Shown piece by piece: positions 1 through 64,000 of a stretch of 64,000 bases of DNA; the stretch's first letter is position 1, and every line of letters begins with the position of its first letter. Below the pieces are notes generated by a model. It saw only the letters and a list, made by a program, of their open reading frames with translations, ran no database searches and had not been told where the DNA came from. The stretch is from Candidatus Daviesbacteria bacterium (GTDB taxonomy: Bacteria > Patescibacteriota > Microgenomatia > Daviesbacterales > UBA10151). Both the position numbers and the translations under genes were made by a program. Where the stretch lies: the NCBI GenBank assembly GCA_016183305.1, contig JACPEW010000006.1, forward strand, positions 2,317-66,316, given 5' to 3'.

Positions 1-2
1 TG

Positions 3-158
3 CATGGTTCACTTTTACCTAAAAATCCTAAGTTAGCTGACTGGCTTCTACAAAAAGCTTTAGAAATAAAATATGGCAAACAAATTGAGCTTAAACCTTT
101 AGATGATACTCTAGAACTACAAGCTCACCAAAAAGCCATCTCAAGATTCAGCAAATAA
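3..158 (+). CDS. 3' end of unidentified CDS (start outside window)
   Basis: Frame open from window edge to TAA 156-158 (51 codons); no diagnostic motif. Confidence 0.3.
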   Translation, partial: HGSLLPKNPKLADWLLQKALEIKYGKQIELKPLDDTLELQAHQKAISRFSK

Positions 159-180
159 TCTGCTAAAATACACCTAGGAA

Positions 181-263
181 GCGGATGTGGTGAAACGGTA
201 TACACGATAGGTTTAGGACCTATTGCCCGCAAGGGCGTGGAGGTTCGATTCCTCTCATCCGCA
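181..263 (+). tRNA. tRNA-Leu (anticodon UAG)
   Basis: Cloverleaf by eye: acceptor GCGGATG/CATCCGC, anticodon arm ATAGG-TTTAGGA-CCTAT, long variable arm TGCCCGCAAGGGCGT, T arm GGAGG-TTCGATT-CCTCT, discriminator A. Confidence 0.9.
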
Positions 264-292
264 CTCTTACTATTTTCTTACTATTTAGCGAT

Positions 293-574
293 TTGACTTC
301 TGGTATAAAAGAGTTAGAATATCCTCGTCTAACTATGAATGATCCAGTAAACCCAGCAAGTCCTGAATTTGGACCGGGCGGTCCTGTCAGACAACCAGAA
401 ACTACTATAACAGCATCATCTGGTAGAACAATAATTTTTAATCAACACCCTGCGCCAAACACTGGCCCTATGCCACCTAGCGATCCAGCAACAATTATTG
501 AGGCAGGCAAAAGAGCCCTACCTCTGCCAGAAACGCGACGCCGGGCTGCTGAAGCAATCCAAGAAACTAAGTAG
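293..574 (+). CDS. hypothetical Pro-rich protein
   Basis: 93-codon ORF from track (TTG start, internal ATG at 335); no recognisable family. Confidence 0.3.
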   Translation: MTSGIKELEYPRLTMNDPVNPASPEFGPGGPVRQPETTITASSGRTIIFNQHPAPNTGPMPPSDPATIIEAGKRALPLPETRRRAAEAIQETK

Positions 575-615
575 ATTTCTGAAAAATTGGCTGAAAAGGT
601 GTAAAATATACACCC

Positions 616-1290
616 ATGAACACCTTTGGAACAAAAAATAGGATTAATCCCAAGAATATCCTGGGGGGTATGGGCTTTTTTGATGAAACTGGTTTTGAAA
701 AAGAGTCAGCCATGGTCTCTTCTGCAGTAGCCACTGTAGCCTCTGCTTCTAGCCAGGTGGTCAGTGGCTTTTTTGAAGCAGCTATCGGCCTGGGCCAAAA
801 TATCGGCGGAACTGAATCTAAACAGGAAGCAAACGGTAAATTCTCCAAAGGTTCTTTAAATAACTTTAATGATAAAGCCCGCTTTGAACAACTTCAGCAA
901 CAACAAACTGAAACAGAAAAGCAAAGAGCAGAAAAAGATAGAAAAACCATCTTCTTCCAGGCTCTTAAAGAAGACCAGCAAAGGGCTCAACAAGCTAAAG
1001 AAAAAAAGCTGGAAGAAGATGAGATAAATGATATTATTGCCAATTTACCGACAGAGCAAAAAAACAGGTTATTACACTACCAGGCAAGTTATAAGGACAG
1101 AAGTATTTACCAAAAAGCAGAACTTAGAAAGAAGCTGATTGAAGAACAAAAGAAAGCAGAAAAACAACAAAAAGAAGCACCCATCCCAAGTCCGGCTAAA
1201 CAACCTTCTGCTATGGAAGGCGCTTTTGAAGGCAGAAGCGGAGCCCAGGGCAGTGGTACCTCTAATTTATCTGCCCAAGCTGTAGGGTAA
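616..1290 (+). CDS. hypothetical Lys/Glu/Gln-rich (coiled-coil-like) protein
   Basis: 224-aa ORF, low-complexity charged central region; no family recognised. Confidence 0.45.
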   Translation: MNTFGTKNRINPKNILGGMGFFDETGFEKESAMVSSAVATVASASSQVVSGFFEAAIGLGQNIGGTESKQEANGKFSKGSLNNFNDKARFEQLQQQQTETEKQRAEKDRKTIFFQALKEDQQRAQQAKEKKLEEDEINDIIANLPTEQKNRLLHYQASYKDRSIYQKAELRKKLIEEQKKAEKQQKEAPIPSPAKQPSAMEGAFEGRSGAQGSGTSNLSAQAVG

Positions 1291-1308
1291 GTGTGCTAAA
1301 ATATCCCA

Positions 1309-1391
1309 GTGTGTCCTTGTCAAAAACTGTCATTTAGACAATTTTTGACAAGCGGTCTCCCTTGCCGGGTCAGACTCGGCTCCGGTCCGAT
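1309..1391 (-). repeat. R5 element copy 1 (TCGGACCGGAG ... GGGAGACCGCTT ... hairpin ... TTTTTGACAAGG)
   Basis: Reverse complement aligns block-by-block with 35799-35905; contains 16-bp hairpin CTTGTCAAAAACTGTC/GACAATTTTTGACAAG; abuts 5' end of tRNA-Val. Confidence 0.55.
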
Positions 1392-1468
1392 GGGCGGTTA
1401 GCTCAGTTGATTAGAGCGCAGCATTGACATTGCTGAGGTCGTTGGTTTGACTCCATCACCGCCCACCA
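1392..1468 (+). tRNA. tRNA-Val (anticodon GAC), CCA encoded
   Basis: Acceptor GGGCGGT/ACCGCCC, anticodon arm CAGCA-TTGACAT-TGCTG, T arm GTTGG-TTTGACT-CCATC, A73 then CCA. Confidence 0.9.
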
Positions 1469-1496
1469 TTGACAATCCGGTAAGAAATATCATAAT
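1469..1496 (+). promoter_or_regulatory. sigma70-like promoter (TTGACA-N16-CATAAT)
   Basis: TTGACA 1469-1474, CATAAT 1491-1496; predicted start a few nt before ATG 1506. Confidence 0.5.
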
Positions 1497-1505
1497 ATCA
1501 AAATA

Positions 1506-1565
1506 ATGATTAGATTTTTACAAACTTGTTGCACTACAACTATCCTTCTAAGGGAGGTTACGTAG
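1506..1565 (+). CDS. candidate leader peptide MIRFLQTCCTTTILLREVT (19 aa, 5 Thr, 3 consecutive)
   Basis: ATG 1506 to TAG 1563-1565; Thr codons ACT ACA ACT at 1533-1541; ORF ends inside the 5' strand of the antiterminator. Confidence 0.45.
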   Translation: MIRFLQTCCTTTILLREVT

Positions 1566-1622
1566 TGTAATTTTTGTAAAAATTTACACAAAGACAAACC
1601 TCCTCCAAAAGGAGGTTTTTTT
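1550..1622 (+). promoter_or_regulatory. alternative antiterminator/terminator structure (attenuator)
   Basis: GGGAGGTT (1552-1559) can pair with AACCTCCT (1597-1604), which alternatively pairs with AGGAGGTTT (1610-1618). Confidence 0.5.
1596..1622 (+). terminator. rho-independent terminator
   Basis: 9-bp stem AAACCTCCT/AGGAGGTTT, 5-nt loop, T-run through 1622. Confidence 0.7.
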
Positions 1623-1646
1623 GTGCTTTGAAAGGAGGTGATTTTC

Positions 1647-1832
1647 ATGAAAACAGAAATAGTAGCTGAAAGATTCCTTGGATCAGACATGAGCGATAAG
1701 GTGCGTTTGGCTGAACCAGCTGATGGTAATCCAAATAAACCACCACGCGTAATCCCATCTGATATGAGTAATCCTGGCAGATTATTCGGCGCAAAGGAAT
1801 GGGTTAATCCGGCGCTACCTATTACTAGGTAG
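1647..1832 (+). CDS. hypothetical small protein (61 aa)
   Basis: ATG 1647 preceded by AAAGGAGGTG SD at 7-nt spacing; no family recognised. Confidence 0.4.
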   Translation: MKTEIVAERFLGSDMSDKVRLAEPADGNPNKPPRVIPSDMSNPGRLFGAKEWVNPALPITR

Positions 1833-1908
1833 TTTTTCTGTAGTAATTGGGATGGATGCTAGCTGTCCCAATCTACCAAAGTAAGAAGCTATCTGATATA
1901 TTACAGAT

Positions 1909-3645
1909 ATGGATAATAAAGATTTAAATAATCTAAGACATTCCTGTGCTCATCTTTTGGCAGCTGCTGTTTTGGAACTGTGGCCAGATACTAAACTGAC
2001 CATTGGTCCTGCTACTCAAGATGGGTTTTATTATGATTTTGAGTTTGTAAAACCCATAACTGAAGATGGCTTACCCAAGATAGAACAGAAGATGAAACAG
2101 CTTTTACCCAGCTGGACCCGTTTTGAACACAGGGAAGTAACAGAACAAGAAGCAAAAGAATTATTTAAAGATAACTCTTATAAACTAGAACTAATTGAGG
2201 AAATAGCACAAAAGAAAGAACCAATTACTCTTTATAAATCAGGAAACTTTGAAGATTTGTGCAGAGGAGGGCATTCTGAAAATCCCAGCAAAGAAATTGG
2301 AGCTTTGAAACTATTATCTATTGCTGGGGCTTATTGGAGGGGATCAGAGAAAAATAAAATGCTTACCAGAATCTATGGCACTTGTTTTCCCACTAGAGAA
2401 GAACTTGATGAGTATCTTAATATGTTGAAAGAAGCTAAAAAAAGAGACCATAGAAAATTAGGAAAAGAACTGGACTTATTTATCTTCTCAGACTTGGTTG
2501 GTCCTGGGCTGCCTTTATTTACCCCTAAAGGCACTATCTTAAGGGAAGAACTGTTTAAATTCTCAGAAAGCTTGCAGCTGGCTAATGGTTATCAAAGAGT
2601 TTGGATTCCCCATATCACTAAGACAGATTTATATAAAAAAAGCGGTCACTGGGATAAATTTGGCGGTGAATTATTCCTGGTTAAAAGCCGGGAAACCAGT
2701 GATCAGCTTGTCCTAAAACCAATGAATTGCCCACATCATGTTCAAATCTATGCTTCCAAACAAAGGAGTTATAAAGAGCTCCCAGTCAGATATATGGAAA
2801 CTACCACCCAGTATAGAGATGAAAAAATGGGTGAGCTGTTAGGTTTATCCAGAGTCAGGTCTATTTCTATTGATGATTCCCATATCTTTTGTACCATGGA
2901 TCAGGTTGAAGAAGAGTTCAGAAAAATCATGGATATGGTCAAAACTATGTATAAAACTTTAGGGATGGAGTTTAAAGCCAGGCTCTCTTTTAGAGATTCC
3001 TCAGATAAGTTTCTGGGTGAGCTTAAAGATTGGCAAAAGGCCCAAGCAATTATTGAACAGGTGGCTAAAAATTTAGGAATTAATTATTTTATTGCTGAAG
3101 GAGAGGCTGCTTTTTATGGTCCTAAAATTGATATTTTAGTTATGGATAGTTTAGGACGCGAGTGGCAATGTGCCACTGAGCAGCTTGATTTTGTCCAACC
3201 TCAAAGGTTTGGCCTAACTTATATTGATGCAGATGGTAGCGAAAAAACTCCATTTATGATCCATAAAGCAATCTTGGGTTCAATAGAAAGATTTCTCTCT
3301 GTTTATATAGAACACACTGGGGGGGCTTTTCCTATTTGGCTTTCGCCTGTACAAGTACAAATTATACCCATTGCTGATAGGCACCAAAAATATGGACAAA
3401 AGTTACTCGAACAATTAAAGTCTGCAAATATTAGATCAGAGATTGATTCAAGAGCAGAAAAAATGCAAGCAAAAATAAGGGATGCCCAACTGCAGAAGAT
3501 CCCTTATATGTTAATTATTGGTGATAGGGAAGAACAAGATAATAAAACAGCTGTTAGAACCAGGGCAGGGCAGGATTTAGGAGCAATAGAGTTTAAAGAA
3601 TTTTTAACAAAAATTAAATCTGAAATTGAGTTTAAATCTTCCTGA
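1909..3645 (+). CDS. thrS: threonyl-tRNA synthetase, lacking the N-terminal TGS domain
   Basis: Starts in editing/SAD region (HSCAHLLAAAV); class II core and C-terminal anticodon-binding domain recognisable by eye. Confidence 0.93.
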   Translation: MDNKDLNNLRHSCAHLLAAAVLELWPDTKLTIGPATQDGFYYDFEFVKPITEDGLPKIEQKMKQLLPSWTRFEHREVTEQEAKELFKDNSYKLELIEEIAQKKEPITLYKSGNFEDLCRGGHSENPSKEIGALKLLSIAGAYWRGSEKNKMLTRIYGTCFPTREELDEYLNMLKEAKKRDHRKLGKELDLFIFSDLVGPGLPLFTPKGTILREELFKFSESLQLANGYQRVWIPHITKTDLYKKSGHWDKFGGELFLVKSRETSDQLVLKPMNCPHHVQIYASKQRSYKELPVRYMETTTQYRDEKMGELLGLSRVRSISIDDSHIFCTMDQVEEEFRKIMDMVKTMYKTLGMEFKARLSFRDSSDKFLGELKDWQKAQAIIEQVAKNLGINYFIAEGEAAFYGPKIDILVMDSLGREWQCATEQLDFVQPQRFGLTYIDADGSEKTPFMIHKAILGSIERFLSVYIEHTGGAFPIWLSPVQVQIIPIADRHQKYGQKLLEQLKSANIRSEIDSRAEKMQAKIRDAQLQKIPYMLIIGDREEQDNKTAVRTRAGQDLGAIEFKEFLTKIKSEIEFKSS

Positions 3646-3740
3646 AAAAAATTTTAATGATTAAAAATCAAACCATTGAATCTCAAGCCTGGTTTATGTT
3701 AGAATCTACCAAAGATTATATGACAAAGGAGACTGTCTAA

Positions 3741-4280
3741 CTGGCCAAGTTCTATCGTTTGAATGAACATATCCAAGCTGAAAAGCTTAGGGTAATTGAT
3801 TCCAAGGGGGAACAATTAGGCATCTTAACTAAAGCAGAAGCTTTAGGAAAAGCTAAGGAATTAGGGCAGGATTTAATAGAAATCGCCCCAAATGCTGACC
3901 CTCCTGTTGCCAGGATAACTGACTTTCAAAAGTTCAGGTATGAGGAAAATAAAAAGGAAAGGGCATCAAGGAAAGGTAATTCTGCAGGAGAATTAAAAGA
4001 ACTTTGGCTATCTCCCAGGATAGCAGAACATGATCTTCAGGTTAGGTTAAATAGAACTGAAGAATTTTTGAAAACAGGCCATAAAGTAAAATTAACAGTT
4101 AAGTTTAAAGGCAGGGAAATGGCTCACCAGGAAATAGGGTACCGTGTCTTGCAAGAAGCTTTAACCCTCTTGGGTGACAAAGTTGCGGTAGAAAAAGATG
4201 CCAAAATGGAGGGAAGAAAGCTGTCAATGATTGTAGCAAAAAACAAAGGAGTAAAATCAAATGCCGAAACAGAAAACTAA
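3741..4280 (+). CDS. infC: translation initiation factor IF-3 (probable CUG start)
   Basis: RLNEHIQAEKLRVID...PPVARITDFQKFRYE match IF-3. Frame is open back to CTG 3741, 9 nt after AAGGAG 3726-3731; the track start is TTG 3759. Confidence 0.85.
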   Translation: MAKFYRLNEHIQAEKLRVIDSKGEQLGILTKAEALGKAKELGQDLIEIAPNADPPVARITDFQKFRYEENKKERASRKGNSAGELKELWLSPRIAEHDLQVRLNRTEEFLKTGHKVKLTVKFKGREMAHQEIGYRVLQEALTLLGDKVAVEKDAKMEGRKLSMIVAKNKGVKSNAETEN

Positions 4281-4396
4281 CAAATCAATACTTAAAAGAG
4301 TGAAGATTACCTCAACTGGTAAACTATTAAGAAAGCACCAGTTTGGTTCAGGCCACCTTAAAAGCAAAAAGATTAAGAAAGGTGATTGGACTTTAA
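4261..4396 (+). CDS. rpmI: ribosomal protein L35 (short; frame as given runs on into rplT)
   Basis: MPKQKTNKSILKRVKITSTGKLLRKH is the L35 N-terminal signature. No in-frame stop before the rplT ATG; TAA 4394-4396 lies in the +1 frame. Confidence 0.7.
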
Positions 4397-4743
4397 TGGC
4401 TAGAGTTAAAAGAGGGTTTGTTGCACACAGAAAACATAAAAAGGTTTTAGAACTTACCAAAGGCCACAGGGCTGGCAGAAGCAAGCTTATTAAAGAAGCA
4501 AAATCATCTCTCTTGCATGCAGGAGCTTATGCTTTTGCTGGCAGAAAACTTAGAAAACGTGATATGAGAGCCCTTTGGATTACTCAGCTTGGAATTGCAG
4601 TAAAAAATGAAGGCTTAAGCTATTCTAAGTTTATTTCCCAACTCAAAGCAAAAAATATCAACTTAGACAGAAAAATCTTAGCAGATTTGGCTGTCAATAA
4701 TCCTGATGACTTTAAAAAAATTATCACCCAAATCAAAAGTTAA
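4396..4743 (+). CDS. rplT: ribosomal protein L20
   Basis: MARVKRGFVAHRKHKKVLELTKGHRAGRSKL; GGTGA SD-like 8 nt upstream. Confidence 0.92.
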   Translation: MARVKRGFVAHRKHKKVLELTKGHRAGRSKLIKEAKSSLLHAGAYAFAGRKLRKRDMRALWITQLGIAVKNEGLSYSKFISQLKAKNINLDRKILADLAVNNPDDFKKIITQIKS

Positions 4744-5464
4744 ACCTTCCCATAAAGTTATCTTAGCAGTCGGAGCCCATCCTGATGATATTGATATTGG
4801 TTATTCAGGTTCCATAGCTAAATGGACAGAACAAGGAGCAGAAGTTTATTATTTAGTCTTAACTGATGGCAGCAAGGGCTCAGAAGACCCTCATATCTCC
4901 AATAAAGAATTAACTCAAATAAGACAGGCAGAACAACAAGCAGCAGCTGATATTTTGGGAGTAAAAAAAGTGTACTTTTTAAACTTTGTTGATGGGGAAC
5001 TGGAAAATACTCCTGCTTTAAGAAAACACATAATAAAAATTATCCGTCAAATTAAGCCTAATACAGTAATTTGTTCTGATCCAACTTTTTACTATGATAC
5101 GCACCGTCATTTTATAAACCATCCGGATCATAGGATAGCAGGGGAAGCAACAGTTGATTGTGTTTATCCTTTTGCCAGGAATGCCAGGACTTTCCCAGAA
5201 CTTCTAGCAGAGGGTTTGCAGTCTCATGTGGTAGAAGAACTGCTGCTGGTTAACTTTACTAAAGCTACTTACTTTATAGATATTAGTAAAACAATAGAGA
5301 AAAAAGTTACTGCTATATCAGCCCATAAAAGCCAGTTTAATGATATAAAAAAGTTTACTGAAATGATTAAACAAATGAGTTCCTTAATGGGTAAAAAAGC
5401 TAAGCCTAAGAAATTAAAGTATGCTGAAGGCTTTATCAGAATCCTCCTCCATCAATCTAGTTAA
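4706..5464 (+). CDS. PIG-L/LmbE family N-acetylglucosaminyl deacetylase-like protein
   Basis: AHPDDIDIG and HPDH motifs; start uncertain (overlaps rplT by 38 nt as drawn). Confidence 0.7.
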   Translation: MTLKKLSPKSKVKPSHKVILAVGAHPDDIDIGYSGSIAKWTEQGAEVYYLVLTDGSKGSEDPHISNKELTQIRQAEQQAAADILGVKKVYFLNFVDGELENTPALRKHIIKIIRQIKPNTVICSDPTFYYDTHRHFINHPDHRIAGEATVDCVYPFARNARTFPELLAEGLQSHVVEELLLVNFTKATYFIDISKTIEKKVTAISAHKSQFNDIKKFTEMIKQMSSLMGKKAKPKKLKYAEGFIRILLHQSS

Positions 5465-5562
5465 CCTAACGTGTTGTTCAAGCAATACAGTATTTCTGTC
5501 AGGATTCCAGTCTTCAACACCCTCATTTATCATAAGGCGCTTAGTGTGCTAGAATTGAGCTT

Positions 5563-6603
5563 GTGGAAGAAAAAATTTCTCAAATTCAAACTGAATATTT
5601 AGAACAAATCCAGCAAGCTCAAAGTTTAAAAGAGCTGGATGAGATTTTTTTAGGGCTATTTGGTAAGAAAGGCCAGCTTGATTTATTACCAAAAGAGTTT
5701 GGCAAACTTTCAATAGAGGAAAGGAAGAAAGTTGGGCCTTTATTCAATTCTGCTAAGCAGAATTTAGAGCAAGCTATTGAGAGAAAAAGAGGGGAAGTCC
5801 GCGGAGAAAGTTACAAAAAGCTTGCAAACGAAAAGCTTGATCTGTCTGATACTAAATTAATAACAAGGAAAGGCCATCTCCATCCTGTTACCCGGTTAGA
5901 AAACGGGGTTGTAACTTTATTTAAAAAACTAGGTTTTACCCAATACGGTGCTCCTCATATTGACAGCGAAGAATATAATTTTGAACTCTTAAATATCCCG
6001 CAAGGCCACCCAGCCAGGGATTTATGGGATACTCTATATATAGACCCACATAACTTAAAAGTCAGTCCAGGAGAATTACTGCTTAGAACTCATACCTCAA
6101 ATGCCCAAGTTAGATTAATGAAGGAATTTAAGCCTCCTATCAGAATGATGATTATTGACCGCTGTTTTAGATATGAAAATGTTGATGCCAGACACGAGCA
6201 TACCTTGGACCAATTTGAAATTGTTTATATAGACAAAGGTGTTAGTATGGCTAATTTGCAGTATTTATCAGAGTATTTTTTTCAAGGCATCTTAGGCAAG
6301 GATATAAAAGCAAGGCTAAGACCAAAATATTACCCTTTTGTTGAACCAGGAGCAGGGGTGGATGGTCTTTGTATTTTCTGTAAAGGTAAAGGCTGTAAGG
6401 TTTGTGGAGGAATAGGCTGGTTAGAACTGGCAGGAGCAGGTATGATTCACCCACAGGTTTTAAGAAATGGGGGGATCGACCCAAATGTTTATTCCGGAAT
6501 TGCCTGGGGCGCAGGCCCGGAAAGAATGGCCATGTTGAAATTCGGTATAGAAAATATCCGCTCATTTAAAAGTGGTGATCTAAAAATATTGGAGAAATTT
6601 TGA
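5563..6603 (+). CDS. pheS: phenylalanyl-tRNA synthetase alpha subunit
   Basis: GHPARD, FRYENVDARHEH, CxxC-x4-CxxC knuckle, GAGMIHPQVL; GTG start. Confidence 0.93.
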   Translation: MEEKISQIQTEYLEQIQQAQSLKELDEIFLGLFGKKGQLDLLPKEFGKLSIEERKKVGPLFNSAKQNLEQAIERKRGEVRGESYKKLANEKLDLSDTKLITRKGHLHPVTRLENGVVTLFKKLGFTQYGAPHIDSEEYNFELLNIPQGHPARDLWDTLYIDPHNLKVSPGELLLRTHTSNAQVRLMKEFKPPIRMMIIDRCFRYENVDARHEHTLDQFEIVYIDKGVSMANLQYLSEYFFQGILGKDIKARLRPKYYPFVEPGAGVDGLCIFCKGKGCKVCGGIGWLELAGAGMIHPQVLRNGGIDPNVYSGIAWGAGPERMAMLKFGIENIRSFKSGDLKILEKF

Positions 6604-6607
6604 CTTT

Positions 6608-6675
6608 GTCATCCTGAACTTGATTCAGGATCTATACCAACAATCGTATAGATTCCAGATCAAGTCTGGAATGAC
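6608..6675. repeat. R2 composite palindrome (two inverted GTCATCCTGA..TCAGGATC units)
   Basis: GTCATCCTGAACTTGATTCAGGATC TATAC...GTATA GATTCCAGATCAAGTCTGGAATGAC between pheS and pheT. Confidence 0.8.
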
Positions 6676-6687
6676 AGAAAGGAATTT

Positions 6688-8328
6688 ATGAAAGTATCAA
6701 TAAATTGGTTAAAAGAATTAGTTGATTTAAAAATATCCATTGAAGAAGTTATTAGGCTGTTACCTCTTAGAACTATTGGCCTTAAAGAAGTAACCCCAGA
6801 TTATATTGAGCTGGATATGAAAGGTTATAACAGGGCAGACCTTTTATCCTTAAGAGGAGTGGCTTATGAAATAGCAGCTATAACCAATTCAGAAATTAAA
6901 TTTGAAGAAGAAAAACAATTTGTATGGGAAGAAAATAATTTAACCAAAACTAAAGTAACTGTGGAAAATAAATATCTAGCACCACTTTATTGTATTGCAA
7001 GAATAGAAAACCTTAAAGTTGAGGAGTCAAATGAAACATGGGTAAAAAGACTGAACGATTCAGGCATTAGAGCTGTAAATAATATAGCTGATGTTACTAA
7101 TCTAATAATGGTGGAGTTTGGACAACCAATGCATGCTTTTGATGCTGCCCAGGTAGCTGATGAGGCTATAATTGTTAAAGCAGCTAAAAATGGGGAAGAA
7201 TTAACGACTCTAGATGGAAAAGCAAGAAAGCTTACTCCTGAAGATTTGTTAATTACTGATCCTCAAAAAGCTTTAGGATTGGCTGGAGTAATGGGAGGCA
7301 AAAATTCAGAGGTTACAGAGGAAACTTCTGCTATTTTACTAGAAGCTGCTATCTTTGACTCAAAGACTTTAAGGAAAACCTCTACCAAATTAGGACTTGT
7401 ATCTGAAGCCGGCAAAAGGTTTTACCATGGCCTGACCAAACAAAGACTTTTCCAAGCTTTAAACAAAGCTATAAAAATGTATGAGGAAATTGGCGGTAGA
7501 TTAACTGCTTTAACAATTGTAGATAATCTAAACCAGCAGTCTATTACTTTAGACTTAACTCAAAAGAAAACTAACTCTCTTATTGGAATAGAAATTCCAG
7601 CTAAGCAAGTTGAAAAACATTTGGCAGCTTTAAGGTTTAAACTAGCTTCCCACATCGGAAGTGGGAGTGTAGTTTGGGAAGTGACTGTTCCATACTGGAG
7701 ACTGGATATAGAAATTGAGGAAGATTTAATTGAAGAAGTAACCAGGATGTATGGCTATGAAAAGATTCCAGCCAAGGCTTTGAACACAAATATACCAATC
7801 ATATCTCAAAATCTCTTTTTTGACCTGCTGGAGAGGCTTAAACAGGCATTTTCTCAGGCTGGTCTGACAGAAGTCCAAACCTATTCTTATTATTCCTCTC
7901 AAGTGATTAATAATTTAGGATTAAGGATTAATGATTTAATAAAAATAGCTAACCCAATATCATCTGAAACCGAATATTTAAGGGATAATCTCTGGCCAAA
8001 TCTTTTAGAAGTAACTGCTAAAAATACTAGGAATGGGACTGCTGATGCTGCTGTATTTGAAATAGGCAAAGTGTATAAGATACAAGATGGTTTACCACAA
8101 GAAAGCTACCACTTAAGCATTGCCTTAAGCAATGGTACAACCAATCCTCTGCAAGAGCTTAACCAGATAGCCCAAAAATTAAACCTTCAACTGAAGGATC
8201 AATTAACTGGTGAATACTTTCACCCAATAAGACATATTGAGGGAATAGCTGAAGTCCACCCAAGAATTGTTAATAAATTTAAAGTAGAACAAAGAATAGC
8301 CGTTTTAGAGTTGGATCTTTCTAGTTAA
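6688..8328 (+). CDS. pheT: phenylalanyl-tRNA synthetase beta subunit, minimal form
   Basis: MKVSINWLKELV start, B3/4 and B5 regions present. At 546 aa it lacks the OB-fold tRNA-binding insert and the C-terminal anticodon-binding domain of long bacterial PheT. Confidence 0.88.
   Translation: MKVSINWLKELVDLKISIEEVIRLLPLRTIGLKEVTPDYIELDMKGYNRADLLSLRGVAYEIAAITNSEIKFEEEKQFVWEENNLTKTKVTVENKYLAPLYCIARIENLKVEESNETWVKRLNDSGIRAVNNIADVTNLIMVEFGQPMHAFDAAQVADEAIIVKAAKNGEELTTLDGKARKLTPEDLLITDPQKALGLAGVMGGKNSEVTEETSAILLEAAIFDSKTLRKTSTKLGLVSEAGKRFYHGLTKQRLFQALNKAIKMYEEIGGRLTALTIVDNLNQQSITLDLTQKKTNSLIGIEIPAKQVEKHLAALRFKLASHIGSGSVVWEVTVPYWRLDIEIEEDLIEEVTRMYGYEKIPAKALNTNIPIISQNLFFDLLERLKQAFSQAGLTEVQTYSYYSSQVINNLGLRINDLIKIANPISSETEYLRDNLWPNLLEVTAKNTRNGTADAAVFEIGKVYKIQDGLPQESYHLSIALSNGTTNPLQELNQIAQKLNLQLKDQLTGEYFHPIRHIEGIAEVHPRIVNKFKVEQRIAVLELDLSS
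7642..7672 (+). repeat. R1 REP hairpin inside pheT
   Basis: CTAGCTTCCCAC ATCGGAA GTGGGAGTGTAG; translated in-frame as ASHIGSGS. Confidence 0.8.
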
Positions 8329-8371
8329 TACTGAAGGCGGTGATTTAAGAATTGGGATAGTAGATCGAAGT

Positions 8372-8731
8372 ATGTTTCTTAAACTCACTCCTGAGCAGGC
8401 TCAAATTCTTGATAAATTGCTTTCAAGCGGAGATTATAGAGGATTTGTCTCTTCGTTAATAGATCAAGTGATGGATGATAATAAGATATTAAGTGAGGGT
8501 GTCCGTAGGACTACTAAAGATAACATGTTTCAAGCTCTAGCAAGAGAATATCTAACGCAGAAACTTCAAAGTTTACTAAGGTTCAGTTTAGATATAGACA
8601 ATTTTGCACTACTTAGAAAAATGCTTGAAGAGTTTGATCGGGCAAGATTAGAGGTTCCTTTGGAAATGCGGTTAATGATCAAAAGCGTTGAATCACTTCG
8701 TAAATTACAGTGCTACAGTAACTCCTATTGA
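8372..8731 (+). CDS. hypothetical protein
   Basis: 119-aa ORF, helical-looking; no family recognised. Confidence 0.4.
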   Translation: MFLKLTPEQAQILDKLLSSGDYRGFVSSLIDQVMDDNKILSEGVRRTTKDNMFQALAREYLTQKLQSLLRFSLDIDNFALLRKMLEEFDRARLEVPLEMRLMIKSVESLRKLQCYSNSY

Positions 8732-11263
8732 GGTTGAAAAAGTCCCACCATTATTATCTTCTAATGTAACTGTAATAGTATGAGAACCTTTATCTCCCTC
8801 TGGAAACTCCACACGTAAGGCAAACTGGCCTGAGGTTTGAGTAGATTTTTGAGCCCCATCAATTAACCAGGTAACTTTTTTAACTCCAGCAGGAGAATTT
8901 ACAGAAGCTAACACATCAAAAACTCTAGGCACATTGGCCCCGTTATTAACATTAACAATCTGAATAGCTCCGCCACCACCAGCAGTAAAACCCGGAATAC
9001 CAGAACAGCCTTTTGTTACACTAACTAATCTTGCATCCGGCGCTGTTAAAACCCACTGGTCTATTCCTATTTGCCATTTATCAGCTCCTGTAGGATCATC
9101 TTCTTTCAAAACTATCACATCTTTTTCCTCATTATCCTCATTATCATTGGCTAACCTGTGAGGATTGCTTTTGCAAACCTTTTGGCGTTGATAAGCGCTT
9201 GACTCTCCCTTAGGCTCTGTCCCCACAATAAAATATTCTTTCCTGGTAGGGGAACTACTGTGTGGCTTACCATTCATTAACCCATCAACTTCAACTTGGA
9301 TAACATTATCTGGTTTTTGGAAAGGCTCATTTTGCTTACCCTGTAAAGCAGCCACCATAATTTTATTCCAAATAGGTGAGGCTCCTGTGACTCCTGAGGC
9401 TACTGTTGAACTCATATCAGAATTATCATTGTTACCAACCCAAACTCCTACCGCAGCAGATAATGTGTAACCCACAGCCCAGTTATCTTTCTTCTGATCA
9501 GTGGTACCAGTTTTTACAGCTACAGTTTTACCTGGTATATTTAAAATAGAATTTGATCCAAAAGCTGCAGTCCTTGCCCCATTATCAGACAAAATATCAG
9601 AAATTATATATGCAATCCCAGGCTCCAAAACTTTTTTACCCTCTGACTGCCTAAACTCAAAAAGAGTTTTACCTTTACTATCTGTTACTTTCAAAATAGA
9701 GATAGGATCAAACTGACGGCCATTATTGGCAAATACTCCATAAGCAGAAACTAAATCCAATAACCTAACCTCCCTTCCTCCCAAAACTAAGCTTAAACCA
9801 ACTGAAGAAACATTTTCTGGGATAGGCTCCCAGGTAGTCAGTCCCATCCTAAATCCTAAATCCATTACATCCTTCACTCCTACTAAAGCTAAATTTTTAA
9901 CTGCTGGGATATTGTATGAATTACCCAAAGCATACCTCATCTGGACTGGCCCCCTAAACTGACCATCGTAGTTTACCGGAATATAAGAGGGCTTATCACC
10001 ACCAGGGAATTCTGTCTTAACATCAATATAAGTTTGGTTTGCAGTATAACCTTTTTCCAAAGCTTTAGAGTAGGCAATAGGTTTGGTAGCAGAACCTGGT
10101 TGCCTGGGGCTAATTGCCACATTAACATTTGGTTCAAAAGTACAACTATCTCCTTCTATGCAACCCTCAGGCAGAGAATCTCCAAAATAATCTTTGCTTC
10201 CTACCATAGAAAGAATCTGGCCTGTTTTAGGGTCTAAAACCAAAGCTGCAGCATTCCCAACCTTAGCTGAAGCCAAACTGTCAACTTCTTTTTTAACAAT
10301 TTCTTCAGCCTTTTTTTGCAAGTCATAATCTAAAGTGGTAGTTACTCTTAAGCCTCCGCCTTCAACCATTCTGCTGCCAAATTGTTCTATTAGTTTTTCT
10401 TTAACATACAAAACAAAATGAGGGGCTTTAAAACCTTGTTCGCTTTTGCTGGTTCTGTAAGTCAACTGCTCTTCTACAGCAACTTTGGCTTGTCCTTTAG
10501 TAATATATTTATCTTCTGCCATCCTGTTTAAAACTTCTTTTTGTCTTACCCGGGCAAGCTCAGGACGGGTACCATAAGGGGAATAAACTGAAGGCATTTG
10601 GGGTAGTCCAGCCAGTAGACTGGCTTCAGATAAATCTAAATCTTTAGCAGATTTCCCAAAATATAAATTAGCTGCTGCTTCAATCCCATAAGCAGTCCCT
10701 CCATAAGGAATCTCATTAAGATACATCTCTAAAATCTCATCTTTGCTGTAAGTCCGCTCAACTTGGATAGCTAAGATAAATTCTTTGAGCTTTCTGGTTA
10801 AAGTCCTTTCTCCGGAAAGCAAAGCATTTTTAACCAGCTGCTGGGTTAGGGTAGAACCTCCTCCTTCAACCTTACGGTGAACTACTAAATCAAAAACTGC
10901 CCTGCCAATACCAACAATAGAAAAACCTCCATGTTTATAAAAATCCTTGTCCTCAATTGCCAACGTGGCTTCTTTCACATAGTCAGGAACCTCTGAAAGC
11001 TTTACAGGAGTCCTGTTTTGTTCATGGTAAATATCATAAAGTAACTCCCCATTCTTATCATAAATTTTAGTAGCCTGGGCTATTTCCCTGTTAGTTAAAT
11101 CAGAAGGGGAGGGGATTTGGGTAGCAAAAAACACCACAGCGCTAAAAAGCAGAAGCAAAAAACCAACTACCCCTATTAAAATCCCAGTAGATAAATTTGA
11201 TAAGAGTTTAAACTTCCAAAGCTTTCTGCTTTCTTTTCTAACCCTCCAAGAACCATGGACCAT
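8705..11263 (-). CDS. class A penicillin-binding protein (PBP1A-type transglycosylase/transpeptidase) with C-terminal extension
   Basis: GT51 motifs EDKDFYKHGG, GGSTLTQQ; transpeptidase SATKP, SYN, KTGTT; N-terminal TM. Confidence 0.92.
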   Translation of the reverse strand: MVHGSWRVRKESRKLWKFKLLSNLSTGILIGVVGFLLLLFSAVVFFATQIPSPSDLTNREIAQATKIYDKNGELLYDIYHEQNRTPVKLSEVPDYVKEATLAIEDKDFYKHGGFSIVGIGRAVFDLVVHRKVEGGGSTLTQQLVKNALLSGERTLTRKLKEFILAIQVERTYSKDEILEMYLNEIPYGGTAYGIEAAANLYFGKSAKDLDLSEASLLAGLPQMPSVYSPYGTRPELARVRQKEVLNRMAEDKYITKGQAKVAVEEQLTYRTSKSEQGFKAPHFVLYVKEKLIEQFGSRMVEGGGLRVTTTLDYDLQKKAEEIVKKEVDSLASAKVGNAAALVLDPKTGQILSMVGSKDYFGDSLPEGCIEGDSCTFEPNVNVAISPRQPGSATKPIAYSKALEKGYTANQTYIDVKTEFPGGDKPSYIPVNYDGQFRGPVQMRYALGNSYNIPAVKNLALVGVKDVMDLGFRMGLTTWEPIPENVSSVGLSLVLGGREVRLLDLVSAYGVFANNGRQFDPISILKVTDSKGKTLFEFRQSEGKKVLEPGIAYIISDILSDNGARTAAFGSNSILNIPGKTVAVKTGTTDQKKDNWAVGYTLSAAVGVWVGNNDNSDMSSTVASGVTGASPIWNKIMVAALQGKQNEPFQKPDNVIQVEVDGLMNGKPHSSSPTRKEYFIVGTEPKGESSAYQRQKVCKSNPHRLANDNEDNEEKDVIVLKEDDPTGADKWQIGIDQWVLTAPDARLVSVTKGCSGIPGFTAGGGGAIQIVNVNNGANVPRVFDVLASVNSPAGVKKVTWLIDGAQKSTQTSGQFALRVEFPEGDKGSHTITVTLEDNNGGTFSTSIGVTVAL

Positions 11264-11363
11264 ACAAAGTGATTATATCAACTCTAGCCTTTCAATGCTA
11301 ACCAAAACTTTCATTGAGCAGCTGCTTGACTTTTAAGTAAACCGTATGAAATCATAAATATAG

Positions 11364-11645
11364 ATGGATAGCATATCACCCCCTTCAAACCAATCCCCAC
11401 TACCTTCTCCGCATGCAACGCCTATCCGGTTTGAGACTCAGTCTCAAGTTAAAACTCCTACCTTTATCGCTATAATCACTATACTTCTTTTGGTATTCTT
11501 TCCTTTAATCGGTGGCTTGCTGCTCTGGTTTGCAACAAAGTGGAGTATAAAAACAAAAATCCTTCTTGAAATAGGTTCGCTGATAGTATTTGTAATCATA
11601 GTAATTTTTGCAGCAATTTTAATAATTGCGCTACATCCATCATAA
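11364..11645 (+). CDS. hypothetical membrane protein
   Basis: Two strongly hydrophobic segments after a Pro/Ser-rich N-terminus. Confidence 0.4.
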   Translation: MDSISPPSNQSPLPSPHATPIRFETQSQVKTPTFIAIITILLLVFFPLIGGLLLWFATKWSIKTKILLEIGSLIVFVIIVIFAAILIIALHPS

Positions 11646-11652
11646 TTAAGAT

Positions 11653-12009
11653 ATGGATACACAAGGAACTATTCAGAATCAAAATATACAATCACAAAAT
11701 CAATCAATAATAGTCTATCCATCCCTAATTAAAAGTCTGGGACTACTATTGGGTTCTGTTTGTTTTATGGGAATTGCTATATGGATGCTCATTGTTAATG
11801 GTTTTAATCTTTTAACGATATTGATTCTATTCTTTTTTACTTTTGTAGCAATCTTTTACTTGTATATGGTGGTTATACGCAAGCCAATTTTAATCATTAA
11901 TAAAAGTGGTATTTATGATCATGCTTCAGCTGTTGGAGTTGGATGGATACGGTGGGAAGCTTTATTTTCTTTATTTCGGTTCAACCATTTAATCCAAGTG
12001 CTATTGTAG
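11653..12009 (+). CDS. hypothetical membrane protein (possibly truncated paralogue of next gene)
   Basis: 2 TM segments, then KSGIYDHASAVGVGWIRWEAL, which resembles TQGITDHISLYSTGLIPWNKIEAL of the 12098 ORF. Confidence 0.35.
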   Translation: MDTQGTIQNQNIQSQNQSIIVYPSLIKSLGLLLGSVCFMGIAIWMLIVNGFNLLTILILFFFTFVAIFYLYMVVIRKPILIINKSGIYDHASAVGVGWIRWEALFSLFRFNHLIQVLL

Positions 12010-12097
12010 TAAGACAAAATTTATTTAAAAAATTTATAATCTCCTTAAACAAATCATTAGGCTATAGTACAACTAATATACCGGGCGAAATTCTTCC

Positions 12098-13057
12098 TTG
12101 CTCATAGGAATCTTGCATATTTTATCTAAATTGTTATCTTTTAAACCGGCAATCACCTTGGATACACAAGGTATCACTGACCATATCAGTCTATATTCAA
12201 CCGGTCTAATACCTTGGAACAAAATAGAAGCTTTATTAATCAACAGCGAAAGTTTTCATATTCAATTCAAAAAAGGCTTCTCAGTCATTTCTCAAGCTGG
12301 ATTACTGGCAAAAATTTGGATACGGATATTTAACCCATCAATGAATGATCTTAATATCAATCCGTATTTTATTAAATTTAATCAACCTCATTTAATCTCA
12401 GCAATAAAACAGTATTGTCCTAATATTCCAGTATATCTGCCACCTACCGGACATATCTATTATCATTATCAATCTCTCACTGATGGTGCAAAAGCCAGGT
12501 TGATATTTTTTGGTCTTGGTTCAATCCTGCTTGGATTATTCTTTGTATCATTTCTGTTCTTTATAAAGAATGACCCTACCGTGCTTGAAACACTCCTAAT
12601 TTTAATACCAGTTACTTTAGGCATAACTTTTATTCTATATGGTGTAAATAATTTTATCCAAGTTACCGGGTATAAATTTTTGGTATCTTTCCGTGCAGGA
12701 ATGTTAGCAATAGGGGTGTATTGCGCAGTTGCAACCTTAGGATTAGGATCTCATGTTTTACAACAAGCATTAAATTTCTCTAAATTTATTAAAACAGAAG
12801 GCACTGTCATTGATTTCCGGATTCATACTGATAACCAGCTGCATACCCGCTACGATCCGGTAATACAATATACAATCCCATCTAATCCTTCCGACATCAT
12901 TCTTGATAATTTCCTGGATATGACTACCCCTTTAGTACTAGCACTTGTTACTTTATCCGGATCGCTATACGGATTTTTTATTTTTACCCAAAAAAGAGAC
13001 GAATGGATAATCAAATTTATCAAGGTTTCACCTAAACCTCAAAATACATCTACTTAA
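12098..13057 (+). CDS. hypothetical membrane protein
   Basis: 319-aa ORF, several TM segments. Confidence 0.45.
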   Translation: MLIGILHILSKLLSFKPAITLDTQGITDHISLYSTGLIPWNKIEALLINSESFHIQFKKGFSVISQAGLLAKIWIRIFNPSMNDLNINPYFIKFNQPHLISAIKQYCPNIPVYLPPTGHIYYHYQSLTDGAKARLIFFGLGSILLGLFFVSFLFFIKNDPTVLETLLILIPVTLGITFILYGVNNFIQVTGYKFLVSFRAGMLAIGVYCAVATLGLGSHVLQQALNFSKFIKTEGTVIDFRIHTDNQLHTRYDPVIQYTIPSNPSDIILDNFLDMTTPLVLALVTLSGSLYGFFIFTQKRDEWIIKFIKVSPKPQNTST

Positions 13058-13128
13058 GAGCCTTTATTAATTTAGGGCATGTAACCCCTAGATCGTAAAT
13101 TAGGATTAAGATATAATATCAATCTGTA

Positions 13129-13211
13129 CCAGAGGTACCCAAGTGGCCAACGGGGGCTGACTGTAAATCAGCTGGTTTATACCTTCGAAGGTTCGAATCC
13201 TTCCCTCTGGA
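13129..13211 (+). tRNA. tRNA-Tyr (anticodon GUA), long variable arm, C1:G72
   Basis: Acceptor CCAGAGG/CCTCTGG, D arm CCCA-AGTGGCCAAC-GGGG, anticodon arm GCTGA-CTGTAAA-TCAGC, variable arm TGGTTTATACCTTC, T arm GAAGG-TTCGAAT-CCTTC, A73. Confidence 0.9.
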
Positions 13212-13245
13212 CATTGTAAAGTTTGGCTAGTTTTCCTGGACAAAT

Positions 13246-13932
13246 TTAAGTTAAAATTGAAATATCAGTATCTGCCTTTAATCTGAATCTTATTTTAGAA
13301 ATTGGTTCACTTATACCAATTACCTTATACAATACTTGGAATTTAGTAAGTTCTTCAGGAGTAGGTTCTTCAATTTGATTTTGAAACATCTGTAAGTCCT
13401 TTGCTGTTTGTTCTTTAAGCCTAAAGCCTCTACCTGCTTCTGCATCTCTTTTTTGGGTTCTCTCAACAGCTAAGTCAAATGGTAGAGTGAGATTGAAAAG
13501 GATATTTCTGGCTCCATAACTTTGGGCAAGTTGATAAACCTGTTCTCTGTTATAGCTGGTTCTATTATTATCATCCATAATCACGCTGTATCCTTGACCC
13601 AGATAATGGCGTGTTAAAGCTTCTTGGATAACATAGGCTTTATAGTAATCATAATCTGATTCTTTCGGTAAACGCTCAAGTCCAATAATGTCACTTCTAA
13701 GATGTAAGGCAGGGATAAATTCCTGAAGGAGGGTAGAAAAAGTTGATTTACCACTGCCCGGAATACCAATTAGGGACACAACTACCGACCTTGCTAATTT
13801 TCGGTCAGGAGTTTTTAATTCATTCTTCAATTGCTCAAACAATTGTTGAAACTCAGTAGTTTGAGGATAATTTTTTAAACGGTCTCTCCAATAATTATCA
13901 AAACTATCAGGCTTACTTTCCTGTTTACTCAT
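13246..13932 (-). CDS. P-loop kinase-like ATP-binding protein (AAA_33/zeta-toxin-like fold)
   Basis: Walker A GIPGSGKST, downstream DD motif; family assignment by eye only. Confidence 0.5.
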   Translation of the reverse strand: MSKQESKPDSFDNYWRDRLKNYPQTTEFQQLFEQLKNELKTPDRKLARSVVVSLIGIPGSGKSTFSTLLQEFIPALHLRSDIIGLERLPKESDYDYYKAYVIQEALTRHYLGQGYSVIMDDNNRTSYNREQVYQLAQSYGARNILFNLTLPFDLAVERTQKRDAEAGRGFRLKEQTAKDLQMFQNQIEEPTPEELTKFQVLYKVIGISEPISKIRFRLKADTDISILT

Positions 13933-13965
13933 AATTCAGGCATATTCTATTATAAATAGAGCTAT

Positions 13966-14038
13966 TTATAAATCTGCATCTGTTTAATTGATAAACTGGG
14001 AATCAGGGTCAGACTAACGTTTACCAGAAGTTTTGCAC
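13966..14038 (-). repeat. R4 inter-cassette repeat, copy A
   Basis: Contains invariant GACTAACGTTTACCAG (14012-14027); aligns with copies at 14681 and 16041. Confidence 0.75.
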
Positions 14039-14047
14039 CAAACTCAT

Positions 14048-14299
14048 TTACTTCAAATGTTTTAATATTTCTTCTTTAGTAAACCCAAGACGTTTAAGCT
14101 GAGTAATATACCTATTAGCTGAATTTGGATCATAAGTCTTTCGGCCTAATTGGAAAGTAAAAAAGGGACGTACGCCAGGTAAGGGGTCTCTGTCATGCGG
14201 TGGTGTGTATTTAGCGTGATGACTGGAACTTATACTGTCGAATGTAAAACCAAGTTTTTTAACACATTCCTCTAAATCTTTTGAGCCAAATGCTTTCAT
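14048..14299 (-). CDS. hicA: HicA-like toxin (type II TA)
   Basis: SKDLEECVKKLGF..SSSHHAKY resembles the HicA KxLxKxLxKxGF...GSHxxF pattern; 4-nt overlap with the upstream partner. Confidence 0.5.
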   Translation of the reverse strand: MKAFGSKDLEECVKKLGFTFDSISSSHHAKYTPPHDRDPLPGVRPFFTFQLGRKTYDPNSANRYITQLKRLGFTKEEILKHLK

Positions 14300-14592
14300 C
14301 GAAATAATCGGCCAACCTCAGAGGAATAAAACTTTTGGAAAATCAAATGTGACTTTATATCTATTTCTTTCTTTGTTTCCGCCGGAACATATCTTATTAC
14401 GTTCCTATATTCTTTGGGTACATCAAAATATACCCAAATCAGATCATTGATTAGATCGTCTAAATCACAAATTTGGTCAGCCTCTGTAGATATATCGTAT
14501 TCGGGTAACTCAGCGATAAATACTCCAGAAGAACCTTTAATTACATTGACTTTTATTCTTTCAGGCAGTTTAAGAAATTGTTGGGTAGACAT
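14296..14592 (-). CDS. hicB: HicB-like antitoxin
   Basis: VFIAELPEYDISTEADQICDLDDLINDL resembles the HicB N-terminal fold; TTGACA/TATAG-type promoter and AGGAGG SD upstream. Confidence 0.45.
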   Translation of the reverse strand: MSTQQFLKLPERIKVNVIKGSSGVFIAELPEYDISTEADQICDLDDLINDLIWVYFDVPKEYRNVIRYVPAETKKEIDIKSHLIFQKFYSSEVGRLFR

Positions 14593-14680
14593 AATTGTCC
14601 TCCTTATCTATATTCTACTATATTCTGTAGTGTCAAGAATTTTACCATAATTAAGTTAAAATTGGGTAAGAGTTAAATTT

Positions 14681-14756
14681 CTATATATCTCCAACTCTTC
14701 AAATGATAAACCTGGTATTATGGTTCGACTAACGTTTACCAGGCGGACTTGAAGTT
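14681..14756 (-). repeat. R4 inter-cassette repeat, copy B
   Basis: Invariant core 14727-14742; inverted CCTGGTA/TACCAGG and CTTCAA/TTGAAG. Confidence 0.75.
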
Positions 14757-15174
14757 ATTGAAGAACTTGAAAATCCAATCTATTGCTTCTTTTACCATCA
14801 GCAGAGGTTACCTCGGTCTGGAAACCTCCTGCTGATACACCAGGTATCTTTATTTTCAGCTCAGTTTCTGTCCAGCAGCTATAATCCCAGTCTTGTGTGT
14901 ATGCAAGAGGAGCGCCACCGGAATTATATTCACAGAGGGTTCCATAAAAAGAAACACCGCCTAAGAATTTTGTTGGATCAGGATAGTAAAAAGAACTTTT
15001 TTCAAACCCAAACCCTTAATAACAATTGTATCTCCTATTTTGCCACTTGTTGGTGAAAGTGAATCTAAGTGAACAGATGGATCTGGTGTTACTGAGGAAG
15101 GTTTCCCCATACGGCAAGTTTGGTGTTGGTTGCTTTGTGGGTGCGGTTGTTAGCTCAGGATTAGTTTTAATATC
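14755..15174 (-). pseudogene. decayed IPT/TIG-like domain gene (frameshifted, no start)
   Basis: Minus-strand frames read ...LSPTSGKIGDTIVIKGLG, then after an A-run indel FEKSSFYYPDP...IKIPGVSAGGFQTEVTSADGKRSNRLDFQVLQ*. No ORF over 60 aa in the track here. Confidence 0.5.
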
Positions 15175-15226
15175 CAACTCCTGTTGCAACTAGCTAGGGG
15201 TTATAATGCAGTTTAAAAAAAAGCAA

Positions 15227-15268
15227 TCTGTATATCTCTAATTCTTCAAAGGATAAGCTAAAACTATT
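15227..15268 (-). repeat. R4 inter-cassette repeat, partial copy D
   Basis: Shares the TATATCTC-N-TTCTTCAAAGGATAA half with copies A-C. Confidence 0.55.
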
Positions 15269-15269
15269 C

Positions 15270-15698
15270 TTACAACAGATCTTTTGCTAATTTATAACCG
15301 CATTTTTTAACATAGAAATCATCAAAACTAAAAATATAATCTGCCTTATATTTATCGGCTACTGCTGCAACAGCGCAGTCAAAAGAAGTATTCTTTTTAG
15401 TGGCTCTAGGATCAAAATATTTAGTGGCGCCAGTGATAATATCCTGACCAGTTGGCTCAATAATCATGTCGGGATCAGCAAACACTAATAAAGTTCCTGC
15501 TGCCATTTGAGGATTATTTAATTTTCTGAACATGGTGGTAGTAGATTCAAAAACTATACAGGAAGGATAAATAACTTTTGCTTCAATCTCTACGAGCTTT
15601 TCAGCGATTTTCACAGCTATCTCATGGTTGGAATCAGCTAAGTTACCTTGAGCAATTATCCCATCGCTGTCAACAACAACTATTGGTGATTTATTCAT
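15270..15698 (-). CDS. PIN-domain toxin (VapC-like)
   Basis: Acidic residues in VVDSDGI, FDCAVAA, SFDDF contexts; start moved to ATG 15698 (8-nt overlap with antitoxin). Confidence 0.65.
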   Translation of the reverse strand: MNKSPIVVVDSDGIIAQGNLADSNHEIAVKIAEKLVEIEAKVIYPSCIVFESTTTMFRKLNNPQMAAGTLLVFADPDMIIEPTGQDIITGATKYFDPRATKKNTSFDCAVAAVADKYKADYIFSFDDFYVKKCGYKLAKDLL

Positions 15699-15972
15699 CC
15701 CATGTATACTTATCAAGGTTTGTAGATAAATCCCCAGGCCCTTTAGCCTTTAATTGCTCTGCCATCTGAGCTACTTTTAGTAATGCCAGAGCAGATCCCT
15801 GCTGTTTTTGTTTACTCTTTAGTTCCTCAAATTCCTTAAAAGTTTCCAGACTCACAATTACTGCCTGAGGTTCCTTTTTACTAACAACCTGTCTCGGCTG
15901 TTTAGTTTTCTTAACCTCTTCAAAGACTTTCTTGGGGCTTCTAGATAAATCTCTTATATTGACTGTCAACAT
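15691..15972 (-). CDS. Phd/YefM-type antitoxin
   Basis: N-terminal VNIRDLSRSPKKVFEEV...AVIVSLETFKEFEE pattern; overlaps the PIN gene. Confidence 0.6.
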   Translation of the reverse strand: MLTVNIRDLSRSPKKVFEEVKKTKQPRQVVSKKEPQAVIVSLETFKEFEELKSKQKQQGSALALLKVAQMAEQLKAKGPGDLSTNLDKYTWDE

Positions 15973-16040
15973 ATAAACATATTATGACATGGGTCAAAAT
16001 TTGTCAATACTTTTGTCTAACAATGTGAGTGACAAAGCCG

Positions 16041-16115
16041 TTTGTAAATCTCCAGTTCCTTAAAAGATAATCCGGGTATAATGGTATGACTAACGTTTAC
16101 CAGGTGGACTCAAAA
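16041..16115 (-). repeat. R4 inter-cassette repeat, copy C
   Basis: Invariant core 16088-16103; lies directly after the stop of the 16117 ORF. Confidence 0.75.
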
Positions 16116-16116
16116 A

Positions 16117-16533
16117 TTAGCGGGACTCAAATTTAGAGGATCTTTTGACTAGTTTGGCCACAAAAACTATTTGTCTAAGTTGCCCATCTTCACCCTCAAT
16201 CTCATTTAAACCAGATAACCTTTGATATTCCCTTAAATAATCTGATAACCCTTCTTTTAATTCTTTTTGTTCTGATTTTAAAGATTTTAATTTATTAGCC
16301 AAATCAGCGGTATCTGGCCTTTTTAAAATTTCTTTTTTAGTATTGGCCCTAATCCTAACTGCTTCTTTAGCTGCTTTATCATGCTCTTGATAAGATTCAT
16401 CATTAGTAAAAATATCATTAACCATATCCCTATATTTGGTAATTTCTTCCTGTAAAGAATCAATTTGGGAAGTATGGGTTTTAATCATCTCCTCAATTCT
16501 AACCAGTAAAACCGCATCATTTCCATCATCCAT
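16117..16533 (-). CDS. hypothetical coiled-coil protein
   Basis: ORF trimmed to ATG 16533 (MDDGND...); heptad-like charged sequence. Confidence 0.4.
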   Translation of the reverse strand: MDDGNDAVLLVRIEEMIKTHTSQIDSLQEEITKYRDMVNDIFTNDESYQEHDKAAKEAVRIRANTKKEILKRPDTADLANKLKSLKSEQKELKEGLSDYLREYQRLSGLNEIEGEDGQLRQIVFVAKLVKRSSKFESR

Positions 16534-16584
16534 ATTAGAACAACTATAATATCCAGAAATTCTCCAAAAAAGCAAGGCTTGATT

Positions 16585-18348
16585 TTAGCTCTTCATCCAC
16601 CTAGCCCTAGGGGTTTGGACTCTGCCAAATTTCTGGCCTAAGCGTAAAACTATGCTTAGTAAAATATAATAAGCTTTCCCATGATAATGTTCTGCTGCTT
16701 TACTTAAATGCTCATAAGCTTTTTGCTGACCAATTTTAGAAGTAGAACCTCCATGATAATGGATAAACTGACTAGCAGGCACAAAATAAATTAGTACTCC
16801 AAATTGCTTTAATCTTCTGCAGTATTCTATATCCTCAAAAAAGATAAAGGTTCCTTCATCCAACAGCCCTACTTTGTTAATTATCTTTCTTGGAATCATA
16901 AAACAGGCCATTACCAAACCTTCCACTTTACTAGGTTTTTCCCCTTGAGGAGCATACATAAAATAAGCTCCCTTCTTTAACAGGAAATATTCCTTAAAAG
17001 CCCCAAAGATAGTAGGCAGGTGGAAAACACTATCCTGCTCACTCATGTCCTCAAAAAATAACTTACCTCCTAAAACTGCCTTGCCTTTAAACTCATCTTC
17101 TGTTTTAACTAATTCAGTAAGACTATCCTTTAAAACTTTAATATCTGAATTAAGCATTAAATAATACTCACCTAAAGAATATTTAATAGTTTTGTTATAA
17201 CCTTTGGAAAATCCTTCATTGTCTTGGTTTTGTAAGTATTTAATCTTAGGCAAAAACTCTTTGATGGCTTCTTTACAAGGATCAATTTGACCATTATCTA
17301 AGACAATTACTTCCATATTCTTGGGATCAAACCCAGACCCTTGCTTAAAAATACTCTCCAGTAATTTCTTAGTTAAATCAGCAGTGTTGTAATTAACAAT
17401 CCCAATAGATAACTTCAGGGGATACTCTACGTTCCCACTTGACGAGTGGGAAGCTAGGTTTCCTTGGCCTGTAATGCCTAAATAAAAATCTAAAACTCCT
17501 TTTCTTTGGGCTGGCCTGCCAAAAATAAACAGTTTTAAAGCTTCCCTTAATAAAGCAAACTTAGTCCTATCTCTTCCATACTTCATCCCAAAAATTAATC
17601 TATTCCTGGTATGGTAATAATCAGTAATAGGGGAGCCTATACCAGTTGACTGGGAAACTTTGTGGTAAATAGAAGTTTTTCCATTATAGTAAACTTTAAA
17701 TTCAGCATTTTTTGCTCTTTTATTAAAATCACTATCCTCAAAATAGAGAAAGTATCTCTCATCTAATCCTCCTAATACCTCTTTTTTAATCATCACACAA
17801 GCTCCAGAAAAAATCTCAGTTTCCTCAACAGCATCATATTGACCCTTATCCACCTCATCAATACCCCTGTGAATATTCCCGATATTATCCCAATCAAATT
17901 TTCCTCCAGCAAACCACAATACTTTACCTATCTCTTCTTTTTTATATCTATCCTTATGAAACTCAAACCCAGGAGCAAAATAAATCTTAGGAGAAACTAA
18001 ACCAATTTTAGAATCTGATTCTAAAGTATTAACTAAGTCTGTAACTAAGTTAGTATCTTTTATCAAACAATCATTATTAACCAGCAAAAAATAATCAGCT
18101 CCCCAAATTTGAGCATAGTCTATACCCTTGTTATAACCTCCAGCAAAACCTAAATTTTGTCCAGTTTGTACTATATTTACCTCTGGAAAAGCTTTATGGA
18201 TAGCAGAAACGCTCCCATCAGACGAAGCATTATCCACCACGATTACCTGTTGCCTGTAACCTTTTGCCTGTAACCTTTTTAATGATTCCAAAAACTCTAT
18301 CGTGTCTTTCTTGCCACTATAATTAAGTGTAATTATTGCAATTTTCAT
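16585..18348 (-). CDS. tandem double GT2 glycosyltransferase (two GT-A domains in one ORF)
   Basis: Two copies of the ...IITLNYSG/..SIGIVNYN.., DNASSDGS/DNGQ, and xED motif pattern, joined by a linker that contains an R1 REP. Confidence 0.8.
   Translation of the reverse strand: MKIAIITLNYSGKKDTIEFLESLKRLQAKGYRQQVIVVDNASSDGSVSAIHKAFPEVNIVQTGQNLGFAGGYNKGIDYAQIWGADYFLLVNNDCLIKDTNLVTDLVNTLESDSKIGLVSPKIYFAPGFEFHKDRYKKEEIGKVLWFAGGKFDWDNIGNIHRGIDEVDKGQYDAVEETEIFSGACVMIKKEVLGGLDERYFLYFEDSDFNKRAKNAEFKVYYNGKTSIYHKVSQSTGIGSPITDYYHTRNRLIFGMKYGRDRTKFALLREALKLFIFGRPAQRKGVLDFYLGITGQGNLASHSSSGNVEYPLKLSIGIVNYNTADLTKKLLESIFKQGSGFDPKNMEVIVLDNGQIDPCKEAIKEFLPKIKYLQNQDNEGFSKGYNKTIKYSLGEYYLMLNSDIKVLKDSLTELVKTEDEFKGKAVLGGKLFFEDMSEQDSVFHLPTIFGAFKEYFLLKKGAYFMYAPQGEKPSKVEGLVMACFMIPRKIINKVGLLDEGTFIFFEDIEYCRRLKQFGVLIYFVPASQFIHYHGGSTSKIGQQKAYEHLSKAAEHYHGKAYYILLSIVLRLGQKFGRVQTPRARWMKS
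17427..17457 (-). repeat. R1 REP hairpin (loop variant TTGACGA) in GT2-GT2 linker
   Basis: TTCCCAC TTGACGA GTGGGAA GCTAG; reads ASHSSSGN on the gene strand. Confidence 0.8.
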
Positions 18349-19262
18349 ATCACCCTCAATCCTTCCATATAAATTTTTGCTCTTTTTGTCTTTCCCAAAA
18401 TAGAAAAAGCAATCACCCTTAAAATTAATCCTGCCACCAAAAATAGTTTAACAAACAGATAAAAATTATGGTAATGCTTTAACAAGTAATACTTAATTCC
18501 TTTTAGCTCATTTAAAAAACTTGAACTTAAATCAAAATTAGTAGAAGCTCCATGAAGATGTATTACAGAAACTTGTGGCACATACCAAATCTTAAAGTTT
18601 TTATCTTTAATCCTCTTACACCATTCAATCTCCTCCATATGCATAAAAAACTTCTCATCAAATCCAGTTGTTTTTTCCAAAACCTCTTTTTTCAGCATAA
18701 AAAAAGCACCCATAATCCAGCCGGCAGGATGAGCTTTAGAAAAATATTTTTTATCCTTGGGATGGAATGAGGGAACTAGCTTATTAATAACAGGTATTAA
18801 GCTCAAACCTAAAATCCAAAAAATTATATTTAAGGGGTTGGGTAAATTGCCGGCGCTTGGTTGTAAATTACCGGTAGCATAATTTAACCTGGCCCCCGAT
18901 ACATCACAGTTTAAATTAACCCTAAAATAAGCCAGGGCTTTATATAAACTTTCTTCTTCCAAATAAACATCAGAATTTAAAAGCAAAATAAAAGGATTTT
19001 TTGCCTGTTTTAAAGCTAAATTATTACCTTTAGAAAAGCCTAAATTTTCCTTGGAAACAATCAGTTTTACCCAGGGAAAATCAGCTTTAATCATCTGGGC
19101 TGAATTATCAGAAGACCCATTATCCAAAACAATTACCCCAACTTTATTCTTAAGTCTTGCTTCACAATATTCCTTTGTTAACTTAAGCTTGCTTAAACAT
19201 CTTGATGTCACATCCTTAGTATTAAAGCTTAAAATTATTACTGTTAAATCTAAATTACTCAT
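18345..19262 (-). CDS. GT2 family glycosyltransferase
   Basis: LTVIILSFN..., DNGSSDNS, EEIEWC motifs. Confidence 0.8.
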   Translation of the reverse strand: MSNLDLTVIILSFNTKDVTSRCLSKLKLTKEYCEARLKNKVGVIVLDNGSSDNSAQMIKADFPWVKLIVSKENLGFSKGNNLALKQAKNPFILLLNSDVYLEEESLYKALAYFRVNLNCDVSGARLNYATGNLQPSAGNLPNPLNIIFWILGLSLIPVINKLVPSFHPKDKKYFSKAHPAGWIMGAFFMLKKEVLEKTTGFDEKFFMHMEEIEWCKRIKDKNFKIWYVPQVSVIHLHGASTNFDLSSSFLNELKGIKYYLLKHYHNFYLFVKLFLVAGLILRVIAFSILGKTKRAKIYMEGLRVI

Positions 19263-19273
19263 AACTCTCCCTT

Positions 19274-19406
19274 GTCATTCTGGCGAGTCCCGGAGGGACG
19301 TGTCCGAGAATCCTCCTTTTGTCATCCTGGGCCCGCTTTGCGGGCTGCAGACTTGTCCAGGATCTTGATTCTGGAGTCGTCGCTAACCACCCCTCCCCAG
19401 AATGAC
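19274..19406. repeat. R2 cluster: three nested-hairpin units (two forward, one inverted)
   Basis: GTCATTCTGG..CCGAGAATC; GTCATCCTGG-GCCCGCTTTGCGGGC-..CCAGGATC; GATTCTGG..CCAGAATGAC. Confidence 0.8.
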
Positions 19407-19417
19407 AGACATCAAAT

Positions 19418-20467
19418 TTAAGCCTTAGTTTTTATCCTAAGCTTCCTATAATTTTCTAATAATTTAATTCCTCCTAAGACAAAATCCCTAAACAGGGGAG
19501 GGTACTTTTTATAGTAGTGTTTCTTATAAAAAATCTTCATAGCAGTGACTCCATAAATTGCAGTTTCTAATTTAGTTTCTTTTGGAACAGTAGTTAATGC
19601 TGTAGTCCAAAGCCCGGAAGAAGAACCTTTGTAATGGATTATTTTTACCTCCGGGTAATAATAAATCTTCCAGCTTTTTTCTTTTAAAGAGTAACAAAAT
19701 TCTATATCCTCACCATTCCAAAAATAATCTGTATTCCACCATCTTATTTGTTCTCCAGCAATTTTCCTTACCATCAAAAAAGCCCCTGTTAAGGAGTCAA
19801 TCTCATGGGCTTTATTAATATCTAAGTAAGAAGCTGTATAGCCAGAAAAAAGAGAGGATTTAGGAAAGATTTTAGACAGCCCGCTAAAGTAAGCAAAAGA
19901 ATTCCAGGGAGTAGGGAAACCTCTATGACAGGAGTAATCTAATCTTCCATCAGGCAGCTCAACCCTGCAAGTTAAGGCTCCAATATCAGGATCTGACAGT
20001 AACTTTTCTAAGGATTTTTGAATAGCATGATCAACAATAATAGTATCTGGATTTAAAAACAAAACCACTGGAGCTTTAGCAAATTTTACCCCCACATTAT
20101 TCCCAGCAGAGAAACCTAAGTTCTCCTTGTTTTCAATAAGCTGTACCACCCTATCACTCTTAATTTCTTCTTTGTCATACTGAGCTCCATTTTTGTCATT
20201 CTGGTTTGTCCAAAATCTTCCCTTTCCCCTGTCATTCCCGCCCGCTCCGCGGAGCGGGCGAAGGCGGGAATCTATACCAATAACTCTATATTTTCCCTTC
20301 ACAGCTTCTACAGACCCGTCAGAGGAAGCATTATCCACCACAATTACCTGCCACCTGTCTAACTTATCCTTACTTTGAAAAATTGAGTCTAAACATTTAA
20401 GCAATAAATCCTTAACATTGTAGTTAAGGATAATAATAGAAAGCTCTGGAGTCTTTAAATTTGTCAT
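19418..20467 (-). CDS. GT2 family glycosyltransferase carrying an R2-derived insertion
   Basis: LSIIILNYN, DNASSDGS, ENLGFSAGNN, EDIEFC; ~35-aa low-complexity insert between them. Confidence 0.8.
   Translation of the reverse strand: MTNLKTPELSIIILNYNVKDLLLKCLDSIFQSKDKLDRWQVIVVDNASSDGSVEAVKGKYRVIGIDSRLRPLRGAGGNDRGKGRFWTNQNDKNGAQYDKEEIKSDRVVQLIENKENLGFSAGNNVGVKFAKAPVVLFLNPDTIIVDHAIQKSLEKLLSDPDIGALTCRVELPDGRLDYSCHRGFPTPWNSFAYFSGLSKIFPKSSLFSGYTASYLDINKAHEIDSLTGAFLMVRKIAGEQIRWWNTDYFWNGEDIEFCYSLKEKSWKIYYYPEVKIIHYKGSSSGLWTTALTTVPKETKLETAIYGVTAMKIFYKKHYYKKYPPLFRDFVLGGIKLLENYRKLRIKTKA
20174..20272 (+). repeat. three tandem R2 units inside the GT2 CDS
   Basis: GTCATACTGAGC.., GTCATTCTGG..AAAATC, GTCATTCCCGCCCGCTCCGCGGAGCGGGCGAAGGCGGGAATC; translated as ...SRLRPLRGAGGNDRGKGRFWTNQNDKNGAQYDK... 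Confidence 0.75.
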
Positions 20468-20499
20468 TTAGATAATTGTATAACAGATCTGCTTAACTT

Positions 20500-20541
20500 G
20501 TCATTCTGAGCGCAGCGAAGAATCTCTGAACTTGTTTCAGA
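20500..20541 (+). repeat. R2 unit plus small hairpin
   Basis: GTCATTCTGAGCGCAGCGAAGAATC then TCTGAACTTGTTTCAGA; between GT2 start and atpC stop. Confidence 0.75.
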
Positions 20542-20548
20542 TACAATC

Positions 20549-20959
20549 TTAACGGACTCGGTGCCGGCGTTTCACACGAAGTTGGGCCAATGATTTTTCC
20601 AAATTAGCTAGAGTTTCTGCATATTCCTCATCAGACAAAGTTTGCTCCAAAGCTTGCTCAGCTCTTTTTTTGGCTTCTTCCACAGCTCTTTCATCAATAT
20701 CACCAGCATAAGTTGCCAAATCAGTCATAACAGTTAAGTTATTATCAGCAACCTGTAAAAACCCATCCCCAGTTACTAAAGATTCCACCTTGCCATTTTT
20801 TTTAATTATTAACTCTCCTGGTTCAAGTTTAGCCATCAAATTAGCATGGTTAGGAAGTATCCCAATTTCTCCCTGTTTAGTAGAAGCATTAACCTGGGAA
20901 ACCTCCTCATCTATTAACAATTTTTCTGGAGTAACTATCTTTAAATGCAACTGAGCCAT
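20549..20959 (-). CDS. atpC: F1 ATP synthase epsilon subunit
   Basis: LHLKIVTPEK...GILPNHANLM...LTVMTD and C-terminal helical hairpin. Confidence 0.85.
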   Translation of the reverse strand: MAQLHLKIVTPEKLLIDEEVSQVNASTKQGEIGILPNHANLMAKLEPGELIIKKNGKVESLVTGDGFLQVADNNLTVMTDLATYAGDIDERAVEEAKKRAEQALEQTLSDEEYAETLANLEKSLAQLRVKRRHRVR

Positions 20960-20973
20960 AAGCCTATTATATC

Positions 20974-22452
20974 CTAAATATAGCCTGAATGGTCAACTAT
21001 TTTTAAAACTTCTCTGGCATCCTCATCAATTAATACTGGTACTGGAATAATTTTACCTGTTTCTATCATTTCCCCTAAACCCTTATCCTCAATAATATCC
21101 CTTAGTAACCCTGCATTGGAACCTATTATTCTTTGTAAAACCTGGTTATTATCTTTTAAATCCCTAATCCCAACAGAATTACAAACAAATAAAATATATG
21201 GTTCATTTTTACCACCATGCATAATAGAAAGCATAGTATTAATATTTTCTATAGCCTGCCTTGGATCAGCTGGAGTAGAGGCAAAAGCCTGATTCTCCGG
21301 ATCAAACTTACCAATAGTTGACCCTCTCATAGCCACAGCCATATAAGATTCCTCATGCTTAGAAAAAGGCCTTTCTTCAATTTTAGCTATGTTTAAACAA
21401 AAGCCTGTTAAATACTGCAGCGCAATATTCCTAATTAACACAAACTTTAAAGTCTTTTTCTGGTTAGCTGTTAAATCCTGATAAAACTCATTTAAATAAT
21501 TTTCTACTTCTGTTTGAAGCTCTGATGCTACTTTTTGGTCAAGTATTGCCTCAGTAACAGATAAGATATTTTGAGAAAAAACAGTTAAATATTTTAAGTC
21601 TGTAAATTTTTGCCTGAATGAACCTAAAACTATATTTTTCTTAACAAAATATTCATCCAGCTGATCTTTATATTTATTAGCTAGGGAAGTGGTAGATAAA
21701 ACTTTTTTTGATTCAAAATTCAAAATAATCCCAAAGCTGTCAGTATCATAAACTGCTGGAATAGCCACTATTTTTTGTGGTTCTAAACCCAGCTGCTCCC
21801 TAAACTCATTGTACATATTAGAGATTGCAGTAATAGTTTTTTCCTTAATAATCTTTAGATTATTTTCTTCCAAAGAGAGTTTGGGGTCCAAAAGCCCTGT
21901 TTTTTTCTTAGCTAACATTGCCCCGCAACCATGATGAGGATCAAATAAGCTGGTGTGGGCTAAAACTATTTCCAACAGATCATTACCTGTGGTAGAAGTC
22001 CTTCTTAAAGCCTCATTTAAATCTGAAGAATCAGGGATTAACTTACCGTCTGATTTTCTTTTGATAACAGAAATTTCTGCTGCTGGAATTTCAAAATGCC
22101 TGGCAAACCTGCCTCCTAAAAAAATAGTAGGGATTCTTCCATCAATACAAAAAACAAAACCTAAGGAAACTCCCTCAGATAACTGCCTTTTTCTTTTAAT
22201 AATTTTTCTATATCCGGGGGTAGATAAAATTTTGGCCACCTGATTATTCCGTTCAATAATATTCCAAATCCTTGCCCTGTCTTTAACAGAAACCTTATGG
22301 CCAGTATGGGCACTAAGATGATCTAAATATAGGTTCAATTGTTCTTCTAAATAAGTTTTTGAGGCAGATAAACTAATCTGTCCTCTGTTATATATCTTTT
22401 CAAAAATACTTTTAACTCTTGTTATATTCAGATGCGGTTGTGGTATTTGCAT
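20974..22452 (-). CDS. CsoSCA-like (beta-class-related) carbonic anhydrase homologue, function unverified
   Basis: C102-I-D104-G-R106 and AH166TSLFDPHHGC176GA match the CxDxR / H-x10-C zinc-site pattern of carboxysomal CsoSCA; 492 aa. Confidence 0.5.
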   Translation of the reverse strand: MQIPQPHLNITRVKSIFEKIYNRGQISLSASKTYLEEQLNLYLDHLSAHTGHKVSVKDRARIWNIIERNNQVAKILSTPGYRKIIKRKRQLSEGVSLGFVFCIDGRIPTIFLGGRFARHFEIPAAEISVIKRKSDGKLIPDSSDLNEALRRTSTTGNDLLEIVLAHTSLFDPHHGCGAMLAKKKTGLLDPKLSLEENNLKIIKEKTITAISNMYNEFREQLGLEPQKIVAIPAVYDTDSFGIILNFESKKVLSTTSLANKYKDQLDEYFVKKNIVLGSFRQKFTDLKYLTVFSQNILSVTEAILDQKVASELQTEVENYLNEFYQDLTANQKKTLKFVLIRNIALQYLTGFCLNIAKIEERPFSKHEESYMAVAMRGSTIGKFDPENQAFASTPADPRQAIENINTMLSIMHGGKNEPYILFVCNSVGIRDLKDNNQVLQRIIGSNAGLLRDIIEDKGLGEMIETGKIIPVPVLIDEDAREVLKIVDHSGYI

Positions 22453-22565
22453 ATTGTTTAATCCATCATTATACTCTCAAATTACCTGTTTGATAAGTAG
22501 TCTGAGATTAAAAGATCTACATAAGATATCTTGTTTTCCTAAAATCTTTAACATAATATATTGTT

Positions 22566-22937
22566 ATGGCTGACTCAGATTATGACAAAATTGCCAAACT
22601 CTTTAAAGACCGGGTAAGAGACCTCAAAGATGTTGTAGAACTTATTAAACATAAAGTTGATAACATTCAAGTATTTCAAGACGCATCTTCTGAAAACATC
22701 CATTTAATGAAAGAACAGCAATCTTTAATGAATGAAAAATTGGATAATCTAGAACAAAATGTTAAAAAAATCCAGGAAAATGTTGATGCAGCAAGAGGGG
22801 ATATTGAATCACTCCATATGGATGTAAAAGGTATTAGAGAAAAAGAGAGTTTATTTCACTCAAGGAACAAAAGAGAAATTGATGAAATTAAAACTCACCT
22901 AGACATCCCCTTAATACCTGATACCCCTCAAATTTAG
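22566..22937 (+). CDS. hypothetical coiled-coil protein
   Basis: 123-aa charged helical ORF. Confidence 0.4.
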   Translation: MADSDYDKIAKLFKDRVRDLKDVVELIKHKVDNIQVFQDASSENIHLMKEQQSLMNEKLDNLEQNVKKIQENVDAARGDIESLHMDVKGIREKESLFHSRNKREIDEIKTHLDIPLIPDTPQI

Positions 22938-23012
22938 CTTCTGTTTAGAGCTTTACATTTTTCTTAACTAATCCTTATTAAAAAAAGACTATTTAGAGTT
23001 ATCCTTAAATTT

Positions 23013-23405
23013 ATGGTTAAGAGAATTGAGAGTATCATCTTATTTTCTGAAGATGCTAAAAATTTAGCTGAGTTTTATAAAGATAAGGTGGGTTTGGAGA
23101 TGACTATGGAGGCAGAAATAGGGGAGAAAGGAGAGGGTTTATATGGTTTTGAGTTTGGAGAAGAAAAAACAGCCCTTTATATAATGAATCATTCTAAAGT
23201 TAAAGGCAAAAACTCCCAACCAGAAAGAATTATTTTTAATCTGGAGGTTGATGATATAGAGAAAGAAATTAAAAAATTAGATGAGGCAGGAGTTAGAAAG
23301 ATTGCTGATATTTATCATATGCAAGAATATGGCTTAATTGCTACTTTTGAAGATATTGATGGCAATTACTTCCAATTAGTCCAAATCAGACCCGGTGAAG
23401 CCTGA
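23013..23405 (+). CDS. glyoxalase/VOC-fold protein
   Basis: 130 aa; beta-alpha-beta-beta-beta-like pattern, ...DIDGNYFQLVQ C-terminus typical of VOC family. Confidence 0.55.
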   Translation: MVKRIESIILFSEDAKNLAEFYKDKVGLEMTMEAEIGEKGEGLYGFEFGEEKTALYIMNHSKVKGKNSQPERIIFNLEVDDIEKEIKKLDEAGVRKIADIYHMQEYGLIATFEDIDGNYFQLVQIRPGEA

Positions 23406-24782
<1,377 letters not shown>

Positions 24783-24787
24783 TTATT

Positions 24788-24855
24788 GTCATTCTGAGCG
24801 ACTAGCGAATAATCTCTATATTAACCTTAAGATCCTTCACTGCGTTCAGGATGAC
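24788..24855. repeat. R2 composite (forward unit + inverted unit)
   Basis: GTCATTCTGAGCGACTAGCGAATAATC ... GATCCTTCACTGCGTTCAGGATGAC between atpG and atpD. Confidence 0.8.
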
Positions 24856-24860
24856 ACTCA

Positions 24861-25787
24861 TTATGTCATCACAGCTGCTGCTGTTGCTATTTCTAAAATT
24901 TCTTTGGTAATACCAGCCTGTCTGGTCTGATTAAAAGTTAACTTCAAATCATCCAAAAGCTCTAAAGCATTATCTGTAGCATTTTGCATAGCTATCATTC
25001 TAGCAGATTGCTCAGAAGCTTTAGTCTCAAGCAAAGCTTGGTAAATTTTAGTTTCAATATGATGAAGTAAAATAAAATCCAATAAAACATCCGGGTCAGG
25101 TTCAAAAAGGAATTCTTTATTGTCATTCTGAGCGACTGGCTCGCTCCGCGGAGCGAGCGAAGAATCTTTAGACTTGTCCTTATAATCTTGAGATCCTTCA
25201 TCTCCCAGATTCCGGATAACAGACGCTAAATCTACAGGTAGAAGCTGGACTAATTTTGCTTGCTGCCTTAGGGTGGAAACAAATTCTGGATAAACAATTA
25301 ATACTTGTCCTACTTCACCAGCATTAAAAGCTTCTATCACTAATCTGGATAATTGTTTGGCCTGCCTGAAAGTAACTTTTTCAGGATTTTCAAAATCAGC
25401 TTTTAGATTTTTACTAGTCCTGGCCACATATGCCCTGCCTTTTTTACCCAGGGTGTAATAAACAGTATCTGCAGGCAAATTTGAAGAAAAAATTGTCCTG
25501 GTTAAATTAGTATTTAAAGCCCCAACCAAGCCTTTATCAGTTGAGAGTAAAATTACCCCGGAGGTTTTTATGCTTTTGGGAGATAATAAAAGATGAGACT
25601 GTATATTAATTCTAGGTAAAAGCCTTAATAAGGCTTGGCCTAAATTTTGGGTGTATGGCCTGCCGGAAAGAGCCTGGTTTTGTGCCCTTTTCATCTTAGT
25701 AGCAGCCACCATCTGCATAGCCTTAGTTATTTGGCTTGTATTCTTAATAGATTTTATTCTTCTTCTTAATTCTCTAGTACTAGCCAT
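24861..25787 (-). CDS. atpG: F1 ATP synthase gamma subunit with R2-derived insertion
   Basis: MASTRELRRRIKSIKNTSQITKAMQMVAATK N-terminus, ...SARMIAMQNATDNA...ITKEILEI C-terminus. Confidence 0.9.
   Translation of the reverse strand: MASTRELRRRIKSIKNTSQITKAMQMVAATKMKRAQNQALSGRPYTQNLGQALLRLLPRINIQSHLLLSPKSIKTSGVILLSTDKGLVGALNTNLTRTIFSSNLPADTVYYTLGKKGRAYVARTSKNLKADFENPEKVTFRQAKQLSRLVIEAFNAGEVGQVLIVYPEFVSTLRQQAKLVQLLPVDLASVIRNLGDEGSQDYKDKSKDSSLAPRSEPVAQNDNKEFLFEPDPDVLLDFILLHHIETKIYQALLETKASEQSARMIAMQNATDNALELLDDLKLTFNQTRQAGITKEILEIATAAAVMT
25122..25166 (+). repeat. R2 unit inside atpG CDS (45 nt, in-frame)
   Basis: GTCATTCTGAGCGACTG-GCTCGCTCCGCGGAGCGAGC-GAAGAATC; reads KDSSLAPRSEPVAQNDN on the gene strand. 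Confidence 0.8.
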
Positions 25788-25803
25788 ATTTTAATTAAGT
25801 TTT

Positions 25804-25863
25804 CCAAGAACCAAATTACAAGTATTCCAAACTTTGGTACTTGTTATTTGGATACTTGGTACT
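25804..25863. repeat. R3 heptamer-array hairpin
   Basis: CCAAGAACCAAATTACAAGTATTCCAAA / TTTGGTACTTGTTATTTGGATACTTGG between atpA stop and atpG start. Confidence 0.65.
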
Positions 25864-27194
25864 TATTTTTTAGTTCCTTTCATAAATATCCCCGCAAATT
25901 CTTTAGTCACCTTTTCTAAATCTCCAATTTTCCCCTCATCTAAAACCTTTTTATCTGCCAGCTCTGCTAATAACTTCTTCTGTCTTAACTTAAGATGTGC
26001 CAAATATTTTTCCTCAAATTCTTTAATCCTGAAAACCTCTACCTCATCCATATACCCCTGAGTAACAGCCCACAACACCACTACCTGTTCCTCAACCGGA
26101 ACAGGGGAGTAGGGAGGCTGTTTTAATACTTCAGTAATTCTCCTGCCTCTTTCTATCTGCAGTTTTGTTTGAGGATCCAAGTCAGAAGCAAATTGGGCAA
26201 AAGCCTGTAACTCCCTAAATTGAGCAAGGTCTAATTTTAACCTACCAGCCACACTCTTCATTGCTTTAGTCTGGGCAGCCCCACCAACTCTTGAAACAGA
26301 AATTCCCACATTTAAAGCTGGTCTTACTCCTGCAAAAAACAAATCGGGTTCAAGGTAAATCTGCCCATCAGTGATGGATATAACATTAGTGGGGATATAG
26401 GCAGACATATCATTAGCCTGTGTTTCAATTACTGGCAAGGCAGTTAAAGACCCGCCGCCAAAATCTTTATTTAATCTTGCTGCCCGCTCCAAAAGTCTTG
26501 AATGTAAGTAAAACACATCTCCAGGGTAAGCCTCGCGCCCGGAAGGCCTTCTTAAAAGTAAAGACACCTGCCTGTAAGCCCAGGCATGTTTTGACAGATC
26601 ATCATAAATAATTAAGGCATCCTTACCCTGATCCATAAAAAACTCACCCATAGCACAACCAGCATAAGGGGCAAGGTATTGCATGGTAGCAGAATCAGAA
26701 GCAGAGGCAGAAACTACAATAGTATGTTTTAAGCTGCCAGTCTCTTCCAGTTTAGCCACAAGCTGGGCTACCTTGGAAGTTTTTTGGCCAATTGCTACAT
26801 AAATACAAATAACATCTTCTTGATTTATAATTGTATCTATAGCAATTGTTGTTTTCCCGGTGTTCCTATCCCCAATAATCAGTTCCCTTTGACCTCTGCC
26901 AATCGGAATTAAAGCATCAATTGCTTTTATCCCGGTCTGAAGCGGGGTAGTAACTGATTGCCTGGTAATAACTCCAGGGGCAATTTTTTCAACCGGATAA
27001 AGGGTTTTTGTTTTAATTGGGCCTTTGCCATCAATAGGAGAGCCTAAAGCATCAACCACCCTCCCAACCAAACCCTCACCAACTGGAACTTGCAGGATCC
27101 TTCCTGTAGTTTTGACTGTATCTCCCTCTTTTATTTTGGTAAAATCCCCAAAAATAACTGCTCCAACACTATATTCTTCCAGGTTTAAAGCCAA
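25863..27194 (-). CDS. atpA: F1 ATP synthase alpha subunit (5' end anomalous)
   Basis: Walker A GDRNTGKT and the whole nucleotide-binding and C-terminal domains are present. The ORF starts at the ALNLEE block via TTG; an N-terminal-like mini-ORF at 27265-27185 is in another frame. Confidence 0.88.
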
Positions 27195-27273
27195 ACCATA
27201 TACCCCTTTGCTTTAAGTTTTAAGCCTTTAATCTGGTTTTCAATCTTGTTTATTAAGTCACTCATAGCTATTT

Positions 27274-27332
27274 GACAAACTGAGTACAATTTCTTCGCTC
27301 AGTTTGTCACCCTGAGCGATTAGCGAAGGATC
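27274..27332. repeat. R2-related hairpins upstream of atpA
   Basis: GACAAACTGAG..CTCAGTTTGTC (11-bp stem) overlapping GTCACCCTGAGCGATTAGCGAAGGATC. Confidence 0.7.
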
Positions 27333-27357
27333 TACTTCATGAGTCCGCTAAGCTCCT

Positions 27358-27753
27358 TTACCTTCCTATTGCCTCCTTTATTTGTTGTATTTTCCCAGCT
27401 ACTGATTCATCCCAGATCTCATCTCCAACCCTTAATTTAAACCCTCCTAAAATATCAGCATTTATATTAACTAAAACTTTGGTAATCTTAACTTTTTTTT
27501 CTACAATCCCTTTTACTTTTTTAATTTGGGATTGGGCCAAAGGCATTGTGGTCTCTATATATAAAGTATGCTCCCTTTCTTTTCTTTTTAAACTGCGTAA
27601 ATATTCTGATAAGGATATTATTGCTTCAGCCCTGGGTAAGGATTTCAAAGCTTTAATTGATCTAACAACCTGGCTCTCTGAAATCTTATTATCTTTGAAG
27701 CTTAAATCAACCAACCTGCTGACTGTTTTTTGTAATTGCTTTTTAATTTTCAT
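27358..27753 (-). CDS. atpH: F1 ATP synthase delta (OSCP) subunit, short
   Basis: Operon position; C-terminal ...GGFKLRVGDEIWDESVAGKIQQIK pattern. Confidence 0.65.
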   Translation of the reverse strand: MKIKKQLQKTVSRLVDLSFKDNKISESQVVRSIKALKSLPRAEAIISLSEYLRSLKRKEREHTLYIETTMPLAQSQIKKVKGIVEKKVKITKVLVNINADILGGFKLRVGDEIWDESVAGKIQQIKEAIGR

Positions 27754-27780
27754 AATTTTAATACTTTAAAATTTCAAACT

Positions 27781-28275
27781 TTACTTATAATTATTAATAT
27801 TTTTTGCCAAAATTTCTTTCTTTTGGCTTTGTGTTAATACTTTACCAGTAATCCTCTCCAGCGCCAAAACTACAAAATCTGCCACGCTGTCTTTAATTTC
27901 TTGCTGAAGCTTAACTTTTTCAGCCTCATTTAGTTTTTTAGCATCTTCCGCAGCTCGAGTAACAATATCCTTATATTTTTTCTTTGCTTCCTCTATTATT
28001 TGCGCTGCAGAATCTCCTGCTTCCTTAATAATTTTTTCACCCTCTTTGGCTGACTTTAAGATTGCTTCCTGTTCGCGTTCGCCAGTCTCATTTAACCTTT
28101 TCTCAATCTCTTCAGCATTCTTTAAACTCTCTTCAATCTTGTTTTTTCTGGTTTCCAATACTCCTAGCAAAGGTTTATATAATAACTTCTTTAAAATAAA
28201 AAGAAGTATTAAAAAATTAACCACTTGCGCGGCCAAAAGTATTGGATCTATGCCGAACTGTTTTAAAATCTCCAT
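27781..28275 (-). CDS. atpF: Fo ATP synthase b subunit
   Basis: N-terminal TM followed by long charged helix; operon position. Confidence 0.7.
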   Translation of the reverse strand: MEILKQFGIDPILLAAQVVNFLILLFILKKLLYKPLLGVLETRKNKIEESLKNAEEIEKRLNETGEREQEAILKSAKEGEKIIKEAGDSAAQIIEEAKKKYKDIVTRAAEDAKKLNEAEKVKLQQEIKDSVADFVVLALERITGKVLTQSQKKEILAKNINNYK

Positions 28276-28281
28276 AGAAAA

Positions 28282-28356
28282 TTAGGGGTTAGTTTGTAGG
28301 TTTTAGGTTAAAGTTTTCTTATGATTATTACAACCTACCCACTACTCCCTATAACC
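28282..28356. repeat. R3 heptamer-array hairpin (TAGGTT / AACCTA units)
   Basis: TTAGGGGTTAGTTTGTAGGTTTTAGGTTA ... ACAACCTACCCACTACTCCCTATAACC between atpF and atpE. Confidence 0.6.
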
Positions 28357-28575
<219 letters not shown>

Positions 28576-29298
28576 TTAGTGTTCTGCTGCATGTTTTTCT
28601 GACAACAACACCATAAATACCAGTGTTAACATCATGAAAACAGCTGCCTGTACAAATCCTACAATAATCTCTAAGAAATAAAAAGGGAGTGGCACTATAA
28701 AGGCAAAAATCCTTGAGACAGTTGCCAGCACCACTTCTCCTGCAAATATATTACCAAAAAGTCTGAAAGATAGCGATACCACTTTTGTCACCTCACCAAC
28801 CAACTCCAATAAACCAACAAATAAAAATATTGGGTTTAAAGTAAACCATTTCTTTAAATAATCCACAATCCCTAAGTAATAAATAGCAAAGCCATGAGTT
28901 AAAACAGCAGAAGTTAAAGCCAATGCCAAAGTCATATTTAAATCAGAGTTCATTGAACGGAATAATGGTTCCTTATGATAGGTAATGGTGGCAAACCCAG
29001 GGAACAGGCCTAATAAGTTACTAAATAAAATATAAAGGAAAAAAGTCATTACAATAGGAAAAAATACCTTAGCTTTTTTGCTCCCTGCCAAATCCAAAAC
29101 CGTGGTATAGCCAAAATCTAAAATTAGCTCAAATAAATTCTGCAATCCAGAAGGCACTAACTTAGCTTTACGGCCAGCCAAAAAAGCAATAATGATCAGT
29201 ATCACCATCACTATCCAACTAACCAGCAGGGTATTGGTAATTGGCAAACTTTTAAAATAGCCCAAAACTTCGGGCTTTAAAACAATCGCTTCTTCCAT
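28576..29298 (-). CDS. atpB: Fo ATP synthase a subunit
   Basis: Polytopic; SLSFRLFGNIFAGE with the conserved Arg. Confidence 0.88.
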   Translation of the reverse strand: MEEAIVLKPEVLGYFKSLPITNTLLVSWIVMVILIIIAFLAGRKAKLVPSGLQNLFELILDFGYTTVLDLAGSKKAKVFFPIVMTFFLYILFSNLLGLFPGFATITYHKEPLFRSMNSDLNMTLALALTSAVLTHGFAIYYLGIVDYLKKWFTLNPIFLFVGLLELVGEVTKVVSLSFRLFGNIFAGEVVLATVSRIFAFIVPLPFYFLEIIVGFVQAAVFMMLTLVFMVLLSEKHAAEH

Positions 29299-29404
29299 GA
29301 TTATATTATCCTAGATTAAAGGGTTATTTTACAAGAAGCTTTTAAAATCCGCCGATAGCAGATTGACATCACCTGAACATAGGAAAAATAACTACCTTCC
29401 AACA

Positions 29405-29435
29405 CTACCTTCCCACATCGGATGTGGGAAGGTAG
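29405..29435 (+). repeat. R1 REP hairpin (31-nt near-perfect palindrome)
   Basis: CTACCTTCCCACATC G GATGTGGGAAGGTAG. Confidence 0.85.
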
Positions 29436-29436
29436 T

Positions 29437-30114
29437 TTAATCATCAGCGTCAATTAACAATTTAGAAAGAGCAGGGCTATCAACTTCAGTTTCCTCCACA
29501 AAAGACTGATAAGTTAAATTAGGGTTAGTTTTAGAAAAGTAAGAAGAGATAAGATTTGTATCACAAAATGGATGCGGTTCTCCTGATAAATAATAAGGAT
29601 ATGAGGAATATGGATAAAATCTATGTTCCCACATCGGAAGTGGGAAGCTGTTTCTATGGATATATTTTGATAAATGAAGTAAGTACTCATCTGTCTCAAT
29701 TAGCTTTGCCTTAAATCCACCCTGAAATAAAGAACCTACTCTCTTGTGTCTGGTATTGAAATACCGAGTGTAACTATCTGCCACTTTCCTTAAAAATTCT
29801 GATATACCTCCATCAGCCAATTGTTGAATTAGCAAATGAAAATGATTCGGCATTAAACAGTAACAATATATCCTCACCAGCTCTGTTTGATTATCTATCT
29901 TTTTAAGCTTTATCACACCTCTTCTGAAATCTGAAAGCTTCATTGGAACCGGAGATTTACGGTAATAGTCCAAAGTTTCTAAAAACCTTAGGTGGTCCCA
30001 TCTGTCCATAAAGGTCTTCCTTTTCTCAACACCGCGGTTATAAATATGGTAAAAGCTGCCACTAATAAATGGGGGATTAACCACGCTTCTATTGTCTAAT
30101 CCGTATTCCCACAC
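29437..30114 (-). CDS. REP-associated tyrosine transposase (RAYT; IS200/IS605 TnpA-like Y1 HUH enzyme)
   Basis: YHIYNRG, HUH motif LMPNHFHLLI, Tyr motif SKYIHRN; 225 aa. Confidence 0.75.
   Translation of the reverse strand: MWEYGLDNRSVVNPPFISGSFYHIYNRGVEKRKTFMDRWDHLRFLETLDYYRKSPVPMKLSDFRRGVIKLKKIDNQTELVRIYCYCLMPNHFHLLIQQLADGGISEFLRKVADSYTRYFNTRHKRVGSLFQGGFKAKLIETDEYLLHLSKYIHRNSFPLPMWEHRFYPYSSYPYYLSGEPHPFCDTNLISSYFSKTNPNLTYQSFVEETEVDSPALSKLLIDADD
29621..29650 (+). repeat. R1 REP hairpin inside the RAYT CDS
   Basis: TTCCCAC ATCGGAA GTGGGAA GCTG; reads SFPLPMWE immediately after YIHRN. Confidence 0.8.
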
Positions 30115-30131
30115 GTCAAGTGGGAAGGTAG
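30106..30131 (+). repeat. R1 REP hairpin (loop variant ACGTCAA)
   Basis: TTCCCAC ACGTCAA GTGGGAA GGTAG overlapping the RAYT start. Confidence 0.8.
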
Positions 30132-30410
30132 TTGTATGAGGTCAGCCAGCAGATCATGTACACCTTTCATTTAGAATTAACGGCTTAGATTTATTTTTTT
30201 TTATTATTTATTACCTACTTTTTTGTTATAACTCAACTAAATGATAGAACAACTACTGCCCAAAAATATATTTTTCACCACTTAGACATAAAAATCAATA
30301 CCTTGTCCAATTTTTGTGACTGCTTATCCAGTATAATTAGGAATATGCACAAATTTAGAGAATTAGAAATAGTTATACTAACCCGTAATATTAAAAAATA
30401 GAGAATCTAC

Positions 30411-31982
30411 TTAATCCAACTTTTCCCTTTGGGTTCTGAGGAATGAAAACCATTGTTCAAAGAAGGCAAAGATTCCTTTAAATGGAGTCTCAATTATAAA
30501 GTCAAAAACAAACAAAAGAATATTTATTTGGGAGATAGCTAAAGTTAACCTTCTTCCTACTTGAATAAAAGGCATAAAGAAAAAGTCAAAAGCAAGTGAG
30601 CCAAAATTATCTTTTTTCTTTTTGATAATATACATATTAGCTGTCCTGTTAATCCTGTAACTGACAAAAGATACTATTGCCAGGAAAAAGACAAATACTC
30701 CTTGGGAGAAAGGATTTACATGAAGCTTAGTCAAGATAAAAACTATTGATCCCAGACTAACAGCAAATGTAAACAGCCAAAGTACTACAAACATTCCCCA
30801 AAGCATTGGATCAGTTTTTTTAGGTTTTTTCCTGACTACCAAAGGCTCACTTAACTGGGGATCCCCGTCATATAAAATAGTATTTATTTTCTTTAGGATT
30901 TTTAAGGAATTTTCCCTGGTTGGAGTTTTTATTAAAAATCCTACCCCAATCATCAAAGTTGGAGGAGTAAAGATATTAATTAAGATAGATGACCAAATTG
31001 TCCTGCCATAAAAAAATCTTTCAAAAGCTCCTTCTATAAATAAAGCGAATAAGGCTTTTGTTACAAATATAAAAATCACACTTCTGACAATTGCTCTTCT
31101 GACTTTGCTTGAGATATTTTTATAGCGGGCGCTACAATCTGCAATCACTTCTGAATTTAATAAATCTTCATCAGCCACCAGTGAAGAAGTCTTACCACGG
31201 TATTTTCTTAAAACATCATCCAAAATCAGAAAAGGAATGCTTTGCTTTTTAATGTAGGTATAAATCCTGTCTTTTGCTGGATACTTAAATTGGGTTTCTA
31301 TTTGTTTAATAGCCTCAGGAAAATGGTTAGCAACCCGTTCTAAATTATGTTCATTTAAACCTTCAAAATATTGTTTAAATAAGTGGTAGCGCAAAAAAGC
31401 TAAATCATCATTAGCATATGCTCTTCTTACAGCAATAAAAACTTGGACATCCCGGATTTGCTCATCATCATCAGAAATAGCAACTCTGTCTCTGAAAATC
31501 CTAAACATAAAATTGCTCATAATATCTTTAGGATCATTAGGCTTTAAAATATGTTCTATCTCAGAAGATAAAAGATGTAAAACCCACTCATTAACCAAAC
31601 CTTTATTAATCCTGTGTTTAACATTTACTTTTTCTTCTAACTTTAAATACAAGTCTGTTTGTTCTGCTACTTTGGTAATTTGAGACTCAGGAATTGTGGA
31701 ATCAGGAAAATAACGGGCCCAAATCAACTCCCTTATTAAAGGAGCAGCGATTGATTGACCATCCCCACCCAGCATCAGTCTTCTTTTTAAAATCCTTTCA
31801 ATTGTGGAACGCAGGATTACCTCATCTTCCCTATAATCCATTGCTGTCCTAAACTTTTCATACCAGGTAGCCAGTTCTGCCACCAAAGGATTAACAGAAA
31901 TAGTTTTATCATGGTTGGGAATAGCTGCCCTGTCATATGCTGTTACCAAGGCTGTGGATAATTTATTTAATGTTTTAGCCAT
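30411..31982 (-). CDS. hypothetical polytopic membrane protein (523 aa)
   Basis: Soluble helical N-terminal half, 5-6 TM C-terminal half. Start moved to ATG 31982 because the 22 codons upstream are R2-repeat sequence. Confidence 0.5.
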   Translation of the reverse strand: MAKTLNKLSTALVTAYDRAAIPNHDKTISVNPLVAELATWYEKFRTAMDYREDEVILRSTIERILKRRLMLGGDGQSIAAPLIRELIWARYFPDSTIPESQITKVAEQTDLYLKLEEKVNVKHRINKGLVNEWVLHLLSSEIEHILKPNDPKDIMSNFMFRIFRDRVAISDDDEQIRDVQVFIAVRRAYANDDLAFLRYHLFKQYFEGLNEHNLERVANHFPEAIKQIETQFKYPAKDRIYTYIKKQSIPFLILDDVLRKYRGKTSSLVADEDLLNSEVIADCSARYKNISSKVRRAIVRSVIFIFVTKALFALFIEGAFERFFYGRTIWSSILINIFTPPTLMIGVGFLIKTPTRENSLKILKKINTILYDGDPQLSEPLVVRKKPKKTDPMLWGMFVVLWLFTFAVSLGSIVFILTKLHVNPFSQGVFVFFLAIVSFVSYRINRTANMYIIKKKKDNFGSLAFDFFFMPFIQVGRRLTLAISQINILLFVFDFIIETPFKGIFAFFEQWFSFLRTQREKLD

Positions 31983-32016
31983 TTGATGTACTATGATAAT
32001 ATTAACACAGTCCATT

Positions 32017-32041
32017 GTCATCCCAGACTTGATCTGGAATC
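32017..32041 (+). repeat. R2 unit in tyrS divergent intergenic region
   Basis: GTCATCCCAGACTTGATCTGGAATC. Confidence 0.7.
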
Positions 32042-32060
32042 TGTGCAAAGTAATTTATTT

Positions 32061-33182
32061 ATGACTACTGATGAGAAAATAAAGCTAATTACCAGAAATC
32101 TGGAGGAAGTTTTAACCGAAGAAGAGTTAAAGGCCTTAATAGAATCAGGTACCCCTTTAAAACACTACATTGGTTTTGAAATCTCTGGAAAACTGCATAT
32201 TGGTTCTTTATTTACTTTGATGAAAGTAAAAGACTTACAAGATGCTGGGGCAGAAACAGTTATTTGGATGGCAGACCTTCACTCAGCAATTAATGATAAA
32301 TTGGATGGAAATTTAGAAACTATTAAGAAAGTAGCAGATGAATATTTTAAAGAGGCAATGAAAGCTTTGTTTACTTGTATTGGCGGAGATCCAGAAAAAC
32401 TTATTTTTAAATTAACCTCTCAAACTTATGCTCAAAATCCAGACTTTTGGCTAACACTTTTAGAAATTGGCAAAACAACCACACTAGCTCGCACTAAAAG
32501 ATCTATTACCATTATGGGTAGGGAAGGCTCTGATGATAGCATGCCGACTGATAAACTCTTTTATCCTATTATGCAAGCAGCAGATATTTTTCTTTTAGGA
32601 GCCAACATTGCTCATGCTGGAATTGATCAAAGAAAAGTACATGTAATAGCCAAAGACGCTGCCATGCAAGTTAAAACCTTTCCTTTAAAAGATACCCAAG
32701 GGAATAAAATCAAGCCAGTAGCTATTCATCACCCTATCTTGCTCAGCCTTAGTGGACCAGTAAGCGCTGGAGGAGAGGCTGATGAAGCAGCAATGAAAAA
32801 TAAAATGAGTAAATCTAAACCAGGCAGCGGGATAACAATTCATGATACTCCTGAACAAATCAAAGTAAATATTAATCAGGCCTATGCTCCTGAAGGAGTT
32901 ATAGAAGGGAATCCTGTTTTAAATTGGACAAGATATTTAATTTTTTATGGCAATAATTCCAGCTTAACTGTCACCAGGGATCCAAAATGGGGAGGGGATT
33001 TAACTTATACCTCATATGAGGATTTAGAAAAGGATTATGTAGAAAGAAAACTCCATCCTCAGGACCTAAAAATGGCAGTAGCAGAGTGGCTAATTGCTAA
33101 GCTAAAACCAGCAAGAATTTATTTTGAAGACCCTAAAGGAAAAGCAGCTTTAGCAGAAATAGAAAGGCTAACCAAAAAGTAA
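32061..33182 (+). CDS. tyrS: tyrosyl-tRNA synthetase, archaeal/eukaryotic type
   Basis: By-eye colinear match to M. jannaschii TyrRS: YIGFEISGKLHIGS, MADLHSAIN, YPIMQAADI, KMSKSK, VIEGNPV, KWGGDLTYTSYEDLE, KLHPQDLKMAVAE. Start set at ATG 32061. Confidence 0.85.
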   Translation: MTTDEKIKLITRNLEEVLTEEELKALIESGTPLKHYIGFEISGKLHIGSLFTLMKVKDLQDAGAETVIWMADLHSAINDKLDGNLETIKKVADEYFKEAMKALFTCIGGDPEKLIFKLTSQTYAQNPDFWLTLLEIGKTTTLARTKRSITIMGREGSDDSMPTDKLFYPIMQAADIFLLGANIAHAGIDQRKVHVIAKDAAMQVKTFPLKDTQGNKIKPVAIHHPILLSLSGPVSAGGEADEAAMKNKMSKSKPGSGITIHDTPEQIKVNINQAYAPEGVIEGNPVLNWTRYLIFYGNNSSLTVTRDPKWGGDLTYTSYEDLEKDYVERKLHPQDLKMAVAEWLIAKLKPARIYFEDPKGKAALAEIERLTKK

Positions 33183-33186
33183 TTTA

Positions 33187-33289
33187 CAATTTTCAGCTTT
33201 CAATTTAGAATGAATTTTCAATGATTCAATGTTTGAAAATTGTTAAATTGAGATTTGATTGAAAATTGAGAATTGGTACTTGAAAATTG
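33187..33289. repeat. R3 heptamer-array hairpin (CAATTTT / GAAAATT units)
   Basis: CAATTTTCAGCTTTCAATTTAGAATGAATTTTCAATG ... TTGAAAATTGTTAAATTGAGATTTGATTGAAAATTGAGAATTGGTACTTGAAAATTG. Confidence 0.65.
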
Positions 33290-33374
33290 TCTTATGATGT
33301 ATTCACAGAAATTCAGAATCTTTTGGATAATTTTATCTATAATTGCTGGTCTGGCAATTATTCTTTTTTCCCTG

Positions 33375-33668
33375 CTACCCCTTCTCATCAGTTTTTAATT
33401 CAGATGATTCGTTTTTAGGTTTTCCCCTATATCCAACCCTGCCACCAAAAACGGGGTAAAATCCCCTATTAAAATCCCAAACTTCAATTATATCCGCAAC
33501 ATACCCTGCTTCTCTCATAAGCCTCATCTCAGTACTCAACCGATGCAACCCTTCAGCCAATCTCTGAAGAGTAACCGGAAGATATACTACAGCTACCAAC
33601 CACTCCCTAAAAGTAGGCGGTTGTATTGGCAACCTTTCTGAAGTTGGATGTTCTGTTCTTCGTTCCAT
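33375..33668 (-). CDS. hypothetical protein
   Basis: 97-aa ORF, locally higher GC; no family recognised. Confidence 0.35.
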   Translation of the reverse strand: MERRTEHPTSERLPIQPPTFREWLVAVVYLPVTLQRLAEGLHRLSTEMRLMREAGYVADIIEVWDFNRGFYPVFGGRVGYRGKPKNESSELKTDEKG

Positions 33669-33704
33669 GTGTTGTATTTTAGCACAAATTGGTATAATTG
33701 CCTT

Positions 33705-35798
33705 ATGAATTTAAAAACTCCTTTATCCAGTTTAACTGGAATTGGCCTAGGGCTTAATTTTAAGCTTAAAAGGTTGAACTTAATTACCATTGAGGATTTA
33801 GTCTATTATTTTCCTTTCAGGTATGAAGATTTTTCTAATAATACCTCTGCTTTAGAAGCTAAAATAGGGGAGTCTGTTACCCTGCAGGGTGAAATTTGGT
33901 CTATTCAAAACATTTATACCAGGTCCAGGAAAATTATTACTAAAGCTATTTTTAATGATGGCACCTCACCTATAGAGCTAACCTGGTTTAACTCATCCTG
34001 GCTAACAAAACAAATTAAAACAGGGGACAGACTGCAAATCTCAGGAAAGATCAGTAAATATAAAAACAAGCTTTCCATCATAGCCCCGCGATGGGAAAGG
34101 CTTGACAGCGAAAAACAGCTTCCCACATCGGAAGTGGGAACGCAGATTCATACAGGCAGATTGGTACCTGTTTATCCTGAAACAGAAGGTTTATCTTCTA
34201 AATGGCTAAGAACTAAAATTTCCCAAACCTTACCTCATATTTTAAATCAAATAGAAGATTCCTTACCTGATGATATTAGAAAAGCAATGTTGCCTTTAAC
34301 AGAGGCTATACAGCAAGTCCATTTTCCCAAAAACTGGCAAGAGGCAGAAAAAGCCAGGGAAAGGTTAGGCTTTGATGAGCTGTTTTTTATCTCCTTAGCT
34401 ACTCAAAAAGCCAGGTTAAATTGGCAACAGAAACCTTTGGTTAAACCCTTAAAAATAAATTCTACAAAATTAAACCAGTTTATAAACAAGCTGCCCTTTA
34501 AATTAACTGCTGCCCAAGAAAAAGTCTTACAAGATGTAATAGCTGATTTAAAGAAAAACCAGCCAATGAACAGGTTAATCCAAGGTGAAGTAGGATCTGG
34601 AAAAACAGTAGTGGCTGCAATTATTGCTTACCTAACTTATCTTAATGGCTTAAAAACACTATTCATGGCTCCGACTGAAATCCTAGCTTTCCAACATTTT
34701 GAGACTCTTAAGAAATTCCTTGAACCATTTGGAATTACAATGGGGATATATACAGGGAGCAAAAAGGATTTAGTGACTAGTGACAAGAGTCAAGAATCAA
34801 GAAAGAAACCCCCTCACTTGACTCTAGCGGCTAGCGGCCACCCCGATACTATAATTGGCACTCATGCCTTACTTTCACCCAAATTAAACCTGGAAGATAC
34901 CGGGCTAATTATAGTAGATGAGCAACAACGCTTTGGAGTGGGACAAAGAACTGTACTTAGATCCAAAGCCAGAGTCCCACACTTTTTAACCATGACTGCT
35001 ACCCCTATCCCTAGGACTATTGCCTTGACCATTTATGGAGATTTAGATATGTCTGTAATCGATGAGTTGCCAAGAGGACGCCGGATGGTCAAAACCTATG
35101 TGGTGCCAGAAAAGAAAAGAGCTGATTCATATAAATTTATTGCCAAAAAAGTAAAAGAGGGCGGTCAAGCCTATATCATCACTCCTTTAATAGAACCCTC
35201 AGAAACTTTAGCCACTGTTAAAGCAGTTAAGGTAGAGTTTGAGAACTTAAAAAAGGTTTTCCCTGATTTAAAACTAGGCTTGCTTCATGGCAGGATGAAA
35301 GGAGCAGAAAAAGCTCAAGCAATCAAAAGCTTCCGTTTGGGACAAACAGATATTTTAGTTTCTACTTCTGTAGTTGAAGTTGGAATGGATAATCCCAATG
35401 CCACAATTATAGTTATTGAAGGAGCAGAAAGGTTTGGCTTGGCCCAGCTTCATCAACTAAGAGGCAGGGTAGGAAGAGGCTATAAAGAGTCTTTCTGTTT
35501 GCTTTATACCTCTAATTCTTCAATTGATGAGGGCAGAAGACTAAAGTATCTAGAAACTACTTTTGATGGTTTAAGATTGGCAGAGCTGGATTTAAAAATC
35601 AGAGGTTCAGGACAAATCTTTGGTACTGCCCAGTCAGGCAGGTTTGAGCTTAAAATAGCTTCTTTTTCTAACCTAAGCTTACTAGAAAAAACCAAAGATG
35701 CTGCTTTTAAACTACTCTCTTCAGATCCAGGTCTTGACAAATACCCTGTAATCAAGGCAAAATTACAGGATATCGCATCAGAAGTGATGCCTGATTAA
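33705..35798 (+). CDS. recG: ATP-dependent DNA helicase RecG
   Basis: Wedge/OB N-terminus, GEVGSGKT, DEQQRFGV, TATPIPRT, HGRM, QLRGRVGRG; start set at ATG 33705. Confidence 0.92.
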   Translation: MNLKTPLSSLTGIGLGLNFKLKRLNLITIEDLVYYFPFRYEDFSNNTSALEAKIGESVTLQGEIWSIQNIYTRSRKIITKAIFNDGTSPIELTWFNSSWLTKQIKTGDRLQISGKISKYKNKLSIIAPRWERLDSEKQLPTSEVGTQIHTGRLVPVYPETEGLSSKWLRTKISQTLPHILNQIEDSLPDDIRKAMLPLTEAIQQVHFPKNWQEAEKARERLGFDELFFISLATQKARLNWQQKPLVKPLKINSTKLNQFINKLPFKLTAAQEKVLQDVIADLKKNQPMNRLIQGEVGSGKTVVAAIIAYLTYLNGLKTLFMAPTEILAFQHFETLKKFLEPFGITMGIYTGSKKDLVTSDKSQESRKKPPHLTLAASGHPDTIIGTHALLSPKLNLEDTGLIIVDEQQRFGVGQRTVLRSKARVPHFLTMTATPIPRTIALTIYGDLDMSVIDELPRGRRMVKTYVVPEKKRADSYKFIAKKVKEGGQAYIITPLIEPSETLATVKAVKVEFENLKKVFPDLKLGLLHGRMKGAEKAQAIKSFRLGQTDILVSTSVVEVGMDNPNATIIVIEGAERFGLAQLHQLRGRVGRGYKESFCLLYTSNSSIDEGRRLKYLETTFDGLRLAELDLKIRGSGQIFGTAQSGRFELKIASFSNLSLLEKTKDAAFKLLSSDPGLDKYPVIKAKLQDIASEVMPD
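34116..34145 (+). repeat. R1 REP hairpin inside recG
   Basis: CAGC TTCCCAC ATCGGAA GTGGGAA CGCAG; reads QLPTSEVGTQ. Confidence 0.8.
34773..34841 (+). repeat. R3 heptamer arrays inside recG
   Basis: GTGACTA GTGACAA GAGTCAA GAATCAA GAAAGAA ... CTTGACT CTAGCGG CTAGCGG CCAC; reads VTSDKSQESRKKPPHLTLAASGH. Confidence 0.7.
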
Positions 35799-35905
35799 TC
35801 GGACCGGAGATCAAAATAATTATAATGGATAAAGAATTATTTTGATCGAGGGAGACCGCTTACAAAAAGGATCTAAATGATCATTTTTGACAAGGGCAGA
35901 CGAAA
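35799..35905 (+). repeat. R5 element copy 2 (between recG stop and rpmF)
   Basis: TCGGACCGGAG, 13-bp hairpin GATCAAAATAATT/AATTATTTTGATC, GGGAGACCGCTT, hairpin CAAAAAGGATC-TAAAT-GATCATTTTTG, ACAAGG. Confidence 0.55.
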
Positions 35906-35918
35906 CCAAGAAGAAGCT

Positions 35919-36113
35919 ATGGCAGGAGAACCAAAGAGAAGACATTCTAAAGCGCGCAAGCGGACCAGAAGAGCTGCTATTAACTTAGCAGTGAATTTAG
36001 TATCTTGCAGGAACTGCGGCAAATTAACTTTGCCTCACACAGTTTGTAGGGAGTGTGGTTTTTATGCAGGAGAAACTGTTACAAAAGAGAAAGTCAAAGT
36101 AACAAAAGCTTAA
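35919..36113 (+). CDS. rpmF: ribosomal protein L32 (zinc-ribbon form)
   Basis: MAGEPKRRHSKARKRTRR; CRNC...CREC. Confidence 0.88.
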   Translation: MAGEPKRRHSKARKRTRRAAINLAVNLVSCRNCGKLTLPHTVCRECGFYAGETVTKEKVKVTKA

Positions 36114-36127
36114 TTCTGAGTCCTCTC

Positions 36128-36493
36128 ATGAAAACAGCAAAAGACCCAAGACACCTCAAAAGAATCAAACTCATGCAAGCTCTATTTTCCTGGCAATTTA
36201 GATCTGGTAAAAAACCAACTAAAAAGTTAGAACCAATAACTTCTAATTTATCAGAGATTGATAAATTAATTGGCAAGTGCGCTCCGGACAGGCCAATTAC
36301 TGAAATTAACAAGGTTGATTTATCTATCTTGCGTTTAGCAGTTTTTGAGTTAATAATAGATAAAGGGGCACCACCAAAAGTGGTAATTGATGAGGCTGTA
36401 GAATTGGGTAAGGAATATGGTTCTGATTCCAGCTCTAGTTTTATTAATGGAGTATTAGGTAAATTAGTAGAAATCAAAAAGATAAAAACTTAA
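36128..36493 (+). CDS. nusB: transcription antitermination factor NusB
   Basis: DPRHLKRIKLMQALF..., ILRLAVFEL, VVIDEAVELGKEYG, FINGVLGKL; start set at ATG 36128. Confidence 0.85.
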   Translation: MKTAKDPRHLKRIKLMQALFSWQFRSGKKPTKKLEPITSNLSEIDKLIGKCAPDRPITEINKVDLSILRLAVFELIIDKGAPPKVVIDEAVELGKEYGSDSSSSFINGVLGKLVEIKKIKT

Positions 36494-36496
36494 ATT

Positions 36497-36736
36497 ATGA
36501 CTGATACAGATGTTAAAGTTGTACAAATTATTGCAGAATATTTAGGTCTTTCTCCTGAAGATATAGACAGGCATGCTCTTTTAAGGGAAGAGCTTAATCT
36601 GGGTCCAATCGAGCTGCATGATTTGCTGACAGAATTATCACAAAAGTTTAATGTTACTTTTGATGATGTGGATATGGAGGATTTAAAAAAAGTTGATGAT
36701 TTAATTGTTTTGATTGAGGATAATTTATTAGACTGA
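36497..36736 (+). CDS. acyl-carrier-protein-like protein lacking the conserved Ser
   Basis: 79-aa four-helix ACP pattern and conserved position upstream of rnc. The DSL motif position reads LGPIEL. Confidence 0.6.
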   Translation: MTDTDVKVVQIIAEYLGLSPEDIDRHALLREELNLGPIELHDLLTELSQKFNVTFDDVDMEDLKKVDDLIVLIEDNLLD

Positions 36737-37431
36737 TGGAAGAAAAAAAATTTACTAATCTCCTTAAACTTCTAGATTTAGAATTTAAAAATTCACAACT
36801 TCTCCAACAAGCTTTTTTACACCGGTCTTATTTAAATGAAGTAAAGGTTAATTTGCTTTCTAATGAACGCTTGGAATTTCTAGGAGATTCTGTTTTATCC
36901 CTTGCAGTGTCTTCTTATCTATACTGTTTAAGGATTCAAGACACTGAAGGAGAATTAACAAACTTAAGAGCTTATATAGTCAAAACCAAATCCTTAGCAG
37001 AAGCTGCAAAAAGATTAGATTTAGGTAGTTATTTAAGTTTATCTAAAGGAGAAGAACTTTCCGGCGGTAGGGATAACCCACAACTTCTTGCAAATACTTA
37101 CGAAGCATTGTTGGGAGCAATTTTTTTGGACCAAGGCATAGAAGCAGTCAAAAAAGTGATTGATAAAACTTTGCTGTCATTTTTTACCAGTGAGGTTAAA
37201 TCAGGTCCGCCAAAAGATGCCAAATCAAACTTACAAGAAATAGTCCAACAAAAGTTCAAACAATCACCAAACTATAGAATCTTACAAACCAAAGGACCAG
37301 ACCATGCCAAGCAGTTCACTGTTGCTGTCTATATTGGAGGCAAGGAAATAGGCAGAGGCGCAGGCAACAGTAAACAAGTTGCAGAAGAGCAAGCAGCAAA
37401 TCTAGCTTTATCCCGGTTAGACCGGGATTGA
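36736..37431 (+). CDS. rnc: ribonuclease III
   Basis: ERLEFLGDSVL signature, C-terminal dsRBD. Confidence 0.92.
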   Translation: MEEKKFTNLLKLLDLEFKNSQLLQQAFLHRSYLNEVKVNLLSNERLEFLGDSVLSLAVSSYLYCLRIQDTEGELTNLRAYIVKTKSLAEAAKRLDLGSYLSLSKGEELSGGRDNPQLLANTYEALLGAIFLDQGIEAVKKVIDKTLLSFFTSEVKSGPPKDAKSNLQEIVQQKFKQSPNYRILQTKGPDHAKQFTVAVYIGGKEIGRGAGNSKQVAEEQAANLALSRLDRD

Positions 37432-37463
37432 CTTAAATTCTTCTTACAGATATACTTAACCAC

Positions 37464-37832
37464 ATGTTAAAAATCCGTTTAATGAGAATCGGAACAAACA
37501 AACAACCATTCTACCGGGTGGTAGTGGTTAACGGGCGTTCAAAAAGAACTGGTGCTTATGTGGAATTATTAGGCACATATAATCCTTTAACAGAACCAAA
37601 AGATATAAAACTTAAACAAGACAGGATTGATCATTGGATAAAACAAGGAGCACAACCTTCTACTGGATATTTAAGGATGCTTGGCAAAGCTCCACAAAGA
37701 CCACCAAGAAAGCCTAAGAAAGAAAAGAAAGAGTCTTCAGCCGCCAGTCCTCAGTCATCAGACAGTCAAGTTAAAGAATTAACTGAAATACCTGCCGGAG
37801 AAACTAAAGAGGAGAATAAGTCTGAAAGCTAA
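37464..37832 (+). CDS. rpsP: ribosomal protein S16 with Lys/Ser-rich C-terminal tail
   Basis: MLKIRLMRIGTNKQPFYRVVV. Confidence 0.9.
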   Translation: MLKIRLMRIGTNKQPFYRVVVVNGRSKRTGAYVELLGTYNPLTEPKDIKLKQDRIDHWIKQGAQPSTGYLRMLGKAPQRPPRKPKKEKKESSAASPQSSDSQVKELTEIPAGETKEENKSES

Positions 37833-38116
37833 TGGCTGAAAGCTATATGAAGGATCTGCTTAATTTCATTATCACCAGTTTAGTATCCAAACCAGGAGCT
37901 GTCTTAATCGAAGAACAACAAGCAGAGGGAACAATCAACCTTAACTTAACAGTTGATCCCTCAGATATGGGCCTTATTATTGGTAAAGGCGGTCAAACTA
38001 TCAGAGCTATCCGGAAGTTATTAACAGTCAGGGCAATTGCTGAAAATGTTAGGGTGAATTTGCAGTTAACTGAACCCCAAGGGGTAACAAGTACAGAAGT
38101 AACAAGTGACAAGTAA
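37832..38116 (+). CDS. KH-domain RNA-binding protein (KhpA/YlqC-like)
   Basis: IIGKGGQTIRAIRKLL; conserved position between rpsP and trmD; last ~11 codons come from an R3 hairpin arm. Confidence 0.8.
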   Translation: MAESYMKDLLNFIITSLVSKPGAVLIEEQQAEGTINLNLTVDPSDMGLIIGKGGQTIRAIRKLLTVRAIAENVRVNLQLTEPQGVTSTEVTSDK

Positions 38117-38151
38117 TACTTATTATCTTTACTGTACTAGTTACTTGTTAC
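38084..38151. repeat. R3 heptamer-array hairpin (GTAACAA / TTGTTAC units)
   Basis: GTAACAAGTACAGAAGTAACAAGTGACAAGTAATA ... TACTGTACTAGTTACTTGTTAC; spans the KH stop codon and ends 2 nt before the trmD ATG. Confidence 0.7.
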
Positions 38152-38152
38152 T

Positions 38153-38905
38153 ATGAGGATCTCTATCATCACTTTATTTCCAGAAGTTTTTGAACCAATT
38201 TTAAATTCTTCTATTCTTAAAAGGGCTCAAAACAAAGGTTTGGTAGAATTTGAGCTTATTAATCTGCGCCCATTTGGTGAAGGCAAACACCAAGTTGTGG
38301 ATGATAGGCCATATGGCGGGGGAGCAGGCATGGTACTTAAGGCTAACGTGTTGGCTAAAGCATTAAAATCGGTCTACCGTTTTCCGGCTACCGGCTACCG
38401 CAAAAGCAGAAGACAGAAGACTATAGACAGAAGTCAAATTGTCCTCACTTCAGCCTCAGGAGCTCAATATAAACAATCCAAAGCTAGAGAATTTTCTAAT
38501 TCCGGTCATCTAATCATAGTCTGCGGGCATTATGAAGGGATAGATCAGAGATTTATTGATAAATATGTGGATGAAGAAATTTCTATAGGGGACTATGTCT
38601 TAACCGGAGGAGAGATTCCTGCCATGGTGATTGTTGATTCTATCACCAGGCTTATCCCAGGTGTCCTGGAAAAACCGGAAGCAGTTGAAGAAGAATCCTT
38701 TTCTATAACCTATAACCTACAACCTACAACCTTACTAGAATACCCGCATTACACCAGACCTGAAGAATTTGAAGGAGAAAAAGTCCCAGAAATTTTACTT
38801 TCTGGCAACCATGCCCAAATCAAAAAATGGCAGACCCAAAAGTCTCTTGAAAAAACCAAAAAAATCAGGCCTGATTTATTAAAAAGTCTTACTCAAAAGG
38901 GTTAG
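38153..38905 (+). CDS. trmD: tRNA (guanine37-N1)-methyltransferase with two heptamer-array inserts
   Basis: VDDRPYGGGAGMV, CGHYEGIDQR, IGDYVLTGGEIPAMV, HYTRP, LLSGNHAQI. Confidence 0.92.
   Translation: MRISIITLFPEVFEPILNSSILKRAQNKGLVEFELINLRPFGEGKHQVVDDRPYGGGAGMVLKANVLAKALKSVYRFPATGYRKSRRQKTIDRSQIVLTSASGAQYKQSKAREFSNSGHLIIVCGHYEGIDQRFIDKYVDEEISIGDYVLTGGEIPAMVIVDSITRLIPGVLEKPEAVEEESFSITYNLQPTTLLEYPHYTRPEEFEGEKVPEILLSGNHAQIKKWQTQKSLEKTKKIRPDLLKSLTQKG
38374..38435 (+). repeat. R3 heptamer arrays inside trmD (CTACCGG and GACAGAA units)
   Basis: CTACCGT TTTCCGG CTACCGG CTACCGC ... AGCAGAA GACAGAA GACTATA GACAGAA; reads YRFPATGYRKSRRQKTIDRS. Confidence 0.7.
38705..38732 (+). repeat. R3 tandem heptamers inside trmD
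   Basis: ATAACCT ATAACCT ACAACCT ACAACCT; reads ITYNLQPTT. Confidence 0.8.
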
Positions 38906-39602
38906 ATTTACCTCTTGGGGAAACAGGTTGTTCAACTGGTTGTACAGTGGAAGAACCCCGTTCTGCCTCAACTGTACTTGCTAAAGAGGCTAGTAATCCT
39001 TCTTCTTGTTGAGTCAACTGAGACAAAGGAGCATCTACAGTCCCAAAGCTTTGAGGTACAGAGGAATACAAAGCATCCAGTGTAAGCGAGGCGTCTATAG
39101 TTTGAAAAGCCTGATTTGTTGAAACATCAATGCTGCTTACCCTAATTAAACGGAGCGAGTTGTCTAGGTTATTTAGTAAAGTCTGGAATAAAACCTTAAC
39201 ACCCTTAACTTGCAACTTCACTGAGTAGCTATTAGTTTCTGCCAGCTTACTTCCACTCTCTCCTAAAGAAATTGACACTACACTAAATCCAGATTGAGCT
39301 GTCAGTTGTTGCAATAATCCTAGAATATTTCCAAAATCTTTTTCCTGGGGAAAAACACTTAAGGTATTTTCTACCTGTTGGGACAAATCATTATTACTGT
39401 AGTCTTCCAAAATAGAAGCTTTTGTTTCTAAAAACTTAGACTTATTTAAAAGATCACTGGCTACTTTTTGATTATCTAATAATTTGGTTGTTTGCGGTAT
39501 TATGGCAAAAACTATTAAAAATAGGCTTGATAAAGCAACAACAGCTGGAAAGATAAAAAGTTTATATGCTTGATAAAATTTAAGTAATTCTTCTTTTTTC
39601 AT
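38889..39602 (-). CDS. PilO-like pilus assembly protein
   Basis: Single N-terminal TM plus coiled coil; follows pilM-pilN. Confidence 0.45.
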   Translation of the reverse strand: MKKEELLKFYQAYKLFIFPAVVALSSLFLIVFAIIPQTTKLLDNQKVASDLLNKSKFLETKASILEDYSNNDLSQQVENTLSVFPQEKDFGNILGLLQQLTAQSGFSVVSISLGESGSKLAETNSYSVKLQVKGVKVLFQTLLNNLDNSLRLIRVSSIDVSTNQAFQTIDASLTLDALYSSVPQSFGTVDAPLSQLTQQEEGLLASLASTVEAERGSSTVQPVEQPVSPRGKSNPFE

Positions 39603-40144
39603 GGGCTGACTTTAAAACTTACCCTATATAAACCATCTCTGCCCCGATTAAGGCTGTCTACAGAAACTTGACTAATTTTGCCGTCATTATTTTCTTTTAT
39701 AGTCAGGTTGTTAATTAACTCATCTAGGCTAGCGCTATCAGGAGTTAAGGCTAAAAATACTACCCGGCCTGTTTTATCTACAGTTATAGCATTTATTACA
39801 ACAGAAGAAGGTGTTAATTTCTCAATTAACTGATACATCAAAGACTGCTTAGATAACACTCCAAAATATCCGTTAATAATCTTTAATCTATCTTTTAGCA
39901 AAATTAGAGATGCTTGGGTATTTTTAAAACCCGAAACTTGCTGTTCCGCTTGAGCTACTTTAGCAGAAACTTCAGTAATATTACGGCTCTGTAATATCCT
40001 CAAAACAGTAGTTAAAGAGGCCAAAAAAACCATAATCAAAATAATTACTATTCCTGCTGCTTGTATTTTATAAAATTTAGTTCTTTTAATTTCTGCCTGG
40101 ATAATCTCCGAAGGCAATAAATTAATCCTTAAACTGCTAGCCAT
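39599..40144 (-). CDS. pilN: PilN-like pilus assembly protein
   Basis: RINLLPSEI N-terminal motif, single TM. Confidence 0.6.
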   Translation of the reverse strand: MASSLRINLLPSEIIQAEIKRTKFYKIQAAGIVIILIMVFLASLTTVLRILQSRNITEVSAKVAQAEQQVSGFKNTQASLILLKDRLKIINGYFGVLSKQSLMYQLIEKLTPSSVVINAITVDKTGRVVFLALTPDSASLDELINNLTIKENNDGKISQVSVDSLNRGRDGLYRVSFKVSP

Positions 40145-40148
40145 AAAT

Positions 40149-41204
40149 TTAATCCTCCCTTAGAGCTAACCCTGCTGCAACTGAATAAAAGGAAGCATCC
40201 TGCGCCAGCTTTGGAGCCATAGCTTTATCTTTAATAATTGAAAACCAAGGATCAGCTTCTTGTACTTCTAGTCCTAACATATTAGCAAGATAAATCACCA
40301 AACCAGGCATTTTTGCTCCTCCTCCTGACAAAACAACCCTTTTGATGGGACTTTGAGGATATTTGGTAGCAAAAGCCTGAATTACTCTTTTACCTTCACC
40401 GGCAATAATATCCATTACTGGCTTTAAAGCTTCAAACACTTTTCCTTCCAGTTGATCTTCCAGTAATCCATAAATTTTTTTATATTGCTCTGCCTGATTT
40501 ACTTCAAAATTAAAATGTTGGGCCAAAGAACGGGTTAAAACCATGCCTCCAGTGGAAATTGAACGGGTAAACCAAATTAATCCTTTTGAGACAGCAGCAA
40601 AATCAGTAGTCTGCGCCCCAAGCTGCATAATTAAAGTACTAGGAGAGAAGGGATTACTTCCAACCAAAGATCTTGCAACTGCAATTATTTCTGTTTCTAA
40701 AGCTTTAGGCCTTAGTCCGGCTAATTCTAATACTCTCATATACTTTGCTACCTCATGTTTAGGAGAAGCAATAACTAGCACTACTGTTTTTGTATCTTTA
40801 CCCCTAGTTTCAGATCTTACTAATACCTGCCAGTTTAAATTAACATCCAGTAAAGGCATTGGTATAAATTCCTCTGCAGCATAACGGATTGCAGACGAAA
40901 GCTCATCATCAGTAAGATATGGTAAATCATCAATTACTCTAGTAAAAACCTTTGATTCAGGCAAGGCCATAATTACTTCTTTTTCATTAATTCCAGTTGC
41001 CTGCAATAGTCTTTTAATAGCATTTGCCAGATTTTCTAAATCCTCCTCAGTATCTGAAACGATTCCAGGCCGGGGAGAGGGAATTGAACCTAAAGAATTA
41101 ATCTTAAAATGATCTCCCTCTTTTGAGAGTGACACAACTTTAATTGAAGAAAAACCAATATCTAAGCCAACAGTAGTTTTGGACATTATATCTATTGTAA
41201 CCAC
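40149..41204 (-). CDS. pilM: type IV pilus assembly ATPase-fold protein PilM
   Basis: Actin-like fold motifs VGLDIGFSSIKVV, VVLSGGGAKMPGL; start may be ATG 41186. Confidence 0.75.
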   Translation of the reverse strand: MVTIDIMSKTTVGLDIGFSSIKVVSLSKEGDHFKINSLGSIPSPRPGIVSDTEEDLENLANAIKRLLQATGINEKEVIMALPESKVFTRVIDDLPYLTDDELSSAIRYAAEEFIPMPLLDVNLNWQVLVRSETRGKDTKTVVLVIASPKHEVAKYMRVLELAGLRPKALETEIIAVARSLVGSNPFSPSTLIMQLGAQTTDFAAVSKGLIWFTRSISTGGMVLTRSLAQHFNFEVNQAEQYKKIYGLLEDQLEGKVFEALKPVMDIIAGEGKRVIQAFATKYPQSPIKRVVLSGGGAKMPGLVIYLANMLGLEVQEADPWFSIIKDKAMAPKLAQDASFYSVAAGLALRED

Positions 41205-41212
41205 AAATGAAT

Positions 41213-41298
41213 TTAAAATTCAAAATGCAAAATTCAAAATTACAATTTAAAAGTTAAGAGTGTTAAAAACTTTTGAATTTTGACTTGTATTTTTGACT
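41213..41298. repeat. R3 heptamer-array hairpin (AAAATTC / GAATTTT units)
   Basis: AAAATTCAAAATGCAAAATTCAAAATTACAATTT ... CTTTTGAATTTTGACTTGTATTTTTGAC. Confidence 0.6.
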
Positions 41299-41300
41299 TT

Positions 41301-43079
41301 TTACTTAACTTGATAAGTTCCTTTGACTAAAGAATATGATCCAGAAGGACCTGAAGAGAAAAAGGTTGAAGCAAAGCCAGATTGATAATTTAAAATTGCC
41401 GAAGTACCTAAATTAATCCCCCAAGCTGTAATTTCTCTAAAAGCTGCCCCGTTGGCCAATTCAACTTTTCCTAAAGGCGCATACAAAATACCGCTAATTG
41501 ATGAGTTGCCAATTGTAATAGCAGCATCTCCATTGATAATAGAACTATATAGTACTAGCAACATTAAATAACTTCCCTTTGTTCCTGAACCTAAAATGTC
41601 TGCCCCATTGCCCAAAACTGTTTTACCGTCAACAATAATCACTCCTGAGGCAGGACCAAAATCCTGGTCAAGAATTAATTTAGTGCTGTTGCCTGTATTG
41701 AGAGTTCCAGTAATCCATACAGGAGCAATCACTTTGGTATTACAACTATTTCCTAATAAAACATCACCATTTATCTTTCCAGGCCCAAGGGTAGCCACAC
41801 AACCGCTAATACTCCCGCCAGATCCTGCTGCCTCTGCTTGATTTTTCCAATCAGTCATATTTGCTTCAGAAATGGGAAACACAGTTGGGGCAGGATCGGC
41901 AGAACCTGGATATTTAGTTCCTGAAACTACCACAGAAGGCCCTAAATTCTGGTAATATGCATCTTTGGTAATAGTCATATTACCTTCAATCATATTAGCA
42001 TGAACATCTCCGGAAACTACCGAACCATTGCCTAAATTAAGCAATGTAGCAGCACCACCCAAAAAAGTCCTAAAACCTAAATCTCCTAAAATATCTGTCC
42101 ATGCAGAATCACCTGTTTGCCAATCAGAAGACCACTTAGGCCCTCCTTGAGGATACCCTTGGGCAAAATCATTTGACCATGACCAGTAATTAGCAGCATC
42201 TAATGATTGAGTATGAACCATAATCCAATAGATAGTATTTCCTTCAAGAGTAGGTGTAGTATCAAAAGTAATATCTATAAAACCATACTCTTCCGTAACT
42301 AAATTAGCAGATAAAGTCCCTGTTGCTAAAACGTTGTTTTTGTTAGGTTTACCATTTGCATCAGTCATAATTCTAACTGTTGGATTAGTGGGTAGACCAA
42401 ATTTTTTAAATTTTAAGGAAACTTTATTTAAAACTCCAGAAGTCGTTGGCTTAAAGCTCTGAGCAATATCTTGCCTATTCTCTCCGCTTACTGCTTTACC
42501 AAAAATATAATCCTGACAATTTAGTTGGTTGCAATCACTTTCCACATCAGCACTTGCCTGAGCAGCTCCAGCTATCCAAACATCACCTATAAAAGTGGCA
42601 TTATTTCCTCCTGTAATATTGCCATTAGAATAAATTGATCCATTAAAAATAGCTCCTGTGCCCATATTAATCCCGCCTTCCCCAACTTGCAGACCATAAA
42701 CAAAAGAAATACCTGCCCCTTTTGAAGCTTTTATGGTAACTGTCCTCTTTGTTCTTGGGTTTGTTTTAGCTGGAATATAGCCTGTGGCTTGTAAAATTTT
42801 AGTAGAAGCATCCTTGTCTGTTATGGTAACTGAGTAAGAGCCTGCCCCGTAGGAAGTTTCAGCCTCTCCGTTATAACTCCCGCCAGTCTTATTTAAAGAA
42901 GTTAAGGCTTTATCTACCCCTGCTTCTGCCAAAGCAAGAGCTTTTTCTACGTCTACAGAATATTGGGCATTTTGGAAATAAAGCTGGGCTGCTCCTATCA
43001 CAAACAAAACAGTAAAAAGCACAACTCCCAGAGCCACAACCGTTAAAAGCAATATTTGCCCTTTTTGATTTTTAATCAT
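41301..43079 (-). CDS. large PilX-N-like minor pilin / pilus-associated protein (592 aa)
   Basis: N-terminal QKGQILLLTVVALGVVLF...AEAGVDKAL pattern; Gly/Asn/Thr-rich repetitive body. Confidence 0.45.
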   Translation of the reverse strand: MIKNQKGQILLLTVVALGVVLFTVLFVIGAAQLYFQNAQYSVDVEKALALAEAGVDKALTSLNKTGGSYNGEAETSYGAGSYSVTITDKDASTKILQATGYIPAKTNPRTKRTVTIKASKGAGISFVYGLQVGEGGINMGTGAIFNGSIYSNGNITGGNNATFIGDVWIAGAAQASADVESDCNQLNCQDYIFGKAVSGENRQDIAQSFKPTTSGVLNKVSLKFKKFGLPTNPTVRIMTDANGKPNKNNVLATGTLSANLVTEEYGFIDITFDTTPTLEGNTIYWIMVHTQSLDAANYWSWSNDFAQGYPQGGPKWSSDWQTGDSAWTDILGDLGFRTFLGGAATLLNLGNGSVVSGDVHANMIEGNMTITKDAYYQNLGPSVVVSGTKYPGSADPAPTVFPISEANMTDWKNQAEAAGSGGSISGCVATLGPGKINGDVLLGNSCNTKVIAPVWITGTLNTGNSTKLILDQDFGPASGVIIVDGKTVLGNGADILGSGTKGSYLMLLVLYSSIINGDAAITIGNSSISGILYAPLGKVELANGAAFREITAWGINLGTSAILNYQSGFASTFFSSGPSGSYSLVKGTYQVK

Positions 43080-43617
43080 TTCTTAAATTTGCTTCTGCCG
43101 TAGCAATATTAGACTGCAAAACCAAAGTAATTTTGACTTTATTGGCATCTTGCGGGTCAACTTCAGTTGGGGGGGAGGAGGCAAGATACTTAAAAACCAA
43201 GCTATTAATATCTTTCAATAAAATCCTGTCTGCTGGTTTCCGGAAGCTTGAAGGATCAGGAAAAATTTTAAAACGGAGGAAGCCTTGGTCGAAGAAAAAA
43301 ACAAAATAATCAGTACTGTTTTCAATAAGATTATTTGATGAATCTATTGACGCAGCTTGTAATACCAGTTGGTTAACTCCTGAAGTATAGGCAGTTGAAC
43401 CATCTATATATTGATTTGAGACTGCGCCCGCTTGTTTAGTAGTGTTTCTTACCAGCGATAAGGCATCATTGATATTTAAGCCTTCCTGTACTTTAGGCAG
43501 TTGGTTGGAAAACAATCCTGCACTGTTAACAATAATTACTATCAACATTGCTCCTGTTACAGTAGCAATTCCCATCGCCACTAAAACCTCTATTAATGTC
43601 AGTCCATAATTTTGCAC
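43072..43617 (-). CDS. prepilin-type minor pilin
   Basis: N-terminal YGLTLIEVLVAMGI. Confidence 0.6.
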   Translation of the reverse strand: MQNYGLTLIEVLVAMGIATVTGAMLIVIIVNSAGLFSNQLPKVQEGLNINDALSLVRNTTKQAGAVSNQYIDGSTAYTSGVNQLVLQAASIDSSNNLIENSTDYFVFFFDQGFLRFKIFPDPSSFRKPADRILLKDINSLVFKYLASSPPTEVDPQDANKVKITLVLQSNIATAEANLRND

Positions 43618-43619
43618 TT

Positions 43620-44015
43620 TTATTGGTTTATCCCTCCTTCACCAATCATGGTTTTTAAATTAATTTTTTGGGGTTTATTATTATCTAACCAAGATACCTC
43701 AACTGTAACTTGTTTTACTCTCTCTGAGTTAGTGCAAACTGCTGGATCGCAGTCTTCAACCACTACTGTCCCGATTGCTTGGGGCAGTAAACTTAAACGG
43801 GAATCAGAAATAGGGGAGTTATCGTTGGCTAAGTTCTCAAAGCTTAAAGCCCTTTTATCTTCAATCTGCTTAACTGCTATCTCGCGGGCCAAAGAGGCAT
43901 GCCCGCTTTTTCCAATCAGCATCATAGCATTAGGGATATTAGCAATCAAAAATACAATTGAACCAATTATGACTACAACCAAAAGGGTCTCAATTAGAGA
44001 AAAGCCTTTTTCCAT
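43620..44015 (-). CDS. prepilin-type minor pilin
   Basis: N-terminal KGFSLIETLLVVVIIG. Confidence 0.65.
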   Translation of the reverse strand: MEKGFSLIETLLVVVIIGSIVFLIANIPNAMMLIGKSGHASLAREIAVKQIEDKRALSFENLANDNSPISDSRLSLLPQAIGTVVVEDCDPAVCTNSERVKQVTVEVSWLDNNKPQKINLKTMIGEGGINQ

Positions 44016-44905
44016 TATTCTTTATTGATCTCTCCAGCAGAAAAAATAGCATAATCAAAAAAAGGAGGAACTACTTTATCTATTTGAAATAATTTTATTT
44101 TTCTCTGCGTTGCCCCTGCTGTTCCAGTGGCAATTAATGTCCTTGCTTGCGGTGGGATAGAACAATCTAAACCACAATTTCCAACAGCCTGAACTGCAAA
44201 AGGCTGGGAGGTTGCATTGTAAAGCAACCTTGCCCTAAGAAGCATTAAACCAGAAGGCAATAAACCATCTGGATCCGCAATTCCACTATTAGTCCCTCCA
44301 ATTGTATACATGCATTGATATATATTGGAACCAATAGTAAAACCCCCACAGCTTGCATTGGTGTCAAAATTATTAGCTGGAGTTCTTGCAGTCTGGTCTA
44401 AATACCATTTTCTACTTTTGTATTTTGTTCCATCATAATAAACTAAGGTTAGCTCTAAAGCAGCTTGGTCCGTAGCAGAATTCCCCCAATAAACGTCAAG
44501 TGTGTCTTTTGTATAAACTGCAGGCGGAGGATTAGAAGTTAAAGCATAATTTGCAAACCAAACATGAATAACTTCTTCTTTAGCCAAAAGAGAATACTCA
44601 AAAGGTGCTTGTCTAACTACACTACCTTGAAGACAATCAGTAGAGCCTGGCACACAAGGTATTTTGTCGCCACCTAAAACTTCAGCTATTGAACCATTAT
44701 CTGCAAAATTTATAGTGCCTGTGCCTCCGCTTAGCTTATTTTCTATTCCTGCTTCTGCTGCAGAAAAAGCCCTGGAGGATTGTTCTAATTTGGTGGCAGT
44801 AGATACATCAGATAATGAGCGTTGAATGACTGATAAACCGATAGCTAAAGCTACAATCATCACTAAAATTAAGATTAAAATAACCTGGCCTTTTTGATTA
44901 TTCAT
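44015..44905 (-). CDS. PilX-N-like minor pilin
   Basis: N-terminal NQKGQVILILILVMIVALAIG...AEAGIENKL. Confidence 0.45.
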   Translation of the reverse strand: MNNQKGQVILILILVMIVALAIGLSVIQRSLSDVSTATKLEQSSRAFSAAEAGIENKLSGGTGTINFADNGSIAEVLGGDKIPCVPGSTDCLQGSVVRQAPFEYSLLAKEEVIHVWFANYALTSNPPPAVYTKDTLDVYWGNSATDQAALELTLVYYDGTKYKSRKWYLDQTARTPANNFDTNASCGGFTIGSNIYQCMYTIGGTNSGIADPDGLLPSGLMLLRARLLYNATSQPFAVQAVGNCGLDCSIPPQARTLIATGTAGATQRKIKLFQIDKVVPPFFDYAIFSAGEINKE

Positions 44906-44910
44906 ATACT

Positions 44911-45540
44911 TTATCTTAACCCAATTGTTGTCTCAAAAGAAACAGGATCTATCTGACTTGAGAGTACTGCAGGAGCTCCAATAGCAGGACTCAAGTTAAA
45001 CTTAATAGTAATACTATCTTTGAAACCTGGCTCTGGCTGTGGAATCCTGGTAAAAAATCCACTGCTACTGACTGATACACCTGTCTGGGTATTTGTATCA
45101 GTCAAAACTTTTGGACTAACTAGAGGGTCTGCATCTGGACATACAGCGTTTAAAAAAGCTGGTGTATTTCTGGGGGAAGGAGCAGGTGAGTTTTGAATAC
45201 AGGGTGAGGGTGTGTTTGGATCAGGTTGAGGATGATCTTGTTGAATTTGACCATTCCGGGTCGAGTTTTGCTCCACAAATCTATATCTGGTATAACATCC
45301 ATCCTTTTCAATTAATAGCGTCTTAAAAGAAACACACACTACATTATCAGCTCCTCTGATAGTTTTATCCATATTTTCCAATACTGCCTGACCATTTTGT
45401 TTGATATTTGCTAAAATTTGTGATTTGTTGCTTCCTCTTAGGGTATTAGTAAAAATTGTTACCAATACTGTCCCTATAACAGCTGTAATAGCCATCACCA
45501 CCAGTATTTCAGCTAATGTAAACCCAGCGCTACTTTTCAT
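44911..45540 (-). CDS. prepilin-type minor pilin
   Basis: N-terminal AGFTLAEILVVMAI. Confidence 0.6.
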   Translation of the reverse strand: MKSSAGFTLAEILVVMAITAVIGTVLVTIFTNTLRGSNKSQILANIKQNGQAVLENMDKTIRGADNVVCVSFKTLLIEKDGCYTRYRFVEQNSTRNGQIQQDHPQPDPNTPSPCIQNSPAPSPRNTPAFLNAVCPDADPLVSPKVLTDTNTQTGVSVSSSGFFTRIPQPEPGFKDSITIKFNLSPAIGAPAVLSSQIDPVSFETTIGLR

Positions 45541-46091
45541 AATTTCCTTAATATTGTCGTTAACCTTGATTCATGTGGTCCAGCAAAATCAGTCCATCTG
45601 ACAAGTACAGTAACTTTTTTTTCGGTAGAGTAAGTAGAGGCATCGTCTGATAAGATAATTATTCTCTTGAAAATAGACTGAGGAATTTCTTCAGGCGCAG
45701 ATGGAAAATCTGCATTAGTATCAACAAATTCCAAATTCAGGGAAGTGAAGATAAATTTGAAATAAGCATTACCTCCGCTACCATAACTATCATGTATCTT
45801 GCAATTCCAAATCGGCGAACCGCTATCGCTACCATCCCAAGAATTTACAGCATTTCCACTTGTAGGACAATCCGTTGTACTAACCAAATTTATTTGCACA
45901 TTCTTATCTCTTCCACTTCTCACTCTTTCTATTCCTTCCTGGGCTAATTTGGTAGCCTGGGCAGAATTTTTAGCAAATTGGGCATTCCTTAAAGAGAAAA
46001 TAGTGGCGAAAACCAAAGCTGTTACCACTAAAATCCCTACAGTCATAGCAATAATTACTTCTAAAAGGGACTGTCCTCTCTCATGGTTCAT
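45537..46091 (-). CDS. prepilin-type minor pilin
   Basis: N-terminal RGQSLLEVIIAMTVG. Confidence 0.55.
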   Translation of the reverse strand: MNHERGQSLLEVIIAMTVGILVVTALVFATIFSLRNAQFAKNSAQATKLAQEGIERVRSGRDKNVQINLVSTTDCPTSGNAVNSWDGSDSGSPIWNCKIHDSYGSGGNAYFKFIFTSLNLEFVDTNADFPSAPEEIPQSIFKRIIILSDDASTYSTEKKVTVLVRWTDFAGPHESRLTTILRKL

Positions 46092-46615
46092 AAATCCTGT
46101 GGTTCATAAATCCTGCCTCCTGGTTCTACCTTTATTTGTTTTGTTCCGTCTGTCTTAGAATTAGTTAGAGTGACTTCTAAAGCTTTTGAGTTACAGTTAG
46201 ATGTCATAGTTCCATAAAGGGGAGTAAATGTTACTTTAGTGCCAGAAGGACAGCTTGATATACCTGAGGTAAAACTTGCAACAGAGATGCTGCCACTGCT
46301 AGGAAGAATTACAGCCTTAAGGGAATTACTGGTACCAGAACTATATTCACATTTTAAATCAAATCTTGTTTCAATTGTGCTATTTGTATATTCAACTAAC
46401 CAACTCAAGTTAGCAGCATTCTGGCACTTTAGGTTTGAAGTGGAATTAGCTTGGGCTTGCCTAAGCAGGCTTTGTATATCTAAAGATGCATTTTTTAGTT
46501 TTTGATCTTCCCCAAAAGAGCTATACTTAGATAAAGCATAAGTAGACAGTAAAGCTATTATGGTTACTACAATTAAAAGCTCAACAAGAGTAAACCCTAA
46601 GGCAGACCTTCGCAT
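46088..46615 (-). CDS. prepilin-type pilin
   Basis: N-terminal LGFTLVELLIVVTIIALL. Confidence 0.65.
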   Translation of the reverse strand: MRRSALGFTLVELLIVVTIIALLSTYALSKYSSFGEDQKLKNASLDIQSLLRQAQANSTSNLKCQNAANLSWLVEYTNSTIETRFDLKCEYSSGTSNSLKAVILPSSGSISVASFTSGISSCPSGTKVTFTPLYGTMTSNCNSKALEVTLTNSKTDGTKQIKVEPGGRIYEPQDL

Positions 46616-46624
46616 CTTATCCTA

Positions 46625-46656
46625 ATTGTACATTGTACATTGTACATTGTACATTG
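46625..46656. repeat. perfect tandem heptamer (ATTGTAC)x4 plus partial
   Basis: 46625-46652 are four exact copies; located between a pilin stop (46658) and the SD/ATG of the next pilin gene (46615). Confidence 0.9.
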
Positions 46657-46657
46657 C

Positions 46658-47107
46658 TTATGGAGGAGTAACAGCAAAATTATAAGTTGCATTAGTACAA
46701 ACAGCAGGTTTATTAGCTCCATTAGTTCTATCTAACCCAGCATAAAGGCAATAACTGATACCTGAAGGCACATATAGATACGGAGCGTGGGGACTAGGTA
46801 AAGGCTCTGCTGGCACTTCATTCATATATACTTTAGGGCTTGGACTAGGATTAGGATTACCTGTATTACTAGTAAGAGAATTTCCACTCCCAAAAACAAG
46901 AGGACTAGGTGTAGCAGCCGGATAAAAACCCTGATCATGATTATATTGTTCCAAAGCTGACTGGATTGACCTTAAATCACTCTGTCTCTTAGAATCCCTG
47001 CCTTGTTGTAAAACTTCAGTATAAACAATGAGCCCAATAGTAGATAAAATAGCAATAATGCTGATAGTTATTAACAACTCAATTAAGGTAAATCCTTTTG
47101 TCTTCAT
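46658..47107 (-). CDS. prepilin-type pilin (GspG/PilA-like)
   Basis: KGFTLIELLITISIIAIL...RDSKRQSDLRSIQSALEQY. Confidence 0.7.
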   Translation of the reverse strand: MKTKGFTLIELLITISIIAILSTIGLIVYTEVLQQGRDSKRQSDLRSIQSALEQYNHDQGFYPAATPSPLVFGSGNSLTSNTGNPNPSPSPKVYMNEVPAEPLPSPHAPYLYVPSGISYCLYAGLDRTNGANKPAVCTNATYNFAVTPP

Positions 47108-47380
47108 TGTCTCCTTTTAATTTGGGTTGTATATTTTATATCACTAAATGCTTCTGAAGGACACGCCATAACACCGATAAGATGAGTAAACGATGAACCT
47201 CCTGTTGTTGAACTATAAACCGGAACATTAAGGGTCCAGCAATAGTCTTGATCAGGGCATGAGTCAAATAACATCTGTTTTACTTTGGGAGGATTGTTTG
47301 CAATGATTGTTGCCAGTTTCTAAAGTAACACAAATTTGAAAACCGGTATTATCATCATTCCATTCAATACCATAATCTCC
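47104..47380 (-). pseudogene. pilin gene remnant (no prepilin N-terminus, frameshifted)
   Basis: Minus-strand frames read GDYGIEWNDDNTGFQICVTLETG...*, then DSCPDQDYCWTLNVPVYSSTTGG...IKRRQ*, ending in ATGA overlap with the next pilin. No ORF over 60 aa in the track. Confidence 0.35.
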
Positions 47381-47422
47381 TCTTTTCTTTAAAGAACTTA
47401 TTTGGTGAAAGGCTGACCCAAA

Positions 47423-48508
47423 TTAGGATATACAACCATCATCGCTATCATATAAGGCTTTAACTTGAGAGGGAGTAAGGGCTTTAGTGTAAACGCGGAC
47501 ATCATCAATCAATCCTGGAAAACTAGTAATTTTATTACTACCACTTGAAGATTGAGCCCCAATCTTTGCATCATTCATAGTACCAGTCATACTAGAAGTA
47601 TATTCTTTAATTTCCTTTAGTCCGCCGTTAAGATAACCGTACATCCTCCCACTAGAATTCCAGGTCATCACCAGATGATACCATTTATTTAAATCACTAG
47701 CACCAAGTGTTATTAAAGTAATACTACCACCGGCGGTTCCTCTAACTACTCTAAACTCACTCTTGTGATATTGAATATAGAACCTGTTCTCACTACCCCC
47801 GGGTCCTATGGCTTGGAAAACATATCTATTTGCAATTGCATCGCCTGAAGCATTTGGCTTAGCCCAGGCAGAGATTGTTCCTGACCTATCATCCATGTCA
47901 TCTGCTACTCTGCTTACATCAATGTAATCATCACTACCATCAAAACTGCCTGCCCGCACAAACTTAGCATCAGCAGTTGTAGTAGCTTCATTTTTATATA
48001 TACCATCATTATGATTATTTGAGGAATCCGTAGCATCAGCACTATTTACTGCTTCATCCAGTTTCCAGTGGCCAACCAGCCCGTTATTTGCAAAGGAAGT
48101 GCAGGAGGAATAATCAGGTGTTGTCTGGTTTGAAGCAGCAGCATAATAAGTCCCGTCAGGTAATCTAGCTGATACCTGATACTCCTTAGTACTTATATTA
48201 TCACAATTTTCAGGTCCTATTGTACAAACATAAGGATTGCCGTCAGGCTGGACAGGGATTTTACCGGAGGCAAAATCAGTATCCCTTAATTTTTGATAAC
48301 CTCCCTGGCCGGAATTTAGAGAAGGATCGAATTTTTGCTCATAAACTTTCCTGATAGCATCTATGTCTGCTTTCATCTTAGCTTGTAAAGCCTGATTCCT
48401 GACATTTTTAAAGGACACAAAACCAACTACAGATAAAATAGTAATAATAACAACTGCAACCAGAAGTTCAACCAGGGTAAAACCATTTCTTTTTTTAAAG
48501 CAGGCCAT
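47423..48508 (-). CDS. prepilin fused to a LamG/concanavalin-A-like lectin domain
   Basis: N-terminal NGFTLVELLVAVVIIT; C-terminal LVGHWKLDE...FDGSDDYIDV...ISAWAKP...WYHLVMTW...GLIDDVRVYTKALTPSQVKALY. Confidence 0.72.
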   Translation of the reverse strand: MACFKKRNGFTLVELLVAVVIITILSVVGFVSFKNVRNQALQAKMKADIDAIRKVYEQKFDPSLNSGQGGYQKLRDTDFASGKIPVQPDGNPYVCTIGPENCDNISTKEYQVSARLPDGTYYAAASNQTTPDYSSCTSFANNGLVGHWKLDEAVNSADATDSSNNHNDGIYKNEATTTADAKFVRAGSFDGSDDYIDVSRVADDMDDRSGTISAWAKPNASGDAIANRYVFQAIGPGGSENRFYIQYHKSEFRVVRGTAGGSITLITLGASDLNKWYHLVMTWNSSGRMYGYLNGGLKEIKEYTSSMTGTMNDAKIGAQSSSGSNKITSFPGLIDDVRVYTKALTPSQVKALYDSDDGCIS

Positions 48509-48522
48509 ACTTATTTGTAGAT

Positions 48523-49035
48523 TTATTGAGCACTATTTCTGCAGTAAACACCACTAGAAGCCTCTAACTTGGCACACAGTTTCCAAGATTTTATCACATT
48601 GACACTGGCTGGCCAATTTGTACTTATAAAACCTCCGCCCTCTGTAGCTGGATACCAAACTGTATATTCACCTGTTACTGCTGTGCCATCAGGACATCCT
48701 GATTGATTAAATGCATTGGTTGGATTAGGGTCAGCTTTCGCGCCACCATCAGTCATATAAAGCTTGATACAATATTTAGCATCTGTAGTATCTGCCGGAA
48801 TAGAACCGCTGCTAAAACTTGTATTTACTAAAGGTGAATAATTAATAGTTCCTGCTTGCTTTTTAGTCTCCAGTGCAACTGCTATAGCATCAATATCATT
48901 TTTCCTTCGTGCATCTCTGGCACTCTGTTGCGCTCCAGTAAAAAGCGCCAATCCAATGACTGATAAAATTGCAATTATAGCAATTACTACCAATAGTTCA
49001 ACTAAAGTAAACCCTTTATTATTACTCATAATCAC
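48523..49035 (-). CDS. prepilin-type pilin
   Basis: KGFTLVELLVVIAIIAIL...ARDARRKNDIDAIAVALE. Confidence 0.7.
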   Translation of the reverse strand: MIMSNNKGFTLVELLVVIAIIAILSVIGLALFTGAQQSARDARRKNDIDAIAVALETKKQAGTINYSPLVNTSFSSGSIPADTTDAKYCIKLYMTDGGAKADPNPTNAFNQSGCPDGTAVTGEYTVWYPATEGGGFISTNWPASVNVIKSWKLCAKLEASSGVYCRNSAQ

Positions 49036-49487
49036 TGTTGACTAGCTCTACAATAATACTCAACTTCAGTATCAGTACTTCCAGGTACACTCAAACCTGT
49101 ATCGCTTGTTGAATTTCCATTCTTAATCTCCAATTTCCCGCATACTACAAATCTATCATTAGCAACATTAGTAGCACTAGCAACACTATACGTTACTTTA
49201 TAAGTATAAAAAGATGATGAAGAAGGATCCGTTGGCACACTATTATTAGCAAACATAGACGCTGTAACAGGATTCTTATAAGTACCACTAAGCGCACTTC
49301 GGTTTGATTCCAAAGCTGTAGCTATTGATTCAACATCAGCCCTTCTCCTGCCATCCCTTGCTTGTTTCTGAGCATTAGTGAAAGAAACTATTCCTATAAC
49401 AGATAAAAAAGCAATGATGGTTATTACCACCATTAACTCGATAAGAGTAAAACCGGAAGAAGTTTTAAGAACGGGCAGTTTTTTCAT
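49032..49487 (-). CDS. prepilin-type pilin
   Basis: SGFTLIELMVVITIIAFL...ARDGRRRADVESIATALE. Confidence 0.7.
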   Translation of the reverse strand: MKKLPVLKTSSGFTLIELMVVITIIAFLSVIGIVSFTNAQKQARDGRRRADVESIATALESNRSALSGTYKNPVTASMFANNSVPTDPSSSSFYTYKVTYSVASATNVANDRFVVCGKLEIKNGNSTSDTGLSVPGSTDTEVEYYCRASQQ

Positions 49488-49630
49488 ATTTTTTTCTTAC
49501 TAATCTATTATTTTCATAACTTAAAACACTTGTCAATACCTCAATTTAAATTCAGATTCAAATTAATTCTTTACTGGTTATTAAACCGGCAATAAGCCCC
49601 GGCAGTACTACCATCAGCTTTTGTAAAATC

Positions 49631-49677
49631 ACTTTTAAATTTTGAACTGTAATTTTGCATTTTGAATTTTAATTTTT
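49631..49677. repeat. R3 heptamer array (TTTTGAA units)
   Basis: ATTTTGA ACTGTAA TTTTGCA TTTTGAA TTTTAAT just downstream of pilD. Confidence 0.55.
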
Positions 49678-50569
49678 AAATTCTTCCTAATCTCAAATAC
49701 CAGTCAATAATCTCCTGTCCCCAAAACAGCATTATTAAACTTCCTATAACTAAAAATGGCCCAAAAGGAATTACCTGGCCAAAATGTTTTTTGCCAAGCA
49801 AAATTAGTCCTATGGAAAATACAGCACCTATAAAAAATGCTAAAACCACAGCAAATAGGGAAGAGGGAAAGCCTAACATTACCCCCATAAAGCCTCCCAG
49901 CTTTACATCCCCGCCACCCATCCCTTTTCCTTTAGTAATAACTATTAAACTGAAGAAAAACAGGGCAATGCCGGCTCCAGACAGAAGCGCCCATAAAAAG
50001 GGTTCAGCTATGGTTAAGGCATGCCTTTGGAAATATTCATTGTTTGGAGGAAGAAGTAATTTACCTAAAGCTGTCTGAGATAAGTAAAAATAAAGATAAC
50101 CTATTTTAATAATAACTGTTATTAACCCTAAGATAATACCAATAACTATGGAGGGCAAAACAATCCTGTCTGGAATAAACATCTTTTTAAGATCTGTCAA
50201 AAAAAGCACAGCCAAGATAGTAATAAAGAAAATTTTAGTAATAAGTTCAAGTAAAAGAATTAATAATTGAAAATTGAAAATTGAAAATTGAAAATTCTTA
50301 AAGGTTTGCCAGAATAGTAAAGCTATCAGCATTCCCACCACCACCTCTATCACCACATATTCAATGCCTATTTTTTTATGACAATACCTGCATTTACCTT
50401 TGACTAAGATATAGGAAAAAATAGGGAAAAGGTCATACCAGCCTAATATGTGTTTACATTTAGGGCAGTATGACCTTCCCAAAAAAGACCTGTTATACAA
50501 ACTCCGGTCAGCCAGGGCCTTAACAAAACTTCCTAAAACCGTACCCAATAAAAAGCCTGCTAACCACAT
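49676..50569 (-). CDS. pilD: prepilin peptidase (A24 family)
   Basis: CPKCKH...CRYCHKKI zinc motif, GGGDVKL active-site region; start set at ATG 50569. Confidence 0.85.
   Translation of the reverse strand: MWLAGFLLGTVLGSFVKALADRSLYNRSFLGRSYCPKCKHILGWYDLFPIFSYILVKGKCRYCHKKIGIEYVVIEVVVGMLIALLFWQTFKNFQFSIFNFQLLILLLELITKIFFITILAVLFLTDLKKMFIPDRIVLPSIVIGIILGLITVIIKIGYLYFYLSQTALGKLLLPPNNEYFQRHALTIAEPFLWALLSGAGIALFFFSLIVITKGKGMGGGDVKLGGFMGVMLGFPSSLFAVVLAFFIGAVFSIGLILLGKKHFGQVIPFGPFLVIGSLIMLFWGQEIIDWYLRLGRI
50266..50296. repeat. perfect tandem heptamer (ATTGAAA)x4 plus partial, inside pilD CDS
   Basis: 50266-50293 are four exact copies; reads NFQFSIFNFQ on the gene strand. Confidence 0.9.
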
Positions 50570-50573
50570 TATA

Positions 50574-51128
50574 TTAATATGTACAACTCCCGCCTGATGC
50601 AGCAATTAAAGTTAGGTTAGAACCAACCTCATAACGGCCTGTTGTATCAGCGGCAGGTTCATTTCCACCATCAGTGGCCATTTTGCCTTTTTGTTGTTCT
50701 GATTCCAAAACAGTATTAATTTCCCAAGCATCACCATCAGAACAATAAGTATAGTGGTTTGTTGTATCGTTGAGCGGATCAATAGGTAAGGTTGGTACCG
50801 AAACGCTATTTTGCGCAGATAAATTAACCTTTACCCAACCCGTACCACCTGTAGCTCTTGTTCCAGTGTTACTTGACCCACTACATGGTGTAGCTCCACC
50901 TGAACAAAGAATTGCAGCTGCAGAAGCTGTAGCTTCCTGAACTGCCACATTAATAGCTTGTTGCAGATTAGCAAGATCAGTTAACCTCGCTGCATCCCTA
51001 CCTCTTCTGGTAAGCTCCAGCGGGTTAATAATCAAGACCACAACAGCTGCAAGAATTGCAATAATTGCGATAACTACCAAAAGTTCAACAAGAGTAAAAC
51101 CCTTGTGAACCTGAGCAGATTTTTTCAA
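50574..51128 (-). CDS. pilA: type IV pilin (candidate major pilin)
   Basis: KGFTLVELLVVIAIIAILAAVVV; lies directly after pilC; paired Cys near the C-terminus. Confidence 0.7.
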   Translation of the reverse strand: MKKSAQVHKGFTLVELLVVIAIIAILAAVVVLIINPLELTRRGRDAARLTDLANLQQAINVAVQEATASAAAILCSGGATPCSGSSNTGTRATGGTGWVKVNLSAQNSVSVPTLPIDPLNDTTNHYTYCSDGDAWEINTVLESEQQKGKMATDGGNEPAADTTGRYEVGSNLTLIAASGGSCTY

Positions 51129-51191
51129 ATTTTCTCACCCCCTCTGTCTCCATTGTAGACATAATTAATCACTATCAGTCAAGAGACCAGA

Positions 51192-52391
51192 TTAAAATGA
51201 TGTAGTTAGTTTGTAAATCGGCAGGATGATCGAAATTACTAAGAAAGCAACTCCCACTCCCAAAATAATTAACACTATTGGCTCAATAGCCACTGTCAGA
51301 TTCTTTACTAAATGATCAGATTCTGACTCAAAATAATCAGCCAGCTTAAGAAAAATCTCATCAACTTTACCGGTTTCTTCTCCAACTTTAATCATCTGGC
51401 TGACAATCTTAGGAAATACGTTTCCTGCAAGCAGGGACGAAAAAGGCAAACCTTTCTCAACCCCTTTGTAAGCATCTTTTAAAGAATTTTTAAATACTGG
51501 ATTATCAGTTAAATCAGAAACAATTCCAATTGACTCAAGTAAAGGAATTCCTGCAGCAGTAAGCAGCCCAAAAGTCCGGTTAAAGTTTGTTAAAGTCACA
51601 TTAGTAACTATTTTACCTGCAATTGGGGTTCTTAAAATCAGTTTGCCAAAAAACATGTTGCCTTCTGGAGTTTTTTTCCATTTATTTATACCAATAACTA
51701 TCCCAATCAAAATTATTAAACCAAGCCACCAGAATTTAGTGAATAAATTTGAGGTTGCAATTAATATTTGAGTTGGCAGAGGTAGTTCTATAGTTGATTG
51801 CTGGTAAAGATTAACTAGTTTTGGGATAACAAATACCATCATGATTATAATTACAACTACCATCATTGTTAAAACTACCACCGGATAAATCATTGCTCCT
51901 TTAATTTTTGCCTGAAACTCCCGGTCTTTTTCTAATCCGTCAGCCATTTGCAGAAGCACTGAATCCAGTTTACCTGAAGTTTCACCGCTTTTAACTAAAT
52001 TCACATAAAGGTGGGGGAAAATATTAGGATACTTGCTTAAAGCTTGGGCTAAGGTTAAACCTCCTTTTATATCCTGGGAAATATTCTCTAAGGCTTCTTT
52101 TAAAATTTTATTTGTCTGCTGCTCCTCCAAGATATCTATTGCCTGGGATAAAACTAAACCGCTTGAAACCATAGTAGCCAACTGCCTAGTCATGATAACC
52201 AACTCAGTAAAACCTACTTTATTAAGAAAACGGCCTAAGAACTGGTTTTCTGGAGGATTTTTCGGGTTGATGGAAATAATAATCAAGCCCTTTTTTCTTA
52301 TTGTATTAATGGCTGAACGGACATCTGGAGTAGCTACATTACCGCTATGATCATTTCCCTGCAGGTCTTTTGCTTTGTATAGAAATTCCAT
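51192..52391 (-). CDS. pilC: type IV pilus platform protein PilC (GspF family)
   Basis: Duplicated GspF domain, three TM segments. Confidence 0.88.
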   Translation of the reverse strand: MEFLYKAKDLQGNDHSGNVATPDVRSAINTIRKKGLIIISINPKNPPENQFLGRFLNKVGFTELVIMTRQLATMVSSGLVLSQAIDILEEQQTNKILKEALENISQDIKGGLTLAQALSKYPNIFPHLYVNLVKSGETSGKLDSVLLQMADGLEKDREFQAKIKGAMIYPVVVLTMMVVVIIIMMVFVIPKLVNLYQQSTIELPLPTQILIATSNLFTKFWWLGLIILIGIVIGINKWKKTPEGNMFFGKLILRTPIAGKIVTNVTLTNFNRTFGLLTAAGIPLLESIGIVSDLTDNPVFKNSLKDAYKGVEKGLPFSSLLAGNVFPKIVSQMIKVGEETGKVDEIFLKLADYFESESDHLVKNLTVAIEPIVLIILGVGVAFLVISIILPIYKLTTSF

Positions 52392-52404
52392 ATAATCACT
52401 GAGG

Positions 52405-53457
52405 CTATTTCAATAACTTAACTAGCAACTCTGGTCTCAGAACAAACCTGATAGCTTCATCTTGGGAGATTTTGCCTTTTCTAACCAAGTCAGCCAAAGA
52501 TCTTTCCAGGGTTTGCATTCCCAACTCCATTGAAGTCTCAATTACATTATCTATCAAATAAGATTTTCCTTCGCGGATAATGCTTCTTACAGCAGGAGTA
52601 GCAAACAATACCTCTGAGGATAAAGTTCTGCCTGGCTCAATTGTTGGAATAAGCCTAAGTGATAAAATTGCTTCCAAAGTTGCTGCCAGTTGCAACCTAA
52701 TTTGGGCTTGTTGAGCCTCAGGAAAAACATCAATAATCCTATCCACTGATTGGGCAGCTGAGTTGGTATGAAGGGTTGCAAACACCAAATGGCCTGTTTC
52801 TGCAATAGTCATTACTGAAGCAATTGTCTCCAAATCTCTCATCTCTCCCACTAAAACTACATCAGGGTCTTCCCGCAGAGAAGAACGCAAAGCATTAGCC
52901 CAAGACCTGGTATCACTATACATTTCTCTTTGTTCAATTAAAGATTTACCTTTGGGATAGACATATTCTATTGGGTCTTCAACTGTAATAACATGTGAAG
53001 CCCGGGTTTGGTTAATTCTATTAATAAATGATGCTAAGGCTGTTGACTTACCATGACCAGTCGGCCCTGTTACCAAGATAAGACCCTGTTTTAACTCTAC
53101 TAATTTATTAACCACAGAAGGAAAACCTAATTCTTCTAAATTAGGTATTTTATAGGGAATCAGCCTTAAGGCTACTGCAGAATTGCCTTTTTGTTTATAC
53201 AAGTTAACTCTAAACCTGGCTTTTCCAGCAAACTCAAAGGAAAAATCCAACTCTAAAACTTGTTTATAGATATTCATTTGCATATCAGATAAAAGAGGCC
53301 TAATTAAACTTTCGATTTGCTCTGGAGATATAAACGCTTCTCCGGGTACTGGAAATAAATCACTATGAACCCGGATCATCGGCGGAAATCCTACGGAAAG
53401 ATGTAGATCAGATGCGTTTCTTTGAATAGTTAACTCTAAAAGCTGCTGTATATTCAT
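52405..53457 (-). CDS. pilT: twitching-motility retraction ATPase PilT
   Basis: 350 aa, ASDLHL, Walker A GPTGHGKST, Asp and His boxes. Confidence 0.88.
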   Translation of the reverse strand: MNIQQLLELTIQRNASDLHLSVGFPPMIRVHSDLFPVPGEAFISPEQIESLIRPLLSDMQMNIYKQVLELDFSFEFAGKARFRVNLYKQKGNSAVALRLIPYKIPNLEELGFPSVVNKLVELKQGLILVTGPTGHGKSTALASFINRINQTRASHVITVEDPIEYVYPKGKSLIEQREMYSDTRSWANALRSSLREDPDVVLVGEMRDLETIASVMTIAETGHLVFATLHTNSAAQSVDRIIDVFPEAQQAQIRLQLAATLEAILSLRLIPTIEPGRTLSSEVLFATPAVRSIIREGKSYLIDNVIETSMELGMQTLERSLADLVRKGKISQDEAIRFVLRPELLVKLLK

Positions 53458-53458
53458 C

Positions 53459-55159
53459 CTAATCTTGTGCTACTCTTAACACCTCCTCCATAGTAGTTAC
53501 TCCTTCTAAAGTCTTTAAATACCCATCCTGCTTCATTGTCACCATACCGTTCTCTCTAGACAACTGCTCAATACTGCTGGAAGAGGCACGTTCTAAAATT
53601 AAGTTAGCCATTTGATCTGAGACAATTAATACTTCAAAAATGCCTGTTCTGCCCAAGTAACCAGTATTACCACACCTGGCGCAGCCTTTTCCTTTAAAAA
53701 GCTTATCAGGCTGTTTTTGACTTGGCAGATATTTACCCAGAACTGATTTAATATTTTCCATTACTTCTGTCGGAGGACTAAATTCTATTTTGCAAAAGGG
53801 GCAAATTTTCCGCACTACCCGCTGGGCTGCTATTGCGTTTAAAGATGAGGTAAGCAAGAATGGCTCAATTCCCATATCTAACAGCCTGGGCGGTGCACCA
53901 GCGCTAGAGTTAGTATGAACTGTGGAAAAAACCTGATGGCCGGTTAAAGCTGCCTGAATTGTTAAATTAGCAGTTTCTGAATCACGGATCTCACCTACCA
54001 TAATAATATTGGGATCCTGACGAAGAAAGTTTCTTAATGCTGAAGCGAAAGTTAATCCCACCTGCGGGTTGACCTGAACCTGATTTACCCCCGGAATTTG
54101 ATATTCTACAGGATCCTCAATCGTCACAATATTAACCCTGCTGGTAGAAATTTTGCTTAAGATAGAGTAGAGAGTCGTAGTCTTACCGCTACCGGTTGGA
54201 CCACAGATTAAGATAATGCCATGTGGTCTTTGCAGTTGGCTTTCCAAACTCTTTAATGCATTACCTCTTAAACCTAATTCCAATAAACTGGGGGCAGCAG
54301 TTGATTTGGGTAATAGTCTTAATACCACTTTCTCCCCAAAAACAGTCGGGATCACAGAAACCCTAAGATCAACAACCTTTTGTTCGTAAGTAAAGGTAAA
54401 TCTGCCATCTTGAGGCAATCTTTTTTCATCGATCTTCAAAATTGCCAATATCTTAATCCTTGATACTAAAGCTTCATGCACCCCTTTAGGCAGCAGAATT
54501 TTTTCCTGTAAGATGCCGTCAATTCTGTATCTGACTCTGGTCCGGTCTTCTTGAGGCTCAATGTGAATGTCTGATGCCCGTGATTTAATAGCATATTGCA
54601 AAAGCTGATCAATAATATTGGAAACAGGCGCTTCTCTTAAGACTTCAGGACCGTTCTGAATGTCTTCTTCCGGGCTTACCGATGCAACCTCTTTTAAAGC
54701 TGACGTTACTTCAGAAGTTAAATTTTGTTGGTATTGATCAGAAATTGCCTTTAAAATATCTTCTGGTTGTGCCAGATAAGACTTCACCCTAAGTCCTGCC
54801 CTTTTTTCTATAAATTGGGTAATCTGGATATCCAAAGGATCTGCCATTGCTACCCATAACTCCTCACCTTTTTTCTCAAATGGGATAATAGTGTAGCGCC
54901 GGGCTGCCGGTTCTGGAATTAAGTTCAGAATATCTGCTGAAATAGCCCTTCCATCAAGATTAATATAAGGAACATTTAAAATTTGAGCTTTAGCTTCAGT
55001 GATTTTGTCAACAGGAATCAGGTTGTGCTGAATCAGGATTTTTTCAATTGGGGTACCTGAATTCAGGCTTTCGAGTTTAACAGCAGATAGTTGATCAGAA
55101 CTAATTAATCCTTGCTTAAACAGAATATCTTCTAAAGTCTGGGCAGTTACAGCGGGCAT
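53459..55159 (-). CDS. pilB: type IV pilus extension ATPase PilB (GspE family)
   Basis: Walker A GPTGSGKTTT, tetracysteine CPFC...CARCGNTG, N-terminal GspE-N domain. Confidence 0.9.
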   Translation of the reverse strand: MPAVTAQTLEDILFKQGLISSDQLSAVKLESLNSGTPIEKILIQHNLIPVDKITEAKAQILNVPYINLDGRAISADILNLIPEPAARRYTIIPFEKKGEELWVAMADPLDIQITQFIEKRAGLRVKSYLAQPEDILKAISDQYQQNLTSEVTSALKEVASVSPEEDIQNGPEVLREAPVSNIIDQLLQYAIKSRASDIHIEPQEDRTRVRYRIDGILQEKILLPKGVHEALVSRIKILAILKIDEKRLPQDGRFTFTYEQKVVDLRVSVIPTVFGEKVVLRLLPKSTAAPSLLELGLRGNALKSLESQLQRPHGIILICGPTGSGKTTTLYSILSKISTSRVNIVTIEDPVEYQIPGVNQVQVNPQVGLTFASALRNFLRQDPNIIMVGEIRDSETANLTIQAALTGHQVFSTVHTNSSAGAPPRLLDMGIEPFLLTSSLNAIAAQRVVRKICPFCKIEFSPPTEVMENIKSVLGKYLPSQKQPDKLFKGKGCARCGNTGYLGRTGIFEVLIVSDQMANLILERASSSSIEQLSRENGMVTMKQDGYLKTLEGVTTMEEVLRVAQD

Positions 55160-55201
55160 ATCTACATTATGTTAAAACTTTGAGGTGATTGCAAGGCTTT
55201 T

Positions 55202-56806
55202 TTACCTTTTTATCTCTAATTTATACAAACTGCATTTATTATTACAGCCCTTTTCTGCTAAAGATAAGTTAAATTCTTCTTTTATTTTCTGCATATCAAA
55301 AGAAAACCAATATTTATCTTCAGTTTGGTAAACTGATACTAATACAGTTTTACTTTCCCTTAGATAATCTTTATACAAATCTATTAAACTGCCTTGAGGA
55401 CTAATACCCCAAGTTTGCTCTACACCTCCTGTAAAATATTGACGGAAAGACAAAGGTAAAACTTTGTATTTATGGTTTGAATAAAAATCAATCATATAAG
55501 GGGAAAGTGTAGAGATAATTACGGGTTTCAAAGTATAAGAGTTAGCATATTGATTCATTATCTCAATAGCTTCATAGTTTTTAGCTTTTTCTGGCTGCAG
55601 GAAAATAAGTTTTAGCTCATTGCTAACTTGACCCAGCGGCAAAGGAATCATTGCTAAAATAACAGTAAGATAAATAAACCCCATTAAAAATTTAAAATAT
55701 AGTCCTTGATAACGCCATTTTAAAAAATTCCCTAAAGTCTGTAAAAAAATACCGGAGATAAGGAAAAATATAGGAATAAAGACAAATAAATAACGGGCAT
55801 CAACAATATAAAAAGTACTTATAAAATATAAAGTTCCAGTAATAGAAAGAAAAAAATAAAAGCTTAATAATTTATTTTTTCCAGTTAACAGGTTAATAAA
55901 AATAGCTGCAATAGAAGTCATCCCTACTATAATAGGCAGTAAAATAAAATCTTTTTGCAAAACAGTCACCTGCCCTCCCATAATCCCAGCCAGATAACGG
56001 ATAAAATTATTCTTTAGGTAAACCGTTGAAAAAGATCCCGATGAAGAAACAGTTACCAGGTTTTGCAAAACTAATATAACTGTATTTAAAACATTAACTT
56101 CCTTGTTTAAAAATTCAATATAAGCAAAGACCGAAAAAAGAATTAATAAACTTAAGAAAAATAAAAACAAGAATAAAAGTTTTTTCTTTAGCAAACTTTT
56201 AAATGATCTAACTTTGATAATAAAAGCAATAATTAAGGACAAACTCAACACCCAGGCTACATATTTTGTAGCAAAAAATGCCATGGTTAAAAACGGAAAC
56301 AGTATCACAGAAAAAATAGTAAGTGGCTGTAACAGCAACCAAACAGAAAATAGGTATAAAGGTATTAGCAAATTTTTAGCCATAGCTACTTGTGGATACC
56401 AAAAAATAATGTAGTTAGTCACAAAACCTAAAAATAAAATACTTTTAATTACTGGGCTTGCAAATAATTTGCAGATAATTTTATAAAACAAAATGGCAGA
56501 GATTAGTGTTAAAAATACATTAGTAATATAAAAAAACCTAATCTCCCGGAAGATAAAATAAATAGGAAAAAGAGTTAAAGAATATAGAGGAGGAACTGTG
56601 GTAGGAATATCTCTGCCCTCATAGGAAATAACTAAACCCTTACCATGCGCTAAACTTATCAGCGGATTTAAATAATGGATGCTGTCAGGAGAAGGTTCCA
56701 ACCCTGAGATAAAGTTATACGGAGATAAAGGGTTTTTAAAAAGCAGTAATAATAGCAAAAACATTCCCAAAACAAATATTTTGTTGTGTTTAAGAAATAG
56801 AATCAT
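55202..56806 (-). CDS. GT-C fold polytopic glycosyltransferase (ArnT/PMT-like)
   Basis: About 12 TM segments; first loop EPSPDS...TTVPPLYSL resembles the GT39/GT83 pattern. Confidence 0.45.
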   Translation of the reverse strand: MILFLKHNKIFVLGMFLLLLLLFKNPLSPYNFISGLEPSPDSIHYLNPLISLAHGKGLVISYEGRDIPTTVPPLYSLTLFPIYFIFREIRFFYITNVFLTLISAILFYKIICKLFASPVIKSILFLGFVTNYIIFWYPQVAMAKNLLIPLYLFSVWLLLQPLTIFSVILFPFLTMAFFATKYVAWVLSLSLIIAFIIKVRSFKSLLKKKLLFLFLFFLSLLILFSVFAYIEFLNKEVNVLNTVILVLQNLVTVSSSGSFSTVYLKNNFIRYLAGIMGGQVTVLQKDFILLPIIVGMTSIAAIFINLLTGKNKLLSFYFFLSITGTLYFISTFYIVDARYLFVFIPIFFLISGIFLQTLGNFLKWRYQGLYFKFLMGFIYLTVILAMIPLPLGQVSNELKLIFLQPEKAKNYEAIEIMNQYANSYTLKPVIISTLSPYMIDFYSNHKYKVLPLSFRQYFTGGVEQTWGISPQGSLIDLYKDYLRESKTVLVSVYQTEDKYWFSFDMQKIKEEFNLSLAEKGCNNKCSLYKLEIKR

Positions 56807-56822
56807 CTGTTAAAATGCTGTT

Positions 56823-57461
56823 ATGACAGCCAAGCTTTTATTATCTTTATCATATAATACAAGACTCATTGCTATCCAGGAGGAATTAAAAAAACAAAAT
56901 TTACCAATATCCCATCCTGACCTTTTATATTTTGATCAAGAAACAAAGCTGGGAATCTCTGAGGCAAGAAAAATTAAAGATCATTTTTCTTTAAAACCTT
57001 ATTCTGCCAAAGGCAGGGGAGTAGTTTTAGAAGATGCTGCCAAGTTAACAATTGAGGCCCAAAATGCCCTGCTTAAAACTTTAGAAGAATTGCCAAAAGA
57101 AGCTACTCTGGTTTTGGGAGCCAGCTCAGAAGCAAGCTTATTGCCAACTATTTTATCCCGCTGCCACATAATTCGTATACAAAACCCTACGTCTCATCAT
57201 ATTCCTACCCCGGAGGTAGGATATATAGAGAATATAAAAAACTTGTTAAATTCTGAAGTTGCAGATAGGCTTGAATACATAGAAAAGCTAAAAAACAAAG
57301 AAGAGTTTTTACAAGCTTTAATAGTATATTTCCATGATAATCTTTTAAAATATCCTGAGTTTGCAAACCAGCTTTTACAAGCAGAAGAATGGTCTAAACA
57401 AAATGTAAACATCAGGACAATTTTAGAATACTTGATGCTTGTGATGCCCCGGATAAAATGA
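56823..57461 (+). CDS. holB: DNA polymerase III delta-prime-like subunit, short
   Basis: AQNALLKTLEE, LPTILSRCHII. Confidence 0.6.
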   Translation: MTAKLLLSLSYNTRLIAIQEELKKQNLPISHPDLLYFDQETKLGISEARKIKDHFSLKPYSAKGRGVVLEDAAKLTIEAQNALLKTLEELPKEATLVLGASSEASLLPTILSRCHIIRIQNPTSHHIPTPEVGYIENIKNLLNSEVADRLEYIEKLKNKEEFLQALIVYFHDNLLKYPEFANQLLQAEEWSKQNVNIRTILEYLMLVMPRIK

Positions 57462-57475
57462 TAGACTATATATAG

Positions 57476-59434
<1,959 letters not shown>

Positions 59435-59631
59435 TAAGATCTGCACTTTATTATTGATTTTGATTCAACTTTACTTTGAATTTTTTACTTAAGATTTGAT
59501 GCCAAAGGCCAATCAGAAAACTTAAGGAAAAAACTTGCTAAATATGGTTATATTGTAGGAGCAGGCTATGGTGATACTCCCACAGTCTCAAAGATGTAAA
59601 ATTACTCCTAAAACGCATATAATATAGCCTG

Positions 59632-62277
59632 ATGGTTAAGAAAGCAGTCCATTTTCTAGGAATAGGGGGGTCTGGTACTTCTTCTGCTGCTGCAATTGCA
59701 GAGGCTCAAGGATTTGAGGTTGGTGGTTGTGATCTGCAACCCAATAATGAGTTCACCACCATTTTCCAACCAAACCAACTCCAAGTAGGCCATAGTCCCC
59801 AGCATTTAGCTTCCCACCTTAAAGGTGGGAACGTAGATATTTTAGCTGTTACTCCTGCTATTTTTTCTTTAGACCCAGATAACCAAAAAAAAAAAAAAGA
59901 AAAGAAAAAAGGGATTGAAGTTTTAACCTGGCAGCAGTTTGTTGGTAAATATTTAGCTAAGGACAAATCTGTTATTGCTGTTTGTGGCACTCATGGCAAA
60001 ACTACCACAACTGCTATGATTGCCCAAATATTAGAAGATGCAGGCTTAGACCCAACTGTAGAGCTGGGTGGTATTGTTCCCAGATGGAAAGCTAACTATA
60101 GAGTAGGAAAAGGAAAGTACTTTGTAGTAGAAGCTGATGAATTTAATGATAATTTTTTATCCCATTATCCTCAAATTACAGTAGTAACTAATATTGAAAT
60201 GGACCACCCAGAATATTTTAAGGATTTTGAGGCAGTGAAAAGTAGTTTTAAAAAGTTTTTACTTCAAACTAAAACAACAATTGTAACTAATTTAACAGAC
60301 TCTACTGTTGCTGAAATTCTTAAAGGTGTAATGAAGGAATCCTCAGTTTCTGCTCTGGATTTTACCAAAAGCCGGATGGATTTTAACTTAAAAATACCAG
60401 GTCAACATAATGTTTTAAATGCCAAAGCAGCAATGCAGGTAGGACTCCTTTTAGGAACAGGCCCAGAAATTATTAGAAAAAGTCTAAATAACTATACTGG
60501 AGCAGGCAGAAGGTTTGAGTATATTGGAGAGTTTAATCAAGCAAAAATTTATTCTGATTTTGCTCATCATCCTACAGAAATAAAAACAACTATGGAAGCT
60601 GCTAGGGAAAAATTCCCTAAGGAGAGAATATTTTTAGTTTACCAGCCACATATGTTCTCAAGAATTAAAGCCCTTTTTGAAGACTTTGTTAGAGTTTTCC
60701 AAAGCCTACCAGTTGACCAAATCTTTATTACAGATATTTATCCTTCCAGGGAAAAAGATACTGGTTTAGTAAATAGCAAACAGCTTGTTGATGCTACTGC
60801 TAAAGATTCTGTAAGTTATATTGGTAGTATAGATGAAACTTTAGAAAAATTAAAACCACAAATTAAACCAGGAAATGTTGTCTTTTTCATGGGAGCAGGC
60901 AGTATTGATCAATTAGCCAGAAAGTTAGTGAAACAAAAAGTTTTGGTATTTGGCTTAGGTCTAAACCAAGGCGGAGTAGGGGTAGCTAAATTTTTTGCTC
61001 AAAATGGAGCAGAAGTTAGAATAACTGATTTAAAAACTGAAAAAGACTTGCAAGCTTCTTTAGATAAGTTAAAAGAATTTAAAAACATTTCCTATACTTT
61101 AGGGGGGCATACATTTGAAGATATTGATTGGGCTGACTTAATTATTAAAAACCCGGCTGTTAAACCAGAAAATAAATATATTGGGTATGTATTGGAAAAA
61201 GATAAAGAAGTAGAAACAGATTTTTCCATTTTCCTCCAATATGCAGATCAAAAAAAGATTATCGCTATTACTGGCACCAAAGGTAAAACCACAACTGCTT
61301 CACTGATTTATGAAGTATTAAAAGCTGCAAATGAACAGGCAGTGCTGGCTGGAAATATTGGCAGAAGTATTTTAGATACCTTACCATATTTAGATAAAAA
61401 CCCTTGGATTATAGTAGAAATATCTTCTTTTCAACTACAAGCTTTGGCGGAAAAAAATTTTGCTCCAAAGATTGCTGTTATTACTAATATCTATCCGGAT
61501 CACTTAAATTGGCATTTCTCAATGGAAGAATATATTGAGGCTAAAAAAATAATTGCCGAATACCAAACAAAAGAAGATTTTCTTTTTATTAGAGGGGGGA
61601 ATGTAATGGTAGATAAACCGGATTTTTTAAAAGGTTTGAAAGCTAAAATTATCCGCTTTTCCAAAAATGACTTACCGGCAGGTTTACAACCTAATTTGCT
61701 AGGAGAACATAATCTAGAAAATATAGCAGCAGCGTATTCAATAGGTAAAGTTCTTAGCGTCAACTCAAACCTCCTCCTCAAATCTCTTACTCAGTTTAAA
61801 GGTGTGCCGTTTAGGATAGAACTTATTAAGGAGTGGTATGGAGTAAAAATTTACAATGATACTACAGCTACTTCCCCTGAAGCAGGGATCCAAGCCATAA
61901 AAACGCTTTCCAAACTACATTCCCACATCGGAAGTGGGAAGCTAGTTCTTATTTGTGGTGGCATGAATAAAAAAATGGATTATAAAAAATATGCAGAAGA
62001 AGTTATTAAAAATGTTCAACAAGTATTTTTTCTGGAAGGAGATGCAACTGAGGAAATCATCAAGAGAATTCAGAATTTAGAGTTCAGAGTTCAGAATGGT
62101 GGAATTTATAATAATATTGAAAAATTGCTACAGGATGTTAAAAAAGAAGTAAAACCTGGAGATACTATTTTGTTTTCACCAGCAGCCACTTCTTTTAATT
62201 TATTCCAAAATGAGTTTGACAGGGGAAGACAATTTAATAAAGCAGTTGAAAAAGTTTTTGGGGAAGATGCTTCTTAG
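59632..62277 (+). CDS. murC-murD: MurC-MurD fusion: UDP-MurNAc L-alanine ligase joined to UDP-MurNAc-L-Ala D-glutamate ligase
   Basis: MurC half: FLGIGGSGTS, CGTHGKTTTTAM, EADEFN, GAGRRFE, DFAHHPTE. MurD half from about aa 437: VFGLGLNQGGVG, ITGTKGKTTT, EISSFQL, NIYPDHLNWH, FKGVPFRIE, NDTTATSPEA. Confidence 0.88.
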   Translation: MVKKAVHFLGIGGSGTSSAAAIAEAQGFEVGGCDLQPNNEFTTIFQPNQLQVGHSPQHLASHLKGGNVDILAVTPAIFSLDPDNQKKKKEKKKGIEVLTWQQFVGKYLAKDKSVIAVCGTHGKTTTTAMIAQILEDAGLDPTVELGGIVPRWKANYRVGKGKYFVVEADEFNDNFLSHYPQITVVTNIEMDHPEYFKDFEAVKSSFKKFLLQTKTTIVTNLTDSTVAEILKGVMKESSVSALDFTKSRMDFNLKIPGQHNVLNAKAAMQVGLLLGTGPEIIRKSLNNYTGAGRRFEYIGEFNQAKIYSDFAHHPTEIKTTMEAAREKFPKERIFLVYQPHMFSRIKALFEDFVRVFQSLPVDQIFITDIYPSREKDTGLVNSKQLVDATAKDSVSYIGSIDETLEKLKPQIKPGNVVFFMGAGSIDQLARKLVKQKVLVFGLGLNQGGVGVAKFFAQNGAEVRITDLKTEKDLQASLDKLKEFKNISYTLGGHTFEDIDWADLIIKNPAVKPENKYIGYVLEKDKEVETDFSIFLQYADQKKIIAITGTKGKTTTASLIYEVLKAANEQAVLAGNIGRSILDTLPYLDKNPWIIVEISSFQLQALAEKNFAPKIAVITNIYPDHLNWHFSMEEYIEAKKIIAEYQTKEDFLFIRGGNVMVDKPDFLKGLKAKIIRFSKNDLPAGLQPNLLGEHNLENIAAAYSIGKVLSVNSNLLLKSLTQFKGVPFRIELIKEWYGVKIYNDTTATSPEAGIQAIKTLSKLHSHIGSGKLVLICGGMNKKMDYKKYAEEVIKNVQQVFFLEGDATEEIIKRIQNLEFRVQNGGIYNNIEKLLQDVKKEVKPGDTILFSPAATSFNLFQNEFDRGRQFNKAVEKVFGEDAS
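59885..59898 (+). repeat. A14 homopolymer inside the murC half
   Basis: 14 consecutive A, followed by GAAAAGAAAAAAGGG; reads QKKKKEKKKG. Confidence 0.95.
61915..61945 (+). repeat. R1 REP hairpin inside the murD half
   Basis: TTCCCAC ATCGGAA GTGGGAA GCTAG; reads HSHIGSGKL. Confidence 0.85.
62069..62096 (+). repeat. R3 tandem heptamers inside the murD half
   Basis: TTCAGAA TTTAGAG TTCAGAG TTCAGAA; reads IQNLEFRVQNG. Confidence 0.75.
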
Positions 62278-62761
62278 CTAATCTTTGAATTAATTCATAT
62301 CCACCAAAAAGTAAAATTGTGTATCCTACATCTCCAATTAAACTATTCCTGAAAAAGGGTATAGCCATTGTATAACTTTGTATCAAACCATTTAAAGTAT
62401 GGGGATACCAATTATTTGGTGGAGCCCATACCCCAAAATTAGTGATGATAAAAAATAATACTGAGGAAAAAACAGCTGAACCCAAAACCCATTTTATTGA
62501 TTTATGTTTCCTTAACCATAAACCTATACCAGCAATTAGGGCAAAGCTGCCATAAACATACAACATATCTATTCCATAAAACCCAATGAAATAATCACTA
62601 ATTAATAAAGCCAGTAAGGGCAAGAAAGCAAACTTTTTAGGTAAGTATGTCCCTCCGAATAAGCACAAGGCTGTAATAGGCACTATATTAGGATTATGGG
62701 GAAGTAACCTAGATAAAACCCCAGCCAAAACTATTAAAAAAGCTATTAGCTTTAAATTCAT
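62234..62761 (-). CDS. hypothetical small polytopic membrane protein
   Basis: 175 aa, 5-6 TM; SRLLPHNPNIVPITALCLFGG N-terminus; 44-nt convergent overlap with murC-murD. Confidence 0.5.
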   Translation of the reverse strand: MNLKLIAFLIVLAGVLSRLLPHNPNIVPITALCLFGGTYLPKKFAFLPLLALLISDYFIGFYGIDMLYVYGSFALIAGIGLWLRKHKSIKWVLGSAVFSSVLFFIITNFGVWAPPNNWYPHTLNGLIQSYTMAIPFFRNSLIGDVGYTILLFGGYELIQRLAKKHLPQKLFQLLY

Positions 62762-62855
62762 AGCCCTACTTTAAATTGTAGTTAAAATATTGTCAATCTA
62801 CTAGATATTGAGTAGTCGAAATACAAGCTCTCTTAAGATATAATTTATTCCTGGC

Positions 62856-63596
62856 ATGTATCAAACTATTAAAAAACAGACTGTTTACTATCAAAAAGTT
62901 GGAAAAGGTAAAGATTTAATTTTGCTGCATGGTTGGAAGCAGGATGTTTCTACCTGGTGGCCTTTGGTAGATCTATTAAAAGATCATTTCACCCTTTGGT
63001 TATTAGACCTGCCCGGGTTTGGTAAAAGTGAGAATCCAAAAAAAATCTGGGGGATGGAAGAATATACAAATTTTGTTTTCCAGTTTATTAAAGAAAATAA
63101 AATAAAAGAACCTGCTGTTTTAGGCCATTCTTTTGGGGGGGCTGTAGCTATTAAACTAGCAAGCATTTATCCTGATTTAATTTCTAAAATAATTCTAGAT
63201 GCCAGTTCTGGAATCAGACCCAAACCAACCCTGACTAATAGATTGGCAAAATCAGTTGCCAAATTAATAAAAATATTGCCCAATGTATTTAATAGTAAGC
63301 AGTTACTCCGTTTATGGTTTTATAAAACTATCCAGTCAGATTATTTAGAAGCAGGGGATTTAACAGAATCTTTTAAGAAAATACTTACTCAGGATCTAAC
63401 CAATGATGCTAAAAAAATCTCTCATGAAACTTTAATAATCTGGGGGGGGGATGATAAAACAGTGCCTTTAAAAAGAGGTTTAACTCTTTATCAATTAATA
63501 AAAAATTCCAGGATTGAGATAATGGAAGAAACCGGCCATAGCCCTCATTTAAAAAATCCAGTTTTATTTACAAACTATGTTAAAGACTTTATCTAA
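62856..63596 (+). CDS. alpha/beta-fold hydrolase
   Basis: LLHGW, nucleophile elbow GHSFGG, C-terminal GHSPHL. Confidence 0.75.
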   Translation: MYQTIKKQTVYYQKVGKGKDLILLHGWKQDVSTWWPLVDLLKDHFTLWLLDLPGFGKSENPKKIWGMEEYTNFVFQFIKENKIKEPAVLGHSFGGAVAIKLASIYPDLISKIILDASSGIRPKPTLTNRLAKSVAKLIKILPNVFNSKQLLRLWFYKTIQSDYLEAGDLTESFKKILTQDLTNDAKKISHETLIIWGGDDKTVPLKRGLTLYQLIKNSRIEIMEETGHSPHLKNPVLFTNYVKDFI

Positions 63597-64000
63597 AATT
63601 TTACCGCTGCTTGATCATCTATATATTTTCCAGGTTTTGGAATATAAACCAATTTTTTTTATTAGTTGGTTTTTAAAACATCTTTTTGCCAGAAACCTAC
63701 AAAGAAAACACCGGTTAGAATACACTTCTAAAATAAAATTGCTGCTGCTTTTTACTTTAGGTTGGATCTATTTATCTTGGCAATCTATTGGATTATTTTT
63801 AACCTTCCTTGTTCTTGTATTTATATCTCCAATATTTATCCTGTTGGGATTTATCACTTATCTGCCTTTGGATATTTATTTTAAAAGAAAAATTCTAAAT
63901 CAAGCAAAAGAAAAACTGGCTGCTTTACCAAAACTAAAAATTATTGCTATCACTGGCTCATATGGTAAAACCTCAACTAAAGATATGCTTTATACCCTGC
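63577..64000 (+). CDS. Mur ligase family protein (MurF-like), N-terminal part, runs off window
   Basis: ATG 63577; two TM-like segments, then P-loop IAITGSYGKTSTK; no stop before window end. Confidence 0.6.
   Translation, partial: MLKTLSKILPLLDHLYIFQVLEYKPIFFISWFLKHLFARNLQRKHRLEYTSKIKLLLLFTLGWIYLSWQSIGLFLTFLVLVFISPIFILLGFITYLPLDIYFKRKILNQAKEKLAALPKLKIIAITGSYGKTSTKDMLYTL

Follow-up and report, generated by a model that had tools for sequence, protein, structure and literature searches.

A probable threonine-keyed transcription attenuator upstream of thrS in a Candidatus Daviesbacteria bacterium

Upstream of thrS, a Candidatus Daviesbacteria bacterium of the CPR carries an element that is quite probably a classical four-segment ribosome-mediated transcription attenuator reading the charging of tRNA-Thr. 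It was found in a window of 64,000 nt (the whole stretch of DNA that was analysed) from contig JACPEW010000006.1 of assembly GCA_016183305.1, and all window features described below lie on the + strand. The element has a cognate-codon ORF, an intrinsic terminator, an exclusive 2:3 antiterminator and a codon-bearing 1:2 hairpin, and its stop codon is near enough to segment 2 to be masked by a terminating ribosome. Ribosome-mediated attenuation keyed to Thr had been claimed in a sequence-only reading of this DNA, and the claim gained support from comparison, both with the thrS loci of relatives and with modules in which other codon runs precede their cognate genes.

Promoter, leader ORF and RNA folding

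A gene for tRNA-Val(GAC) lies immediately upstream at 1392-1468 (ARAGORN; 62.8 bits for the Rfam tRNA model), and its CCA end directly adjoins the -35 box of the leader promoter. Nothing beyond three tRNAs was found with Rfam at gathering score in the whole window. The sigma-70-type promoter (1469-1498) consists of TTGACA at 1469-1474 and CATAAT at 1491-1496 with a spacer of 16 nt. It agrees with the consensus in 11 of 12 positions and was the top site in positions 1-6000; an alternative arrangement, TTGACA-N18-TAATAT with the -10 box at 1493-1498, agrees in 10 of 12. The -10 box ends 7-9 nt before ATG 1506 and the transcript is thus predicted to start at the AUG or within approx. 3 nt of it. 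The same promoter-to-leader geometry was observed at four other loci (L039, L083, L100 and L189).

The leader ORF (1506-1565) encodes MIRFLQTCCTTTILLREVT with 19 codons and ends with the stop codon TAG at 1563-1565. Five of the 19 residues are Thr, encoded by ACT at 1524, ACT-ACA-ACT at 1533-1541 (codon starts 1533, 1536 and 1539) and ACG at 1560. The run comprises three consecutive Thr codons only, and in L033 two plus one. Cys codons adjoining the Thr run are also conserved, but are located in the paired arm. The tail of the leader, REV(T/L)x followed by the stop, is shared with Met-run leaders, e.g. in L143, L178 and L127. The ORF has no SD, which together with the -10 box 7-9 nt before the AUG suggests leaderless initiation; the leader is probably translated in a leaderless or near-leaderless manner.

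Segment 1 (1511-1551) is the 5' arm of the 1:2 hairpin in the MFE fold and holds the Thr (and Cys) codons. Segment 2 (1552-1571) is composed of GGGAGGTT (1552-1559) plus an extension and pairs with either segment 1 or segment 3. The latter, AAACCTCCT at 1596-1604, is the 5' arm of the terminator as well as the 3' arm of the antiterminator and is anti-SD-like; its part AACCTCCT (1597-1604) is the pairing partner of GGGAGGTT. Segment 4 (1610-1622), identified in the terminator scan, is made up of the terminator 3' arm AGGAGGTTT plus the T7 run and includes an SD-like GGAGG at 1611-1615. The terminator stem (1596-1604/1610-1618) has 9 bp with 4 GC and a loop of 5, followed by T7 at 1616-1622, and its core amounts to -11.8 kcal/mol. 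TAG 1563 is situated 4 nt past GGGAGGTT. A single occurrence of the three-segment pattern was found in the 64 kb window (0.00 expected from 100 shuffles). The promoter before ATG 1506, the 19-codon leader with five Thr and three of them in a row, the segments GGGAGGTT, AACCTCCT and AGGAGGTTT, the 9-bp stem and the T-run had all been proposed from the sequence alone and were recovered at the same positions.

Folding with and without constraints, which the sequence-only reading had suggested as a check, gave two alternative structures. Free RNA of 1500-1630 folded as the 1:2 hairpin plus the terminator with -47.8 kcal/mol (shuffled -20.7 ± 3.0, z = -8.9), while -29.9 kcal/mol (z = -6.9) was calculated for the MFE fold of 1500-1595. 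A long hairpin (1511-1586) has the Thr codons in its 5' arm and segment 2 in its 3' arm. When the Thr codons were masked in nascent RNA up to 1609, the 2:3 antiterminator formed (-16.8 kcal/mol), enclosing a small AU hairpin at 1566-1590 in the fold constrained by a ribosome on the Thr codons. Masking of the stop region in the constrained fold left segment 3 free. For the full-length RNA, the terminator is favoured at equilibrium even with masked Thr codons and therefore, antitermination would have to be kinetic.

From the pairings seen in the sequence, the folds and the comparisons, we infer that transcription would start from the promoter at 1469-1498, either on AUG 1506 itself or a few bases away from it, so that the 19 codons would be translated from a leaderless or near-leaderless RNA. 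On a leader without ribosome, segment 1 and segment 2 would pair, 3:4 would form and the polymerase would halt at 1616-1622. With plentiful Thr-tRNA, the ribosome would reach TAG 1563 and cover segment 2, which would lead to the terminator as well. With scarce Thr-tRNA, a ribosome stalled on ACT-ACA-ACT would occupy segment 1 and leave GGGAGGTT free to pair with AACCTCCT once the latter is made; no terminator would form and transcription would continue. In the read-through RNA, the GGAGG of segment 4 would be unpaired. It ends exactly 7 nt before the start of a mini-ORF (GTG CTT TGA, 1623-1631), and ribosomes could thus load on the extended transcript, which would carry a 61-aa ORF and, beyond a weak hairpin, thrS.

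Conservation of the module and its use with other amino acids

Thr-rich leaders with the same three segments were found before thrS in eight other species-level CPR genomes (L001, L005, L006, L022, L033, L039, L052 and L067) and on four metagenome contigs (L100, L118, L188 and L189). The genome bins are labelled as Daviesbacteria, Levyibacteriota, Saccharibacteria, Nomurabacteria, unclassified Patescibacteria and, for two bins, Gammaproteobacteria. All of these loci have three to seven in-frame Thr codons and the same three segments. The genes in between differ: the window has a 61-aa orphan there, other loci a DUF2000, creatininase-family or M20 peptidase gene, or none. The homologous leaders, among them MIRLPQTCCTTPIPQREVL (L033), MNKFSQTCSTTTTTLNKGGFVV (L001), ..FCCTTITIPS.. 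(L067) and ..YTTCTETTSS (L039), keep the frame, the Thr codons, a stop codon beside segment 2 and both pairings (2:3 and 3:4), while the other codons vary. Relative to where the segment-2 core starts, the stop codons of the relatives range from 4-7 nt upstream to 21 nt downstream. For ribosome-free RNA, the hairpin of Thr arm and segment 2 was predicted in all 13 related elements folded, and the terminator is conserved in 14 Thr-class elements. At the site of the AU hairpin, hairpins of different sequence occur (TTTGGT-AAAA-ACCAAA in L033 and TTTGGA-CTAA-TCCAAA in L067). L181 has the module before thrS, but just two scattered Thr codons. Alignment of the thrS upstream regions of relatives, likewise proposed beforehand, hence showed the Thr run and both alternative helices to be conserved.

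The search pattern prescribes the helix cores and is matched by ten out of the 14 aligned elements, so that covariation could only come from flanking positions and from L001, L033, L067 and L022; under this restriction, helix 2:3 was paired to 86.3% (78.8 ± 2.1% shuffled, 0/500) and had a covariation score of 0.290 (0.173 shuffled, 0/500). One position of this antiterminator helix is split between G-C and U-A in a ratio of 5:5. Helix 3:4 was paired to 86.4%, and in L022 a 2:3 helix of 13 bp is retained although its core differs. RNAalifold on a first alignment (A2) returned only the invariant terminator core and no covariation because the search pattern fixes this core. A2 was set aside and replaced by the anchored alignment, which includes elements found without the pattern.

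The order of tRNA-Val, attenuator and thrS is kept in L001, L033 and L039. The tRNA-Val gene is found on the opposite strand in L067 and L052, and none was present in the fetched flank of L005, L006 and L022. The element is thus not simply a terminator of the tRNA. Next to no probability was given to the explanation that hairpin and T-run terminate tRNA-Val, or form the end of a small RNA, and that ORF and Thr codons are there by chance: tRNA-Val ends at 1468 without any other terminator before 1596 and short ORFs are numerous in AT-rich genomes, but chance would not account for frame, Thr codons and stop position being conserved while other codons change, nor for a pattern expected 0.00 times in the window, nor for leaders with other runs matching their downstream genes.

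The leaders with other runs were obtained by a gene-blind scan of metagenomes in which only the RNA core was sought. Besides Thr, runs of Met, Phe, Cys, Ser, Lys, Tyr and Ile were detected. Met leaders precede metG (L110, L184, L187 and L140), Phe leaders pheS (L124, L177, L098, L147, L146, L087 and L154), a Lys leader lysS (L170) and a Tyr leader tyrS (L141). Cys leaders were found before cysK or CBS-CGL (L079, L145, L101 and L161) and Ser leaders before serB-serA (L123 and L091). F/Y/W leaders (L102, L080, L003 and L004) belong to DAHP synthase and to aroB/aroA-like and chorismate-mutase-like ORFs, the latter two kinds assigned by eye from their N-termini, and Ile leaders (L132, L003 and L004) to aspartate kinase and an ORF that is ilvA-like as judged by eye. 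No conflicting pairing of leader run and gene was seen among the scanned modules. Simple counts of amino-acid runs, tried as a control, were not taken as evidence because trivial causes make Leu, Ser and Arg runs the most frequent. Runs of other amino acids before cognate genes are what codon-specific ribosome stalling predicts and consequently support the attenuation reading. The module family appears to be reused for at least nine codon runs.

This reuse also bears on a leader RNA that is bound by tRNA-Thr in a T-box-like manner or by ThrRS as in operator mimicry, with an irrelevant ORF. Operator mimicry (E. coli) and T-box (Firmicutes) are the two described modes of thrS control, and T-box-like GGTGGAACC motifs were seen upstream of thrS in L002 and L071. 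A Thr-specific protein or tRNA binder is insufficient for a module with nine different codon runs, however, and neither a specifier-loop nor an anticodon-arm mimic is evident. The window gave no match to the T-box model (RF00230) at gathering score or at E ≤ 10, and the T-box hit in L002 reached 13.9 bits versus a gathering score of 93. Such binding is therefore extremely improbable. AAGGGTGGAACCA of L002 was dropped as a T-box candidate on the basis of this score and since no match at gathering score was obtained in 15 loci.

Downstream genes and the link to thrS

Past the attenuator, the first cistron (1634-1832) is composed of the SD GGAGG at 1634-1638 and the 61-aa ORF at 1647-1832, followed by thrS at 1909-3645; an ORF of this length with a strong SD and then thrS were described in the sequence-only reading as well. 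ThrS has 578 aa, shares 74% identity with its Daviesbacteria counterpart in L001 and, as read by eye from the sequence, presumably begins at the editing domain without a TGS domain. The 61-aa ORF belongs to no Pfam family, its sole database match is itself (hypothetical protein HYU93_00880, Candidatus Daviesbacteria) and no homologue was found in 75 thrS loci with tblastn. It was dropped as a conserved threonine-linked partner for these reasons. A weak likeness to its SDMS motif was noticed in L067. The idea that the small ORFs between attenuators and synthetase genes constitute one family was rejected by all-against-all BLAST.

The end of the 61-aa ORF overlaps with a terminator-like hairpin (8 bp, 3 GC) plus TTTTCTG at 1814-1839 that may be a partial barrier before thrS. 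An extended -10-like box, TG-a-TATATT at 1894-1902, is located 6 nt before the thrS ATG; it probably gives thrS a promoter of its own, from which a leaderless mRNA would start. An SD for internal initiation is lacking in front of thrS. The motif and its spacing of 6-7 nt are kept in L039, L037, L001, L006, L067, L118, L189 and L033, and in L118, L189 and L052 the -10-like box lies between terminator and thrS. Within the window, 24 out of 58 genes have a -10-like hexamer 5-10 nt before their start (background 9.4%). This share, along with the leaderless leaders described in Deinococcus (PMC4007540) and mycobacteria (bioRxiv 10.1101/834739), makes leaderless translation of the 19-codon ORF plausible. 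Three features are missing from the sequence-only reading, namely the absence of a leader SD, the SD in the terminator 3' arm with the mini-ORF 7 nt after it, and the conserved, leaderless-type character of thrS's own promoter.

According to that reading, the link to thrS would fail if thrS were expressed only from its own -10 box and the 61-aa ORF were unrelated to threonine. The box is indeed conserved and the ORF is an orphan unrelated to threonine, whereas the association of the module with thrS is conserved, too. The link to thrS thus rests here on conserved association and not on an obvious single transcript, and the own promoter is the main doubt over how strongly the attenuator controls thrS. 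A real attenuator could control nothing useful, or no more than the mini-ORF and the 61-aa ORF, with thrS expressed from 1894-1902 and a neighbourhood that is inherited synteny. The fixed distance of the extended -10 box to the thrS ATG, the common occurrence of this leaderless-type geometry in the window, the hairpin at 1814-1839 in between and the missing SD are in agreement with such an arrangement. It is nevertheless considered unlikely, as the Thr module stays before thrS across bins of several CPR lineages despite wholly changed intervening genes and is located directly before thrS in L052, L100, L118 and L189. In addition, the -10 arrangement of thrS recurs where Met, Phe, Lys and Tyr modules precede the respective synthetase genes. 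Given a basal leaderless-type thrS promoter, the attenuator most likely adds an inducible component to constitutive thrS expression.

An ATG or GTG was found 5-10 nt past segment 4 in 44 out of 69 leader-bearing modules; 31 of these starts open mini-ORFs of ≤12 codons and seven open the real gene. These starts after the segment-4 GGAGG would fit a switch that is mainly translational, in which the 3:4 hairpin hides the GGAGG and the T-run is incidental, and a leaderless sORF governing RBS sequestration provides a precedent (bioRxiv 10.1101/834739). However, the T-run is invariant: T5 is demanded by the search pattern and T6-T9 are usual, but L001, L033, L067 and L022, all detected independently of the pattern, have the run as well. 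Moreover, the SD serves only a mini-ORF of 2-10 codons in the window and many other modules. The two modes are not exclusive, and transcription attenuation as proposed here already includes release of the SD; a mainly translational switch appears very improbable.

All modules considered, the cassette combines an SD-like, an anti-SD-like and a second SD-like element (GGAGGTT .. AACCTCC .. GGAGGTTTTTTT-RTG) after a leaderless-type sensor ORF. It is conceivable, albeit somewhat less likely than not, that CPR/Patescibacteria generally sense amino acids with one portable cassette of this kind, which would have been copied and given new codon runs for at least nine amino acids. Transcription antitermination might thereby be coupled to the freeing of an SD and of a mini-ORF for re-initiation, letting leaderless-type genes be translated from read-through RNA. 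The cassette might also play a T-box-like role for thrS, metG, pheS, lysS and tyrS.

Comparison with known systems

CPR bacteria have tiny genomes and, to our knowledge, almost no characterised gene regulation; most of them rely on hosts for amino acids. No description of leader-peptide attenuation of thrS, or of such attenuation in CPR, was found in the searchable literature. Within this literature, the conserved attenuator would, if true, be the first described RNA-level amino-acid sensing in CPR, with tRNA charging sensed via the ribosome and numerous synthetase and biosynthesis genes served by the device. Operator mimicry and T-box would be joined by a third and independent way of controlling thrS. 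The proposal of a different solution for thrS holds within the searchable literature, but other synthetase genes are already known to be under leader-peptide attenuation. The motif could be useful for the annotation of CPR regulons and unknown genes, as a Thr, Met or Pro leader would point to a candidate supply gene, and Saccharibacteria offer a cultivable and genetically tractable CPR lineage for this class of module (genetic tools in PMC10633639).

Leader-peptide attenuation is known for the synthetase operon pheST and likewise for the thr, his, trp and leu operons. The element resembles these E. coli leaders in its short ORF with cognate codons, the 1:2, 2:3 and 3:4 pairings, the intrinsic terminator and the masking stop codon; with pheST, control of a synthetase by this means has a precedent. 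It differs in that its leader has no SD and is probably leaderless, that a terminator arm doubles as the SD of the mini-ORF, that the proposed target gene is thrS and that the host is a CPR bacterium. The likeness is one of shape and not of membership or sequence homology, with scores below the gathering threshold for Phe_leader (RF01859; 34.6 bits, threshold 55) and Trp_leader (RF00513; 26.4 bits, threshold 41) and no match to Thr_leader (RF00506) in the window at E ≤ 10.

In Deinococcus deserti, leader peptides are translated from transcripts beginning at AUG and were predicted to attenuate tRNA-synthetase genes (e.g. cysS) and amino-acid biosynthesis genes, with 14 genes listed (PMC4007540). 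This organism is from a different phylum, and no shared SD/anti-SD/SD module is described for it there. In mycobacteria, polycysteine leaderless sORFs act as attenuators in which the stalled ribosome remodels RNA hiding an RBS, and many loci under one amino-acid signal form a 'ribulon' (bioRxiv 10.1101/834739). A leaderless sensor ORF and stalling at a codon run that remodels downstream RNA would be common to both systems. The mycobacterial switch is translational without an intrinsic terminator and senses Cys alone, whereas the CPR module has a canonical hairpin plus T-run and appears to be reused for at least nine amino acids.

Leader-peptide attenuators were also predicted for Streptomyces trpS and leuS (PMC1262725) and for Bacillus hisS paralogues (PMC2965389). 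They share the combination of leader peptide and terminator/antiterminator before synthetase genes, but concern other amino acids and other phyla and have no sequence relationship to the CPR element. Both cases also exemplify switching between T-box and leader-peptide regulators. The T-box of Firmicutes thrS leads from uncharged tRNA-Thr to antitermination at the same target gene; it senses by direct contact between RNA and tRNA, whereas the proposed sensor upstream of the Daviesbacteria thrS is the translating ribosome.

Leader and alternative RNA structures in the window

The promoter proposed from sequence alone, TTGACA (1469-1474) and CATAAT (1491-1496) with a 16-nt spacer, matches the consensus at 11 of 12 positions and is the best promoter-like site within the first 6 kb of the window. 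The leader ORF runs from ATG 1506 to TAG 1563 and encodes, as claimed, a Thr-rich peptide, MIRFLQTCCTTTILLREVT. The cores of segment 2 (GGGAGGTT, 1552-1559) and segment 3 (AACCTCCT, 1597-1604) were located at their predicted places, as was the 9-bp terminator stem (1596-1618) with seven T behind it. A strong SD, the 61-aa ORF (1647-1832) and thrS (1909-3645) follow in the order described, all on the forward strand. The sequence-only reading had mentioned neither the CCA end of tRNA-Val(GAC), which directly adjoins the promoter, nor that the leader ORF has no SD. Shuffling the window gave an expected count of 0.00 for the three-segment pattern, and the fold of 1500-1630 is 8.9 standard deviations more stable than folds of shuffled sequences. 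The arrangement is not due to chance.

A long hairpin (1511-1586; -29.9 kcal/mol, z = -6.9) carries the Thr codons in its 5' arm and GGGAGGTT in its 3' arm. In the folding model, the Thr-codon arm (1511-1551) is the predicted segment 1 of a classical attenuator, which the earlier reading lacked. Ribosome states were mimicked by masking the covered bases and refolding the RNA. Wherever the ribosome was placed within the run of three Thr codons, GGGAGGTT stayed unpaired, and nascent RNA to 1609 with these codons masked formed the antiterminator (-16.8 kcal/mol) between segments 2 and 3, with a small AU hairpin inside it. With the ribosome at the stop codon, segment 2 was covered and segment 3 was available to the terminator. 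It was again available in ribosome-free RNA, where segments 1 and 2 paired. At equilibrium, full-length RNA favoured the terminator even with a stalled ribosome; the antitermination decision must therefore be kinetic, as it is in classical attenuators. The window element belongs to no Rfam leader family and is not a T-box according to the Rfam search; its sub-threshold scores for Phe_leader (34.6 bits vs a gathering score of 55) and Trp_leader (26.4 vs 41) reflect likeness of shape, not membership.

The host is an uncultivated CPR bacterium, and the nearest ThrS relatives are from Daviesbacteria and Levyibacteriota MAGs (68-74% identity). Further upstream, an inverted repeat (TTGTCAAAAA...TTTTTGACAA, 1316-1352) with TTGACA on both strands precedes tRNA-Val and may be a tRNA promoter or operator. 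Just upstream of tRNA-Val, 616-1290 encodes a 209-224-aa protein (MNTFG..K..INP.NILGGM..., its middle rich in Lys/Glu/Gln) that is conserved and syntenic in locus L039 (1817-2446) and has no Pfam family.

Conservation and covariation upstream of thrS

Relatives were sought in 75 species-level genome loci around thrS with an ORF-plus-terminator scan, a pattern search and a covariance model of the element (R1). The element precedes thrS, in the same orientation, in L001, L033, L067, L039, L005, L006, L052 and L022, with the leader peptides MNKFSQTCSTTTTTLNKGGFVV, MIRLPQTCCTTPIPQREVL, MKFIFSFANFCCTTITIPSQVGFVV, MNVKLYTTCTETTSS, MKKQTTTITTAL, MVIVNQFVSTTTTTAL, MLVLASVNTTTTTTTPSMGGFVTS and ..SGTITTTTPKLEVVSERL, respectively. 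To judge from their sequences, the L033 and L001 leaders are plainly homologous to that of the window: frame, Thr codons and stop position are conserved while other codons have mostly changed. Thr leaders occur in the further loci as well.

The genes between attenuator and thrS are mutually unrelated across loci. The window has the 61-aa orphan there; other loci have ORFs of 65 and 76 aa, a DUF2000 protein, a creatininase-family protein or an M20 peptidase, the latter two each alongside an unknown protein, and L052 has no intervening gene. A 61-aa ORF unrelated to threonine had been named as one of two joint grounds for giving up the link to thrS. The ORF is indeed an orphan, its sole match being hypothetical protein HYU93_00880 of Candidatus Daviesbacteria bacterium, but Thr leaders are conserved before thrS regardless. 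The ORF contains two SDMS motifs (LGSDMSDK and IPSDMSNPGR), as does a 54-64-aa ORF at the corresponding place in L067 (2666-2830; IPSDMSEQGR and YVSDMSEEARR); neither matched a database family.

The element might instead serve as the terminator of tRNA-Val, which lies upstream of it in the window, L001, L033 and L039. The tRNA is on the opposite strand in L067 and L052, and the flanks retrieved for L005, L006 and L022 showed none, so this role was ruled out.

Since the search pattern fixes the helix cores, covariation was assessed in an alignment of 14 Thr-class elements with the three segments as anchors, including the pattern non-matchers L001, L033, L067 and L022. Counts are modest and the alignment is fitted to the structure; within these limits, 86.3% of cells were paired in the antiterminator helix vs 78.8 ± 2.1% after shuffling (covariation score 0.290 vs 0.173), and 0 of 500 shuffles reached either value. 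For the terminator helix, 86.4% vs 83.7 ± 1.0% (8/500) and 0.158 vs 0.125 (24/500) were obtained. Both-sided changes occurred in five antiterminator pairs, with a GC:5/UA:5 split at one position, and pairing fell to 44-62% when partner columns were slid. A segment-3 C that pairs with a segment-2 G faces a mismatching T in segment 4 in four of five sequences; it is kept for the antiterminator, not the terminator. L022 retains both pairings with a different core (CTTGAGGTTGTTT / AAACGACCTCAAG / GAGGTCG). In all 13 relatives folded as ribosome-free RNA to segment 3, the Thr-codon arm hides segment 2.

Other thrS loci showed different arrangements. In the Patescibacteria genome BroJett037 (L017, 3874-4000), a leader with seven Thr (MKKLRIAFTTTTTTTP) stands directly before thrS. 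A CCCC-AUAA-GGGG hairpin at the stop codon is its only such structure, no terminator being recognisable, and the locus may represent a variant that lacks a terminator or acts on translation. The leader-like ORF MITMQILTYTETTSS of Daviesbacteria locus L037 (83-266), close to that of L039, lacks segments 2-4 and seems to be a degenerate remnant of the attenuator. L002 (3820-4000; Rfam T-box score only 13.9 bits vs a gathering score of 93) and L071 (3261-3393) have T-box-like GGTGGAACC motifs and then a terminator upstream of thrS, which may indicate switching between leader peptide and divergent T-box. In L052, L067, L100, L118 and many Saccharibacteria loci (L045-L060), ThrS is N-terminally truncated to about 400-490 aa. 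Its alignment to the ThrS of the window begins near residue 160-180 of the latter, and the N-terminal editing region appears to be largely or wholly missing.

Reuse of the module for other amino acids

Metagenome contigs were scanned for GGAGGTT-N10-40-CCTCC-N3-9-GGAGGTTTTT irrespective of neighbouring genes, which gave at least 120 loci. Among the matches listed, short ORFs with various amino-acid runs end at or just inside segment 2, and the next gene agreed with the run wherever it could be named: Thr with thrS (L100, L118, L188, L189), Met with metG (L110, L184, L187, L140) or SAM hydroxide adenosyltransferase (L150), Phe with pheS (L124, L177, L098, L147, L146, L087, L154), Cys with cysK-type enzymes or a CBS/CGL fusion (L079, L145, L101, L161), Ser with SerB-SerA or SerA-like proteins (L123, L091), Lys with lysS (L170), Tyr with tyrS (L141), F/Y/W with DAHP synthase (L102, L080) and Ile/Thr with aspartate kinase (L132). 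No run preceding another amino acid's gene was seen among these matches; the tally leaves out L095, L130, L164, L172 and L174. R1 also detected extra modules inside the thrS loci themselves, namely Ile leaders before an ilvA-like gene and aromatic leaders before aroB/aroA-like and chorismate-mutase-like genes in L003 and L004, and a weak Phe leader before pheS in L005, with genes judged by eye from N-terminal sequences. In L181, the module precedes thrS but its leader has just two Thr codons, which are scattered. The agreement between run and downstream gene argues most strongly for the codon run as the putative sensor. The window leader ends in ..REVT and Met-run leaders recurrently in ..REV(L/F)(A/T), so one cassette was re-coded and did not arise afresh each time. 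This predicted modular family occurs in bins labelled with several CPR lineages.

Several pheS genes behind Phe runs are N-terminally fused to an AlaX-like (alanyl-tRNA editing) domain, an unusual combination (L124, 648-2453, and L146, 4008-5792, both on the reverse strand; L087; L154). ArgE/DapE-type M20 deacylases follow a Pro-run leader in L172 (1036-2193, reverse strand) and a Thr-run leader in L006 (2734-3786), and may be amino-acid-releasing salvage enzymes under a matching sensor. A family of human-gut contigs (L081, L085, L090, L094, L103, L108, L115, L122, L131, L157, L163, L176) matched the pattern behind a 45-aa ORF (MVFQRGDSSMRWNNTDSG...), which is free of amino-acid runs and whose stop codon lies immediately ahead of segment 2; the match appears to be a coincidental one by a different element.

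Translation, proposed control of thrS and known systems

No SD was found in the inspected Thr-class leader ORFs, and their recognisable -10 boxes usually end 6-11 nt upstream of the AUG. In the window, a -10-like hexamer lies 5-10 nt ahead of the start codon in 24 of 58 predicted genes (9.4% at random ATGs), often as TGnTATAAT-N6-ATGG (e.g. 8705-11263 and 19418-20467, reverse strand; 33705-35798, forward strand), and only 13 have an SD; it is thus probable that this Daviesbacteria organism commonly uses leaderless translation. Leaderless leader peptides have precedent in mycobacteria (bioRxiv 10.1101/834739) and in Deinococcus (PMC4007540).

An ATG or GTG follows the GGAGG of segment 4 (1610-1622 in the window) by 5-10 nt, usually exactly 7, in 44 of 69 leader-bearing modules; 31 of these starts open mini-ORFs of at most 12 codons (GTG-CTT-TGA at 1623-1631 in the window) and 7 a real gene. 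A role of segment 4 as an SD explains the SD/anti-SD/SD character of the three segments, and antitermination would release a ribosome-loading site. Coupling to the mini-ORF, as in L118 and L005, is one possible way in which the SD-less thrS could be translated on read-through RNA.

The earlier reading had seen thrS expression from its own -10 alone, together with an unrelated 61-aa ORF, as fatal to the link. An extended -10-like box, TGnTATAnT, is indeed present before thrS (1894-1902) and conserved in L039, L037, L001, L006, L067, L118, L189 and L033, usually 6-7 nt from the ATG, and it is placed between terminator and thrS even where these adjoin; a terminator-like hairpin also lies behind the 61-aa ORF. 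Against exclusive use of this box stand the conservation of the leader and the run-gene match. The simplest reading would be a basal thrS promoter plus inducible read-through. The putative own promoter and the SD-less thrS are the main weakness of the proposed control in the window, and the element has only a little better than an even chance of being a main factor in how thrS is expressed in this genome. That it works as a Thr-codon leader-peptide attenuator is considered quite likely, supported by the refolds, the thrS relatives, the run-gene match and covariation.

The proposed mechanism is the same as in the thr, his, trp and pheST leaders, and pheST is itself a synthetase gene under leader-peptide control. 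No description of a thrS leader peptide, or of a leader-peptide attenuator in CPR/Patescibacteria, was found in the searchable literature, and priority is uncertain. Leader-peptide control is known or predicted for Streptomyces trpS and leuS (PMC1262725), Bacillus hisS paralogues (PMC2965389) and Deinococcus cysS and others (PMC4007540). Distinctive features here are the probably leaderless leader, the SD inside the terminator, the position before thrS and the reuse of the cassette for many amino acids.

Follow-up and report, generated by a model that had tools for sequence, protein, structure and literature searches.

REP sequences and the RAYT transposases are usually treated as extragenic, and whether they are parasites or are useful to their hosts is debated. 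In REPIN-RAYT systems, a single-copy, vertically inherited RAYT gene is flanked by cognate REPs, the repeat population is long-lived, and the hairpin is the recognized unit (Bertels and Rainey, 2011, PMC3116915; PMC8049555). For GTAG/CGTC REPs, the sections of the report by Di Nocera, De Gregorio and Rocco (2013; PMC3733652) that we compared describe palindromes of 20-40 nt contained entirely in the reading frames of known proteins, among them tRNA synthetases and repair proteins, RAYT genes that are flanked by REPs (REPtrons), and a TAG within the tag that is able to act as a stop codon. In the same sections the authors proposed that such inserts are tolerated in linkers or loops. The Rickettsia RPEs (Ogata et al., 2000, cited in PMC3733652) are presented there as in-frame palindromic repeats that occupy surface-exposed positions in many unrelated genes of a small genome and leave those genes unbroken. 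Each of these properties has a counterpart in the hairpins described below, although a proposed one where recognition of the hairpin is concerned. The original prediction held that REPs are extragenic by definition, but with intragenic GTAG/CGTC REPs and Rickettsia RPEs already described (PMC3733652), this is a matter of naming.

We analyzed a stretch of 64,000 nt (the window) from Candidatus Daviesbacteria bacterium (GCA_016183305.1, contig JACPEW010000006.1, positions 2,317-66,316 of the forward strand), together with 8-kb loci from other MAGs. The exact 20-mer TTCCCACATCGGAAGTGGGA occurs four times in the window, in PheT, RecG, the MurD half of a fusion protein and a Y1 transposase gene, and a copy with one mismatch is located at 29410; the expected count from 100 dinucleotide-preserving shuffles is zero. 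Copies with the family stems and other loops lie at 17433 (GT2), 30107 (the transposase gene start) and 59812 (the MurC half), and the stem pair as a whole is found eight times in the 64-kb window when about one occurrence is expected. Every copy has a predicted fold energy between -13 and -25 kcal/mol (z-scores -3.8 to -6.6). The full element of about 33-35 nt reads yTAs-N-TTCCCAC-N7-GTGGGAA-N-sTAr, wherein the 5′ foot (commonly CTAC/TTAG) and the 3′ foot (GTAG/CTAA) together form an outer stem.

These elements are short, dispersed, repeated palindromes in the REP size range of about 20-40 nt, but most of them are not extragenic. Six of the eight window copies are inside ORFs, as are 49 of the 60 unique copies in all loci when ORFs of at least 100 aa are counted, and the coding fraction is 0.87. 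A scan of the 64-kb window and the 8-kb loci yields between one and about 10 exact 20-mers per MAG; REPs usually number tens to thousands per genome, and for the stretches sampled these low counts would weigh against a REP-like reading. The window copies are isolated singlets spaced kilobases apart, not REPIN doublets, and the adjacent pairs observed involve other hairpin families (a family-D hairpin beside a type-A hairpin in L022, and a type-B dimer in L067). An isolated 20-mer match in a doubtful ORF on a Spirochaetaceae contig of 58% GC (L030) was taken as chance or unrelated.

Pfam searches confirmed the identities of the host genes in the window, and the hairpin coordinates and peptides first given for pheT, recG and the murD half are correct. 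The pheT gene (6688..8328, plus strand) is full length at 546 aa and carries a type-A hairpin, AACTAGCTTCCCAC-ATCGGAA-GTGGGAGTGTAGTT, in the B5 domain (7640..7674, plus strand), which is read as LASHIGSGSVV; its core at 7642-7672 encodes KLASHIGSGSVVW. The recG gene (33648..35798, plus strand) carries a type-A hairpin at 34114..34146 (plus strand) in the linker following the wedge domain, which is read as QLPTSEVGTQ (34116-34145), in a frame other than that used in PheT and MurD. Two copies reside in a MurC-MurD fusion ORF of 881 aa (59632..62277, plus strand). The copy in the MurC half (59805..59837, plus strand) has the stems found in PheT, the loop CTTAAAG and the peptide HLASHLKGGNVD, and the type-A hairpin in the C-terminal domain of the MurD half (61914..61946, plus strand) lies in the loop preceding strand LICGG and is read as KLHSHIGSGKLV, with a core at 61915-61945 encoding KLHSHIGSGKLVL.

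The GT2 glycosyltransferase gene (16585-18348, minus strand) contains a copy with PheT-type stems and the gene-strand loop TCGTCAA (17425..17460, minus strand). This copy had been counted as a separate, opposite-strand context, but the stems are palindromic and its own-strand peptide NLASHSSSGNVE is in the same frame as in PheT. A diverged relative, TCCTACC-CCGGA-GGTAGGA, is present at 57203..57221 (plus strand; peptide IPTPEVG) in a HolB-like gene (56823-57461) and differs from the family stem TCCCAC/GTGGGA by a paired C>T and G>A. Its orthology to the HolB copies of L005, L027 and L028 was rejected on position (residue 127 versus residue 25).

The remaining window copies belong to a RAYT-like Y1 (HUH) transposase gene (29437..30114, minus strand) with the HUH motif HFH and the tyrosine motif YIHRN. 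The product matches Pfam Y1_Tnp at 37 bits against a cutoff of 23, and its top NCBIfam match is REP-associated tyrosine transposase (REP_Tyr_transpos) at 42 bits, below the curated cutoff of 80. Directly 3′ of the gene is an intergenic REP (29404..29436; ACTACCTTCCCACATCGGATGTGGGAAGGTAGT, -24.8 kcal/mol) that is the most perfect palindrome of the family. At the 5′ end, the REP at 30106..30126 (minus strand; gene strand TTCCCAC-TTGACGT-GTGGGAA) includes the predicted GTG start codon (V-W-E-Y), whose place is taken by ATG in L119. A third REP within the gene (29620..29652, minus strand; peptide NSFPLPMWEHR) replaces a variable segment between YIHRN and YPYSSY with no lengthening of the protein.

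The RAYT-like gene is flanked by REPs of one family, as in a REPtron. The three-REP architecture is common to five genomes (the window, L003, L029, L031 and L119), and the first four also share the surrounding gene order; L119, a 937-bp contig, shares the cassette only. As part of the reading preferred below, the cassette is probably a conserved REPtron in which one vertically inherited RAYT-type Y1 (HUH) gene has REPs over its start, within its coding sequence and past its stop. Searches with the RAYT sequence against solved structures gave no match of use, and searches with the cassette against plasmids found none. The peptide FPLVEWE in an orthologue (P0361) was considered as a decayed REP and rejected, as the DNA has intact stems and a different loop.

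Orthologue alignments reveal net insertions at these sites, as was claimed for REP-type hairpins lying in frame inside intact housekeeping genes. The MurD half is nine residues longer than the common empty site 'KTF-PG-CILICGG', and RecG is nine residues longer than its empty-site orthologues. The earlier figure of about 8-10 added residues stands for these two proteins; it does not stand for PheT, which gains no more than 4 to 8 residues net and in which the hairpin replaces native sequence instead of forming a clean added block, or for the transposase gene, where nothing is added. The predicted placement at loops is supported for all three proteins. An AlphaFold AF2 model presents the PheT insert as an extended β-hairpin (E318-324/E327-333; local pLDDT about 76), and alignments to 3lk7 and 1gm5 place the MurD and RecG sites, respectively, in loops.

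In long ORFs, the lengths of clean hairpin insertions are 21, 21, 21, 27, 33 and 42 nt, all of which are multiples of three, and those outside ORFs measure 30, 38, 41, 44 and 59 nt. Elements of the IS200/IS605 type insert 3′ of a fixed tetra- or pentanucleotide and duplicate no target sequence. Type-A copies usually follow yTAG or yTAC. In another hairpin family, two clean insertions of 21 nt, a small number of events, have apparent duplications of 3-4 nt (TAG and TCA(A)); Y1 transposases make no target duplications. Other hairpin families are also nested inside type-A hairpins, and elsewhere among the lineages it is a different hairpin family that occupies the PheT, RecG or MurD loop.

Across about 12 MAGs, 31 loci contain the exact 20-mer. 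Flanking DNA is 68-83% identical to the window, and codon positions match across MAGs for PheT, MurC, MurD, RecG, GT2 and the RAYT gene. Host genes across the loci encode MurC, MurD, PheT, HolB-like, AtpG, M1 peptidase, MurT, CysRS, PGK, MVD, GT2, methyltransferase and RecG proteins. Loops vary between orthologues: the GT2 copy in L025 has ATCGGAA, and the MurC site has ATCGGAA in five orthologues and TTGACAA in one. More distant orthologues from the Candidate Phyla Radiation (CPR) have neither the residues nor the palindrome, which disposes of the possibility that unrelated lineages carry the same residues without the palindromic DNA. Occupancy of the PheT site by type-A hairpins appears scattered on the host-gene tree, with 17 changes for 20 carriers versus 18.8 when shuffled, though this is partly uncertain because the neighbor-joining tree is that of a poorly resolved radiation, which limits the argument for recurrent gain.

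Taken together, we consider it probable that the hairpins are REP-like miniature elements tied to the RAYT cassette, which, once sieved by selection for frame and position, are translated as extensions of loops. Each element comprises an inner stem of 7-9 bp (TTCCCAC/GTGGGAA) closed by a loop of 7 nt, and an outer stem with the CTAC/TTAG...GTAG/CTAA tags. The RAYT protein may recognize the stems on single-stranded DNA and mobilize or renew copies, and in a compact Daviesbacteria genome (about 87% coding) the elements would not be excluded from genes. A coding copy would persist only if it alters the length of the gene by a net multiple of three, if the frame used is free of stop codons (the TAG tags would close one of the three frames unless mutated), and if the roughly 9-11 encoded residues sit in a tolerant surface loop. 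Host products are presumably translated through the insert, and surviving copies would appear as short loop or β-hairpin extensions. Points against this reading are the sub-cutoff NCBIfam score of the RAYT, the tag at the 3′ foot, the singlet arrangement and the apparent target duplications.

The degree of DNA-level constraint on the stems is a reason to weigh another explanation for their persistence. Third-codon-position identity is 1.00 for stem codons versus 0.40-0.49 for the flanks, and TCC CAC ... GGG is retained in all eight intact orthologues among the loci from the protein search; one further copy (L117) has decayed stems. TCC, CAC and GGG make up 13%, 30% and 18% of the codons for the respective amino acids in the Daviesbacteria genome. 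The type-A stems are invariant and thus give no covariation signal. Covariation in a second family of hairpins, also at the PheT site, is at most suggestive: two base pairs have changes in both partners, as was also the case in 41 of 500 shuffles of this set of five sequences. Simple re-insertion of one master copy does not predict invariant stems together with drifting loops, leaving room for a selected function.

It is possible, although unlikely, that the hairpins are cis-acting sites under sequence-specific purifying selection as DNA or mRNA, perhaps bound by a domesticated RAYT or a host factor and serving, for example, to process single-stranded DNA during replication, to structure the chromosome or, at domain boundaries, in mRNA processing or pausing. 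This explanation overlaps in part with the preferred one, as it assumes a common origin and differs in the reason for persistence. It would account for stems that are invariant at synonymous positions where flanking DNA is about 57-70% identical and loops drift by point changes, a pattern that gene conversion between copies would not be expected to leave, since loops should be homogenized too. The single-copy RAYT cassette, arranged alike in five genomes and syntenic in four, and the transposase start codon inside a REP, which suggests regulation via the hairpin, point in the same direction. However, occupancy is patchy, in that most orthologues of MurD, and many of PheT and RecG, either have an empty site or hold a different hairpin family, such that no single site is required. 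Moreover, the stems have decayed in some lineages (L117), the positions of the hairpins bear no fixed relation to the ends of genes, and an Rfam scan returned three tRNAs only, leaving the hairpins without an Rfam family match. A more specific form of the proposal, in which the hairpins are maintained sequence-specific sites in housekeeping coding sequences, recognized for a cellular role by a domesticated, vertically inherited RAYT whose gene bears the same hairpin at its start codon and in its coding region, is slightly less likely again. If it were true, the role might be marking or processing of single-stranded DNA at replication, or programmed turnover of core-protein surface loops, and the in-frame peptide would be the cost of siting hairpins where intergenic space is nearly absent.

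Formation of the hairpins in place, by template switching at quasi-palindromes or by patch-like gene conversion between short homologies and without a transposase, seems very improbable. Such a process would be compatible with the replacement of native sequence in PheT and the RAYT gene, with the native PheT sequence beside the site, TGGGAAGT (W-E-V), which resembles the right arm of the hairpin, and with inverted loops (TTGACGA and its inverse TCGTCAA occur at one site) and chimeric ones such as TLASHEEALQGW. Nevertheless, de novo palindromes cannot give one and the same 20-mer in 13 or more genes without kinship, a Y1 transposase gene with family members on both flanks links the repeats physically to a transposase, and clean 21-nt insertions have defined ends.

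The elements that we regard as probably mobile are read predominantly in one frame: 42 of the 49 in-ORF copies give SH..G, five give FP..WE and two give PT..VG, in agreement with the claim of at least three reading contexts. The commonest translated form is (L)(A/R)SH-xx-SG(N/K)(V/L). In RecG, both flanking TAG tags have become CAG, and it is this change that keeps the reading frame of the copy open. The frame bias and the modeled order of the PheT β-hairpin could suggest that selection acts on SHIGSG and similar peptides as a motif of the protein, for peptide function, with the palindrome incidental. We give this hardly any credence, as it is largely refuted by the intergenic copies and by RecG and the RAYT gene, each of which reads the hairpin in a further frame. 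The hairpins also occur in at least 13 unrelated protein families, rare codons are fixed, the loop residues vary freely, and many orthologues are devoid of the peptide altogether.

Short GC-rich mobile inserts in yeast mitochondria are bypassed in translation. That the hairpins are an artefact of assembly or binning, or that they are excised from the message or skipped by the ribosome and so never translated, is nonetheless the least credible explanation, with a probability close to nil: hairpins occupy identical positions in independent assemblies from different projects, with MAGs of about 70% DNA identity carrying them at the same codon positions, so that the suspicion of assembly chimeras can be set aside, and inserts that are always a multiple of three, stop-free used frames and frame-specific TAG-to-CAG changes would all be needless if the insert were skipped.

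In the case described here, most of the repeat population resides in essential genes, and the genome is highly compact. It constitutes a clean natural data set in which DNA-level and protein-level constraint on a mobile hairpin can be separated, and which maps insertion-tolerant loops in PheT, MurC, MurD, RecG, CysRS, PGK and the γ subunit of ATP synthase. The frame bias, the DNA-level conservation of stems, the loop variation among orthologues and the other hairpin families at shared loops go beyond the original prediction. CPR annotators and phylogeneticists should be aware that a short hypervariable stretch of an otherwise conserved protein can have come from a repeat.

Among known systems, REPINs are inverted REP doublets and almost wholly extragenic, whereas the Daviesbacteria units are low-copy singlets inside genes. 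Like RPEs, these units lie in frame within a wide range of unrelated coding genes, but they measure 21-35 nt and are set apart by length and probably by sequence; furthermore, RPEs have no known dedicated transposase, whereas the Daviesbacteria repeats flank a RAYT-like gene. RPE-1 is reportedly about 100-150 bp long. The SDR repeats of cyanobacteria, which are very small and mobile (Elhai et al., 2008, cited in PMC3116915), reportedly are 21-27 nt long, with some hairpins, empty and filled orthologous sites, and nested insertions. This likeness is a lead; both the lineage and the sequences differ. Coding palindromes in mitochondrial genes, for example those of Nematomorpha (PMC6649704), are likewise inverted repeats in coding sequence with both arms translated, but they are organellar, reach 284 bp and have no known transposase.

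The GTAG/CGTC REPs are distinguished from the Daviesbacteria copies by location and by tag, since about 80% of the latter are in ORFs and nearly all are singlets. The canonical REP has an unpaired 5′ GTAG, whereas here GTAG is at the 3′ foot and is paired with 5′ CTAC. Relative to the sections of PMC3733652 that were compared, only the Daviesbacteria elements are described with orthologous sites across species, stems invariant at synonymous positions, a pronounced bias in reading frame, more than one hairpin family sharing a protein loop and a REP inside a RAYT gene. A literature search combining Daviesbacteria and REP found no paper. The CPR is a new lineage for intragenic REPs, whereas intragenic REPs and RPEs themselves were already known.

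Four exact copies of the 20-mer TTCCCACATCGGAAGTGGGA are present in the window, with one further copy carrying a single mismatch, whereas none is expected from shuffled sequences. As originally predicted, hairpins of this family lie in frame within the PheT ORF (6688-8328; hairpin at 7642-7672, peptide KLASHIGSGSVVW), within the MurD half of an 881-aa MurC-MurD ORF (61915-61945, peptide KLHSHIGSGKLVL) and within recG (34116-34145), where a frame other than that used in PheT and MurD yields QLPTSEVGTQ. The stem pair TCCCAC...GTGGGA enclosing other 7-nt loops is found in the GT2 gene (17433), at the start of the transposase gene (30107) and in the MurC half (59812). Pfam domains identify the hosts as PheT (B3_4, B5), RecG (wedge, helicase), Mur ligase, GT2 glycosyltransferase and Y1 transposase. 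Alignment of the copies gives a full palindrome of ~33-35 nt, yTAs-N-TTCCCAC-N7-GTGGGAA-N-sTAr (type A), with folding energies of -13 to -25 kcal/mol and z-scores of -3.8 to -6.6.

These hairpins are not peculiar to one assembly. When one genome was scanned for each species, 31 loci carried the exact 20-mer; they come from about a dozen MAGs labeled Daviesbacteria, Levyibacteriota or 'uncultured Gammaproteobacteria'. MAGs with the last label (binchicken assemblies; comparison loci L001-L005, L007-L009, L011-L014, L016-L017, L019, L021, L023-L028 and L031) share synteny with the window (68-83% DNA identity), and other sources name their proteins Daviesbacteria; given this synteny, these record titles are probably mistaken taxonomy. 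The window PheT protein itself has an identical counterpart among proteins annotated from Candidatus Daviesbacteria. The same stems appear at orthologous positions of PheT, MurC, MurD, RecG, GT2 and the transposase gene in independent assemblies whose flanking DNA is ~70% identical, which excludes the possibility that the hairpins are assembly chimeras. A lone exact 20-mer in a Spirochaetaceae contig of 58% GC (L030, 4730-4749), in a doubtful ORF, is probably a chance or unrelated match.

The family is tied to a RAYT-like gene. The minus-strand gene at 29437-30114 encodes a RAYT-like Y1 transposase that carries the HFH and YIHRN motifs and matches Pfam Y1_Tnp above the cutoff; its best NCBIfam match is 'REP-associated tyrosine transposase', with a score below that model's cutoff. 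One REP covers the predicted start codon, a second lies inside the coding region (peptide FPLPMWE) and a third, whose palindrome is the family's most perfect, sits just after the stop. This three-REP architecture recurs in four other loci (L003, L029, L031 and L119), and the window's gene order is kept around the first three. The predicted start codon within the 5′ hairpin is GTG in the window (30106-30126) and ATG in L119 (100-126), so the first RAYT residues are (V/M)-W-E, and an mRNA hairpin at this position could control transposase translation. A RAYT gene with its own REPs corresponds to the REPtron arrangement of known REP/RAYT systems (PMC3733652, PMC3116915). Adjoining the cassette in the window, L003, L029 and L031 is a 545-aa ORF (window 30411-32048) with no match in Pfam or NCBIfam.

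Comparison with orthologues reveals net insertions in PheT, MurD and RecG. Across 120 PheT orthologues, together with orthologous DNA from about 58 loci, the PheT site proves to be a B5-domain loop that is hypervariable, where empty versions include GF-SMQNQ-EVTVPYW and GF-TLEKEGQD-WEVTVPYW and the type-A version reads GF-KLASHIGSGNVV-WEVTVPYW, for a net 4 to 8 extra residues; the hairpin is absent from PheT orthologues of more distant CPR (Candidate Phyla Radiation) lineages. The MurD site is empty in most orthologues (KTF-PG-CILICGG, as opposed to filled KTA-SHIGSGN-VVLICGG), and the window protein is 9 residues longer. RecG also gains 9 residues relative to its shortest orthologues (WEKLES-QKT-IHTG), and in other lineages type A at this site is read in the SH..G frame. 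In the transposase the YIHRN-to-YPYSSY segment spans 11 residues compared with 13-15 in relatives; its internal hairpin replaces residues without adding length.

All of these sites are loops, to which the in-frame copies are confined, in keeping with the predicted inter-domain or loop positions. In the PheT protein modeled with AlphaFold (mean pLDDT 86.6), residues 318-333 form two strands joined by a G-S turn, and the insert is modeled as an extended beta-hairpin with local confidence of about 76. In alignments to solved structures, the MurD insert falls where a helix connects to the strand LICGG (3lk7), and the RecG insert lies in the linker that follows the wedge domain (1gm5).

Genes for mutually unrelated housekeeping proteins carry the exact 20-mer: MurC, MurD, PheT, a HolB-like protein, ATP synthase gamma, M1 peptidase, MurT, CysRS, PGK, mevalonate diphosphate decarboxylase, GT2, a methyltransferase and RecG. 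Across all the DNA compared, 49 of 60 unique stem-pair copies fall within ORFs 100 aa or longer. This proportion is near the coding fraction (0.87), and thus genes are not avoided. Surviving copies are filtered by frame and by length. Palindromic stems leave only three frames to consider, and these hold 42 copies (SH..G), about 5 (FP..WE; five in transposase genes plus one other, one being uncertain) and 2 (PT..VG). The PT..VG frame meets the TAG of the flanking tags, both of which are CAG in RecG. The three reading contexts originally proposed are borne out as three frames, but in the direction of its own gene the GT2 copy gives NLASHSSSGNVE in the common frame. In pairwise comparisons, clean insertions inside long ORFs measure 21, 21, 21, 27, 33 and 42 nt, and those outside ORFs 30, 38, 41, 44 and 59 nt. 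These patterns of location, frame and length fit selection on translated products.

The stems are also conserved at the DNA level. In PheT loci collected by protein search rather than by DNA pattern, all orthologues with intact stems encode S-H...S-G as TCC CAC ... AGT/AGC GGG, codons that supply 13%, 30%, 16% and 18% of their respective amino acids in this genome. Pairwise third-position identity is 1.00 for the A-S-H stem codons, 0.71 for the S-G-N stem codons, 0.53 for the loop codons and 0.40-0.49 for 12 flanking codons on each side. This invariance indicates that some force preserves the stem sequence itself. It may reflect solely the need for transposase recognition in a population of copies that is turning over, or the stems may have a selected cis function; that any individual site is needed is disfavored by patchy site occupancy. 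Loops drift beside the invariant stems, which speaks against plain copying from a master element and against conversion over long tracts. Loops at the PheT site include ATCGGAA, ATGGAAA, ATATCAA, ACGACGA, CCGTCAA, TCGTCAA and its inverse TTGACGA, and two loop groups (ATCGGAA; TTGACRW and its complement) recur across many sites.

Occupancy of the PheT site by type A is scattered on a weakly resolved neighbor-joining tree, requiring 17 changes for 20 carriers (shuffled mean 18.8). The same protein loops in other lineages hold other hairpin families, CGCAAGGC-CTG-GCCTTGCG and CCACCC-CGA-GGGTGG with their variants. Further hairpins are nested within type A: 21 nt in the loop (L113), 21 nt (L015), 27 nt (L117), and members of a CCTGCC...GGCAGG family in L022 (240-281, 42 nt) and L029 (3081-3101). 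Together, these data indicate that a few tolerant loops undergo repeated gain, loss and replacement of hairpins. The CCTGCC...GGCAGG hairpins occupy the same spot within type A (AAG | TGGGAA) in two different genomic contexts, a hint that the hairpin itself is a specific target.

Additional repeats were noted. A second small family, (A/T)GCCCCGATTNAATCGGGGTyA with peptide (A/T)PI(K/E)SG (L022 3675-3695; L113 1475-1495; L012 7117 and 7585), includes two clean 21-nt insertions flanked by what look like target duplications of 3-4 nt (TAG; TCA or TCAA); target duplications are not expected of a Y1 transposase. Two GC-rich hairpins of other families are in frame in the window: CGCCCGC-TCCGCGGA-GCGGGCG (20239-20260; RPLRGAGG, ORF 19418-20467) and GCTCGCT-CCGCGG-AGCGAGC (25139-25158; SLAPRSEP, ORF 24861-25787, apparently ATP synthase gamma), the latter similar to the L117 27-nt insert (CGCTCCG-CAGG-CGGAGCG). 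Between pheS and pheT lies a 75-nt long palindrome (6604-6680; -32.5 kcal/mol, z -5.2). A copy with 88% identity is present in L013 (5374-5443), a locus unrelated to this one, and a fragment of 27 nt recurs at window 32016-32042; the palindrome appears to be a MITE-like repeat of its own. Other palindromes occur just upstream of pheT in L036, L043 and L111. Rfam matches in the window are limited to three tRNA genes (181-263, 1392-1465 and 13129-13211). MurC and MurD, a single ORF in the window (59632-62277), are separate genes in L023 (1982-5470) with murI (glutamate racemase) between them on the opposite strand, and L027 has a similar ~830-nt gap; in the window murI has been lost or moved and the two ligases have been fused in frame.

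We propose that the RAYT recognizes the stems on single-stranded DNA and then mobilizes or renews copies, and that the inserts within genes would be translated. Single-strand targeting would fit the preference of other hairpins for inserting within existing hairpin loops.

Rickettsia RPEs are the classic palindromic inserts in frame. PMC3733652 reports intragenic REPs in Opitutus terrae, Rickettsia conorii and others, with repair genes and tRNA synthetases among the hosts, and suggests that they occupy linkers or loops. Our literature search found no paper linking Daviesbacteria with REPs, and the lineage is new for such elements. Compared with known intragenic REPs and RPEs, the Daviesbacteria copies are mostly intragenic and are singlets, the tag polarity is opposite, several hairpin families share hot-spot loops, and the RAYT gene carries both an internal REP and one over its start codon.

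Follow-up and report, generated by a model that had tools for sequence, protein, structure and literature searches.

The tyrosine system is the textbook case of a tRNA identity rule specific to the domains of life, and underlies the M. jannaschii orthogonal pair for genetic-code expansion. Canonical bacterial tRNA-Tyr, as in E. coli and T. thermophilus, is a class II tRNA with a long variable arm (V-arm), a GUA anticodon, discriminator A73, and the pairs G1:C72 and G2:C71 at the top of the acceptor stem. The bacterial tyrosyl-tRNA synthetase (TyrRS) binds the V-arm through a C-terminal S4-like domain (Mukai et al. 2017, Fig. 1 legend, PMC5370408). The canonical tRNA-Tyr of Archaea and Eukarya is a class I tRNA with a short variable loop of 4–5 nt, and the archaeal pairs of M. 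jannaschii (1J1U) and P. horikoshii (2CYC) use C1:G72 together with A73. Structural work places the barrier between the bacterial and the archaeal/eukaryal systems at the first base pair (PMC1934993; PMC9976931). In M. jannaschii TyrRS, Arg174 recognises C1 and Lys175 recognises G72, with Arg132 contacting C1 via water (Tsunoda et al. 2007, PMC1934993). Transplantation of C1, G72 and A73 into tRNA-Pyl suffices for charging by this enzyme, and G1-C72 abolishes activity (PMC6337575). Together with the structural work, this speaks for a tolerance of foreign tRNA bodies. The review table of Giege and Eriani gives A73, G34 and U35 as the only bacterial Tyr determinants; a flipped first pair may be better tolerated by bacterial enzymes than commonly supposed.

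The closest described system is that of CPR bacteria, in which Mukai, Reynolds, Crnkovic and Soll (Life 2017;7:8, PMC5370408) reported a V-arm-bearing C1-G72 tRNA-Tyr, accompanied by an archaeal-type TyrRS. These authors traced the enzyme to transfer from DPANN archaea, and listed Daviesbacteria among the major groups with archaeal-type TyrRS in their tree (PMC5370408). Here we analysed a 64-kb stretch of DNA from a member of this group, referred to below as the window. It has the same C1-G72, A73 and V-arm and the same S4-less archaeal-type TyrRS, in the same superphylum, and nothing essential differs from the system of Mukai et al. The arrangement has been known since 2017, and the window adds a further genome from a group already described, offering a clean, syntenic example of the pair. 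To the published description we make the modest additions of V-arm covariation, conserved synteny, tRNA–tyrS cassettes and evidence for the trait outside CPR. The human mitochondrial tRNA-Tyr/TyrRS likewise breaks the Tyr identity rules of a domain, but is the mirror image of the present case, having lost the V-arm and the 1:72 discrimination while keeping the S4-like domain of the enzyme.

The tRNA-Tyr gene and its relatives

The tRNA-Tyr(GUA) gene occupies positions 13129–13211 on the + strand of the window, and is 83 nt long including the discriminator A73. ARAGORN called a tRNA-Tyr with anticodon GTA at 13129–13212 (+ strand). Rfam RF00005 matched 13129–13211 over model positions 1–71 with a score of 54.3 bits (gathering score 29; E = 6.7e-9 over the whole window). 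The minimum free energy (MFE) fold gave the identical cloverleaf together with a 3-bp V-arm hairpin (−30.2 kcal/mol, z = −2.1), and all stems are perfect. A pattern consisting of a GUA anticodon loop, a long V region, a T-loop and G72-A73 had one match in the window and 0.00 in 100 shuffles.

The 5' strand of the acceptor stem, CCAGAGG, lies at 13129–13135 with C1 at 13129; the 3' strand, CCTCTGG, followed by A73, lies at 13204–13211, with G72 at 13210 and A73 at 13211. In the covariance-model alignment, 5' CCAGAGG pairs with CCUCUGG 3', giving C1:G72, C2:G71 and A73, and the same perfect 7-bp helix is obtained in the T-arm-anchored register. The anticodon GTA (G34 U35 A36) is at 13163–13165. 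The V-arm, TGGTTTATACCTTC, spans 13173–13186 and is 14 nt long, 12 nt of which form an insertion in the covariance-model alignment; it contains a 3-bp helix, GGT/ACC, closed by the loop TTAT, as indicated by the Rfam insertion, the MFE hairpin and covariation in 55 relatives. An acceptor register with G1:C72 was considered and ruled out, as the covariance model, ARAGORN, the MFE fold and the T-arm-anchored register all give C1:G72.

The body of the tRNA resembles that of bacterial tRNA-Tyr, with which it shares the class II V-arm, the GUA anticodon and A73. Over positions 4–77 its identity to E. coli tRNA-Tyr is 81% (blastn; all 5,426 complete E. coli genomes, tRNA-Tyr-annotated features), and an alignment of the two gave an interior identity of 77.9%. 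The E. coli tRNA in this alignment has G1:C72 and G2:C71, with the difference between the two tRNAs concentrated in the two uppermost acceptor pairs, both of which are inverted. From archaeal tRNA-Tyr the window tRNA differs in having a 14-nt arm with a hairpin in place of the short variable loop; the set C1:G72 plus A73 is common to both. C1-G72 in bacteria normally marks tRNA-Pro (PMC2018626), so discrimination against ProRS would have to rest on the anticodon.

These results bear on an initial annotation, made from the letters of the window, which had placed a tRNA-Tyr with C1:G72, A73 and a long arm at 13129–13211. ARAGORN and the Rfam alignment agree with this description, which was exact. 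The annotation had proposed a covariance-model fold as a check on the acceptor stem; under this model the stem did not move, and C1:G72 stays. It had also taken the long-arm, class II body to be bacterial, in keeping with the V-arm hairpin and the identity to E. coli (81% over positions 4–77, 78% in the interior). Inversion of the second acceptor pair, besides the first, is an addition to its description.

A scan of 185,579 species-representative genomes for tRNAs with GUA, a long V region and G72-A73 returned at least 120 loci. The acceptor register in this survey was anchored on the T-arm, as ARAGORN was one base off in some relatives (for example, L002). Among the matches listed, at least 60 loci fall with the window into a CPR-type family (CCRGRGR...) whose members have C1:G72 in a perfect acceptor stem of 7 bp. 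Genome titles in this family include Daviesbacteria, Roizmanbacteria, Dojkabacteria, Woesebacteria, Pacebacteria, Parcubacteria and Patescibacteria. At least 22 of the CPR-type loci bear the title 'uncultured Gammaproteobacteria'. We judged these titles unreliable, because one such locus (L038) has syntenic Daviesbacteria GT2 genes and two others (L016, L023) carry a tRNA–tyrS cassette, and make no claim for the trait in Gammaproteobacteria.

Fifty-five distinct members of the CPR-type family were aligned and scored against an explicit cloverleaf. C1:G72 was present in 55/55, a count in which G72 and A73 are set by the search pattern and C2 by a filter, leaving C1 and the pairing as the only free observations. 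Standard pairs filled 98.0% of the cells, compared with 39–57% when the 3' partners were slid by 1–3 columns. Changes on both sides were found in 16 of the 25 pairs, and the observed covariation score was reached in 0 of 500 shuffles. All four V-arm pairs had changed on both sides, pair 48:56 for example being CG in 28 sequences, GC in 25 and UA in 2. Every helix, the V-arm included, is thus kept by compensatory changes across 55 C1:G72 tRNAs.

The gene lacks an encoded CCA, with CAT coming next after A73, and a scan for expression signals around it, which was uninformative, returned 3 promoter-like sites, where 1.6 were expected, and no terminator. The absence of CCA and of a convincing promoter or terminator nearby would fit a non-functional tRNA relic, or a mis-registered prediction, in which C1:G72 has no biological meaning. 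Yet a missing CCA is usual in the family (53/61 members among the matches listed), the match to the full model reaches 54.3 bits with every stem perfect, a copy 97.6% identical to it is present in another genome (L054), and its 55 distinct relatives have 98% standard pairs with abundant compensatory change. We regard this explanation as vanishingly improbable and already effectively refuted.

The archaeal-type TyrRS and its coupling with tRNA-Tyr

The tyrS gene of the window lies at 32061–33182 on the + strand and encodes, from an ATG at 32061, an archaeal/eukaryal-type TyrRS of 373 aa, as identified with NF006330, Pfam and PDB comparison. The protein scored 386.3 bits on NCBIfam NF006330 (PRK08560; cutoff 220), covering model positions 1–337 of 342, and barely passed the general tyrS model TIGR00234 (114.2 bits, cutoff 113.8). 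Its closest PDB relatives are archaeal (2cyc, 1e-102; 2cya, 1.5e-79; 2cyb, 1.2e-64; 1j1u, 1e-56), compared with only 5e-9 for the bacterial 1h3e. Of the class I motifs, HIGS is at residues 46–49 and KMSKS at 248. The sole Pfam match, PF00579, covers residues 31–348 of the 373, which leaves no room for an S4-like V-arm-binding domain, and Pfam found no such C-terminal domain in the protein. Compared with the canonical bacterial pair, the window has both upper acceptor pairs inverted and an enzyme with no S4 domain. Over its full length the protein matches an NCBI entry, 'tyrosine--tRNA ligase [Candidatus Daviesbacteria bacterium]', at 100% identity, and the named proteins among its best 120 matches are all from Daviesbacteria or Microgenomates.

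Alignment with the homologous M. jannaschii enzyme shows that the residues contacting C1:G72 are conserved, R132, R174 and K175 corresponding to R147, R191 and K192 in the window TyrRS. Also conserved are Y32 (Y36), D158 (D175), H283 (H332) and D286 (D335), and F261 is substituted by W310. An insertion of about 40 residues relative to M. jannaschii TyrRS was considered as a CPR-specific reader of the V-arm, and was rejected as it is also present in P. horikoshii TyrRS (2cyc).

Six-frame phmmer searches of the surveyed loci with the window TyrRS as query detected an archaeal-type TyrRS ORF (242–372 bits) near a C1:G72 tRNA-Tyr in 10 loci, among the matches listed. In eight of the ten (L016, L084, L061, L074, L023, L004, L062 and L097), tRNA-Tyr is directly upstream of tyrS on the same strand; in L111 the two genes are about 700 bp apart, and in L088 they are divergently oriented. 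No bacterial-type TyrRS was found by phmmer in the window or the locus flanks, with a bacterial-type query included. The adjacency in these ten loci supports the view that C1:G72 tRNA-Tyr and archaeal-type TyrRS function as a pair.

The initial annotation had recognised the gene at 32061–33182 as an archaeal-type tyrS, an assignment upheld by NF006330, the PDB comparison and the lack of an S4 domain. Its suggestion that the C1:G72 switch matches this enzyme is consistent with the conservation of the residues predicted to contact the pair. The survey of 1:72 against TyrRS type across related genomes, which it had recommended, yielded the ten loci in which C1:G72 stands beside an archaeal-type tyrS. 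All three elements of its interpretation hold: a bacterial class II body, the archaeal-eukaryal C1:G72/A73 set, and an archaeal-type TyrRS on the same contig.

Genomic context and proposed history of the pair

The window has a GC content of 36% and carries the housekeeping genes thrS, infC, rplT, pheS and pheT, genes for a class A PBP and glycosyltransferases, and an F-type ATPase operon, in addition to recG, nusB, rnc, rpsP, trmD, a type IV pilus cluster, gyrB and Mur ligases. The bacterial gene content, the synteny with Daviesbacteria and the identity of the TyrRS to a Daviesbacteria protein identify the host as CPR (Microgenomates / Daviesbacteria). The tRNA-Tyr gene is flanked by PBP1a (− strand) and an AAA_33 gene. 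The order pheT, PBP1a (−), tRNA-Tyr (+), GT2 (−), GT2 (−) recurs in the Daviesbacteria loci L019 and L093 and in L054, with a PBP1a identity of 75–82% at these syntenic loci (82% between the window and L019); for PBP1a and GT2 together, identities to L019 and L093 are 73–82%. The tyrS gene is located amid housekeeping genes (atp operon, recG, nusB), and the order atp operon, Y1_Tnp, tyrS recurs in the Daviesbacteria locus L121. With 19 kb between them, the two genes share a strand without forming an operon. Their conserved synteny argues that tRNA-Tyr and tyrS are both vertically inherited chromosomal genes in this lineage.

Taken together, the two genes are probably the cognate tRNA-Tyr/TyrRS pair of this Daviesbacteria lineage, in which the enzyme would have been replaced and the tRNA adapted to it, with C1:G72 being read. 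This reading is built on the observed tRNA structure, enzyme type, residue conservation, synteny, covariation and gene co-occurrence. We weighed it against two other accounts, which differ in what else the genome contains and in how the tRNA was obtained.

The first is that the C1:G72/archaeal-type pair is an additional, specialised one that coexists with a canonical G1:C72 tRNA-Tyr and bacterial TyrRS elsewhere in the genome. There are precedents for such coexistence. In the Caldisericia loci L123–L125, an archaeal-type TyrRS shares an apparent operon with a radical-SAM gene, and 2.3 kb away is a bacterial-type TyrRS bearing S4 (PF01479, seen in L123), an arrangement which indicates that an archaeal-type TyrRS copy can be an addition; no tRNA-Tyr was found near the tyrS genes of these three loci. 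L098 (Staskawiczbacteria) has tandem tRNA-Tyr(GTA) genes, one with G1:C72 and one with C1:G72, and Beckwithbacteria have both bacterial and archaeal TrpRS/tRNA-Trp pairs (Mukai et al. 2017, PMC5370408). In Daviesbacteria, however, it is the switched tRNA that sits at the conserved housekeeping locus (pheT, PBP1a, tRNA-Tyr) in several genomes, and tyrS likewise stands in a conserved housekeeping arrangement with the atp operon, recG and nusB. CPR genomes are small, about 1 Mb, and duplicate synthetases are rare in them. Within the 64-kb window, ARAGORN found no second tRNA-Tyr, and six-frame phmmer, queried with the window archaeal-type TyrRS and the bacterial-type TyrRS from L123, found no second class-Ic synthetase ORF. 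In the account of Mukai et al., Daviesbacteria are carriers of the archaeal type, and no bacterial TyrRS is reported for them (PMC5370408). From the 64 kb analysed and these comparisons, we consider a second, canonical pair quite unlikely.

The second account concerns the origin of the tRNA. The adjacency of the two genes in other genomes, immediate in eight loci and close in L111 and L088, suggests that a ready-made long-arm C1:G72 tRNA-Tyr could have been gained together with tyrS as a cassette from another CPR bacterium, replaced the native gene, and later been split from its partner. The interior of the window tRNA is also no closer to the tRNA of the syntenic locus L019 than to that of E. 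coli (77.9% in each case), at a locus where the neighbouring PBP1a is 82% identical to its L019 counterpart. However, the differences from L019 in the D-stem are compensatory, as expected for fast evolution in place, and the window TyrRS is just 45–50% identical to the TyrRSs of the cassettes. The 19-kb separation of the genes in the window, each within its own conserved Daviesbacteria synteny block, also speaks against acquisition as a unit. On this evidence we think acquisition as a cassette unlikely, and favour replacement of the enzyme followed by adaptation of the resident tRNA.

In the latter pathway, the aminoacylation specificity, the disappearance of the bacterial enzyme and the succession of steps that we infer from the sequences would be as follows. 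An ancestor would have swapped its bacterial TyrRS for a laterally acquired archaeal-type enzyme, the native class II tRNA-Tyr gene keeping its site beside pheT and PBP1a. The tRNA would then have been adapted by inversion in place, from G1:C72 (and G2:C71) to C1:G72 (and C2:G71). By homology, R147, R191 and K192 would read C1:G72, A73 would also be read, and W310, H332 and D335 would read G34. As the new enzyme has no S4-like domain, the V-arm would have lost its role in synthetase recognition and would no longer be read. The covariation described above indicates that the arm is nevertheless maintained as a helix, even though the partner enzyme is without a domain to read it. In the CPR-type family, the presumably unread V-arm is thus still under selection, probably because it belongs to the core architecture of class II tRNAs.

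Bacteria that follow the archaeal rule would show that identity rules are not hard-wired to domains, and that a synthetase can be replaced across domains if the tRNA follows by a two-nucleotide change, as was already argued in 2017. Natural long-arm C1:G72 tRNAs may also be scaffolds worth trying as orthogonal tRNAs.

Long-arm C1:G72 tRNA-Tyr outside CPR

It is possible, although we lean somewhat against so broad a statement, that inversion of 1:72 on a bacterial long-arm tRNA-Tyr reaches beyond CPR and recurs across Bacteria. One of the tRNA–tyrS cassettes (L061) is in a MAG titled Omnitrophota. Its TyrRS falls in an Omnitrophota/Hinthialibacter clade, and the next-best matches, at 56–62% identity, include DPANN archaea and a Caldisericia cluster.

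A separate observation concerns Firmicutes. At least 35 of the at least 120 survey loci, attributed to Anaerovoracaceae (Clostridia), have the acceptor arrangement CGAGGGA...TCCCTCG-A-CCA. These tRNA-Tyr genes have a long-arm body close to that of E. coli tRNA-Tyr, with only pair 1:72 inverted. Besides isolates, these loci include MAGs of Mogibacterium and Aminipila; Emergencia, represented by an isolate, and Mogibacterium both belong to Anaerovoracaceae. No TyrRS was found in the 8-kb flanks of the Anaerovoracaceae tRNA-Tyr loci, no clostridial proteins were among the best 120 matches in the TyrRS protein searches, and we found no description of the trait in the literature, our coverage of which is incomplete. 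C1:G72 thus also occurs in Anaerovoracaceae, whose TyrRS may be of either type, and alone is no proof of an archaeal-type partner.

Although it lies outside the window, this side result is the most interesting thing seen in the analysis. If Anaerovoracaceae are without an archaeal-type TyrRS, a bacterial TyrRS would have changed or loosened its specificity at 1:72; should they have one, the archaeal-type enzyme would have entered a cultivable, human-associated Firmicute family. Either case, if true, would make the identity switch testable in culturable organisms. Isolates with C1:G72 are Emergencia timonensis, Lentihominibacter faecis, [Eubacterium] infirmum and Alterileibacterium massiliense, and at L001, the one locus inspected for its surroundings, the C1:G72 tRNA-Tyr lies within an ordinary tRNA cluster.

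tRNA-Tyr and tyrS in the window and in cassette loci

The window tRNA-Tyr(GUA) (13129-13211, + strand), which carries C1:G72, A73 and a long variable arm, was compared with its counterpart at the same syntenic site in another Daviesbacteria genome (L019:3833-3914). The two genes share just 79.5% identity, with compensatory differences in the D-stem and the variable arm, while the PBP1a proteins encoded beside them are 82% identical. The interior of the window tRNA is equally close to that of E. coli tRNA-Tyr and to that of L019.

Scanning of 185,579 species-representative genomes revealed at least eight loci (L016, L084, L061, L074, L023, L004, L062 and L097) in which a C1:G72 long-arm tRNA-Tyr and an archaeal-type tyrS make up a cassette, the tRNA gene being co-oriented with tyrS and directly 5' of it; in L111 and L088 such a tRNA is also found near an archaeal-type tyrS. 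The window, in contrast, contains no cassette, its tRNA-Tyr and tyrS (32061-33182, + strand) being 19 kb apart. One cassette (L061:6329-7599) occurs in a MAG titled Omnitrophota, and the trait is therefore not restricted to CPR bacteria. The L061 TyrRS falls in an Omnitrophota/Hinthialibacter clade, and its next-best matches, at 56-62% identity, include proteins from Woesearchaeota, Nanoarchaeota and Pacearchaeota together with a Caldisericia cluster.

The CPR-type tRNA-Tyr, with its perfect 7-bp acceptor stem, was also found in at least 22 loci whose records bear the title "MAG TPA_asm: uncultured Gammaproteobacteria bacterium" (L012, L014-L016, L020, L023, L026, L028, L032, L038, L048, L052, L056, L068, L077, L102 and L105-L108 among them). 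These titles look wrong: L038 contains two GT2 genes syntenic with those of Daviesbacteria (62-64% identity), and the archaeal-type tyrS cassette is present in both L016 and L023.

C1:G72 tRNA-Tyr in Anaerovoracaceae and atypical GUA genes

The same scan detected a long-arm tRNA-Tyr(GUA) of the form CGAGGGA...TCCCTCG-A-CCA, with the CCA encoded, in at least 35 loci of the clostridial family Anaerovoracaceae. They include Emergencia timonensis SN18 (L022), Lentihominibacter faecis BX16 (L029), Alterileibacterium massiliense (L081), [Eubacterium] infirmum NCTC12940 (L092), Mogibacterium (L036, L042, L096), Aminipila (L116) and further members of the family (L001, L003, L009, L017). The inversion is confined to pair 1:72, the rest of the tRNA body being much like that of E. 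coli tRNA-Tyr. No TyrRS gene was present within the 8-kb flanks of these loci, and no description of the Anaerovoracaceae C1:G72 tRNA-Tyr was found among the papers searched.

Six others among the matches listed, with a GUA anticodon, C1:G72, A73 and a long variable arm, are not standard tRNA-Tyr genes. These tRNA-like genes, from Mycobacterium/Mycolicibacterium (L007, L053, L101), Cellvibrionaceae (L040) and two other loci (L109, L027), have an unusually long D-stem of 5-6 bp (e.g. GTGAC...GTCAC) and a shifted register; CCA is encoded in four of the six (L007, L053, L101 and L040).

Loci with two TyrRS types or two tRNA-Tyr genes

Both TyrRS types occur together in a Caldisericia-named lineage (L123:10001-14644; also L124 and L125), with no tRNA-Tyr nearby. 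There, the coding sequence of the archaeal-type enzyme (376 aa) shares 4 nt with the beginning of a radical-SAM gene, and in L123 a bacterial-type TyrRS (402 aa, with an S4 domain) is encoded on the opposite strand 2.3 kb away. A 1.5-kb Staskawiczbacteria contig (L098:1145-1313) carries a tandem pair of tRNA-Tyr(GTA) genes, a G1:C72 copy of 80 nt and a C1:G72 copy of 84 nt, spaced by 5 nt, which may represent coexistence of the two forms or a transition state.

Other genes in the window

An IS200-like Y1 transposase-family gene (29437-30114, - strand) lies ~2 kb upstream of tyrS. Since Daviesbacteria L121, which has a TyrRS 68% identical to that of the window, carries such a gene beside its own tyrS, the transposase-family gene is a conserved neighbour of tyrS and not a fresh insertion. 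The PheRS beta subunit (6688-8328, + strand) is only 546 aa long and its alignment to the bacterial model begins at position 167, indicating that the N-terminal region is missing. This shortening is consistent with the remark that the B2 domain is absent from many CPR PheRS-beta proteins (Mukai et al., PMC5370408). An 881-aa ORF (59632-62277, + strand) comprises two Mur ligase modules, matching Mur_ligase_M and Mur_ligase_C twice each; it looks like two peptidoglycan ligases fused into one protein. Five large ORFs of 319-592 aa (30411-32048, 41301-43079, 55202-56806 and 20974-22452, - strand; 12098-13057, + strand) had no Pfam match, and two of them lie inside or flank a type IV pilus cluster.
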